In this document: in pieces, positions 1-32,000 of the stretch
How the letters are laid out: the number at the start of each line of letters is the position of its first letter
How positions within the stretch are numbered: the first letter of the stretch is position 1
Source of the DNA: Bifidobacterium longum subsp. longum JCM 1217
Lineage (GTDB): Bacteria; Actinomycetota; Actinomycetes; Actinomycetales; Bifidobacteriaceae
DNA: 32,000 bases
Assembly (NCBI RefSeq): GCF_000196555.1
Contig: NC_015067.1
Location: forward strand, 990,001 to 1,022,000
Reading direction: 5' to 3'
The notes under the pieces: model-generated
The model's input: the letters and a program-made list of their open reading frames with translations, nothing else
Databases searched by the model: none
Told to the model about the DNA's origin: nothing
Position numbers and translations under genes: made by a program

Positions 1-152
1 TTCCATACGCAAACCTATCGCATCACCGACTGCCCGCATCACTGACTGAAAATACAATGACACACAGTGGGTTCCGATGGACTGGTGGCAAATTGCCGCC
101 GATAAGCGAGTAATATAGCCAACAGTGTCACCGTCGAAACAGGAGTAGTGAA

Positions 153-617
153 ATGCCGAATCGTGCAGAACGCCGTGCCCAAGCCAAAGCAGGCCGCAGG
201 GGAGTGCCGTCGCAGTATGACCAGACCCGTGGCCGTGGCCGTTCGGGAATGATTGACGAATACCAGCTGCAGCAGAAGTCCCAGCGTCTGCAGGACGGCA
301 CCGACGGCACCGAATGGAAGCCCAGCGGCGGTACGATTGCGGACACCGAAACCCTGCTGACCACTAACCCGAACTACACGAATCCGAAGATGTTCAAGGC
401 ACCGCATTCGCTGCGTCAGTGGTTCCGTGTGGGCAGCTGGACGCTGATCGCCATCGCGATTATCGCGTTCTTCGTGGTTATGTGGCTGCCAAGCCATCCG
501 ATGTGGCTGATCATCACCGTTTCCGCGGTGTTCATTGTGGGTGTGCTGAGCCTGTTCTTTACGGCTGGCGATTCCAAGCATAATCCGAATTTGGATCAGA
601 ACGGCACGGCAGTCTGA
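153..617 (+). CDS. small integral membrane protein, function unknown
   Basis: ATG is preceded by AGGAG. The N-terminus is basic. Two hydrophobic helices are present (WTLIAIAIIAFFVVMWL and MWLIITVSAVFIVGVLSLFF). A hairpin terminator follows. Confidence 0.6.
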   Translation: MPNRAERRAQAKAGRRGVPSQYDQTRGRGRSGMIDEYQLQQKSQRLQDGTDGTEWKPSGGTIADTETLLTTNPNYTNPKMFKAPHSLRQWFRVGSWTLIAIAIIAFFVVMWLPSHPMWLIITVSAVFIVGVLSLFFTAGDSKHNPNLDQNGTAV

Positions 618-648
618 TCTTTTGCCCGGTAAATCCGGCTTGAAAAGC

Positions 649-680
649 AAAACGCACGACGGAAGTTGTGCGTTTTCTTG
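649..680 (+). terminator. intrinsic terminator-like hairpin after the membrane protein gene
   Basis: 9-bp stem AAAACGCAC / GTGCGTTTT with a 10-nt loop and a T-rich tail (TTTTCTTG). Confidence 0.5.
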
Positions 681-745
681 TATGCGGTGCCCTAAAGTAA
701 GAAGTGCTTGAGTTTCTTTCTGACGCACGAAGGAGAGGCAGTCCG

Positions 746-1996
746 ATGAAAGTTGATATTCTAACCCGCGAATACCCGCCGCATGTCTATGGTGGGGCCG
801 GTGTACACGCCGAGGAACTGTCCAAGGTGCTTGCCGAGCGCATCGACGTAACCGTTCGTGCGTTTGATGGCAAGCGCACCGAGGCGGACATTCCTGCTAT
901 CCCGAATGCTGCCGATGCTAAGGGCAGCTTGAAGGTCGTCGGCTATGACACGCCTTCTGAGCTGGCTGATGCCAACCCCGCATTGAAGACCTTCGGCGTT
1001 GATTTGCAGATCGCCAATGATGTGGACGCCGACATCATCCACGCGCACACCTGGTATGCCTGCCTGGCGGGCTACATGGCCAAGATGCTGCACGGCACTC
1101 CATTGGTTATTACCGCGCACTCTCTGGAACCGTTCCGCCCGTGGAAGCGTGAGCAGCTCGGCGGCGGCTACAATCTGAGCTCCTGGGCTGAGAAGGATGC
1201 TTACGAGCACGCCGATCGTGTGATCGCCGTGTCCGGTGGCATGCGCAAGGATATTCTGACTGCTTACCCGAACCTCGATCCGAACAAGGTGGTTGTGGTG
1301 TACAACGGCATCACCATGGCCGACTTCGCTACCCCGGCACCAGACGATCCGGGTTGGAAGGTGTTCGAGCGTTACCACATCGACCGTTCGAAGCCCACCC
1401 TGCTGTTCGTGGGCCGTATCACCCGCCAGAAGGGCCTGCCATACCTGCTCAAGGCACTGCACCTGATTTCCAAGGACATTCAGGTGGTGCTGTGCGCCGG
1501 TGCTCCTGACACCCCGGAAATCGCCGAAGAGGTCAAGATCGCGTTCGCCAAGCTGGATGAGGAACGCGGCAACATCGTCTGGATTGAAGAAATGCTGCCG
1601 AAGCCTGAGCTGAATGCTTTGGAACACGGCTGTGATGCCTTCATCTGCCCGAGCATCTACGAGCCGCTGGGCATCGTGAACCTTGAGGCCATGGCCTGCG
1701 GTCTGCCGGTCGTCGCATCCGCCACTGGCGGCATTCCGGAAGTCGTGGTCGACGGCGAAACCGGCTATCTGGTCCCGATCGACCAGCTGCACGACGGCAC
1801 CGGCACCCCCACCGATCCGGACAAGTTTGTGCACGACATGGCCGCCGCCATCGACAAGATCATGGCTGACCCCGAACTCGCCAAGAAGATGGGCCAGGCC
1901 GGCTACGAACGCGCCCGCGACGTGTTCAGCTGGGAGACCATCGCCGACAAGACCGTGGAAGTCTACCAGTCCGTGCTCGACGAGCAGAAGAAGTAA
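746..1996 (+). CDS. GT4-family glycosyltransferase, Corynebacterium-type glycogen synthase-like (GlgA/GlgM-like)
   Basis: N-terminus MKVDILTREYPPHVYGGAGVHAEEL and C-terminal EPLGIVNLEAMACGLPVVASATGGIPEVV are typical of this family. AGGAGAGG lies 8 nt upstream of the ATG at 746. The ORF-track start at 704 has no RBS. Confidence 0.85.
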   Translation: MKVDILTREYPPHVYGGAGVHAEELSKVLAERIDVTVRAFDGKRTEADIPAIPNAADAKGSLKVVGYDTPSELADANPALKTFGVDLQIANDVDADIIHAHTWYACLAGYMAKMLHGTPLVITAHSLEPFRPWKREQLGGGYNLSSWAEKDAYEHADRVIAVSGGMRKDILTAYPNLDPNKVVVVYNGITMADFATPAPDDPGWKVFERYHIDRSKPTLLFVGRITRQKGLPYLLKALHLISKDIQVVLCAGAPDTPEIAEEVKIAFAKLDEERGNIVWIEEMLPKPELNALEHGCDAFICPSIYEPLGIVNLEAMACGLPVVASATGGIPEVVVDGETGYLVPIDQLHDGTGTPTDPDKFVHDMAAAIDKIMADPELAKKMGQAGYERARDVFSWETIADKTVEVYQSVLDEQKK

Positions 1997-2013
1997 GTAG
2001 CGCTGCAACGAGT

Positions 2014-2113
2014 GCTCCCCTCAGTCCGGCTGCGCCGGCCAGCTCCCCTCAGGTACCGGTTTCTTGGCTCTCCTCTCTGAGGGGAGCTGTTACCGCAGGT
2101 GACTGAGGGGAGT
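2014..2113. repeat. REP-like nested inverted-repeat element built from four copies of CTGAGGGGAG/CTCCCCTCAG
   Basis: Outer stem 2015-2026 pairs with 2101-2112. Inner 13-bp stem 2040-2052 pairs with 2077-2089. It is intergenic between the GT4 gene and the ABC ATPase gene. Confidence 0.6.
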
Positions 2114-2147
2114 CGTCAGACCGCGAATCATAGGTAGTATTTCACTC

Positions 2148-2996
2148 ATGACAAACACCGTCCTCCAACTCGACAACGTCGAATTCCGGCGTAACCGTCG
2201 CGTCATTATCACCGACGTGAACCTCACCATCAACGCGGGGGAGCGTTGGGTGCTGTTCGGTCCGAACGGCATCGGCAAATCCACCGCGGTCGGCATGCTG
2301 GCCACCCGCACCTTCCCCTCAGAGGGCCGCGTATTCATCCTCGGCCATCAACTCGGCAAATACGACGTATTCAAACTGCGCACCCGCATCGGTCTCGCCT
2401 CTGCCGACCTGGGCCGGCAGTTCCCCGAGTTCGAGGACCCGCTGGACGCCGTGGTCACCGGCCTGTCCGCCGTGACCGGGCGCTGGCGCGACACCTACAC
2501 GCAAGAGGAATACGCCCGCGCCCGCCAGCTGCTGCGCGATTTTCGCGTCTCCTATCTGGAAGGCAAGGAGATGTGGCGACTGTCCGAAGGCGAACGCACC
2601 CGCGTATTGATCGCCCGTGCGCTGATGGGAGATCCTGAGCTGCTCATCATGGATGAGCCGACCACCGGCCTTGACCTGGGCGGCCGCGAGCAGGTGATGC
2701 GCACATTGAGCCGAATCGGCGAAGAGAACTCCGAGCGTGCCGTGGTGCTGGTCACCCATCGCTTGGAGGAGATTCCGGCCGGTTTCGACCACATCGCCAT
2801 TATGGGACGCAAGCCGATTCCCGCTGAGGACGCCACCGAAGCGGGCGTGGACTCAATGGGTAATCCCGGTGCTGGCACCATCGTCTACACCGGTTCGTTG
2901 GAGAATGGCCTGACCGACGAACGCTTGTCGGAATTGTTCGGTATGCCCATCGAAGTCCAGCACACCCACGGCCGCTGGGCCGCCTACGCCGTGTGA
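2148..2996 (+). CDS. ABC transporter ATP-binding protein
   Basis: Walker A GPNGIGKST, ABC signature LSEGERTRV, Walker B LLIMDEPT. Confidence 0.9.
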   Translation: MTNTVLQLDNVEFRRNRRVIITDVNLTINAGERWVLFGPNGIGKSTAVGMLATRTFPSEGRVFILGHQLGKYDVFKLRTRIGLASADLGRQFPEFEDPLDAVVTGLSAVTGRWRDTYTQEEYARARQLLRDFRVSYLEGKEMWRLSEGERTRVLIARALMGDPELLIMDEPTTGLDLGGREQVMRTLSRIGEENSERAVVLVTHRLEEIPAGFDHIAIMGRKPIPAEDATEAGVDSMGNPGAGTIVYTGSLENGLTDERLSELFGMPIEVQHTHGRWAAYAV

Positions 2997-3027
2997 TGCT
3001 TGTAGGTTTTTAGGCGGGATTTTCTTC

Positions 3028-3070
3028 GCCCCCTCTGGAGAGGGGCTGTCAGCGTAAGCTGACTGGGGGC
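3028..3070. repeat. second, shorter copy of the REP-like GAGGGG..GCTGT..GACTG.GGGG element
   Basis: Hairpin CCCCTC-TGGA-GAGGGG plus hairpin GTCAGC-GTAA-GCTGAC, bracketed by GCCCCC/GGGGGC. The core aligns with 2077-2112. Confidence 0.5.
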
Positions 3071-3090
3071 AACCAGTTACGAAGGCAACC

Positions 3091-3936
3091 ATGACAACCA
3101 ATAGCAAACTCGTATTCATCGATATCGACGGCACCCTAGCCGACGAAAACCACGTCGTACCCGAATCTGCCAAAATCGCTTGCAAACAAGCCCAGGCCAA
3201 CGGCCACAAGCTCTTCATCTGCACCGGGCGTTCCGTGCCGAAAATCGAGCGCAGCATCCTCGACCTCGGTTTCGATGGCGTGGTTTCCGTGGCGGGCGCT
3301 CAGGCGAATATCGGAGACAGGCTGCTGTTCCAGCATCTCGTCCCTCCTGAAGCGGTCGATGCGGCGATGGCGTATTTTGCCAAGCATCATATCGAGAGCT
3401 ACCAATGGCAAGGTGCGGATGGCATGTACATCTCGGAAGGCTACCGTCAACATCTGGAATCGAAAGGCAAGACCTGGAATCGTGGCGAATTCGCGCGATT
3501 CTGGCACCTGTTGGATGAGGTGGAGGTGCCGGCTGGCTCGACTTTGGGACAGACGATTCGTGTGAGCAAGGGGTCATACTTCACCTCGCCGAATCCTGAC
3601 GTGACTTTCGAGGAGACTCAACATGATTTGAGCCCATGGTTTGAGCTCGTGCATGGTTCGTATGACAAGATTTCCCCGAACAATGGCGAGTTGCTGATTA
3701 ATGGCATCGACAAAGGTACCGCTGTGCGCGACGTGGCTTCTTTGCTGGGCTACTCCGTTGCCGACACCATCGCCATCGGAGACTCCGACAACGACACTGC
3801 CATGCTCAAGGCCGCCGGCACATCCGTAGCCATGGGCAACGCCATTCACGGCATCCAAGCCTTCTGTGACTTCACCACCACCGACATTCACGAGGACGGC
3901 CTGGCCAACGCCTTCAAGACGTTGGGACTGGTGTGA
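3091..3936 (+). CDS. HAD-superfamily hydrolase, Cof-type (HAD-IIB) phosphatase
   Basis: Motif I FIDIDGTL, motif IV GDSDNDTAM, and the family-typical length. Confidence 0.9.
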   Translation: MTTNSKLVFIDIDGTLADENHVVPESAKIACKQAQANGHKLFICTGRSVPKIERSILDLGFDGVVSVAGAQANIGDRLLFQHLVPPEAVDAAMAYFAKHHIESYQWQGADGMYISEGYRQHLESKGKTWNRGEFARFWHLLDEVEVPAGSTLGQTIRVSKGSYFTSPNPDVTFEETQHDLSPWFELVHGSYDKISPNNGELLINGIDKGTAVRDVASLLGYSVADTIAIGDSDNDTAMLKAAGTSVAMGNAIHGIQAFCDFTTTDIHEDGLANAFKTLGLV

Positions 3937-4037
3937 GGCTATGTCGTTTGCTCTCAGACGGAGGATCCTTTCGTGCTGTAGTATTGCGACGCGGCACAAC
4001 GTATGCTGCGCCGAGCATAGAGAATTATGAATTCAAA

Positions 4038-4280
4038 ATGGTTTGTTCATCATGCGAAGATAGTGGTCATCTGTCCGTCGCGGTTGCGCAATTTACGGTG
4101 GCGGAGGAGCCGGAACGGAATCTGGAGATCATCGACGGATTCGCGCGTGATGCTGCGGTGGGCGATAGGGAAGCCGATCTCATTACTGCTGAGCTGAGTC
4201 GTGAGTGTCTTGATTCCGCGCGTCGAACATTGCCGGTGTTGCAGAATCGCCGTTTTGCCGATCCGCAGTTGTGTGACTGA
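4038..4280 (+). pseudogene. possible N-terminal relic of a carbon-nitrogen hydrolase (nitrilase superfamily)
   Basis: LSVAVAQFTVAEEPERNLEIIDGFARDAA resembles the start of CN-hydrolases. The ORF ends after about 80 aa, before any Glu-Lys-Cys catalytic region. This is a weak call. Confidence 0.25.
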
Positions 4281-4319
4281 CCTCTAAATAACTTTACTAG
4301 CGCTGTTGATAAGGGTTCT

Positions 4320-4868
4320 ATGATGGGAATCATGACCACTACTGTTGATAGCTCTGATTCAATGCCGGAACGTCTGCAAGAGGGGAGCGCGGCGCCCGAT
4401 TTCACTCTGCCGGCGGTTATACCTGGGTTTACAGAGAGCGGATCAATCAACCTGTCTGACGTGCTTGATGCCGGCCGCAGGGTTGTACTGTACTTCTACC
4501 CGGCCGCGATGACGCCCGGTTGCACCACCGAGGCTTGCGATTTCCGTGACAATCTCGCCCGATTGGCGTCGAAAAACGTTACGGTGCTTGGCGTCTCCAA
4601 GGACTCGCTTGACAAGCTGCGCAAGTTTGCACAGCGTGATCATCTCACGTTCCCGCTGCTGTCTGATCCCGACCTGACCGTGCACAAGCTGTACGGCGCA
4701 TATGGCGAAAAGAAGCTCTACGGCAAGATACACGTAGGCGTGATCCGTTCGACGCTCGTCATCAATCCCGACGGCTCCGTGGTTATCGCTCGTTACAACG
4801 TACGTGCCAAAGGCCATGTCGATTCGCTATTAAAGGCACTGGAAAAGTTGGAGAAGCTGGAGAAGTAG
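4320..4868 (+). CDS. bcp: thioredoxin-dependent thiol peroxidase (bacterioferritin comigratory protein, peroxiredoxin)
   Basis: APDFTLP, YFYPAAMTPGCTTEAC (peroxidatic and resolving Cys) and FPLLSD motifs. The start could instead be 4323 or 4332. Confidence 0.9.
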   Translation: MMGIMTTTVDSSDSMPERLQEGSAAPDFTLPAVIPGFTESGSINLSDVLDAGRRVVLYFYPAAMTPGCTTEACDFRDNLARLASKNVTVLGVSKDSLDKLRKFAQRDHLTFPLLSDPDLTVHKLYGAYGEKKLYGKIHVGVIRSTLVINPDGSVVIARYNVRAKGHVDSLLKALEKLEKLEK

Positions 4869-4955
4869 TGCGTTCTCGTTGTTCGGACACAGTGGTTCGT
4901 GCGGTATGCGCCGTATGAACCACTGCCGTATGAACCGCCGGTTGACTTCTCGGAC

Positions 4956-5780
4956 TCACCGGCAAATAGTGAGACCGTGGGCGCGCAGTACGTCTATGGC
5001 TGGCATGTAATCGAGCGATGTTGCGGTGGGATTGAGCATCAGTTCGCGGATGGCGGCGGATGCTGAGGACTCGCTTGTCTTCGAGGATTCTGCGGCCGGG
5101 AACAGAGCGTCGGCGATTAGGGAGATGATACGGGAACGTGCATCGCCGGCATTGGCATTGTTGCTGCTGTTGCCGGCGTCGGCAGTGGCGGATTTGCCAA
5201 TAATTGTGGAGCTGTTTCGTAGAATCGTATTCAACGCTGCGGCAAGCGGCTCGGGATTGTTCTTTGTCGCTTCGACAATGTCATCGAGCTGATCGAATAA
5301 GGCGAACAGCCATGCACGGCGTTGCCCCTCATCGTTGCCAGCCGCAAGCCTTTCATTGGTGACGCGCACGAGTTCATCAATCGGTACTGCTGGCGTCTTT
5401 GCCGGATCGCGATGCTCGCGGTTGTCTTCGATATCTCCCATCAGATGCTGGATTTTGCACTCGTCCTGCAATACGGTGGTCTCGGCAAATGCGGTGGCGA
5501 TGGCGTCCGCATCGATGAACTTGCCACCCTCGGACTGGAAGCGCACGCGCTTAGGCTCGCTGTAATAATGCGACATGCCGAATGTGATGTACTGCGGCAT
5601 CTCGTCCTGCAATTGCTTGACCGCATCCGCCACTTTGCGCATGTCCGCAAGCTGCTGATGCACCACAATAAAGGCAAGCACTGCTTTGGCGTCGGCGAGA
5701 GTGAGCGGCTGACCGATGCTGGCTCCATGATGGTGCTCATGATGCGCGAACATGTTCTTCAGCGAATCAAACAATCCCAT
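4956..5780 (-). CDS. hypothetical protein with a His-rich N-terminus (AHHEHHHG)
   Basis: AGGAGG lies 6 nt upstream of the ATG at 5780 (MGLFDSLKN...). The longer ORF-track start at 5822 lacks an RBS. I recognise no family. Confidence 0.6.
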   Translation of the reverse strand: MGLFDSLKNMFAHHEHHHGASIGQPLTLADAKAVLAFIVVHQQLADMRKVADAVKQLQDEMPQYITFGMSHYYSEPKRVRFQSEGGKFIDADAIATAFAETTVLQDECKIQHLMGDIEDNREHRDPAKTPAVPIDELVRVTNERLAAGNDEGQRRAWLFALFDQLDDIVEATKNNPEPLAAALNTILRNSSTIIGKSATADAGNSSNNANAGDARSRIISLIADALFPAAESSKTSESSASAAIRELMLNPTATSLDYMPAIDVLRAHGLTICR

Positions 5781-6138
5781 AATGTCCTCCTTCGAACTGG
5801 GCGAATTAGCTGCATCTGCCATTCACACTAGTCCGGAATGTATGAGAATCATCGTGGAACGCCGAGAGCGAATTATTGACGCTGCACGCAGCAACGTGAG
5901 AACTGAACCGACACCAAGAACACGGGGCATACCTGCAGCATGTCGAGCAATGCGATGGCATTGTTTGTTAAGAGCTCGAAAATATCGCACAGGACGTAGA
6001 AGTGCTTGTCCGAATCATGTATGGCAAGAAGGCTCTACAGTTTGCTTGTGAACGACTCCACTGGCTAACTGGTAGAGAAGTAGCGGTTTGGTATACGCAA
6101 ACAGTGCGATCGGCGATGAAGATGACTGTGAGGTTGTC

Positions 6139-6597
6139 ATGTGTATTCCTCAGAACGATGAGCAAGAGCCATGGACTTGGTGCGTAATAGCAAATGTCGT
6201 AGATGAGCATGAGGTTGGTGTTGACCATCATATTGAGCATGGAACGAAGATATTCAGTCCTGGAACAAAAGTGTATGTGTCGACTGAATGGAGGACGAGC
6301 CTAAAGGATGACGGTGGAACATTGTTTGTGATTGGGAAAGCGCGTAAGCAATGGCGAATGGTAGGTATGTTCATTCCACGTAATCGATTGACGAACTTTC
6401 GAGTTGGACGAGTATTCGATCCACGTGTACTGCGGCGTATGGCTAAGGATTGCAGGCAATCAGTGCCAGATCCGTCTGAATGGGGTTGGCGCTGGTGGGG
6501 CAATGATGAGGATGCCCACCAAACAGTCATTAAGAGGGTTGAATACTTCAGTCAAGATGGATTTTCGTTGCCAGAAGCTGGGGCTGAAGATGATTAG
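6139..6597 (+). CDS. hypothetical Trp-rich protein in the AT-rich island
   Basis: GAGG lies 5 nt upstream of the ATG at 6139 (MCIPQNDEQEPWTWC...). No recognisable domain. Confidence 0.4.
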   Translation: MCIPQNDEQEPWTWCVIANVVDEHEVGVDHHIEHGTKIFSPGTKVYVSTEWRTSLKDDGGTLFVIGKARKQWRMVGMFIPRNRLTNFRVGRVFDPRVLRRMAKDCRQSVPDPSEWGWRWWGNDEDAHQTVIKRVEYFSQDGFSLPEAGAEDD

Positions 6598-6637
6598 AAT
6601 CAGGTGAGTAACACGATGCTGAAGAATTCTGATGCGT

Positions 6638-6833
6638 CTAGTCTTTCTTCTTGAGGGACCTTCCACCGCCAACACCGCGACCAGGACGGCTTGCATTCCA
6701 ATCATCTATTGTTCAGGTAGCTAACCTTTAGTAGTGCCATATATACGTCAGGTTCCGGCAGCTTATATACTGATGCGTTCTTGACGCCGAGGCGCTCGCT
6801 AACTTCTTTGGTGCTGAGAAACCTAAGTGCCAT
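6638..6833 (-). pseudogene. decayed excisionase/AlpA-like helix-turn-helix gene
   Basis: Frame A reads MALRFLSTKEVSERLGVKNASVYKLPEPDVY. Frame B reads GTTKG*LPEQ*, where TAG sits where Trp is expected. Frame C reads TIDDWNASRPGRGVGGGRSLKKKD*. GAGAGGAA RBS precedes the ATG at 6833. Confidence 0.55.
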
Positions 6834-7156
6834 TTGAGTTCCTCTCATCTTCGTGGAGATTTCAGTACGTCGGTATATTGAGCATACCTGCATATTAGCG
6901 AGGCAAATCCTCTAGTGAATTGAGATCTTGACTCACTGATAGGCGGTTAGTGAAGCGATTCTGCGGTTAAGCCGAGCTTTTGCTTCGCTGAGCAGTCTCA
7001 GTGAGACAAATCCTCGGGCGGACCGAGGCATTGCTCTACTAAAAGGCCACTTAGCGAGGTTTTTCCTCTACTAACTCTCTGAGTTGCTTCGCTGACGACG
7101 ATTCAGCGGGGGGGTGGTGACGTTTTCTTGGACTGTGATCCGAGGAGGAGACGGCC

Positions 7157-8440
7157 ATGGCGAAGTACACGAGGGAACAGCGGCAACGCGCGGTCGAGTT
7201 GTATGTGAAATACGAGTGCTGCGCGGCGGATGTGATCCGCGAGCTGGGGTATCCCAGCCGGGAGGCGTTGCGCATGTGGCACCGGGACTGGCTCGACGAA
7301 CAGGGGACGGGCGTGTCCTCGCAGCGTGGTGAACGGTATGCGCGCTACACGGAGGAGCAGAAGCGTGCGGCCGTGGACCATTATCTGACGCATGGTCGGC
7401 GTGCGAGCCGCACGATGCGTCAGATGGGGTATCCGAGCAAAGAGGTGCTTGCCTCGTGGATCGACGAGCTCGCGCCGGGCGAACGCCGGATTCGCCGTGG
7501 CCCGGTTCCCGGGGAATTGAAACGGGATGCGGTCCTGAAGGTCGCGTCCGGCGAATTGAGTTCGCGCGAGGCCGCGGAGGCGGTGGGTGTGGATTCGTCG
7601 GTCGTGCGAAACTGGAAGCGTCAACTGCTCGGAGACGCGAAAGGACTCATGGTGGCGAAGAGGGAACCGGAACGCGGGGATTCCTCGCAGCAGGACGATC
7701 CGGACGCGCTGCGCGGCGAGATCGCCACGTTGCGCGCCGACCTCGAGCGTCTGCGCGCCGAACAGCGGGCCATGGAGATCCGGTTGGCGATCATGAAGGG
7801 TGCGGCGGAACTGGTGGGAAAAGAGCCGGGCGCAGACCCGGACAACCTGACAAGCCGAGAGAAGACGACCCTGATCAAGGACATCAGTGAGACGTTGGGC
7901 GTGAACGCGGAGAGCCTGCTGAAGGAGGTCGGCATCGCGCGCAGCACGTACTACTACCAGTTGAAGGCCATGCGCCGGCCGGACAAGAACGCGAACCTCC
8001 TGTCCCTGGTGCGCGAGGCGTTCGGGAGCAGCAGGAGGCGTTACGGGTACAAGCGCATCCACCTCGAGCTCAAAAGCGCGGGCATCATCGTGTCGGCCAA
8101 GCGCATCATGCGCCTGATGACCAGCCACGGCATGGTCCCCGTGCTCAAGAGCGCGAAGCGCTACAGTTCGTACAAGGGCGAGATCGGAGGCGCGCCCGCG
8201 AATCTCGTGAACCGCGACTTCCACGCCACCGCGCCGAACCGGCTGTGGGTCACGGACATCACCGAGTTCTCGATCCCGGCGGGCAAGGTGTACCTGTCGC
8301 CGGTCATCGACTGCCACGACGGCATGCCCGTCGCCTGGACGATCGGCACGAGCCCCAACGCCGCCCTGGCCAACGGCATGCTTCGCGACGCGTGCGCCAC
8401 GCTCAAGCCCGGCGAGACGCCGATCATCCACTCGGATTAA
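7157..8440 (+). pseudogene. IS3-family transposase, N-terminal 427 codons (HTH, leucine-zipper-like region and first part of the DDE domain), truncated by insertion
   Basis: HTH region YTREQRQRAVELYV, then YGYKRIHLELK, RLWVTDITEF (first D), and it ends ...PIIHSD immediately before the element terminal repeat. Confidence 0.85.
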
Positions 8441-8530
8441 GCCGGGTTTGTTGTTAAGCCGGGGAACGGTTCGGGGTCTTGGTGGCTGGCCGTGTCCCAT
8501 GTGGTTTCCCGGCTTAACGTTCCGGGTTAT
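8436..8530. repeat. RIT left terminal inverted repeat (95 bp)
   Basis: Exact reverse complement of 11784-11878. It contains TTAAGCCGGG at 8437 and 8454, and the inverted copy CCCGGCTTAA at 8508. Confidence 0.9.
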
Positions 8531-9582
8531 TTGAGGGTGTGTAGTTGTCGGAGTCGTTGCTCGCTGAGCCATGTCTCCTTGGAGGGGTCGGGGCCGGGGT
8601 TGGCCGCATCGACGGCTTTGCGCATCATGTCGAGGGTCGCGAACGCGTAGAACGCGCTGGTTGTGCTCATGCTTTCGTGGCCGAGCAGTTGCATGATGAG
8701 CGGTAGCGGCACGCCCTGTTGGTAGAGGTCCATGGCGCGGGTCCGGCGGATCAGGTGGCAGTGGACGCGTTCGGGCATGGACGGGCACGTCCCGCGGCGT
8801 GCTCTGGCCGCCGCGGTTTTGAGGATCTCGTCGATCCGGTCCACGGAGAGCGGCTGGATGGCGCCGTTCCTCGTCGAGTGGAACAACGGCCCGTCGCCGT
8901 CGCGCATGGACGGTCCGGGATGGAATTCCTCGAGGTAGGCGGCCAGGTGGGTTCGTGTCCTTTCTCCCAGGGGCACGACCCGGCTCTTGCCGCGTTTGCC
9001 GGTGAGCGTGACCCTGGCCGGCTTATCCATACCCACGTCCGCGATGGTCAGTGCGGCGAGTTCGCCGATCCTGGCGGCGGTGTCGTACATGAGGATCAGG
9101 AGCATGCGGTTCCTGCGCGATTTGGCGTCGCCGGTGCCCCATGCGGTCAGCAACGCTTTGGTGTGCTCCTCCCCGAGGTGGTCGACGGGTTTGCGCGCGG
9201 GTGGTTTGACACGTATGCCGGCCGCGTCGTTGCCCAGCGCGGTCAATGCCGGGTGTTCGAGGCCCGCGTGGTCGAGGAACACGCGCATCGTCGTCATCCT
9301 CAGCATGATGGTGCGGTCCGAGTACCCGCGCTCGGTCCGCATCCATTCGACCCACCGGCCCAGGCGCGCCCGGTCGAAATGCCCGAAACCGATGTGGCTG
9401 CGCTGCGTGCCTTCCGTGGTTTCGAGCCATCGGACGTAGGATTCCAGGCCGATGCGGTACGCCTCGACGGTCTTCGGCGAGCTGCCCCGCACCTTGGGCA
9501 GCCAGTGGTGCAGCCAGTCGCGCGCGACTCGCCAGAAGTCCGGTTCACCGGAGCTGGCGGCCGTTTTCCTTGCCTTGCTCAT
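8527..9582 (-). CDS. tyrosine recombinase/integrase, third gene of the trio
   Basis: Catalytic boxes TAARIGELAAL, HCHLIRRTRA, LLGHESMSTT and FYAF. Its ATG at 9582 overlaps the upstream stop as ATGA. Confidence 0.85.
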   Translation of the reverse strand: MSKARKTAASSGEPDFWRVARDWLHHWLPKVRGSSPKTVEAYRIGLESYVRWLETTEGTQRSHIGFGHFDRARLGRWVEWMRTERGYSDRTIMLRMTTMRVFLDHAGLEHPALTALGNDAAGIRVKPPARKPVDHLGEEHTKALLTAWGTGDAKSRRNRMLLILMYDTAARIGELAALTIADVGMDKPARVTLTGKRGKSRVVPLGERTRTHLAAYLEEFHPGPSMRDGDGPLFHSTRNGAIQPLSVDRIDEILKTAAARARRGTCPSMPERVHCHLIRRTRAMDLYQQGVPLPLIMQLLGHESMSTTSAFYAFATLDMMRKAVDAANPGPDPSKETWLSEQRLRQLHTLK

Positions 9583-10544
9583 GGTTCCTCCGTTTCCGGG
9601 ACCACGCGTTCGGCGTCGGCGACGAGGTCCGCGTATCCGTCCATGAAATCGAGGCTGGCGTGCACGTAGTAGAGGGTGCTGTCGATGCCGGCGTGTCCCA
9701 TGTAGGCCGCCAGATAGGGCAGCATCGCCATCACGTCCACGCCGTCGCGAGTCCACCGCTCGATGTTCGCGAACGCGAACCGGTGCCGGAAATCATAGGG
9801 CCTGGGCCGTTTGCCGGCTTGTGGCCACTCGAGCCCGGCCCGCGTCCAGACGCGGCGGAACACCACGCCGGGCATGCCCGGGGAGACCGGATTGCCGGTG
9901 GAGGTGACGAAGAACGCGGGACGGTCGTCTCCGAAGCGTTCGCGGGACCGTTGGTCGCATTCCAGCAGTTCGGCGGCGACCTCGTCGCCCACGGGCAGCC
10001 TGCGGCTGCGACCGGCCTTGGAATCGACCACGTCGATGGAACGGGCCTTGTGGTCGACGTGCCCGACGGCGAGTCTCCTGACCTCTCGGGTGCGCAGCCC
10101 GCAGCAGGCCATGAGCATGAAGAACGCGCGAGACTGCCACGCCCACGGCGACGGAGACTCCAACGTTCCCGCGGCCCGCAGGAACAGGGCGGCCTCGCGG
10201 TCCGTCAGCAGGTACGGCGTCGGACGCGGGGATCCGGCCTTCCACTGGTCGGAGAGCACGTACGCGTCGGGATCGTGGGCCAGTCGCATCCACCTGCCGA
10301 AGTCCCTGATGTACGAGAACCACGAGCGGCAACCCCCGGGATTCGCGTCGATCCTATGGGCGATCCATCGCTCCACGACGCCCCGCTCCAGACGCACGGC
10401 CCCGTGTTCGAGGCAATGCCGGTCGAACGAGCGCAGGACCTGGACGCGGGTGGCGCCATGCCTGCCCATGGACGCCTTGAAACGGATGTACTCCTCCAAT
10501 TCGCCGGCGAGCGGGCCGACGAATCCGTGTTCCGTGGGTCTCAT
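9579..10544 (-). CDS. tyrosine recombinase/integrase, second gene of the trio
   Basis: Boxes CCGLRTREV, PYDFRHRFA, YMGHAGIDSTLYY. Its ATG at 10544 overlaps the upstream stop as ATGA. The ORF-track N-terminal extension to 11066 overlaps the first gene and is rejected. Confidence 0.85.
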   Translation of the reverse strand: MRPTEHGFVGPLAGELEEYIRFKASMGRHGATRVQVLRSFDRHCLEHGAVRLERGVVERWIAHRIDANPGGCRSWFSYIRDFGRWMRLAHDPDAYVLSDQWKAGSPRPTPYLLTDREAALFLRAAGTLESPSPWAWQSRAFFMLMACCGLRTREVRRLAVGHVDHKARSIDVVDSKAGRSRRLPVGDEVAAELLECDQRSRERFGDDRPAFFVTSTGNPVSPGMPGVVFRRVWTRAGLEWPQAGKRPRPYDFRHRFAFANIERWTRDGVDVMAMLPYLAAYMGHAGIDSTLYYVHASLDFMDGYADLVADAERVVPETEEP

Positions 10545-11743
10545 GACGATCCGCCTTCCGGCACGGGCAGCACGCACGCGAGCATTCCCCCGCGGTGCGT
10601 GGCCATGTAGACGCGTGTGGAATCGGGGTCGGCGTGGCCAAGCACCGCGCTGATCGTCGGCAACGGCGTGGCCGCCTCCAGCATCCTCGTCGCCGCGTTG
10701 CGCCGCAACAGCCTGGAACCGCCCCGGCGTCCGAGCCCGGCGTGCCGCATGACACGGCTGATCGCCTCGTACACCGATGAATGACCCCGAAGCGCGACAT
10801 GGGGCGCCTTGTACCGCACGAACACACGGTCGTCGTCGGTGGCGGGCCTTTCGTCCAACAGCCAGGACGCCAGCCTCGCGGCCAGCGGTCCCGTCATCGG
10901 CACGGTCAACGGATTGCCCGTCTTTCGCTGCACCAGACCTATGCTCATGGAATCCCAATCCACGTCGGCGATCCTCAGACCGATCACATCGCATGCCCTC
11001 AGCCCGCACGTCAGCGACAGCAGGGTGATCGCCGCGTCCCTCGACGGCACCGACCGCGAGGCGCACGCCTCCAGCAAGCGGCGGTGCTCGTCGTCGGGCA
11101 ACGTTCCCGCGATCGCGTGGGTCCTGCGTATGCCGGCCAGGCCGATCGCGTCCGCCAGGTCATCCCGCCCGAGCCATCTGAACAACGGGCGCAGGTCCGA
11201 CGCGGCGTGCCGCATCGACGACTCCGACCAGCGTGAACGCAGCCCGGCCAGGAACCCCAGCACATGCGAGCCATCCGAACCGTCCAACGACACGACCCCA
11301 TGAGATTCCAGCCACGTGAGGAACAAGCCCGCCATCCGACGGTAATGCCCCACCGTCGCCGAAGCCAGTCCCGAACCGGCGAGATACGCCTCCCAACGCT
11401 CCATGACCACGGCCAAACCCGGAACCACCGGCTCCGCAAGCCTGCTCCTGCGCCACTTGCCCAGGTCCACCGAACCGGACCGCAGATACGAGTCGCACAA
11501 ACGCGCCAGCCTGCCGTAATCGAACCACCGCTGCCTGCTGAAACCGCCCGTCCGCTCACTGAAGGTCGACGCGGCGAACCCCGCGCCCAACCCACGCGTG
11601 TACACCGCATCCGGGCCTCCGGCGTACCGTTCCAACGCCCTGATGGACTTGCGGTACTGGCCTATGGTGGATTCCATATAACCGGCCCCGTAAAGCGCGC
11701 GGACCACCTCGCCCGCGACATGGCCAACCGTCGTCTCACCCAT
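10541..11743 (-). CDS. tyrosine recombinase/integrase, first gene of the trio
   Basis: AAGGAG RBS precedes the ATG at 11743 (MGETTVGHV...). Boxes TCGLRACDV, LLRRNAATRM, VLGHADPDSTRVY. Confidence 0.85.
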   Translation of the reverse strand: MGETTVGHVAGEVVRALYGAGYMESTIGQYRKSIRALERYAGGPDAVYTRGLGAGFAASTFSERTGGFSRQRWFDYGRLARLCDSYLRSGSVDLGKWRRSRLAEPVVPGLAVVMERWEAYLAGSGLASATVGHYRRMAGLFLTWLESHGVVSLDGSDGSHVLGFLAGLRSRWSESSMRHAASDLRPLFRWLGRDDLADAIGLAGIRRTHAIAGTLPDDEHRRLLEACASRSVPSRDAAITLLSLTCGLRACDVIGLRIADVDWDSMSIGLVQRKTGNPLTVPMTGPLAARLASWLLDERPATDDDRVFVRYKAPHVALRGHSSVYEAISRVMRHAGLGRRGGSRLLRRNAATRMLEAATPLPTISAVLGHADPDSTRVYMATHRGGMLACVLPVPEGGSS

Positions 11744-11783
11744 GGCAAACTCCTTCGTTCGAATCAAATGGGACAAGACGAAC

Positions 11784-11878
11784 ATAACCCGGAACGTTAA
11801 GCCGGGAAACCACATGGGACACGGCCAGCCACCAAGACCCCGAACCGTTCCCCGGCTTAACAACAAACCCGGCTTAAT
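11784..11878. repeat. RIT right terminal inverted repeat (95 bp)
   Basis: Exact reverse complement of 8436-8530. Confidence 0.9.
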
Positions 11879-11882
11879 CGGA

Positions 11883-11904
11883 GTTAAACCGACATCGGTT
11901 TAAC
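11883..11904. repeat. 22-bp palindrome GTTAAACCG-ACAT-CGGTTTAAC at the RIT/IS3 right junction
   Basis: 9-bp perfect arms with a 4-nt spacer. It lies between the right inverted repeat and the point where the transposase frame resumes. Confidence 0.85.
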
Positions 11905-11910
11905 AGTGAC

Positions 11911-12198
11911 AGGGGTTGCCATTACCGGTGGCCGGAATGGATCCGCATCTGCACCGAGCACGGGCTGACCCGGTCGATGAGCGCGAAGGGCTGTTCGCCG
12001 GACAATGCGGCCGCGGAGGGGTTCTTCGGCCGTCTCAAGCAGGAGTTCTTCCACAAGAGGAGCTTCCGGGGCGTGACGATCGACGAGTTCACCGCGATGC
12101 TCGACGAGTACATGGTCTGGTACCGCGACAAGCGCATCAAGACCGAATACGGCATGAGCATCATGGACAAACGCATCCAGCTCGGGCTCGTCGCCTGA
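11911..12198 (+). pseudogene. IS3-family transposase, C-terminal 95 codons (remainder of the DDE domain)
   Basis: RGCHYRWPEWIRICTEHGLTRSMSAKGCSPDNAAAEGFFGRLKQE carries the IS3 hSDrG..Y and the catalytic E region. It is in frame with ORF 11977..12198. Confidence 0.8.
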
Positions 12199-12278
12199 AA
12201 CCATCCGGTACACTGACCAACGACCATACAGACAACGAAGTCCAACAAAACGTCACCACCCCCGGGTATTCCCTTGAC

Positions 12279-12410
12279 CTATCCGTGTTTTCGCTCTGCA
12301 AAGTAGTTCTGAGCGGCGGATCGATACTCACACAGATGTGTACGGTGTGCTGTCAGCGTCTTTGTAGTTTCGCCGGTCAGTTGCCTGGTAATCCAGGATA
12401 AATCAGTCAT
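12279..12410 (-). CDS. small ORF (43 aa), hypothetical
   Basis: It is not in the ORF track because it is under 60 aa. GAGGAA RBS lies 3-4 nt upstream of the ATG (MTDLSWITRQLTGETTKTLTAHRTHLCEYRSAAQNYFAERKHG). It is on the same strand as the XRE gene. Confidence 0.3.
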   Translation of the reverse strand: MTDLSWITRQLTGETTKTLTAHRTHLCEYRSAAQNYFAERKHG

Positions 12411-12568
12411 GGTTCCTCACTTCCATGTGAGGCAGTACACTTGGGTACTGCCTCTATTGAGTGCATTGATAAAGGTCAGCCCCGCAAGCGCTACCAACAT
12501 TTGCGGGGCATTTAAGTTTTGATACAACCGAGAGGAAACCGGGGCTGAAACCCCGGCGCGATAGCGTG

Positions 12569-12703
12569 TTATCCGACGTTCAGCGTCAGCACTTCCACGC
12601 CATCAATCAGGACAATCACCCTAGGGTAATCGTCTATGATTAGCAGAGTATGGTATTCGCCGCAGCAATCGCAGCGCCATACGGTGCCGAGACCATATAT
12701 CAT
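12569..12703 (-). CDS. small ORF (44 aa), hypothetical
   Basis: GAGAGGA RBS lies 8 nt upstream of an internal ATG (MIYGLGTVWRCDCCGEYH...). A minus-oriented hairpin with a T-tail follows (12539-12556). Confidence 0.3.
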   Translation of the reverse strand: MIYGLGTVWRCDCCGEYHTLLIIDDYPRVIVLIDGVEVLTLNVG

Positions 12704-12941
12704 GGTTAATATCCTCTCGGTTGTAGGATGACCCGCACGTTTGTGTGGGCCAAGTTCCGCAAGGGAACACGTAAGCCGCAAGCGTTCACAGCACTTGCGG
12801 CTTTCGCTTTATGTCCCGAACGGAACAACCGAGGGGTCAAACGACCCAGTGCCTAGACTATGGGGTGAACCCAGTGAGTTTAGGCCGACTGCATACGATG
12901 CCTACAGTCGGGCGAAGAGTTGAATTGATTAGGGCACACAC

Positions 12942-13166
12942 CTAGCTTTCGCTAGTGTTTTCTTTCGGCCTCTCAGCCTCTAACAGTTTGCGAGGGTTAC
13001 TGACCTTGAGCGCGTCACATAACTTGATAGCCATGCCAAGACTCATATTTTCGATAGGTCTTGAACCAGTCTCAGTCGCGGCGATTCGCGTGTGCGGCAC
13101 ACCTGACTTGTCAGCTAGTTGACGCTGGGTTAACCCGCGCTTCTGCCTTAACTCCCTAAGACTCAT
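12942..13166 (-). CDS. XRE-family (Cro/CI-type) helix-turn-helix transcriptional regulator
   Basis: LRELRQKRGLTQRQLADKSGVPHTRIAATETG is a canonical HTH_3 pattern. Confidence 0.85.
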   Translation of the reverse strand: MSLRELRQKRGLTQRQLADKSGVPHTRIAATETGSRPIENMSLGMAIKLCDALKVSNPRKLLEAERPKENTSES

Positions 13167-13252
13167 TACCCACCTCGCTTATGCTCAGTGGGCCCGATTA
13201 TACCTATCGTTGAAACATCTGTAGAGTGAGGGGCATAAATCGAAAGGCGTCA

Positions 13253-14077
13253 ATGATGAACGGAACATTCGAGCAGTTAAGAGCAGCCGTGTATGGCCAA
13301 GCAGTCGGTGATGCCTTGGGCGTACCTTATGAATTCATGCCGAGAGATACCTTCCGATGCGAAGGTATGACGGGATACGGTACGCATAACCAGCCGATTG
13401 GCACATGGTCGGACGATACCAGCATGATGCTCGCCACATTGGACTCGCTGATCGCCAATGAATGGCAAGTCAATACTGAAGATATGCGAGAGCGATATCT
13501 GGCATGGCTGAGTAATGGCGAATACGCGATTGACGGACGAGTCTTTGATTGCGGGCGAACGGTCTCCATCGCGTTGCAGCAGCGTGTGGGCTTAAGCGGT
13601 GAACGAGACAATGGCAACGGCTCACTGATGCGGATCATGCCGTTGGCGTTCGCGGATGCTTCCGCGGATGACGTACGTGCCGCATCTGCAATCACGCACG
13701 CCCATGCAATCTCGATGGATGCCTGTTCGAGCATGGTGGATGTGTTGCGCGACGGACTCATCAAAGGCATATGGCCGCAAGAGCTGGATGATGAACCGCT
13801 ACGCGGTATGCCGCGTGATGAAGTTGGTTCGAGCGGCTTCGTCAAAGACACGTATGAGGCGGCGCTCTGGTGCCTCGCGAATACCGATGATTATGCGAGT
13901 TGTGTGCTCGCCGCCGTCAACTTGGGTGACGATACAGACACGACCGCCGCCGTCGCCGGATACCTGGCCGGCATCAAATATGGATTCGATGCCATTCCCG
14001 CTCAGTGGCTGGCGGTATTGCGCGGACGTGAGTTTATTGAGGATGTGCTTGGACGGACGGAGTCGGCGTGGCATTAA
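13253..14077 (+). CDS. ADP-ribosylglycohydrolase family protein (ARH/DraG-like)
   Basis: GQAVGDALGVPYEF, WSDDTSMMLA, GNGSLMRIMPLA and GDDTDTTAAVAGYLAG are the family metal-binding motifs, and all are intact. GAAAGG RBS precedes the ATG at 13253. Confidence 0.9.
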   Translation: MMNGTFEQLRAAVYGQAVGDALGVPYEFMPRDTFRCEGMTGYGTHNQPIGTWSDDTSMMLATLDSLIANEWQVNTEDMRERYLAWLSNGEYAIDGRVFDCGRTVSIALQQRVGLSGERDNGNGSLMRIMPLAFADASADDVRAASAITHAHAISMDACSSMVDVLRDGLIKGIWPQELDDEPLRGMPRDEVGSSGFVKDTYEAALWCLANTDDYASCVLAAVNLGDDTDTTAAVAGYLAGIKYGFDAIPAQWLAVLRGREFIEDVLGRTESAWH

Positions 14078-14475
14078 GGCGCTCGCGGCGAGTAGCAACC
14101 TACTGTTTCTGTATGCGATGAAGATGGCCAGTACGCCACCATCAACAGTGAGGACTCCCTGCCTACTGTTCTCCACGATCACGCCCAAGCACTGGACACT
14201 CCCATGTCTCGTTCCGCTGAACATTGCCGAGAACTCCCTTCTTCTGGATGCGCATCATCGAATCCCACTTGCTCGACGCCCAGACTGCTTTGGACGGGGA
14301 TACGCCGCTAGTGGGGGACAGAGATTGAGACGCATCCGGGTTCGAATAGTGTGAGGGATTTGGCTTTGCCAACGGTTGTTGGACACATTCCATACGGTGG
14401 TGCCTGTGTTGTTCGCAAAAGTATGTCTATCTAATCGTTAATCGAGGATGACGATATGGTGAGTTTTTCTGCCGC

Positions 14476-14481
14476 TATAAT
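14476..14481 (+). promoter_or_regulatory. TATAAT -10-like hexamer upstream of the TerB/Gly-zipper operon
   Basis: A perfect TATAAT lies about 105 nt upstream of the ATG at 14587, in an AT-rich spacer. The -35 is weak. Confidence 0.3.
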
Positions 14482-14586
14482 GTAGGATTATTAACAGGTT
14501 ACGGCTGAAGAACTGATTACAGTATTAGAACATTTTTTTCTGATATATGTGGTTGGCGTAGATGTGGCATATACGAGGGGCATCCT

Positions 14587-15477
14587 ATGGCGGATGATGA
14601 AACTCATATCGGTCGAAATAACGAGGAACGCAAGGAAGACGAAAACCGTCGCATTATGGGAAAGGCGCTGGAAGGTGCTGCGGCGGAAACCGTGCAACGC
14701 TTTGGTTCTGCCGTCAAGGAACATTTAGCGGCCTATGCGGGTGATAGAGAGAATGCTGCCGATGGTAATTCCAAACTGTCTAAGACCTTGAAGTCCATTG
14801 CTGAAACGCCGACAAGTAATGAATTCAAAAAGCAGAACATAGCTCAGCAAGCGGGTTTTAGTGCCGAGGTTGAGTCGGTAGCCAGGAAGAACGCCGATAA
14901 CATTATTGCTGGCAACGATACGCGATTCAAACGATATGATGACGTGAAGCATTCAGATGGACGGCAGACATCGAACGACCCCATCGTGGATATTGTCGAA
15001 GTGGATGGATTGGGCAAAACGATCATCGGCTCCGAGGCTCAAATGAAGTTCGTCGGCAGTAGCCCGAAAGAGCTGCTTAATGCGTTGAAAAGCAAGGAAT
15101 ATGCGAAATATCGTAATGAAGGCGTCATCATGAATATTCCGGATGATTATTACGATGTACTGATGGGTGATGGGCCTGACGGCATCAACGGACAGATACG
15201 AAAACTTCAGGGCGAGCTGGATGGAGATCGGCTTGCCGGCAAGAATTCTCCAGAGTCTATTCAGCAGCAAATCGATGATCTGAAACAGATTAAGAAAAGC
15301 CTGCGGAAAAGTGGACTTACCAAGCGAGAAGCGTTGTATGCGCGAGAACATCCCAGACGCATGGTGGCGAAAGATGTAGCCAAAGTTGCCAATAAAGCCG
15401 GTCTGCAGCAGGCAAGGAATGGTGCGCTGATTGGTGGTGGTGTTTCTCTGATTCGAAATATGGTTGCCATGCATTAA
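14587..15477 (+). CDS. hypothetical protein, N-terminal part of an apparently frameshift-split gene (operon gene A)
   Basis: GAGGGG RBS. The N-terminus is charged and the core reads QQAGFSAEVESVARKNADNIIAGNDTRFKRYDD. The ORF ends ...GALIGGGVSLIRNMVAMH*, and the downstream frame is already open from 15452. Confidence 0.6.
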   Translation: MADDETHIGRNNEERKEDENRRIMGKALEGAAAETVQRFGSAVKEHLAAYAGDRENAADGNSKLSKTLKSIAETPTSNEFKKQNIAQQAGFSAEVESVARKNADNIIAGNDTRFKRYDDVKHSDGRQTSNDPIVDIVEVDGLGKTIIGSEAQMKFVGSSPKELLNALKSKEYAKYRNEGVIMNIPDDYYDVLMGDGPDGINGQIRKLQGELDGDRLAGKNSPESIQQQIDDLKQIKKSLRKSGLTKREALYAREHPRRMVAKDVAKVANKAGLQQARNGALIGGGVSLIRNMVAMH

Positions 15478-16201
15478 TGGCTCTATTGAGCCAGCGGAGG
15501 CAGCGAGAAACGTCGGCGTCGATGCAGGCTTGGCTGCGGCGTTCGGCTATGTCACCGCTTTTTCCGGCGCTGCCATTAAGGGTGCCATGCAAAACGCGTC
15601 GAGCGAGTATCTGCGTAGTCTATCGAGAACGAACGTTGCAGCTACGATGGTCTCCACTGTAACGGATGTTTCCAAGGTGGTTGCACTGTATTGCCGCGGC
15701 GAGATTACTGGAGCTGTTTGTATAGAGCGCCTCGGCCAGCAGGGAATGGGGCAGCTCGGAGGAGTGATGGGCGTTGCCGTGGCGATGGCCGCAATACCTG
15801 CAGATGGTGCTTTTATGGCTGCGATGGTTGGTATGGCTGGAAGCACCTTGGGATATGCTGCAGCTGTTGCCATATATGAGGAATTATCCACTGCTCTGCA
15901 TGACTATGAGCTGGCGAAAGAGGAGCGTATTCGTGTGGAACGCGAATGTGCGGAAGCGGTGGAGCTCATCCGCCAATATAGGCGTGATATGTCTAGGGAT
16001 GTCGAGAATTATCTGGCGACTCATGATGAATTGTTTAATAGAGCATTCGATGCAATGGATCAAGCGTTGATTTCCAATGATATTGATGGATATTTGGCCG
16101 GAAACGCCGAGATTCAAGAATCCTTGGGATACTTGCCAAGGTTTCGGACTCAGCAGGAGTTTGATGATTTGATGGCGTCAGACGACAATTTCGTTTTATA
16201 A
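15464..16201 (+). CDS. hypothetical Gly/Ala-zipper plus coiled-coil protein, C-terminal part of split gene A
   Basis: There is no ATG or RBS at its 5' end; only a TTG lies inside the overlap. Hydrophobic small-xxx-small segments are present (GMGQLGGVMGVAVAMAAIPADGAFMAAMVGMAGSTLGYAAAVAIY), followed by a charged helical tail. Confidence 0.55.
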   Translation: MPCINGSIEPAEAARNVGVDAGLAAAFGYVTAFSGAAIKGAMQNASSEYLRSLSRTNVAATMVSTVTDVSKVVALYCRGEITGAVCIERLGQQGMGQLGGVMGVAVAMAAIPADGAFMAAMVGMAGSTLGYAAAVAIYEELSTALHDYELAKEERIRVERECAEAVELIRQYRRDMSRDVENYLATHDELFNRAFDAMDQALISNDIDGYLAGNAEIQESLGYLPRFRTQQEFDDLMASDDNFVL

Positions 16202-16215
16202 GGAGGAGCCAGTTA

Positions 16216-17154
16216 ATGAAGTACATCAAAACACGTGATGCATTACAAGCATTTTATTATCTGATTGCTGTCGATGGATCAGTCCGTGACGACGAACGCG
16301 CACTATTCGATCATATAGGTGACAATTTGGATGCAAAGCACTTCCATGATTATCGCAAAGAGATTATCGATTCGTGCGATGAGCGTATAAACCAGTGCCA
16401 CGATTCCGATGATCGCTACGACGTAATTGTTGAGGGTGTTGATGCAGTCTTGTCGCATCGAACGGATAAAAGAGCTGCAGGAATTGCACCAAGGCTGCTT
16501 CTGTGGAATATGTTGTCAGTTGCCTTCGCCGATGGGGAATATGATGCAGTAGAAAGCAGACTCATCAGACATATTGCCCGGACGATGATTGCCGATCGTT
16601 CCATATACCCCGAAATGGAACATCTTATGCGCGCGGCGTATGACGTGCGAGGCGAGCTCGACTGGATCAGCAATTCCGAACTGCCATATAGTGAAGTTCG
16701 CCCCATGGTGGATCAGCTGGAAGAGCGCGTGAATGTTCTCCAAAACGCTGCCGTGTTGCTGATTGAAGACGAGACAGCCGCGCCAGCCCCGGAAGTCATG
16801 GTTCCAGAGAAGGACGTGTTTGATCAGACCAAGGATGCCGTTGACTCGGTGGTCGCTCCGGTTGTGGATCAGGTTCAGCAGGGTGCTCAGGGAGCCGCGG
16901 ATGCGGTGAAGCATACGTTTGACAATAATGTTGCTCCTGTTCTCAACCAAGTTGGCGATGCGCTGAAGCCGGTGAATGATGCAGTGCTGAAACCGGTAGG
17001 CAACGCAGCCAATGAGGTTGCGAAACGTGCGGGTGACGCAGCCAATGAGGCTGCAAAACGTGCGGGCGATGCGGCCAATGAGGCTGCAAAACGTGCGGGC
17101 GATGCGGCCAATGCTGTACAAGGCTTCTTCGGTGGCCTCTTTGGACGCAAATAA
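16216..17154 (+). CDS. TerB-domain (tellurite-resistance TerB / DjlA-N-like) protein with a repeat-rich amphipathic C-terminus
   Basis: AAGGAGG RBS. The two TerB half-motifs are AFYYLIAVDGSVRDDERALF and LLLWNMLSVAFADGEYDAVESRLIRHIAR. The C-terminus has 3 x AKRAGDAANEA and ends FFGGLFGRK. Confidence 0.75.
   Translation: MKYIKTRDALQAFYYLIAVDGSVRDDERALFDHIGDNLDAKHFHDYRKEIIDSCDERINQCHDSDDRYDVIVEGVDAVLSHRTDKRAAGIAPRLLLWNMLSVAFADGEYDAVESRLIRHIARTMIADRSIYPEMEHLMRAAYDVRGELDWISNSELPYSEVRPMVDQLEERVNVLQNAAVLLIEDETAAPAPEVMVPEKDVFDQTKDAVDSVVAPVVDQVQQGAQGAADAVKHTFDNNVAPVLNQVGDALKPVNDAVLKPVGNAANEVAKRAGDAANEAAKRAGDAANEAAKRAGDAANAVQGFFGGLFGRK
17011..17109 (+). repeat. 3 x 33-bp in-frame tandem repeat inside the TerB-domain gene
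   Basis: AATGAGG(T/C)TGC(G/A)AAACGTGCGGG(T/C)GA(C/T)GC(A/G)GCC. Copies 2 and 3 are identical and copy 1 differs at a few positions. Confidence 0.9.
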
Positions 17155-17178
17155 GAGAAACCCAGGAAGGAATTCACT

Positions 17179-18171
17179 ATGCCATTTTTTGTTGTTCCAC
17201 TATTCATCGGAATGGCCGCTGCTGCCGGTACCGCAGGCGTGGGTATGGCTGCCAAAGGTAGTCTTGATCAGCACACGGCGAATCAGCTTAACGACAATTC
17301 CGGAGCACGCATTCGATGGGCAGCTAATAACCTCGAAAAGCTTCGTGGGCAATGTTCGGATTCCCTGAATGCCTTGGGCAAAGAGAAAGTCATCATTTTG
17401 GATGGGAGCGTTCAGCGCTTCCTTGATGCTTTTCAACAGTTGAAAAATGTTGATTTCACCGCGTCCGAAGGGCTTGATGAACTCAATAAACTGCGCATAG
17501 ACAAAGCGGCTTTTGATGAACTTAAAACCATGGGAAACATAGCTTCGTCTTTGCTGGAAGGCGGTGTGGCCGGGGCAGCCAGCGGTGCATTGGCTGCGTT
17601 TGGCGCATATAGTGCCGCGTCGGCACTTGCCACGGCTTCCACAGGAACTGCGATCAGTGCATTAAGTGGTGTGGCTGCTTCCAACGCCACGTTGGCGTTC
17701 TTCGGGGGAGGGTCCTTGGCTGCAGGTGGCTTGGGCATGGCCGGTGGCGCCGCTGTACTTGGAGGTTTAGTCGCAGGTCCTGCATTGCTGGTCATGGGCG
17801 TTATCATCGGTGCCAAGGGTGGCAAAAACCTTGAGGAAGCGAAGACCCAGTCTGCTGAGGCAAGCAAATATTGTGAGCAGATGATGGCCGGTGCGGACCA
17901 GTGCGTTGCCATTCGTCGGCGTAGTTATATGTTCCACGCTTTGCTTGCCCGTCTTGATGCTAAATTCCTGCCTTCAATTCTTGAAATGGAAAATATCATA
18001 AAGACCGAGGGAACGGATTATTCGCAATTCCGTCAGGAAAGTAAGAAGACTATTGCCGCAGCTGCGTCCACTGCAGCATCAATCAAGGCCGTGCTAGATA
18101 CTCCTCTGCTGGCCGAGGATGGGTCACTTACTTTGGAGTCGGAGAAGCTGATGAAGAACAGTGGCATTTGA
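17179..18171 (+). CDS. hypothetical membrane protein with an N-terminal TM helix, coiled coil and a central Gly/Ala-zipper block (operon gene C)
   Basis: GGAAGGA RBS. N-terminus MPFFVVPLFIGMAAAAGTAGVGMAA. Central block NATLAFFGGGSLAAGGLGMAGGAAVLGGLVAGPALLVMGVIIGAKGG. The C-terminal region is helical. Confidence 0.7.
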   Translation: MPFFVVPLFIGMAAAAGTAGVGMAAKGSLDQHTANQLNDNSGARIRWAANNLEKLRGQCSDSLNALGKEKVIILDGSVQRFLDAFQQLKNVDFTASEGLDELNKLRIDKAAFDELKTMGNIASSLLEGGVAGAASGALAAFGAYSAASALATASTGTAISALSGVAASNATLAFFGGGSLAAGGLGMAGGAAVLGGLVAGPALLVMGVIIGAKGGKNLEEAKTQSAEASKYCEQMMAGADQCVAIRRRSYMFHALLARLDAKFLPSILEMENIIKTEGTDYSQFRQESKKTIAAAASTAASIKAVLDTPLLAEDGSLTLESEKLMKNSGI

Positions 18172-18198
18172 TGGGATGAGGATTCCGGAGCTGGACTG

Positions 18199-18426
18199 AT
18201 GGTTCTGTGTCTTCTTCCGTTGATTTTGGGATATGGCGAGAATCCGTTGCCCGAGATGACGAGTCTTGCGGAAGCTCATGGCATTCGACTATTTAGTCTG
18301 CCGACTGTCGGACGAGAAGTGGATGCTTTCAGTTTTATGTTCGATGGTGTGCCGTATATCGCGGTAGATACCAGCAAGACCGCAGAACGTGTCCGTTTTG
18401 ATATCGCACATGGAATGGGCATCTGA
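18199..18426 (+). pseudogene. ImmA/IrrE-family metallopeptidase relic, 5' fragment
   Basis: ...AEAHGIRLFSLP...DAFSFMFDGVPYIAV...RVRFDIAHGMGI*. The expected HExxH reads HGMG, and the frame stops inside the motif. Confidence 0.65.
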
Positions 18427-18917
18427 TGATGCGTGAAATGGTATCCGAGGATGTAGCTGCCGCAGTAACGCGCGATATCGAAGGTGAAGCTCATTCGTTC
18501 GCCGCGAATCTTTTGATGCCGAAGCGCCGTGTTCTGGGCATGGTGCCGACTCACGCTTCAGTGTCGCAGATTTTGGCTGCGAAACATTATTTCAAGGTTT
18601 CCGCAATGGCTATGGCTCGCCGGGCCTATGAGCTGGGCCGATTGTCTGAATGGGAATATCGGCAGGTTTGCTCAGAACTGACGGTTCAAGGATACAAGAG
18701 TGGCGAGCCACGTGATCTGCGCCCAGAACAGTCGAAGGTATTCCGATTCGTGGCTGATACCAATAGGCAGAAGGGCATATCGGTTTCTACGGTGAGTGAG
18801 GAGACCGGGCTTGTGCCCAAAGAATTGCATGGATTGTCGTTTGGAAATATTTGGGCGGTTACGGGTGGGAGTAGCCTGAGTCAGAGAGCCATCTTGGGTC
18901 GAAATGAATCTGTTTGA
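18426..18917 (+). pseudogene. ImmA/IrrE-family metallopeptidase relic, 3' fragment
   Basis: EGEAHSFAANLLMP is the conserved third-ligand region (E..AN.FA..LLMP). It continues the 5' fragment after a 1-nt frame change. Confidence 0.65.
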
Positions 18918-19225
18918 GCTGACATCGCAATCTGGGTTGTGCAATGACTGAGTAACCCCTTGTTCTTTTGAGAGGTCGCTTCGCTGGTTTCCGTTGGTTT
19001 CGTTAATCGCATTTTTCGTTGCAATGACGCCGTTCTGGTGACGTTCGCGAGATTCGTTGATTGCTGCTGATTTCGCTGTTCTCTGCGGTCATTGTGTCCC
19101 GGTTGTGTCCACAGCGGCGCGGGTGTTCCCCAGTCAAATGAACTGGAATGACTGAGGAACAGCGTTGGACACCAATCAACTTGTCCGATTCTCTCCTATG
19201 AACTCTTGGAGCTGAGCATGTTGGT

Positions 19226-21022
19226 TTACTTACCATCCCTATGGTCACTTTCGTCGAGCGGGATTAGAGTAATGTGCGAGAAATCTATTACATCGCCGAA
19301 GAATACTTGTGATTCGTATTTCCGGACCTTGGCAGTGGCTGTGACAATTTTCTTAGCCACCACGCCATTGACTCCATCCATCGGCAGCAACCTGTATTCT
19401 CCGGTTTTCTCGGAAATCGTTTTGCATCCAGAGACGTTTGCGTACCACTGATAGTATCCAAGGAAGACTTTCCGCCTTCCCACATAGGCATTCAAACGGC
19501 TGACTCCATGAATGCAAGAAGGGAAACTCACCTTGCGTATCGACATGCCTGGATTAAGAGTGAAGGATAGTCCGTCCCACTTGTGGAAGATATAAGCATT
19601 CTTATGTTCCAGTAGAGCCAGAGCGATAATGTCGTTCTGGATGTCGAAGTCTCTGATTTCTTTGAACTCCGGGAACAAGATCTCTGACGAGGAACGCCGC
19701 TGAAGATCACTGTACAGCTGGGCAATTTCTTGCAGCTGCGCAAAATCAGGAAGATTATTAGTCGGCAAGTTGTCAATAGACAGGAAGGCTTCACCGTCAG
19801 GCGAGTGAAGGTTGAACTCCGATCCCTGCGAGAGCTCCTGACAAACGGTTATGGCGTCTTTGACCTTATCAACCGGCTTGCCCACTATATTTTTGATGGT
19901 GAAATTCATCTTGACCGTCGTGGTCGCATCACCATCAAAAATAAGTTGGACCCGAAGGCACTCGCTTTCATCCTCACCAGTCCATTGAGCACCGCCTTCA
20001 ATCCCGTGAGTGCGCTCAACCTGTTTAAGCGACACGGAAGCAGAAGGCGAGGCCAAGATAAGCTCTAAATCATTCCCTTCATTCTGCGGGAGAATGAACG
20101 CCCGGCAGGACTGTATCTGCGCATCGGGCAGCGTGTCCTTCAGAAACGGGATATTGCCAGTATCCGCAAGACGAACAGGGAAATCAGCAAGTGAGGTGCC
20201 ATATTTTTTGAACGACTCAAGCTGCTCACGTTGCTCTTGGTTCTGTGGCACAAACTGCACGGGGAAGGTTATCTTCGCGAATGACGTCGCTTCCTTGTAC
20301 TTGGCGATCACATCAACGGTGATTGACGACCCGTCCGGCCTCTTTTCCAAAAAAGAGAAAACGAGGTTCGGTCTCGTAATGAAATATGAATGCTCGTCGA
20401 ACTTACTGGCGATGTTCACGGTATAGGCATAGTTGGGATCACGATTTTCCAGCATGTCACAAATCGAGTGAAGTTTCGACAGCAGCGCTTTATCATCATG
20501 CAGATCGTCCACACGAGCGGCTTCGATAAATGTATGGACCAATCGCTCCACTTCGCGTATACCGTTACCGAGGAAATAGTCATAGACCTCGGGCATATCG
20601 GTAGCCCAAGCTTGGATGTTGGGTAGCCCGACCCAATCACAATTATATGGCAGTTCCTTCGTTATTTCCTTGAACCATTTCAGATTCTGCGGAGTTGGAT
20701 CCAAGGGCAAGACCAGATACCAGTTCGCCACCTTATAGCCGGTTTCCCGGATATAGTCGTTCAGCGACTTCAGCGACTTCTTAATCTGACTCTTCTGGCT
20801 GGTTTTAAGAGTATGGGCAAACTTCTTCACCTGATAAACGTCATAGGTGCCATCACCGTTCTTCACCTGAAGATCTATCCCATTGTCACCGGATGAAGGG
20901 CGAACACGGTTTGCCTCAGGACGCTGCTTGCAAATAAATACGGCAAGCAGCGTCTCCATATCCTCGCCGGACAGATTCCCCCATGGAATAGGATCAACCA
21001 CGAAAACCTCGCTTCTTGCCAA
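19226..21022 (-). CDS. large hypothetical protein with an N-terminal Mrr-like PD-(D/E)xK (restriction endonuclease fold) domain
   Basis: EDMETLLAVF...SSGDNGIDLQVKNGDGTYDVYQVKKF matches the Mrr_cat pattern (E...D.GID...Q.K). There is no Walker A and no other recognisable domain in the remaining 450 aa or so. The start is uncertain: TTG at 21022, GTG at 21001 preceded by GAGG, or ATG at 20959. Confidence 0.7.
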   Translation of the reverse strand: MARSEVFVVDPIPWGNLSGEDMETLLAVFICKQRPEANRVRPSSGDNGIDLQVKNGDGTYDVYQVKKFAHTLKTSQKSQIKKSLKSLNDYIRETGYKVANWYLVLPLDPTPQNLKWFKEITKELPYNCDWVGLPNIQAWATDMPEVYDYFLGNGIREVERLVHTFIEAARVDDLHDDKALLSKLHSICDMLENRDPNYAYTVNIASKFDEHSYFITRPNLVFSFLEKRPDGSSITVDVIAKYKEATSFAKITFPVQFVPQNQEQREQLESFKKYGTSLADFPVRLADTGNIPFLKDTLPDAQIQSCRAFILPQNEGNDLELILASPSASVSLKQVERTHGIEGGAQWTGEDESECLRVQLIFDGDATTTVKMNFTIKNIVGKPVDKVKDAITVCQELSQGSEFNLHSPDGEAFLSIDNLPTNNLPDFAQLQEIAQLYSDLQRRSSSEILFPEFKEIRDFDIQNDIIALALLEHKNAYIFHKWDGLSFTLNPGMSIRKVSFPSCIHGVSRLNAYVGRRKVFLGYYQWYANVSGCKTISEKTGEYRLLPMDGVNGVVAKKIVTATAKVRKYESQVFFGDVIDFSHITLIPLDESDHRDGK

Positions 21023-21130
21023 GTCGGCAACTACCCATTATCATCAGCTCTAGCTTGGTTGATTCGTCTTTGGCGCGCCGCTTGTGCCGCAAGTAACCCG
21101 CTTTGTCACGTATCTAACGAGCCGGAACCC

Positions 21131-21148
21131 TTAGAACATATGTTCTAA
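21131..21148. promoter_or_regulatory. perfect 18-bp palindrome TTAGAACATATGTTCTAA, a LexA (Cheo/SOS box)-like operator candidate
   Basis: It contains GAAC-N4-GTTC, the core of Gram-positive and actinobacterial LexA boxes. It lies about 110 bp upstream of the 598-aa gene. A TAGATA -10-like hexamer (minus strand, 21111-21116) lies 14 nt downstream of it. Confidence 0.35.
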
Positions 21149-21476
21149 CATGTGGCCTTGACGCAAGCCTACGGCGGCGGCAATCGCTGACTTCGGACGG
21201 TTGATGACAAACAGACGTACCTCGACTTGGCTAAACACTAGTATTAGCTGAGTCCAGACTCTAGACGGATTGGAGATTCGCAAGTGAGCAAGAGCCCGGT
21301 AGCTCATCCCACCAAGTATGACCCCCGGCCCACGCCCCGTTGCCGGAGACTGACCGAGCCGGATCGTGAGTCGGCTCATGCTCCCGCCAGCGAGGGCGTG
21401 AACCGACGAACCATTCCTCTAGGCGAATGGTCGGGACAGCATAGCCGAAGTACGCTGTCCCAGCTGACTCCATCCC

Positions 21477-22427
21477 TCACTCGTAGCTGATGACCAGACG
21501 GCCGACCACGTCGCCGCGCTCCAGTCGTTCGATCGCCTCCGGCACCTCGTCGAACGAGACGGTCGTGGTGACCGGCGTGAGCTTGCCGGTGCGCATCAGC
21601 TCGTAGACGCCTCGGATGTCGTCGGGCGTGCCGCCGTTGGATCCGCGCAGATCGCACTGGTTGACGATGAGCGACTTGGCATCGATGGTGGTTTCCAACC
21701 GGCCCATGCCGACGAGCACCACCACGCCGCCCAGCCTGATCACGTCCACCGCGTCGGCGGTGGTGTCGCCGAATCCGGCGAAGTCGACGATCACATCGAA
21801 GAATCCCTTCGGATAGTCCGTGATGGACTGGCGCGCGTCCACCGCGCCCAGTTCCTTGGCCAGCGGCCAGATATCCTCCTTGATCTCCGCCACATGCACC
21901 TCGGCGCCCAGCAGATGGGCCACGCGGGCGCCGATCTGGCCCAACCCGCCCAATCCGATGATGCCGACCCTGTCGCCGGCCTTCACGCCGCCACGGCGCA
22001 CCACGGCCGCGTACGAGGTCATGCCCGCATCGGTGGCCGCGGCGCCGTTGACGAAATCCACCTCGTCGGGAATGCGCACCAGCGCCTGCGTGCCCACCAC
22101 GATCTTCGGGCCGAATCCGCCGTCGAAGGAGGACCCGGGGCAGCCGGCCGGCGTGGTCGGGCATATCGCCACGCGGTCGCCCACCTGAAAATCGTCCACG
22201 CCCTCGCCGACTTGGCTGATCACGCCGGCATCCTCGTGGCCGAGCGTGACCGGCACCTGCGCCAGCATCGTCATCCAGCCCGGATCGGTGAGAATGCCCA
22301 CATCGGTGTGGCAGATGCCGGCCGCCTTCACGTCGACGACGACCTGCCCCGGTCCGGCGGTCGGCTCGGGCAGCTCGGCGAGCTGCAATGGTTCATTGGT
22401 GCCGGTGAATCTCCATGACTTCATCAT
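21477..22427 (-). CDS. zinc-dependent alcohol dehydrogenase family (MDR) oxidoreductase
   Basis: AAGICHTDV and LGHEDAG Zn-ligand motifs. Rossmann motif IIGLGGLG. Confidence 0.9.
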   Translation of the reverse strand: MMKSWRFTGTNEPLQLAELPEPTAGPGQVVVDVKAAGICHTDVGILTDPGWMTMLAQVPVTLGHEDAGVISQVGEGVDDFQVGDRVAICPTTPAGCPGSSFDGGFGPKIVVGTQALVRIPDEVDFVNGAAATDAGMTSYAAVVRRGGVKAGDRVGIIGLGGLGQIGARVAHLLGAEVHVAEIKEDIWPLAKELGAVDARQSITDYPKGFFDVIVDFAGFGDTTADAVDVIRLGGVVVLVGMGRLETTIDAKSLIVNQCDLRGSNGGTPDDIRGVYELMRTGKLTPVTTTVSFDEVPEAIERLERGDVVGRLVISYE

Positions 22428-22554
22428 GACTCCTTAACTTCAAGGCGCATCGTCGCGCCATTCGGCCGAGCCCCTCGTCCCGGGCACGGACTGCGCCGTT
22501 GGGAATACGGCGACACCCTCTATCGTAGGGCAGCCGGGCGAACGACCCACGCGG

Positions 22555-22620
22555 CCCGTTGTCTACTTAGAAGTGCAACATCCTTTTTAAAGGGTGTTGC
22601 ACTTCTAAGTAGACAACGGG
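22555..22620. repeat. 66-bp near-perfect palindrome (26-bp perfect arms)
   Basis: CCCGTTGTCTACTTAGAAGTGCAACA (22555-22580) pairs with TGTTGCACTTCTAAGTAGACAACGGG (22595-22620). The centre CCTTTTTAAAGG is also largely self-complementary. Confidence 0.85.
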
Positions 22621-22659
22621 ATGTTTGGGTCGCACTATCTGCCCAAAAGCATGATGTGT

Positions 22660-23595
22660 TCAGCTCCGCTCACGAATGAAATCGAAGATCACGTCGAAGA
22701 CCTGCTGGCTCCAGAAATCGTACTCATGTTCGGCGCCGTCGACTAGCACCAGCTGCGCGTCCACGCCGTGCTCGACCAGTTGGTCGCGCATCTTGACGGA
22801 TTGATGATAGGGGACCACGGTGTCGGCGGTACCGTGCAACAGGAGCATCGGCGGATACTGCTGGTCATCCCGCACCTGCAGGTAGGGACTCATATCAGCC
22901 GCACGCTGACGGACCTCGGCATTGATGCCGGTCTCATGGGTCGCACCCACCACGGCCGCGAACGGGCCGAAATAATACAGCCGGAATGGATTGGTCTCAT
23001 CGTCGAATGCGTCGACAGCTTCAAGCATGTCAGTGGGCGGGAAGCAGCTGACCACGTACTTCACCGCATCGCTTTCATCGGCATTGGTGCCATCCTCATA
23101 CCTCGGATCGTCGGCGGTCAACCCCACCAGCAGCGACGTGTTGCCGCCGGACGACGTGCCCCAGATACCGAGACGGTCGGGGTCCACGTGCCATTGACGT
23201 GCGTTTGCCCTGAGATAGCGGATGGCTGCTTTGACGTCCTCGAGATATGCGGGGAACATGTCGTGGGGGTCGCTCGAGGCATCGCGATGATTCACCGTAG
23301 CCACCACAAAGCCTTCGCGGGCCAAAGCCGAGAGCTGCGGGATCTCGTAGTCGCGATGCGGCGTGGTCCAGGCGCTGCCTTGCACGAATACCACGGTGGG
23401 GTAGCGGCGGTCATCGTCATCGCCGGTGGATTGTGGTGAGATGATATCCATCACCAGGTTATCGGCCCCGGTCTTGTACGCCACGTTGCGGGTCAGCGTG
23501 GCCAATCCGGCAAGCGTGGGATTGTGCGGGATATGGATGACATTGTTTGCGCCGGCGTTGGCATCACTGACTTTGGATGAATCGGTAGTGTTCAT
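22660..23595 (-). CDS. alpha/beta hydrolase (esterase/lipase-type)
   Basis: Nucleophile elbow GTSSGG, oxyanion region VFVQGSAW, and C-terminal HGTADTVVP. Confidence 0.85.
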   Translation of the reverse strand: MNTTDSSKVSDANAGANNVIHIPHNPTLAGLATLTRNVAYKTGADNLVMDIISPQSTGDDDDRRYPTVVFVQGSAWTTPHRDYEIPQLSALAREGFVVATVNHRDASSDPHDMFPAYLEDVKAAIRYLRANARQWHVDPDRLGIWGTSSGGNTSLLVGLTADDPRYEDGTNADESDAVKYVVSCFPPTDMLEAVDAFDDETNPFRLYYFGPFAAVVGATHETGINAEVRQRAADMSPYLQVRDDQQYPPMLLLHGTADTVVPYHQSVKMRDQLVEHGVDAQLVLVDGAEHEYDFWSQQVFDVIFDFIRERS

Positions 23596-23851
23596 GGAAT
23601 CCCCCTAGCTCTGTTGCTATAGAGGTCATCATACAAGAAATAGGCATGATCACGGCACAACGATGTCTCGATCACAGCGAAGACATGAAGACGCGAAGAC
23701 GCGCCCGGCAGCGCGCGCTGCCTGCCTGCGAGTTGCCTTCAAGTGCACTTCAAGCGATAAGGTGACATAAGCCGCGGCAATGGAGATTGCTGCCCGGCAA
23801 CGAGGCGGACAGTGCCCGTTCGCCGATTCACGATAACAGAAATGAGACACT

Positions 23852-24811
23852 ATGAAGACTCAGGAAATCGGACAATCCGGCATGATTGCGTCACGAGTGG
23901 CGCTGGGTGTGATGCGCATGGACGCGCTGGATGCCGCCGATGCGGCACGTACCGTGGCCGTGGCCCATGATTCTGGCATCGACTATTTCGACACGGCGGA
24001 CATCTATGGATTCCATGATCATGCCGCGCACGCCAGTTCGAAGCGTTTCGGCCAAGCGTGGAAGGACGCAGGACTCGACCGCAGCACCATCTTCATCCAA
24101 ACCAAGTTCGGCATCGACTACAGTTTCGGCGAAAACGATGGCGGCGCCAACGGATATGACTTCAGCGCCAAGCATCTGATTGACGCACTCGATCACGAGC
24201 TTGAGGCTTTGCAGACGGATTACGTCGACGCCGTGCTGCTGCACCGTATTGACACGCTGTTTGAGTTGAACGAGGTCGCCGAAGCATTCGACGCGTTGGA
24301 ATCAAGCGGTAAAGTGCGTCATTTCGGAGTCAGCAATATGGGCCCGTGGCAGATCGAACTATTGCAAAGCGGCCTTCGTCAGAAATTGGAAATCAACCAA
24401 CTGCAGTTCGGCCTGATGCATACACAGATGCTCGACGCTGAAATCCAATTCAATATGGCGAGCGATCCCGCAGCCGATCGCACCGGCGGCATCCTGCCTT
24501 ATTCACGGCTGAAGCATATGACCATTCAGGCATGGTGCCCATTCCAATCCGGCACGGAATACGGTCCGTTCGTCGGCAACGAGCATTTCCCCGAGCTGAA
24601 CGCCGAATTGACCCGTCTTGCCGGCAAATACGGTTCCACGCCCAACGGCATTGCCGTCGCTTGGATTCTGCGTCATCCCGCCGGTATCCAGCCGTTGCTC
24701 GGCTCAATGACACCGGAGCGCATCCGCCAGATGGCGGCCGGTGCCGATATCGAACTCGAACGCCGTGACTGGTGGTCGCTGTATCAGGCAGCCGGCAATC
24801 CGTTGATGTGA
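23852..24811 (+). CDS. aldo/keto reductase family oxidoreductase
   Basis: LGVMRM, FDTADIYG and HFGVSN motifs. Confidence 0.9.
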   Translation: MKTQEIGQSGMIASRVALGVMRMDALDAADAARTVAVAHDSGIDYFDTADIYGFHDHAAHASSKRFGQAWKDAGLDRSTIFIQTKFGIDYSFGENDGGANGYDFSAKHLIDALDHELEALQTDYVDAVLLHRIDTLFELNEVAEAFDALESSGKVRHFGVSNMGPWQIELLQSGLRQKLEINQLQFGLMHTQMLDAEIQFNMASDPAADRTGGILPYSRLKHMTIQAWCPFQSGTEYGPFVGNEHFPELNAELTRLAGKYGSTPNGIAVAWILRHPAGIQPLLGSMTPERIRQMAAGADIELERRDWWSLYQAAGNPLM

Positions 24812-24851
24812 TTGCGGAACCACTCGACAACCCGTGTTTCACTCACCGGCA

Positions 24852-25496
24852 TCATATGGCACGTAGGAAATCCCGGATATCGGCGATTTCCTCATCACAG
24901 ATGGCATGGGCCATGCCGGAATACTCGCGATAGGTCAGATGTCCGGCCCGTTCAAGGACCTGATGGGCCGTTTGCTGGTCGGGCAGCGGAATCGTGCGGT
25001 CCTGCGCGCCATACGCCAGGAAGAATCGGGTAGGGGAGTCAAGCGCCGCCTGTTCCTCGCCCATGAACGAAGGACTGAGCAGGATCGCGGCATCGAACAA
25101 CGTCGGATGCACCTTGACCAGACGATACGACAGATAACCGCCTTGGGAGAAACCGATCAATATCTTCCTGCGATGGGCGAATGCCGAGGCATCCAGCAGT
25201 GAAGCCACCGCATCCCCGACCGCCGCGCATTCGCGTTGGCGCTCGTCCACGCCGCAGCCGTCGGGATACCAGTAATTGCCGCCCATATAGGGCCTCGCGT
25301 AGGTGGCGCGGAACGAGATATAGCTGGGTACGGCGGCAATTGCGGCCGGGGCCGCATCGGCTCGCGTCGGCGCATATACGGCGTCGAGAATCCGCATCAT
25401 CTCGCTTTCGTCGTTGCCGTAACCGTGGAACATCAGGAAAATGGGGTCATTGCCGCCGGCATCGATCTGGCTTGTCATCTGCATTCGCATCGTCAT
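24852..25496 (-). CDS. phospholipase/carboxylesterase-family alpha/beta hydrolase
   Basis: FLMFHGYGNDE and GFSQGG (GxSxG). GGTGAGG RBS precedes the ATG at 25496. The ORF-track extension to 25640 is not supported by any RBS. Confidence 0.8.
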   Translation of the reverse strand: MTMRMQMTSQIDAGGNDPIFLMFHGYGNDESEMMRILDAVYAPTRADAAPAAIAAVPSYISFRATYARPYMGGNYWYPDGCGVDERQRECAAVGDAVASLLDASAFAHRRKILIGFSQGGYLSYRLVKVHPTLFDAAILLSPSFMGEEQAALDSPTRFFLAYGAQDRTIPLPDQQTAHQVLERAGHLTYREYSGMAHAICDEEIADIRDFLRAI

Positions 25497-25566
25497 CACC
25501 TCACCAGCGAGCTTACATGCATTAGACTTGTAGCGATTGACCCACCGAGCACGCAAGGAGCAAGTT

Positions 25567-26637
25567 ATGGAGCCGAGGCGCGGGCCTCTCACCGCAGGCG
25601 AGAAAGTGCAGTTCACCGACCGCAAGGGCAAGAAGATCACCGATCAGCTTGTGGCCGGCGGCTCCACGCAGACCGAGCATGGCCTGATTCTGCATGACGA
25701 TGTGATTGGCAAGACCGAAGGCACCGTAATCCTCACCGTGCATGCCAAGCGCGAGGCACAGGTCAATCAGGTCTACCCCGAGAAAGACAAGAACAAGCCG
25801 TGGAAATCGTCGCGCGCCATCGGCGGCTGGGAGTATGCGGTGATGCGCCCGCGACTGGCCGATTATGTGCTTTCGATGCCGCGCGGCGCGCAGATCATGT
25901 ATCCGAAGGACATCGCCCAAGTTATTCAGCTCGGCGACATCCGCTCCGGCATGCGCGTGCTTGAGTCCGGTGCCGGCTCGGGCGCGATGAGCGTGAACCT
26001 GCTGGACGCCGTGGGCGAGCGCGGCCACCTGACCACGATCGAGCTGCGCCCCGAATTCGCCAAGGTCGCCCAAGCCAATGCCACGCTGTACTATGGCGAG
26101 GCCCCCAGCTGGTGGGATCTCAAAACCGGCGACTTCGATTCCGTTGCCGCCGAACTGCCCGAACACTGGTTCGACCGCATCATGCTCGACATGCTCGACC
26201 CGTGGAACAGGCTCGAGCAGGCATACCGCGTGATTGCCCCCGGCGGCGTGTTGGTCAGTTACGTAACTACCACCACGCAGATGAGCCGCATGGCCGAAGC
26301 CCTGCGCGCGGCCGGCTGCTGGACCGAGCCGCAGATCCAGGAATCGTTCGAACGCACATGGAAGGCCCAGGGCCTCGCCGTACGCCCCGACCACCAGATG
26401 ATCGGTCATACCGGTTTCCTTGTTATCTCGCGCGCCATGGCCTCCGGGTTCGAGGCGCTCAGAAAGCGCGATCGCGTGACCAAGGACACACAGACCGACA
26501 TCGACTCGCTCACCGACGAACAGCGTGAAGCGCAGATCGAGGAACTGGAACTGCGCGACATCTCCGACCACAAACTACGTAAGGTGTTGCGCGACCTCGA
26601 CCGTCAGGTGGGAGAACTTGGCAATACGCACGAATAA
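25567..26637 (+). CDS. trmI: tRNA (adenine(58)-N1)-methyltransferase (GCD14/TrmI family)
   Basis: GAQIMYPKDIAQVI and the SAM motif VLESGAGSGAMS. AAGGAG RBS precedes the ATG at 25567. Confidence 0.85.
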   Translation: MEPRRGPLTAGEKVQFTDRKGKKITDQLVAGGSTQTEHGLILHDDVIGKTEGTVILTVHAKREAQVNQVYPEKDKNKPWKSSRAIGGWEYAVMRPRLADYVLSMPRGAQIMYPKDIAQVIQLGDIRSGMRVLESGAGSGAMSVNLLDAVGERGHLTTIELRPEFAKVAQANATLYYGEAPSWWDLKTGDFDSVAAELPEHWFDRIMLDMLDPWNRLEQAYRVIAPGGVLVSYVTTTTQMSRMAEALRAAGCWTEPQIQESFERTWKAQGLAVRPDHQMIGHTGFLVISRAMASGFEALRKRDRVTKDTQTDIDSLTDEQREAQIEELELRDISDHKLRKVLRDLDRQVGELGNTHE

Positions 26638-26742
26638 CCGCCAAACGATGAGTTTGTGAACGCTCACACACCTCTATACTGGAAGCAATACCACACCGCC
26701 ACACCGCCACACCGGGCAGACGGTTCGTGAAGGGAGCCACGG

Positions 26743-27300
26743 ATGGGCATCAAGCTGAGTAAAGTCGCCAAAGCGGCGAAGAAATACGACCATATTCTCA
26801 TCATCATGAGGCATGCCAAGGCTGAGCCGTTCGGCGACAAGGGTGACTCGGAGCGCGAGCTCACCGACAAAGGTCTGAAACAGGCGAAGGCCGTGGGCAA
26901 GGGCATCGAGTCGTTGGGACTGGTGCCCGACCAAATCTCCTGCTCGTCCGTTACCCGCACGCGCCAGACGTTGGACCGCATGCTCAAGACCTTTGGCGAC
27001 AAGCCAATCGTCGACTACCGCATCAGCCTGTATGACGGGGGAGTGCAGGCGGTGTTCGACGAGCTCGCCCACGTCAAGGCCAAGAATCGCGTGTTCATGA
27101 TCGTGGGCCACGAGCCGACTGTGTCGATCAGCGCCCAATGGCTCGCCTCCGCCGACTCCGACGGCGAACGACTCGACCTGCTGAATTTGGGACTTTCGCC
27201 CGCATCCATCGTGATCATGGGATCGAACAAACCGTTCGACGAATGGCAGGTGCACAGCGGCGAACTGCTCGCGGTCATCAATGTGAAAGACTTCGACTAA
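26743..27300 (+). CDS. histidine phosphatase family protein (SixA-like phosphohistidine phosphatase)
   Basis: IIMRHAKAEP...ERELTDKGLKQA carries the RHG-type catalytic motif. The protein is short (185 aa). Confidence 0.8.
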   Translation: MGIKLSKVAKAAKKYDHILIIMRHAKAEPFGDKGDSERELTDKGLKQAKAVGKGIESLGLVPDQISCSSVTRTRQTLDRMLKTFGDKPIVDYRISLYDGGVQAVFDELAHVKAKNRVFMIVGHEPTVSISAQWLASADSDGERLDLLNLGLSPASIVIMGSNKPFDEWQVHSGELLAVINVKDFD

Positions 27301-27410
27301 AGCGGATATAAATTCCATCTATAACGACACTCTGCGGCCATTTATAAGGGCCGGAATCCGGATGTTTTGCTACCCTAAGTCGGGTTACGAACGCATACAT
27401 TGGAGGATTC

Positions 27411-29714
27411 ATGTCCACTCTGACTTCCGTCTCCGGCTTCCCCCGCATCGGGCAGAACCGCGAACTGAAGAAGATCATCGAAGGCTACTGGAAGGGTGCC
27501 AACGACCTCGCCGCCGTCAAGGCCACCGCCGCCGAACTGCGCGCCAAGCACTGGAAGCTGCAGCAGGCCGCCGGCATCGACCTCATTCCCAGCAACGACT
27601 TCAGCTACTACGATCAGATGCTGGACACCGCCATCCTTCTCAACGTGATTCCGCAGCGTTACGCACGTCTCTCCTTCGACAACCAGGAGGACACGCTCTT
27701 CGCCATGGCCCGCGGCTACCAGGGCGACAAGGGCGACGTGACCGCCCTGCCGATGAAGAAGTGGTTCACCACCAACTACCACTATCTGGTGCCCGAAGTC
27801 GAGTCGGCCGCGGAGATCAAGCTCAACTCCACCAAGCCGTTCGACGAGTTCAACGAGGCCAAGGCGCTGGGCATCGACACCAAGCCCGTGTTCATCGGCC
27901 CGTACACGTTCCTGAAGCTCGCCCGTACCCCGGAAGCCACCGAACTCGAGCTCGACAAGGGCCTGGTCAACGCCGTGGCCGCCGTCTACGTCGAAGTGCT
28001 CGCCAAGTTCAACGAGCTCGGCGCCGCATGGGTCCAGCTCGACGAGCCGTACCTCGTGCTCGACAAGGAGCCGGGCGACGTTGAACTCTTCAAGACCCTG
28101 TACACCAAGATCCTGTCCGCCAAGGGCAATGTCAAGGTGCTGCTCAACACCTACTTCGGCCACATCGCCGACGTGTACGAGACCGTCAACCTGCTCGGCT
28201 TCGACGGCATCGGCTTGGACCTCAACGAAGGTCGCGAGGAGAACCTCGAAGCCGTCGCCAAGTATGGCGTGGCCTCCAACACCACCATCTTCGCCGGCGT
28301 GATCAACGGCCGCAACATCTGGCGCAACAACTACGCCACCTCCCTCGGCCTGGTCGACGCCCTGAAGCAGGTCACCGCCAACGTGGCCGTCTCCACCGCA
28401 TCCTCCCTGCTGCACGTGCCGTTCAGCACCGAAGGCGAGACCGGCATCCCGGCCGAAGACCTCAAGCACTTCGCGTTCGCCGTCCAGAAGCTCGACGAGC
28501 TCAAGGAAGTCGCCGCCCTGGCCGACGCCACCGAGGACGAGAAGAAGGCATCCGCCGCCCTCGCCGCCAACCAGGCTCTGTTCGACGGCACCCGCGTGGC
28601 CGCCGACCCGGCCGTCGCCGAGCGCATCGGCAAGCTGTCCGACGCCGACTACGTGCGTCAGCCTGCCCGCGAGGAGCGTCAGGCCCTGCAGCGCGAGGCC
28701 CTCGGCCTGCCGCTGCTGCCGACCACCACCATCGGCTCCTTCCCCCAGACCAAGGAGATTCGCGCCGAGCGTGCCAAGCTGCGCAAGGGCGAGGTCACCA
28801 AGGAAGCCTACGACGAGTTCATCAAAGCCCAGATCGACGCCGTCATCAAGAAGCAGGAGGAGATCGGCCTCGACGTGCTGGTCCACGGCGAGTTCGAGCG
28901 TAACGACATGGTCGAATATTTCGGCCAGAACCTCAACGGCTTCCTGTTCACCAAGAACGCTTGGGTCCAGTCCTACGGCACCCGTTGCGTCAAGCCCCCG
29001 ATCGTCTGGGGCGACGTTTCCCGCGCCAACCCGATTACCGTGGAATGGTCCGCGTACGCCCAGTCCAAGACCGACCATGTGATGAAGGGCATGCTCACCG
29101 GCCCGGTGACCATCCTCAACTGGTCCTGGCCGCGCGAGGACATCACCCACGAGGAGCAGACCAAGCAGCTCGCCCTCGCCATCCGCGACGAAGTGCTCGA
29201 TCTCGAGGCCGCCGGTATCAAGGTCATCCAGATCGATGAGGCCGCCCTGCGTGAGAAGCTGCCGCTGCGCAAGTCCGACTGGCACGTCAAGTACCTCGAC
29301 TGGGCCGTTCCGGCCTTCCGTCTGGTGCACTCCGCCGTCAAGCCGACCACCCAGATTCACACCCACATGTGCTACTCCGAGTTCAACGACATCATCCGCG
29401 ACATCGACGCGATGGATGCCGACGTGATCTCCTTCGAAGCCTCCCGTGGCGATCTGGTGGTGCTCGACGCCATTCATGACGCGCACTTCGAGACCGAGGC
29501 CGGCCCGGGCGTCTACGACATTCACTCCCCGCGTATTCCTTCCGAGAAGGAGATCGAGGATCGTATCTACGAGATCCTTGACAAGATGGACGTCAAGAAG
29601 GTGTGGATCAACCCTGACTGCGGTCTGAAGACCCGTGGTAACGCCGAGACCTGGCCGAGCCTGGAGAACCTGGTCGCCGCCGCCAAGGCCGTGCGCGCCA
29701 AGCTCGACAAGTAG
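27411..29714 (+). CDS. metE: 5-methyltetrahydropteroyltriglutamate--homocysteine S-methyltransferase (cobalamin-independent methionine synthase)
   Basis: 767 aa. N-terminus [14 protein letters not shown], and C-terminal Zn-site region HTHMCYSEF...NPDCGLKTR. Confidence 0.95.
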
Positions 29715-29723
29715 CGGAAATCA

Positions 29724-29757
29724 CCGAGCTCCCTCTGGATGAGGGAGCTCGGGTTTA
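29724..29757 (+). terminator. intrinsic terminator after metE
   Basis: 12-bp stem CCGAGCTCCCTC / GAGGGAGCTCGG with loop TGGAT, followed by GTTTA. Confidence 0.65.
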
Positions 29758-29772
29758 TGTAAGGAAATCAGC

Positions 29773-30627
29773 ATGCATTCCCCGATGTTCACCCTTGAGG
29801 TCTTTCCCCCGAAGCGCAACGCGCCTGTTGGCACCATCTACGACACCCTCGACGGACTCGAAGGGCTGAACCCCGACTTCATCTCCGTGACCTACGGTCA
29901 CGGCACCCATTCCGACCGCACCGCCACCGCGCGCATCGCCCACACGATCAGCAAGGAATACGGCATCCCCGCAGTCGCCCACCTGACCGCGCTCTACTCC
30001 GACAAGGCCAAGATCGATGAGGCTCTCGACATGTTCGAGGAAGCCGGCGTGAGCGCTGTGCTCGCGCTGCGCGGCGACTACATCGACGGCGAGCAGCTGG
30101 TCGGCGAGTTCAACCACGCCAGCGACCTCGTGTCATACATCCGCTCCGTGAAGCCGGACTTCAAGGTGTTTGGTGCTTGCTACCCGGAAGGCCACTATCA
30201 GGCTGACTCGCTGGACCAGGACATCGAAAACCTCAAAATCAAGGTCGATGCCGGCGTCACTCACCTGATTTCCCAGCTCTTCTACGACAATGAGGACTTC
30301 TACCGCTTCCTCGACAAGGCGCGCGCCGCCGGCATCACCGTGCCGATCGAGGCGGGCATCATGCCGGTGCGTGGCGCCAAGTCCGTGCATCGCATGGCCG
30401 AGCGCAACGCCTCGCGCATCCCGGACAAGCTCAACACCCTGCTGAACAAGTGGGGGGACGACATCCAGTCCCTGCGTGCCGCCGGCATCCTCTACGCTTC
30501 CGAGCAGATCGCCGACCTCGTGGCCCACGACGTGGACGGCGTCCACCTGTATTCGATGAACCACCCCGCCACCACGCGCCGTATCTGGCGCAATGCGGAA
30601 CCGTTGTTCCGCGGTACGCAAGGTTGA
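29773..30627 (+). CDS. metF: methylenetetrahydrofolate reductase
   Basis: The FTLEVFPPK start, ALRGD, and LISQLFYD are family-typical. It lies directly downstream of metE. Confidence 0.9.
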   Translation: MHSPMFTLEVFPPKRNAPVGTIYDTLDGLEGLNPDFISVTYGHGTHSDRTATARIAHTISKEYGIPAVAHLTALYSDKAKIDEALDMFEEAGVSAVLALRGDYIDGEQLVGEFNHASDLVSYIRSVKPDFKVFGACYPEGHYQADSLDQDIENLKIKVDAGVTHLISQLFYDNEDFYRFLDKARAAGITVPIEAGIMPVRGAKSVHRMAERNASRIPDKLNTLLNKWGDDIQSLRAAGILYASEQIADLVAHDVDGVHLYSMNHPATTRRIWRNAEPLFRGTQG

Positions 30628-30635
30628 CGCATATC

Positions 30636-30667
30636 GCGGCGCGGCGCATCTCAATGCGTCGCGCCGC
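30636..30667 (+). terminator. GC-rich hairpin after metF (terminator-like, weak T-tail)
   Basis: 12-bp stem GCGGCGCGGCGC / GCGTCGCGCCGC (one G-U pair) with an 8-nt loop. Confidence 0.4.
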
Positions 30668-30760
30668 ACGTTAATCTGCTGGCGAAACCCAGAGTTCCCC
30701 CAGCGGCCGATGGGTATCATGAACGTGCAATCCAACCAAAGCGATGGAAGGGAGTCCGTT

Positions 30761-31714
30761 ATGTGCACTGGTGTCCGTTTCTCCGATGATGAGGGCAACA
30801 CCTATTTCGGCCGTAATCTCGACTGGAGTTTCTCATATGGGGAGACCATCCTGGTCACTCCGCGCGGCTACCACTATGACACGGTGTTCGGTGCGGGCGG
30901 CAAGGCGAAGCCGAACGCGGTGATCGGCGTGGGTGTGGTCATGGCCGATAGGCCGATGTATTTCGACTGCGCCAATGAACATGGTCTGGCCATCGCCGGC
31001 TTGAATTTCCCCGGCTACGCCTCGTTCGTCCACGAACCGGTCGAAGGCACGGAAAACGTCGCCACGTTCGAATTTCCGCTGTGGGTGGCGCGTAATTTCG
31101 ACTCCGTCGACGAGGTCGAGGAGGCGCTCAGGAACGTGACGCTCGTCTCCCAGATCGTGCCGGGACAGCAGGAGTCTCTGCTGCACTGGTTCATCGGCGA
31201 CGGCAAGCGCAGCATCGTCGTCGAGCAGATGGCCGATGGCATGCACGTGCATCATGATGACGTCGATGTGCTGACCAATCAGCCGACGTTCGACTTCCAT
31301 ATGGAAAACCTGCGCAACTACATGTGCGTCAGCAACGAGATGGCCGAACCGACTTCATGGGGCAAGGCCTCCTTGACCGCCTGGGGTGCGGGTGTGGGCA
31401 TGCATGGCATCCCGGGCGACGTGAGTTCCCCGTCGCGCTTCGTTCGTGTGGCCTACACCAACGCGCATTACCCGCAGCAGAACGATGAAGCCGCCAATGT
31501 GTCGCGCCTGTTCCACACCCTCGGCTCCGTGCAGATGGTGGACGGCATGGCGAAGATGGGCGACGGCCAGTTCGAACGCACGCTGTTCACCAGCGGATAT
31601 TCGTCCAAGACCAACACCTATTACATGAACACCTATGATGACCCCGCCATCCGTTCCTACGCCATGGCCGATTACGATATGGATTCCTCGGAGCTCATCA
31701 GCGTCGCCCGATGA
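30761..31714 (+). CDS. bsh: choloylglycine hydrolase (bile salt hydrolase), Ntn-hydrolase with a Cys2 nucleophile
   Basis: MCTGVRFSDDEGNTYFGRNLDW at the N-terminus. The 317-aa length matches bifidobacterial BSH. GGAAGGGAG RBS. The ORF-track start at 30593 overlaps metF and is rejected. Confidence 0.95.
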   Translation: MCTGVRFSDDEGNTYFGRNLDWSFSYGETILVTPRGYHYDTVFGAGGKAKPNAVIGVGVVMADRPMYFDCANEHGLAIAGLNFPGYASFVHEPVEGTENVATFEFPLWVARNFDSVDEVEEALRNVTLVSQIVPGQQESLLHWFIGDGKRSIVVEQMADGMHVHHDDVDVLTNQPTFDFHMENLRNYMCVSNEMAEPTSWGKASLTAWGAGVGMHGIPGDVSSPSRFVRVAYTNAHYPQQNDEAANVSRLFHTLGSVQMVDGMAKMGDGQFERTLFTSGYSSKTNTYYMNTYDDPAIRSYAMADYDMDSSELISVAR

Positions 31715-31769
31715 CTCCTTCCCGGCTCATGCCCCATTCGGAGGGCATGAGCGTATATAGTGGAATCTT

Positions 31770-32000
31770 ATGGAATCGTCGATCTTCAAACCCAGCTCCA
31801 TGGACCTCATCAGGGCAGGTCTGCAAGACCTCGACAAGGCCCGCGCCTTGTTCGACCAGCTCAAGGCGGACGACATTCCCGATGAGCGATGCGCCGAACT
31901 GCTGAGCGCGCTGGCCCACGCCTGCGACCCCGATATGGCATTGAGCAATTTCGTGGATATCGTCAACGCGATGCAATCCAGCCAGCGCGATCTGGAACAC
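31770..32000 (+). CDS. glnE: 5' end of a glutamine synthetase adenylyltransferase-like gene (partial, runs off the window)
   Basis: An open frame runs from the ATG at 31770 to the window end (MESSIFKPSSMDLIRAGLQDLDKARALF...). As I recall, a glnE homologue lies immediately downstream of bsh in B. longum. The assignment rests mainly on that synteny. Confidence 0.55.
   Translation, partial: MESSIFKPSSMDLIRAGLQDLDKARALFDQLKADDIPDERCAELLSALAHACDPDMALSNFVDIVNAMQSSQRDLEH

Follow-up and report, generated by a model that had tools for sequence, protein, structure and literature searches.

Dionysus, a defense system of DinA, the TerB-like DinB, and DinC, was validated in Pseudomonas aeruginosa, where it blocks phiKZ-like jumbo phages (van den Berg et al., bioRxiv 10.1101/2025.09.30.679545). 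Defense needs all three genes, and the protection from phiKZ-like phages is >10^6-fold; foci of DinA and DinC are seen, DinC is predicted to bind the DinA C terminus (AlphaFold3), the DinA N-terminal domain is termed "MAEBL-like," and DinC is likened to alpha-pore-forming toxins by its authors (bioRxiv 10.1101/2025.09.30.679545). In P. aeruginosa the system targets the vesicle that jumbo phages form early in infection; infected cells with Dionysus are not permeable to propidium iodide and survive, and the reported hosts are Gamma- and Betaproteobacteria (bioRxiv 10.1101/2025.09.30.679545). Peer review of the preprint is still pending. Bunzi pairs BnzB with BnzA, a protein combining TerB with transmembrane helices (Millman et al. 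2022). For the PADLOC candidate PDC-M09, a literature search found no publication naming it. Here, we report a cassette of Bifidobacterium longum subsp. longum JCM 1217 that, judged by its sequence, probably belongs, as a Gram-positive member, to the Dionysus family, whose anti-phage systems have three genes and are membrane associated. The window analyzed was a 32,000-bp stretch (NC_015067.1, positions 990,001 to 1,022,000), and all coordinates below refer to it.

Locus organization

The cassette (14587 to 18171) is tight, with four open reading frames (ORFs) co-oriented on the plus strand at the coordinates given by an earlier sequence-only reading, which we confirmed. ORF1 and ORF2 belong to a single gene, gene A, which a 1-nt insertion at 15469 has divided. 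Genes A and B are separated by 14 nt (16201 to 16216), and genes B and C by 24 nt (17154 to 17179). The features are as follows.

14476 to 14481, plus strand: TATAAT hexamer, candidate -10 box (direct reading), in the 509-bp spacer 5' of gene A
14587 to 15477, plus strand: ORF1
15464 to 16201, plus strand: ORF2
14587 to 16201, plus strand: gene A, dinA-like, a pseudogene in this strain (537 aa after removal of the extra base)
14587 to 15291, plus strand: DinA-type N-terminal cytoplasmic head domain of protein A, residues about 1 to 235 (AF2 and conservation)
15469, plus strand: single-base insertion (A) shifting the gene A frame, GTTGCC[A]TGCATT (comparison of loci)
15740 to 15877, plus strand: Gly/Ala-rich hydrophobic hairpin of protein A, residues 385 to 430, predicted membrane anchor (hydropathy)
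15815 to 16198, plus strand: C-terminal module of protein A, about 120 to 125 aa (A_C HMM and AF2)
16216 to 17154, plus strand: gene B, TerB-family protein in the DinB position, 312 aa (Pfam TerB; identical to BLLJ_0805 of JCM 1217)
16999 to 17113, plus strand: 33-bp tandem repeat, 3.5 copies (Tandem Repeats Finder score, 174)
17179 to 18171, plus strand: gene C, dinC-like, encoding a helical protein of 330 aa (DinC and PDC-M09A matches; identical to BLLJ_0806 of JCM 1217)
17560 to 17814, plus strand: uncharged Gly/Ala/Ser-rich block of protein C, residues 128 to 212, 85 residues (charge and small-xxx-small pattern)

The Shine-Dalgarno sequences claimed for the first, third, and fourth ORFs were found as GAGGGG, AAGGAGG, and AGGAAGG upstream of 14587 (gene A), 16216 (gene B), and 17179 (gene C), respectively. 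The upstream TATAAT is likewise present, but a sigma-70 consensus scan of the 509-bp spacer found no full -35/-10 pair, and the hexamer is therefore weak promoter evidence. Homologues of the cassette genes number in the thousands; these are therefore real genes, and chance ORFs are excluded.

The surrounding island has the foreign composition and element relics ascribed to it, with a GC content of 0.48 to 0.55 across about 12000 to 21000 versus 0.60 to 0.68 in the flanks, three tyrosine recombinases, and IS copies. The cassette might accordingly serve an integrative or mobilizable element, for example through an exclusion or addiction function, and not benefit the host. Such a service, which the recombinases, the IS copies, and a Ruminococcus copy adjoining MobL and HTH genes would suit, is highly improbable given that B. 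longum carries the cassette at one chromosomal site with or without the recombinase array (L088 and L089 versus L087 and L090). Moreover, tblastn with protein C against plasmid and phage collections found no relatives; among 2.9 million viral contigs only 9 carried one, and the three that were checked (including one of two full-length matches) had no A or TerB partner by HMM.

Protein features

The insertion site in gene A reads GTTGCCATGCATT in the window, L090, and L092 and GTTGCCTGCATT in L087, L088, L089, and L091. Because the extra base at 15469 is common to three assemblies (the window and two other complete genomes) and missing from four loci, it is a real lineage-specific mutation. Repaired protein A (537 aa) matches intact homologues of 526 to 549 aa, and an intact gene A (532 to 538 aa) is present in other B. 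longum strains. The dinA +1 frameshift most likely inactivates the Dionysus-like system in this lineage, so that the operon of this strain is probably inactive.

The protein A head is modeled well by AF2 (pLDDT, 84 to 94 at residues 70 to 250), with the elements alpha-beta-beta-beta-alpha-beta and the invariant residues E94, D118, N130, D135, Q152, K154, K174, and Y175. No match to it was found in Pfam, PDB, or Foldseek searches; it might belong to the PD-(D/E)XK-like nucleases, in active or degenerate form, with D...QxK as its motif. Both flanking proteins were said to carry glycine-zipper hydrophobic blocks, and the hydrophobic blocks found lie at residues 385 to 430 of protein A and 128 to 212 of protein C. 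The protein A hairpin reaches a Kyte-Doolittle maximum of 1.82, is uncharged at residues 407 to 430, and has low AF2 confidence. Protein C would dock onto the C-terminal module (AF2 pLDDT at residues 460 to 530, 79 to 91), which is common to all A-type proteins whether the head is DinA-like or BnzB-like.

Protein B exceeds the Pfam TerB gathering cutoff (E = 7.5e-6; 26.7 bits versus 24.4), the check that had been proposed for the middle protein, and carries both halves of the TerB signature. Its two D-G-x5-E half-motifs (D20/G21/E27 and D106/E113) are invariant in 23 family members, as is W97 in the family alignment. The 33-bp repeat, with 3 or 2 copies depending on the strain, encodes amphipathic 11-aa units (AANEAAKRAGD) in the C-terminal tail; apolipoprotein, perilipin, and phasin-like matches are weak.

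A true TerB domain, the database name "tellurite resistance protein TerB," and a repeat tail like those of lipid-binding proteins would also suit a Ter-type or envelope stress module (tellurite, metal, or membrane) without anti-phage function, in which TerB senses stress and the two membrane proteins stabilize the membrane. We consider this improbable, since precomputed Pfam annotation of homologous B. longum loci shows no TerC, TerD, TerZ, or TelA within 10 kb on either side of the cassette, which is itself dispensable (frameshifted in one lineage) and crosses phyla into variable, often defense-rich surroundings. Two of its genes are, moreover, homologous to components of a proven anti-phage system (bioRxiv 10.1101/2025.09.30.679545).

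Protein C has a hydrophobic N-terminal helix, and its block at residues 128 to 212 could accommodate about four membrane segments. Residues 128 to 168 and 170 to 212 are without charge, the enclosing region 113 to 215 holds 35 small-xxx-small pairs per 103 residues, and ASTGTAI and VLGGLVAGPA stand out as near-invariant motifs. The AF2 model (pLDDT, 65; membrane block, <50) consists of long helices at residues 6 to 86, 109 to 160, 199 to 277, and 286 to 307. The sole thematic Foldseek match was the alpha-pore-forming toxin AhlC (TM-score, 0.30 to 0.36), and an alpha-pore-forming-toxin fold is without statistical support (Foldseek matches, E ≥ 0.024).

The glycine-zipper block of some 85 uncharged residues, the long amphipathic helices, and the weak resemblance to the tripartite toxin AhlC are what would be expected if protein C, with help from A and TerB, formed pores in the host cytoplasmic membrane, depolarizing and killing the cell before phage release. 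The host is Gram positive with a single membrane, and no alternative phage vesicle target is known. Pore-forming effectors are also frequent among defense systems (bioRxiv 10.1101/2025.09.30.679545). Such abortive infection, the membrane-perturbing mode proposed by the sequence-only reading, is nevertheless rather unlikely: the AhlC match is not significant (E = 0.15 to 0.27), and with the sole homologue tested, that of P. aeruginosa, infected cells stay impermeable to propidium iodide and survive (bioRxiv 10.1101/2025.09.30.679545).

Homology and gene-order conservation

Membership in the Dionysus family is argued for by BLASTP. Repaired protein A is 35% identical to P. aeruginosa DinA over 396 aa (E = 3e-55), in a comparison that covered 399 DinA residues, all but the last 158; the C-terminal part is covered indirectly by an Azospirillum DinA-type protein, to which protein A is 34% identical end to end (E = 9e-91). 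Protein C and DinC share 39% of their residues over 308 aa (E = 9e-43). For protein B, 27 to 53 residues align with DinB, in the second TerB half only (E about 1e-4; hhalign probability, 56%). Protein C also matches PDC-M09A with two profiles (E = 1.7e-23 and E = 4e-20), and DinC matches the same PDC-M09A profile (E = 8e-25); protein A has a weak partial match to PDC-M09B (residues 44 to 192; E = 1e-4). Two-gene Bacteroidales relatives match both PDC-M09A and PDC-M09B (e.g., L083, PDC-M09B profile positions 106 to 446; E = 3.4e-17). The earlier view that no named system has this composition thus falls, A and C being homologous to DinA and DinC; the defense role that it proposed is the best reading.

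Whether TerB and gene A are conserved neighbors across genera had been named as a check, and they are: among 65 evaluable species genomes, 57 retain the order A-TerB-C, with the genes a few nucleotides apart, and these span Actinomycetota, Bacillota, Bacteroidota, and others. The three-gene operon is conserved and mobile, with a true TerB protein flanked by two proteins of membrane type. Surroundings of the homologous cassettes are variable and frequently include defense or mobile genes (BREX, MobL, a helicase/methylase/PLD cluster, and a Schlafen-type helicase). Of the 63 related cassettes that yielded an A-type gene, 36 have a BnzB-like domain where the DinA-type head would stand (E = 1e-116 in L016), in some cases together with an M48 peptidase or NUDIX domain. 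The A_C HMM hits BnzB-type A proteins solely in their last 113 to 137 residues (mostly about 115 to 135; E, 1e-18 to 1e-41), and the BnzB profile stops near the start of this common module. In A-type proteins, the head is swappable and the C-terminal module constant.

More tentatively, Dionysus, Bunzi, and PDC-M09 could be branches of one large, horizontally mobile, TerB-linked membrane-defense superfamily built from a constant pair and interchangeable parts, a possibility that we would not yet call probable. The constant pair may be the C-terminal docking module of A (~120 aa) and the DinC-like glycine-zipper protein; the heads seen are DinA-type, BnzB-like, M48 peptidase plus BnzB-like, and NUDIX plus BnzB-like; and the third partner would likewise be interchangeable, as TerB, a DUF3944 protein, or an extension fused to C. 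The family is commonest in gut anaerobes of the Gram-positive and Bacteroidota groups, for which we know of no described nucleus-forming jumbo phages. If this reading is true, the general mechanism would reach beyond the jumbo-phage vesicle, for example to the membrane site of genome entry.

Proposed mechanism and significance

For the intact allele, we infer from homology that it defends Bifidobacterium, that it acts at a membrane, and that its parts have the roles given here. Protein A would be anchored in the cytoplasmic membrane by its Gly/Ala hairpin, with the cytoplasmic N-terminal head as sensor or effector and the conserved C-terminal module (~120 aa) holding protein C. The TerB protein, with its pair of conserved acidic motifs and amphipathic repeat tail, would be a peripheral membrane component that detects or passes on a signal of infection linked to the membrane or to ions. 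On activation, protein C, helical and with a glycine-zipper block, would insert into a membrane and halt infection early. To our knowledge, bifidobacteria have no described phages that make an early infection vesicle and no described nucleus-forming jumbo phages, and the published Dionysus target is therefore not simply transferable. The presence of the family in hosts without known vesicle-forming phages suggests a more general membrane-linked mechanism.

Placing a validated anti-jumbo-phage system in B. longum, with relatives across hundreds of gut species of Bacillota, Bacteroidota, and Coriobacteriia, would widen its host range. B. longum and these gut groups go unmentioned in the Dionysus preprint text and the available parts of its supplements (bioRxiv 10.1101/2025.09.30.679545), and a bifidobacterial defense survey left out PDC candidates. 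Swappable heads on a constant docking module would link Dionysus to Bunzi and PDC-M09 and are suited to domain swaps, and the natural intact and frameshifted alleles of B. longum are a ready control for phage susceptibility.

Comparison with known systems

Protein C may resemble the ClyA, Hbl, Nhe, and AHL toxins in being elongated and helical with a hydrophobic head, although no sequence similarity to ClyA-family alpha-pore-forming toxins was found and those toxins are secreted, whereas protein C would act inside the cell. The cassette is, as the sequence-only reading held, neither a Ter stress operon (terZABCDE), rejected for lack of TerC, TerD, and TerZ partners in the Pfam-annotated homologous B. 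longum loci (10 kb on either side), nor Shango (TerB, ATPase, and helicase), which shares a TerB-domain component and was rejected because no ATPase or helicase gene lies in or beside the cassette. Bunzi is likewise a TerB-containing, membrane-associated defense but has two genes and no DinC-like protein; BnzA and BnzB profiles gave no match to the window proteins at E ≤ 0.1, and the BnzB-like domain is confined to A proteins of related cassettes. PDC-M09 differs in having two genes (A and B) without a TerB component and is an unvalidated candidate.

Dionysus is closest, with the same order of three genes (A, TerB-type, and C) in one operon, a large protein with a cytoplasmic head and a membrane anchor encoded first, and a helical protein of about four membrane segments encoded last. 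The present locus differs in its host, a Gram-positive actinobacterium; in protein B, which at 312 aa scores above the Pfam TerB cutoff and has an 11-aa repeat tail, whereas DinB (211 aa) falls below Pfam TerB detection; and in its frameshifted dinA, of which intact alleles exist in B. longum strains.

Operon and genomic island

The four co-oriented ORFs described from sequence alone were recovered at identical coordinates (14587-15477, 15464-16201, 16216-17154, and 17179-18171); the first two make up a dinA-like gene (A), the third encodes a TerB protein (B), and the fourth is dinC-like (C). The last three ORFs were separated by 14 nt (16201-16216) and 24 nt (17154-17179), and Shine-Dalgarno sequences lay upstream of three starts (GAGGGG, 14587; AAGGAGG, 16216; AGGAAGG, 17179). 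Consensus scans found no full −35/−10 pair in the 509-bp spacer upstream of gene A and no convincing terminator 3′ of 18171. GC content was 0.48-0.55 over ~12000-21000 and 0.60-0.68 in the flanks. Protein B had exactly the sequence of BLLJ_0805, and protein C that of BLLJ_0806, in Bifidobacterium longum subsp. longum JCM 1217; the assembly collection listed the exact C sequence in 2,801 blocks.

Features of the cassette and its island
7157-11866 and 11977-12198: insertion sequence (HTH_Tnp_1 + rve), three tandem tyrosine recombinase genes (minus strand), and IS3 rve_2 fragment
12942-13166, minus strand: CapH-like HTH gene, divergent from the ADP-ribosylglycohydrolase gene
13226-14077, plus strand: ADP-ribosylglycohydrolase gene (Pfam E=4.6e-56)
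14476-14481: TATAAT, within the 509-bp spacer
14587-15291: DinA-type head, with invariant E94, D118, N130, D135, Q152-x-K154, and K174-Y175 (A residues ~80-190)
16999-17113: 33-bp tandem repeat in the TerB gene, encoding the 11-aa amphipathic repeats of the tail
18199-18426 and 18426-18917, plus strand: N- and C-terminal parts of a split ImmA/IrrE (Peptidase_M78) gene, RmrA-like (PADLOC E=4e-39)
19226-21022, minus strand: 598-aa orphan ORF, convergent with the cassette, its N terminus weakly like the nuclease-type region of LmuA (Lamassu; E=1.5e-7)

The recombinase array varied by B. longum strain, being present in some and missing in others at an unchanged chromosomal site. Each of the six B. 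longum loci examined had the ADP-ribosylglycohydrolase gene upstream of the cassette, and five also had the HTH gene there (none was called in locus L091); B. leontopitheci had neither. The ImmA/IrrE relic, directly 3′ of gene C, is without its HTH part and so reads as a decayed antitoxin/regulator gene. The orphan ORF matched no Pfam family and may be a single-gene defence candidate in its own right. The HTH/ADP-ribosylglycohydrolase pair may combine a regulator with a separate module or instead be an accessory of the cassette.

Frameshift in gene A

Alignment to intact homologues (526-549 aa) showed that the first two ORFs are one gene interrupted by one additional A at 15469 (GTTGCC[A]TGCATT), deletion of which restored a 537-aa protein. 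Intact A was found in B. longum: one protein of 538 aa was reported at 100% identity, many others matched at 93-95%, and CP118598.1 is an example with the intact allele, in the region corresponding to 14587-18171. Because the insertion was also present in two other complete genomes (CP049767.1 and CP137052.1) and absent from four other loci, it was taken as a genuine lineage-specific frameshift; sequencing error was rejected, given the non-homopolymer context and an insertion common to three assemblies. The system is probably dead in JCM 1217. Gene A was likewise split into N- and C-terminal ORFs in two metagenome-assembled genomes (L081:3856-5409 and L082:3681-5221); each gene may have been inactivated independently, or the splits may be assembly errors.

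Proteins A, B, and C

In the AlphaFold2 (AF2) model of repaired A (pLDDT 71.5), read with hydropathy, the alpha/beta head (~70-250) was well predicted and the helical module at the C terminus confident; the protein also had helices of moderate hydrophobicity and a hydrophobic hairpin (385-430). Neither A nor C had a Pfam family or a relative among PDB sequences, and Foldseek of the A model against the PDB gave nothing significant (best E=0.84). The head core was alpha-beta-beta-beta-alpha-beta in the model, and its invariant E94, D135, and Q152-x-K154 are reminiscent of PD-(D/E)XK nucleases with the QxK variant motif. Ten isolated DinA-type heads searched against Pfam (E<=10) yielded no recurrent family. 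Since neither Pfam nor Foldseek lends support, a PD-(D/E)XK-like nuclease head stays a speculation from motif and topology.

For protein B, the TerB assignment of the sequence-only reading was borne out by Pfam (E=7.5e-6; 26.7 bits, cut-off 24.4), and both D-G-x5-E half-motifs were invariant in a 23-member alignment (D20, G21, E27, W97, D106, and E113). The tandem repeat differed by strain (3 copies, 312 aa; 2 copies, 301 aa). When PDB sequences were searched with profiles of the three proteins, nothing fell below E=0.02; the top matches of B were haemagglutinin HA2 coiled coils (E=0.02-0.06), with the TerB structure 2ou3 only at E=0.098. NCBIfam gave no informative match for any of the three. 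Antisense ORFs (e.g., 16516-17121, minus strand) were rejected as artefacts; each of the six B. longum loci has an intact plus-strand TerB gene. In the public assemblies behind two of these (L088 and L089), a 201-aa antisense ORF (9338-9943, minus strand) was called in place of the intact TerB gene, an annotation artefact of the Ala-rich repeat region.

Protein C had a hydrophobic N-terminal helix and an uncharged 85-residue Gly/Ala/Ser block, modelled (AF2, pLDDT 65) as a poorly resolved membrane block flanked by long helices. Foldseek of this model against the PDB found nothing significant (best E=0.024, generic coiled coils); the sole thematically relevant match, also non-significant, was the alpha-pore-forming toxin AhlC (E=0.15-0.27).

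Distribution and modularity

A word-indexed search returned >3,693 relatives of C, and a profile search found 4,890 cluster representatives (50% identity) at E<=1e-3, or 1,203 at E<=1e-30. At least 355 genomes carried a relative in a one-genome-per-species scan, including Bifidobacterium, Lachnospiraceae, Oscillospiraceae, Ruminococcus, Erysipelotrichaceae, Enterococcus, Sporolactobacillus, Coriobacteriia, Bacteroidales, Spirochaetales, Planctomycetes, and Chloroflexi. The neighbours of C, a check raised in the sequence-only reading, were surveyed with HMMs built for this analysis in the best 80 loci, 65 of which had enough upstream DNA. The order A-TerB-C, with gaps of a few nucleotides, was conserved in 57 of the 65; the other arrangements were A-C without TerB (6/65), TerB-C (1/65), and C alone (1/65). 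Neighbourhoods varied by genome, with frequent defence or mobile genes (BREX, MobL, a helicase/methylase/PLD cluster, and a Schlafen-type helicase).

Sequenced phages, plasmids, and viral contigs almost never carry the cassette. C had no tblastn match in phage and plasmid collections, DinC (the Dionysus counterpart of C) matched six plasmid or chromid records, and a viral contig scan gave nine relatives, with no A or TerB partner detected by HMM in the three contigs checked (L094, L096, and L098).

Census A proteins had a DinA-type head (21), a domain like BnzB of the Bunzi system instead (36; e.g., L016, E=1e-116), or were short (6, at least two of them split genes as in the window). The DinA-type and BnzB-type proteins had in common only their last 113-137 residues (mostly ~115-135), a stretch that fits a role as the C-holding module. 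Twenty of the 36 BnzB-like proteins were ~700-840 aa, and those examined carried an extra Peptidase_M48 or NUDIX (PDC-S07) head; such enzymatic heads are fused onto the common membrane scaffold of A-type proteins. TerB-less variants had a DUF3944 gene after C, or a ~190-aa extension on C of no recognised fold, and were the best relatives for matching both PDC-M09 profiles (a PADLOC candidate). An Azospirillum replicon (L093) had the order WYL protein, A, C, 309-aa protein, and PD-(D/E)XK nuclease.

Variant cassettes
L023:2818-5229, L018:2873-5194, L059:2702-5212, and L015:3161-5179: A with Peptidase_M48 or NUDIX (PDC-S07) head preceding the BnzB-like domain and C-terminal module
L068:7009-7776 and L077:7015-7779; L065:2268-3854, L083:6001-7575, and L085:6001-7560; L093: TerB-less variants

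Proposed mechanism

The Dionysus system of Pseudomonas aeruginosa, described in a preprint that is not peer reviewed, needs all three of its genes: DinA has a "MAEBL-like" head and a transmembrane segment, DinB is TerB-like, and DinC is alpha-helical, pore-forming-toxin-like, with four transmembrane segments (bioRxiv 10.1101/2025.09.30.679545). It protects against phiKZ-like jumbo phages >10^6-fold without host permeabilisation, the early infection vesicle and phage nucleus failing to form; foci of DinA and of DinC are seen, and AlphaFold3 predicts that DinC binds the C terminus of DinA (bioRxiv 10.1101/2025.09.30.679545).

By analogy, membrane-anchored A would present a sensing or effector head and dock C through its C-terminal module; the membrane-type segments, the interchange of heads while the C-terminal module stays constant, and the frameshift in A are observed. 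TerB, with its signature residues in place, may act as a peripheral membrane or ion sensor, and C would insert into a target membrane and stop infection early. Also observed are the conserved gene order and the homology that links two of the cassette's proteins to Dionysus components, of which there are three. The Gram-positive target could be the cell membrane, giving the abortive infection suggested from sequence alone, or a phage-associated membrane or entry site. The single experimental model, P. aeruginosa Dionysus, argues against host killing (bioRxiv 10.1101/2025.09.30.679545) and does not favour the abortive mode.

Comparison with known systems

Membership of Shango, Bunzi, or a Ter operon was rejected. 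A literature search found no publication on PDC-M09, on TerB with glycine zipper and phage, or on the BLLJ_0803-0806 tags. PADLOC, suggested by the sequence-only reading, matched C to PDC-M09A of this unvalidated candidate (E=1.7e-23), with DinC matching equally well, and A weakly to PDC-M09B. The large Gram-positive and Bacteroidota gut presence and the head-swap link to Bunzi do not appear in the accessible parts of the Dionysus preprint and supplements (bioRxiv 10.1101/2025.09.30.679545), nor in a bifidobacterial defence survey, which excluded PDC candidates.

Against the Din sequences of the preprint's Table S1, C aligned with DinC at 39% identity over 308 aa (E=9e-43), and repaired A with the 399 DinA residues compared at 35% identity (E=3e-55); these 399 contain no His at residue 326 (published mutation H326A). 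The DinA-type protein of the Azospirillum replicon aligned end to end with A (34% identity, E=9e-91). B and DinB aligned only over the second TerB half-motif (E ~1e-4; hhalign probability 56%), and Pfam TerB does not detect DinB, while B scores above cut-off. Contrary to the view that this composition matches no named system, Dionysus has it and PDC-M09 overlaps it in part; the sequence-only description and its defence reading hold. Since A and C are homologous to DinA and DinC, the cassette is assigned by homology to the Dionysus family, its TerB component being divergent and more canonical.

Follow-up and report, generated by a model that had tools for sequence, protein, structure and literature searches.

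A candidate single-gene defence nuclease of Bifidobacterium longum with a predicted Mrr/Cap4-type PD-(D/E)xK head and a body without recognisable relatives

Introduction

The gene at positions 19226..21001 on the minus strand of the window (the whole stretch of 32,000 nucleotides of Bifidobacterium longum subsp. longum JCM 1217 analysed here) may code for a single-polypeptide, self-contained defence nuclease carried on mobile DNA, a reading to which we give a probability of about 0.5. As judged from sequence features and from analogy with characterised systems, the family to which the protein belongs most likely defends bacteria against phages. If it does, it would extend the known systems by a compact one that needs a single gene and whose sensor domain has a fold without recognisable relatives; it would also be a tractable case in which to ask how a Cap4/Mrr head is controlled when NTPase, SMC partner and nucleotide signal are all absent. 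Such a protein may also influence how susceptible probiotic Bifidobacterium strains are to phages and how readily they take up plasmids, and with it their genetic tractability.

Results

Coding sequence and start codon

An open reading frame is present on the minus strand at positions 19226-21022 and gives 598 aa from a TTG start according to the ORF list and its translation, which is the protein described in the original prediction. While this frame exists and is open up to the TTG at 21022, the true start is probably the GTG at 21001, hence a CDS of 591 aa. The GTG is favoured because it is preceded at a distance of 5 nt by the Shine-Dalgarno sequence GAGG (21007..21010, minus strand, as read from the sequence and kept upstream in B. 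hapali), because the B. hapali orthologue has an ATG exactly aligned with it, and because the upstream TTG is not conserved there. All close homologues have MVDPIPW as their N-terminal beginning. The dN/dS values range from 0.06 to 0.34 across every segment of the ORF, and the whole ORF is therefore under purifying selection. Neither a TM segment (the maximum Kyte-Doolittle 19-residue mean is 1.05) nor a Walker A or Walker B motif is recognisable in the window protein, as had been reported before, and a Walker A-like string occurs in just one of 38 family members.

The nuclease head and its linker

The N-terminal 130 residues are predicted, from sequence and model, to be an intact Mrr/Cap4-type PD-(D/E)xK DNA endonuclease domain. 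The nuclease core covers residues 12-131 (20630..20989, minus strand), and the Mrr-like head proposed earlier is borne out by profiles, by the Foldseek fold, by the modelled secondary structure and by the near-invariance of E23, D46, D50, Q64 and K66. The three motifs quoted at the time were all found, with GEDMETLLAVF holding E23 in helix 1, SGDNGIDL holding D46 and D50 as part of a G45-D46-x-G48-x-D50 stretch that leads into a strand, and YDVYQVKKF holding Q64-x-K66 at the end of the next strand. The predicted catalytic D/E-K residues are intact in the window protein; among 154 diverse representatives, whose heads share a median of 42% identity with it, D46 and D50 are each kept in 152/152, Q64 in 153/154, K66 in 154/154 and E23 in 144/146. 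The model places helices at residues 19-33 and 74-94, a short strand near 38 and further strands at 49-54, 60-65 and 98-104, and the alpha-beta-beta-beta-alpha-beta core fold of the PD-(D/E)xK superfamily is present in the modelled head.

The best profile matches of the head are the PADLOC profile of LmuA (PDLC03851, E 1.5e-7), which is matched in 33/38 members, and that of Avs2 (E 0.002), matched in 9/38. Only four PADLOC families match the window protein at E<=10, and Upx is not one of them. The Pfam family Mrr_cat (PF04471) gives no match to the window protein at E<=10 and is matched weakly by 9/38 members (best E 2.2e-4), while RE_EcoO109I matches the window protein with an E of 0.056; some members are labelled 'Restriction endonuclease type IV Mrr domain' in UniRef. 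A Foldseek search of the full model against the PDB returned EcoO109I, EndoMS (5gkj), Cap4 (6vm5; probability 0.90, 161 columns, TM to query 0.14), Avs4 (8dgf; probability 0.98) and Nt.BspD6I with probabilities of 0.85-1.0, in alignments of 118-213 columns with a TM to query of at most 0.15 that cover only the generic PD-(D/E)xK core.

The nuclease pattern had originally been assigned to a unit of about 110 aa; the pattern is indeed there, but the conserved unit is about 196 aa long and consists of the core and a helical linker. The linker, residues 132-196 (20435..20629, minus strand), contains modelled helices at 133-142, 144-151, 154-169 and 177-194 and the near-invariant residues D148 (147/154), Y149 (148/154), D195 (147/154) and P196 (153/154). 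Its mean pairwise identity is 0.36, and its dN/dS of 0.09 is the lowest of the segments in Collinsella.

The C-terminal body

Since the conserved N-terminal unit reaches to about residue 196, the body measures about 400 aa and not the 450 aa given before. It comprises residues 197-598 (19229..20434, minus strand) and is beta-rich with about three subdomains in the body-only AlphaFold2 model (pLDDT 82.8, pTM 0.69). That it belongs to no assignable family was upheld by sequence and by fold, in profile libraries as well as in the PDB. The full protein has no significant match in Pfam, NCBIfam or PHROGs, and the body none in Pfam, NCBIfam, PADLOC or PHROGs; no PDB sequence was matched by the single protein, by the body profile or by the full profile. 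With the body-only model, all Foldseek probabilities against the PDB are at most 0.14 and all TM values at most 0.21, and the Ig-Fc and ependymin-type alignments obtained in this search were dismissed at an rmsd of 12-26 Å. The genuine matches of the full model against PDB and BFVD are confined to the head; alignments to Hsp70 in these searches (TM ~0.1, rmsd >20 Å) were likewise dismissed. Comparison of sub-alignments by hhalign gave no sign of an internal duplication of the body (probabilities at most 0.5%).

The body is acidic in 26/26 non-redundant members, with a median net charge of -17.5; acidic bodies are common among actinobacterial proteins generally. Pairwise identity drops from 0.30 to 0.17 toward the C-terminus of the body, and dN/dS in Collinsella climbs to 0.33 at residues 401-580, the value for the C-terminal third being about three-fold that for the head, with purifying selection still acting. 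Nearly every conserved position in the body is a G, P, Y, W or L, with no conserved residues of catalytic type, and from sequence and model we infer that the body is a binding or regulatory module and not an enzyme. The sensor modules of Avs, Lamassu and Shedu characteristically turn up on different effectors. Fusions of the body to another effector head were not found in a word-indexed search of limited sensitivity, in which 16/16 matches either have this head too or are fragments truncated at the 5' end; the constant association with one head therefore weakens the argument for a sensor module.

Family size, distribution and mobility

The protein had been called an orphan, which does not hold: with a cut-off of E<=1e-3 an exhaustive profile search gave 2,667 cluster representatives, of which 714 remain at E<=1e-30, so that the family comprises at least 714 clusters at 50% identity. 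The top 150 representatives are nearly all full length (550-620 aa), almost all fetched examples come from Actinomycetota, and the same architecture of head, linker and body is found throughout the family. Distant members retain the head, and it takes profile-profile comparison to recognise their body (probability 95-96%). The annotations consulted read 'hypothetical protein' or 'restriction endonuclease' only, and none of the models in the PADLOC set of 2023 represents the family.

The family is accessory and mobile. Its carriers amount to 5/149 genomes of the genus, that of the window included, and to 5/400 other sampled genomes of the phylum (~1%), a distribution which, together with its occurrence on plasmids, is not that of a housekeeping gene. 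Relatives are encoded on 12 actinobacterial plasmids, of which 7 are mobilizable or conjugative; the family is absent from all 50,697 phage records. Disruption was seen in 6/51 copies. The family is common in human-gut Bifidobacterium and in Collinsella, and the cluster of the Bifidobacterium protein at ≥90% identity has 793 member sequences, one of them found on 1,000 or more contigs.

Genomic neighbourhood

The gene sits at the edge of a ~12-21 kb island with a GC content of ~50%, which is flanked by DNA of 60-68% GC. As had been noted, it stands by itself on the minus strand in this AT-rich island, convergent with a TerB operon (PDC-M09/TerB) and with a split ImmA/IrrE relic, both of which it adjoins, and neither a methyltransferase nor a partner gene is encoded nearby within the window. 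The relic is a RmrA-like ImmA/IrrE gene 300 bp from the target (E 4e-39), which is split in two frames and lacks its N-terminal part (profile positions 207-344 of 363 are covered). The relic is absent from all other family loci, ImmA/IrrE genes do not recur there, and a co-oriented RosmerTA operon with an intact HTH and M78-peptidase RmrA is not present in the window.

The original proposal of a candidate defence gene is in line with the neighbours of the homologues, among which restriction-modification (R-M), other defence and mobile-element genes are abundant and no partner is conserved. They include BstXI, MvaI/BcnI (twice), Eco57I/type IIG (twice) and type I R-M systems, GajB (Gabija), GmrSD, a reverse transcriptase, prophage tail and lysin genes and integrases, as well as an excisionase-type HTH_17 protein and TrwC; some copies lie at prophage ends. 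The methyltransferases near homologues belong to complete R-M pairs (BstXI, MvaI/BcnI, type IIG) and are not conserved. No protein family occurs in more than 4 of the 128 flanking proteins from 22 non-redundant loci, and no ORF of at least 35 aa within 1.5 kb is common to more than 2 of 25 loci. The gene is a single-gene unit without a partner gene. A crude count of PADLOC family matches per protein gives 4.4 for the proximal and 2.2 for the distal flanks of the same loci, and this approximately two-fold difference is at most suggestive of an enrichment of defence genes near the family; locus L008 and some others have no obvious defence neighbour.

Discussion

Comparison with known systems and a possible mode of action

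A view on the known systems shows partial likeness to several of them. LmuA of Lamassu (e.g., DdmA of Vibrio cholerae) also carries an N-terminal nuclease, with the catalytic lysine placed similarly (K57 in LmuA, K66 here), and its C-terminal domain controls an oligomerisation-dependent activation that would, by analogy, be the likely working principle here as well. However, the LmuA profile matches end at position 138 of 343 (or 128 of 336), the C-terminal domain of LmuA has no counterpart here, the body is about twice as long as that domain, and neither LmuB (SMC) nor LmuC is adjacent in any locus; a genome-wide search for DUF3732 gave no match, and neither did the control genomes. Cap4 of CBASS (6vm5) is likewise a single polypeptide in which a PD-(D/E)xK nuclease of this subtype at the N-terminus precedes a regulatory C-terminal domain, whereas the body is not SAVED or CARF by Pfam or by body-only Foldseek and the protein studied here is ~100-150 aa longer. 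A SMODS search revealed no CD-NTase in the genome, nucleotidyltransferases do not occur among the recurrent neighbour families listed, and a genome-wide search for SAVED gave no match in this or in the control genomes. Avs2 and Avs4 (8dgf) have a related N-terminal Mrr-like effector head, and by analogy we adopt their scheme, in which phage proteins are sensed and DNA cleavage is activated by oligomerisation; yet the protein has no STAND NTPase (Walker A/B) and no TPR sensor, is about a third of the size of Avs, and the Avs2 profile match covers positions 36-107 of 1,504 only. Upx resembles it in being one polypeptide with a PD-(D/E)xK nuclease and a beta-rich sensor whose fold had not been seen before, without an NTPase or a partner gene, and this single protein senses phages through a large unannotated sensor that detects the large terminase (PMC13601566). 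With its ~1,200 aa, N-terminal sensor and C-terminal catalytic nuclease (E1176), Upx should be regarded as an analogue and not as a relative.

The trigger, the oligomeric state and the autoinhibition of the protein can be proposed by analogy with these systems. The resting protein would be a latent monomer, since a single Cap4/Mrr head is unable to make a double-strand cleavage site, and the acidic, fast-evolving body would act as sensor and regulatory module. In the most likely case the body would bind a phage protein as its infection cue, an unusual nucleic acid being the less likely trigger, and binding would cause self-association via linker and body, thereby pairing two heads. The assembled enzyme would degrade DNA, either blocking phage replication directly or killing the infected cell. 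In the lineage of B. longum and B. hapali, an operator that contains the core of an SOS box may perhaps add a further control of expression. Activation by oligomerisation is proposed because LmuA, which has the closest head, works in this way: its monomer is inactive, and only the tetramer, in which two Cap4 N-terminal domains are paired, cuts DNA (bioRxiv 10.1101/2025.04.02.646746).

A more specific version of this scheme, which we put forward tentatively and consider possible but rather doubtful, is that the body represents a previously unseen fold serving as a minimal, NTPase-free pattern-recognition module that binds a conserved phage protein and switches the Cap4/Mrr nuclease by self-assembly. 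If true, this would define a new widespread class of single-chain innate immune receptors in Actinomycetota, including human-gut Bifidobacterium and Collinsella. Knowledge of defence systems is strongly biased towards Proteobacteria and Firmicutes, with Actinomycetota still too little explored.

Alternative explanations

The main rival to the sensor-nuclease reading is a modification-dependent (type IV-like) restriction endonuclease, whose body would be a new reader of modified or hypermodified bases in incoming DNA and whose Mrr-type head would cut nearby, without phage-protein sensing or cell death. Mrr_cat is the nearest Pfam family of the head (through 9/38 members), in keeping with the UniRef labels, and Mrr, MspJI, PvuRts1I/AbaSI and the END nucleases share the predicted D...QxK motif of Mrr type, the combination of a nuclease with a separate recognition domain, the absence of a partner methyltransferase and the co-location with R-M systems, which the family repeatedly adjoins. 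An N-terminal nuclease followed by a C-terminal sensor without a methyltransferase is a standard design of modification-dependent enzymes, as exemplified by the modular END nucleases (PMC12191111), which are analogues of the protein and not relatives; in Mrr and MspJI, by contrast, the nuclease is C-terminal. The quickly evolving C-terminal region is compatible with a shifting specificity, and the lack of a partner gene anywhere in the family also fits this reading, because an enzyme expressed constitutively can do without an immunity gene if it leaves host DNA alone. We nevertheless judge it somewhat unlikely, since none of the known reader folds (SRA, PUA/EVE, winged helix, HhH/inactivated EndoIII, DUF3427) was detected in the body by Foldseek or profiles, the body carries in every member a strongly acidic charge (median -17.5) that is atypical of domains binding DNA, no pocket-like basic or aromatic residues are conserved beyond structural G, P, Y and W, and the best head profiles are those of the abortive-infection effectors LmuA and Avs2 rather than Mrr. 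A service to mobile elements, either in plasmid/ICE competition or exclusion or as a nuclease that is induced by the SOS response and breaks down the DNA of host or rivals when the element is activated, with phage protection not being the main role, appears less probable again. The 12 plasmids with their 7 mobilizable or conjugative members, the integrases, HTH_17 protein, TrwC and prophage-end positions, the disrupted copies (6/51), which are expected of dispensable cargo, and an operator-like palindrome with an SOS-box core kept in two species all suit it. Context cannot separate this explanation from the defence reading, because defence genes are typical cargo of such elements; it is the absence of the family from phage records and the confinement of the palindrome, a putative LexA site with outer bases differing from the recA form, to one small clade (2/45 loci) that speak against it.

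It is very unlikely that the protein is the effector of a multi-gene system with its partners elsewhere, be it a detached LmuA of Lamassu, a Cap4-like CBASS receptor of a nucleotide signal or the toxin of a RosmerTA-like relic, in spite of LmuA being the best sequence match, of the Foldseek match to Cap4 and of the RmrA-like ImmA/IrrE gene at 300 bp (E 4e-39). The LmuA matches are limited to profile positions 19-138 of ~340 and therefore do not reach the LmuB/C-binding C-terminal domain, an SMC-like or other partner recurs nowhere in the 22-25 loci, the genome contains no CD-NTase in a SMODS search to which the controls responded, and the protein has no SAVED match; the RmrA relic itself is truncated, frameshifted, convergent and missing from all other loci. 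Least of all do we expect a housekeeping or DNA-repair nuclease (EndoMS/NucS-like) or an orphan type II restriction enzyme, an idea that draws on the high Foldseek probabilities of EndoMS 5gkj and EcoO109I over the head and on the RE_EcoO109I match (E 0.056). These structural matches span the generic PD-(D/E)xK core alone, and the family occurs in only 5/149 genus and 5/400 phylum genomes, in an island of foreign composition and on plasmids. A type II enzyme that cuts at a specific sequence would kill its host unless it had a cognate methyltransferase, and in contrast to type II R-M systems no such gene is adjacent in the window or conserved alongside the family.

The upstream region

A perfect 18-bp palindrome, TTAGAACATATGTTCTAA, is present at 21131..21148, ~130 bp upstream of the start, and is a candidate operator. 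Its core, GAACANNTGTTC, also occurs in the SOS boxes of recA (CGAACAAATGTTCG) and lexA (CGAACAGATGTTCT and CGAACAACTGTTCT) of the same genome, while its outer bases are unlike the CGAAC...GTTCG form at recA; 13 such cores were counted among the 100 GAAC-N4-GTTC sites of the 2.39-Mb genome. Ahead of the B. hapali orthologue the identical 18-mer recurs at a distance of 147 bp, with diverged sequence on either side, and it is missing upstream in the other 43 loci (2/45 positive). Further upstream, a stretch of ~100 bp (21221..21321, minus strand) does not represent a conserved ORF, because the frame has a stop in B. hapali, and an Rfam search of the conserved upstream region gave sub-threshold noise only. 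This non-coding stretch is >90% identical to the B. hapali locus and, on this sequence comparison, travels with the gene.

Gene structure and nuclease head

The gene occupies an open reading frame (ORF) on the minus strand at 19226-21022, which encodes the predicted 598 aa when the listed TTG is taken as start codon; residue numbers refer to this reading. The true start is most likely the GTG codon at 21001, which would yield a protein of 591 aa, because it is preceded by GAGG and coincides exactly with an ATG in the ortholog from B. hapali, while the TTG farther upstream lacks conservation. The corresponding sequence MVDPIPW forms the N-terminus of all close homologs. The gene is located at the right-hand edge of an island of about 50% GC (approximately 12-21 kb) with flanks of 60-68% GC. 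Its transcription runs toward a split ImmA/IrrE gene and the operon that contains TerB, the convergent arrangement described in the original prediction. The protein contains neither a Walker A or B motif nor a hydrophobic segment (maximum Kyte-Doolittle 19-residue mean, 1.05), again as expected.

Residues 12-131 represent a PD-(D/E)xK nuclease of the Mrr/Cap4 subtype. In PADLOC, the protein matches the N-terminal parts of the Lamassu effector LmuA (E 1.5e-7) and, more weakly, of Avs2 (E 0.002). Among 38 family members, the head is recognized by the profiles of LmuA in 33, of Avs2 in nine and of Pfam Mrr_cat in nine (best E 2.2e-4). The full-length AlphaFold2 model (mean pLDDT 81.9) shows the order of helices and strands expected for such a nuclease, and its Foldseek matches to EcoO109I, EndoMS, Cap4 (6vm5), Avs4 (8dgf), Nt.BspD6I and the RPB5 N-domain (probability 0.85-1.0) are all limited to 118-213 columns. 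The predicted nuclease motifs are found in the translation, and among 154 representatives with a median head identity of 42% to the window protein, the catalytic residues are nearly invariant (D46 and D50 each in 152/152, Q64 in 153/154, K66 in 154/154 and E23 in 144/146). D...QxK together with an additional glutamate in helix 1 is the variant of the motif typical of Mrr. This strict conservation indicates that the intact head should be an active enzyme. The proposed division into a head of about 110 aa and a body of 450 aa holds for the presence of the nuclease, but not for the sizes, since the conserved N-terminal unit comprises about 196 residues and the body about 400.

Linker and body

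The linker (residues 132-196) is helical and well conserved, with almost invariant D148-Y149 and D195-P196, and shows the lowest dN/dS value of any segment (0.09) among the copies from Collinsella. The body (residues 197-598) is beta-rich with about three subdomains, and was modeled confidently on its own from an alignment of 38 sequences (pLDDT 82.8, pTM 0.69). The assumption of an unknown body was borne out by structure and profile searches with the full protein and the body alone, in which matches were confined to the head: the body-only model yielded no Foldseek match in the PDB above a probability of 0.14, profile searches among PDB sequences retrieved nothing, and the models of Pfam, NCBIfam, PADLOC and PHROG leave the body uncovered in all members. 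No internal duplication was found within it. All 26 non-redundant members have an acidic body (median net charge -17.5, pI 4.9). The body is non-enzymatic and always attached to the head, and conservation within it falls almost exclusively on G, P, Y, W or L.

Mean pairwise identity is 0.45 in the head but only 0.17 at the C-terminal end. In 18 closely related Collinsella copies, purifying selection acts on every segment, with dN/dS increasing from 0.12 (head) to 0.33 (residues 401-580); three Bifidobacterium copies show this trend less strongly. As judged from the sequences, head and body form one fixed architecture with a very quickly diverging body, since the bodies of two distant members from the phylum scan, in which HMMER matched head and linker only, still align by profile-profile comparison (probability 95-96%, E 3e-9 and 5e-8). 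The body was not found on any other kind of head in a search of limited sensitivity.

Family distribution and genomic neighborhood

The protein is not the orphan it was thought to be. A word-indexed search retrieved 19 relatives, and an exhaustive profile search yielded 2,667 cluster representatives with E<=1e-3, of which 714 reach E<=1e-30; the best 150 are nearly all full length. The family is accessory and mobile in its distribution. It occurs in five of 149 genomes of the genus, including the window's own, and five carriers were found among 400 other genomes sampled from the phylum, just two of them with a full-length HMM match. A scan of species genomes yielded 51 loci from genera including Bifidobacterium, Galliscardovia, Nocardia, Nocardioides, Micromonospora and, many times, Collinsella; all are labeled Actinomycetota except two short contigs assigned to Bacteroidaceae and Eubacterium. 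Six of these copies are interrupted by stops or truncated (L017, L031, L042, L058, L059 and L060), which indicates repeated loss of the gene, a pattern expected of costly accessory genes. Relatives are carried by 12 actinobacterial plasmids, seven of them mobilizable or conjugative, and by none of 50,697 phage records. The 90%-identity cluster around the window protein comprises 793 member sequences, one of which is found on at least 1,000 contigs with 'hypothetical protein [Bifidobacterium adolescentis]' as its sole label. This occurrence and a 95% identical copy in B. biavatii, which directly follows another ORF and lacks the upstream palindrome described below, suggest that the gene has recently moved horizontally between gut bifidobacteria and entered different sites.

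The gene has no conserved partner: no Pfam or PADLOC family occurs more than four times in 128 flanking proteins from 22 non-redundant loci, and no ORF of at least 35 aa within 1.5 kb is common to more than two of 25 loci. The kind of neighbor recurs, although individual families do not. Complete restriction-modification (R-M) systems are represented by BstXI, MvaI/BcnI (twice), Eco57I/type IIG (twice) and type I enzymes, further defense genes by Gabija GajB, GmrSD, a reverse transcriptase, AlbA_2/Schlafen-type, DUF4145 and PIN proteins, and mobile elements by prophage tail and lysin genes and integrases. An enrichment of defense genes next to the family is weakly supported by 4.4 PADLOC family matches per protein in the nearest neighbors versus 2.2 in genes 6-10 kb away at the same loci, a rough comparison using the same ORF caller, in which the distal set also includes components of type I R-M, MADS and PARIS. 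At locus L062 of genome G150 (3683-8318, minus strand), there is a 14-nt overlap between a very divergent member of 540 aa and the stop of a self-contained type IIG enzyme (1,008 aa; HSDR_N nuclease, Eco57I/MmeI methylase and TaqI_C), with DUF5655 and DUF4145 genes next on the same strand; this cluster may be co-transcribed. In B. psychraerophilum (locus L004), the family gene is immediately preceded by an Eco57I-type gene and an ORF of 854 aa.

Possible function

The intact head, the lack of a partner and the accessory distribution support the view of a single-gene defense effector as a well-founded candidate, while the function itself retains candidate status only. Cryo-EM work on LmuA, which has the closest head, revealed a monomeric inactive state and an active tetramer, whose C-terminal domains join two Cap4 N-terminal domains around dsDNA (bioRxiv 10.1101/2025.04.02.646746). 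Phage terminase is sensed by Avs proteins with Mrr-like heads and by the NTPase-free Upx, which then act through nucleases (PMC13601566). By analogy with LmuA, Avs and Upx, body and linker may keep the head latent; on binding an infection cue, they would drive self-assembly, which would create the cleavage site and lead to DNA degradation.

As the main alternative, the protein could be a restriction enzyme that depends on DNA modification and carries a new reader domain, as such enzymes share the modular plan of a nuclease plus a recognition domain (PMC12191111), a methyltransferase is lacking, and R-M systems occur as neighbors. The acidity of the body, its lack of catalytic-type conservation and its rapid C-terminal divergence are more in keeping with a sensor that binds proteins than with a DNA reader. 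Competition between mobile elements appears less likely than defense as a role, even if the context evidence fits both alike, and a housekeeping role, also less likely, is contradicted by the patchy distribution. A detached component of Lamassu, CBASS or RosmerTA is unlikely, because the C-terminal domain of LmuA, the SAVED domain of Cap4, a CD-NTase and any conserved partner are absent, and the nearby relic, which resembles the RosmerTA antitoxin RmrA, has decayed and lacks conservation. The head superfamily and the overall design of an effector nuclease with a regulatory domain, encoded by a single gene in a defense island, are already known. No description of the body, and hence of the family, was found in the profile libraries or literature searched; public annotations read 'hypothetical protein' or generic 'restriction endonuclease'.

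Upstream region and other genes of the island

A perfect palindrome, TTAGAACATATGTTCTAA, is located about 130 bp upstream of the start. Its core GAACANNTGTTC is common to the boxes of recA (CGAACAAATGTTCG) and lexA (CGAACAGATGTTCT and CGAACAACTGTTCT) in the same genome, and occurs in 13 of 100 GAAC-N4-GTTC sites of the 2.39 Mb genome. The identical 18-mer is present 147 bp upstream of the B. hapali ortholog within diverged flanks, and absent from B. biavatii and all other family loci. It is plausible as a candidate operator, perhaps for LexA, confined to one small clade. Farther upstream, a block of about 100 bp (21221-21321, minus strand) is more than 90% identical to the B. hapali locus, despite divergence of the stretch that separates it from the palindrome. 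The block could represent a promoter or leader, a small RNA or a cassette boundary; Rfam gave no credible match to it, and a conserved ORF was rejected because of a stop in B. hapali.

The same island contains a plus-strand operon (14587-18171) resembling the PADLOC candidate system PDC-M09, with a PDC-M09A match at 17179-18171 (E 1.7e-23) and a weak PDC-M09B match at 14587-15477 (3.6e-5), between which an ORF with a weak LeoBC match (15464-16201) and the TerB protein (16216-17154) are encoded. The adjoining split ImmA/IrrE (Peptidase_M78) relic (18199-18917, plus strand) matches RmrA (E 4e-39) and CapP (3e-11) in PADLOC. It resembles the remains of a degraded RosmerTA-type or CapP-type module, as it covers only the C-terminal two-thirds of RmrA (profile positions 207-344 of 363) with the HTH N-terminal part missing, and no toxin gene is evident. 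An ADP-ribosylglycohydrolase is encoded at 13226-14077 on the plus strand (Pfam E 4.6e-56); an ADP_ribosyl_GH protein was seen once among the neighbors of family members in other genomes, and this co-occurrence is probably a coincidence of island content.
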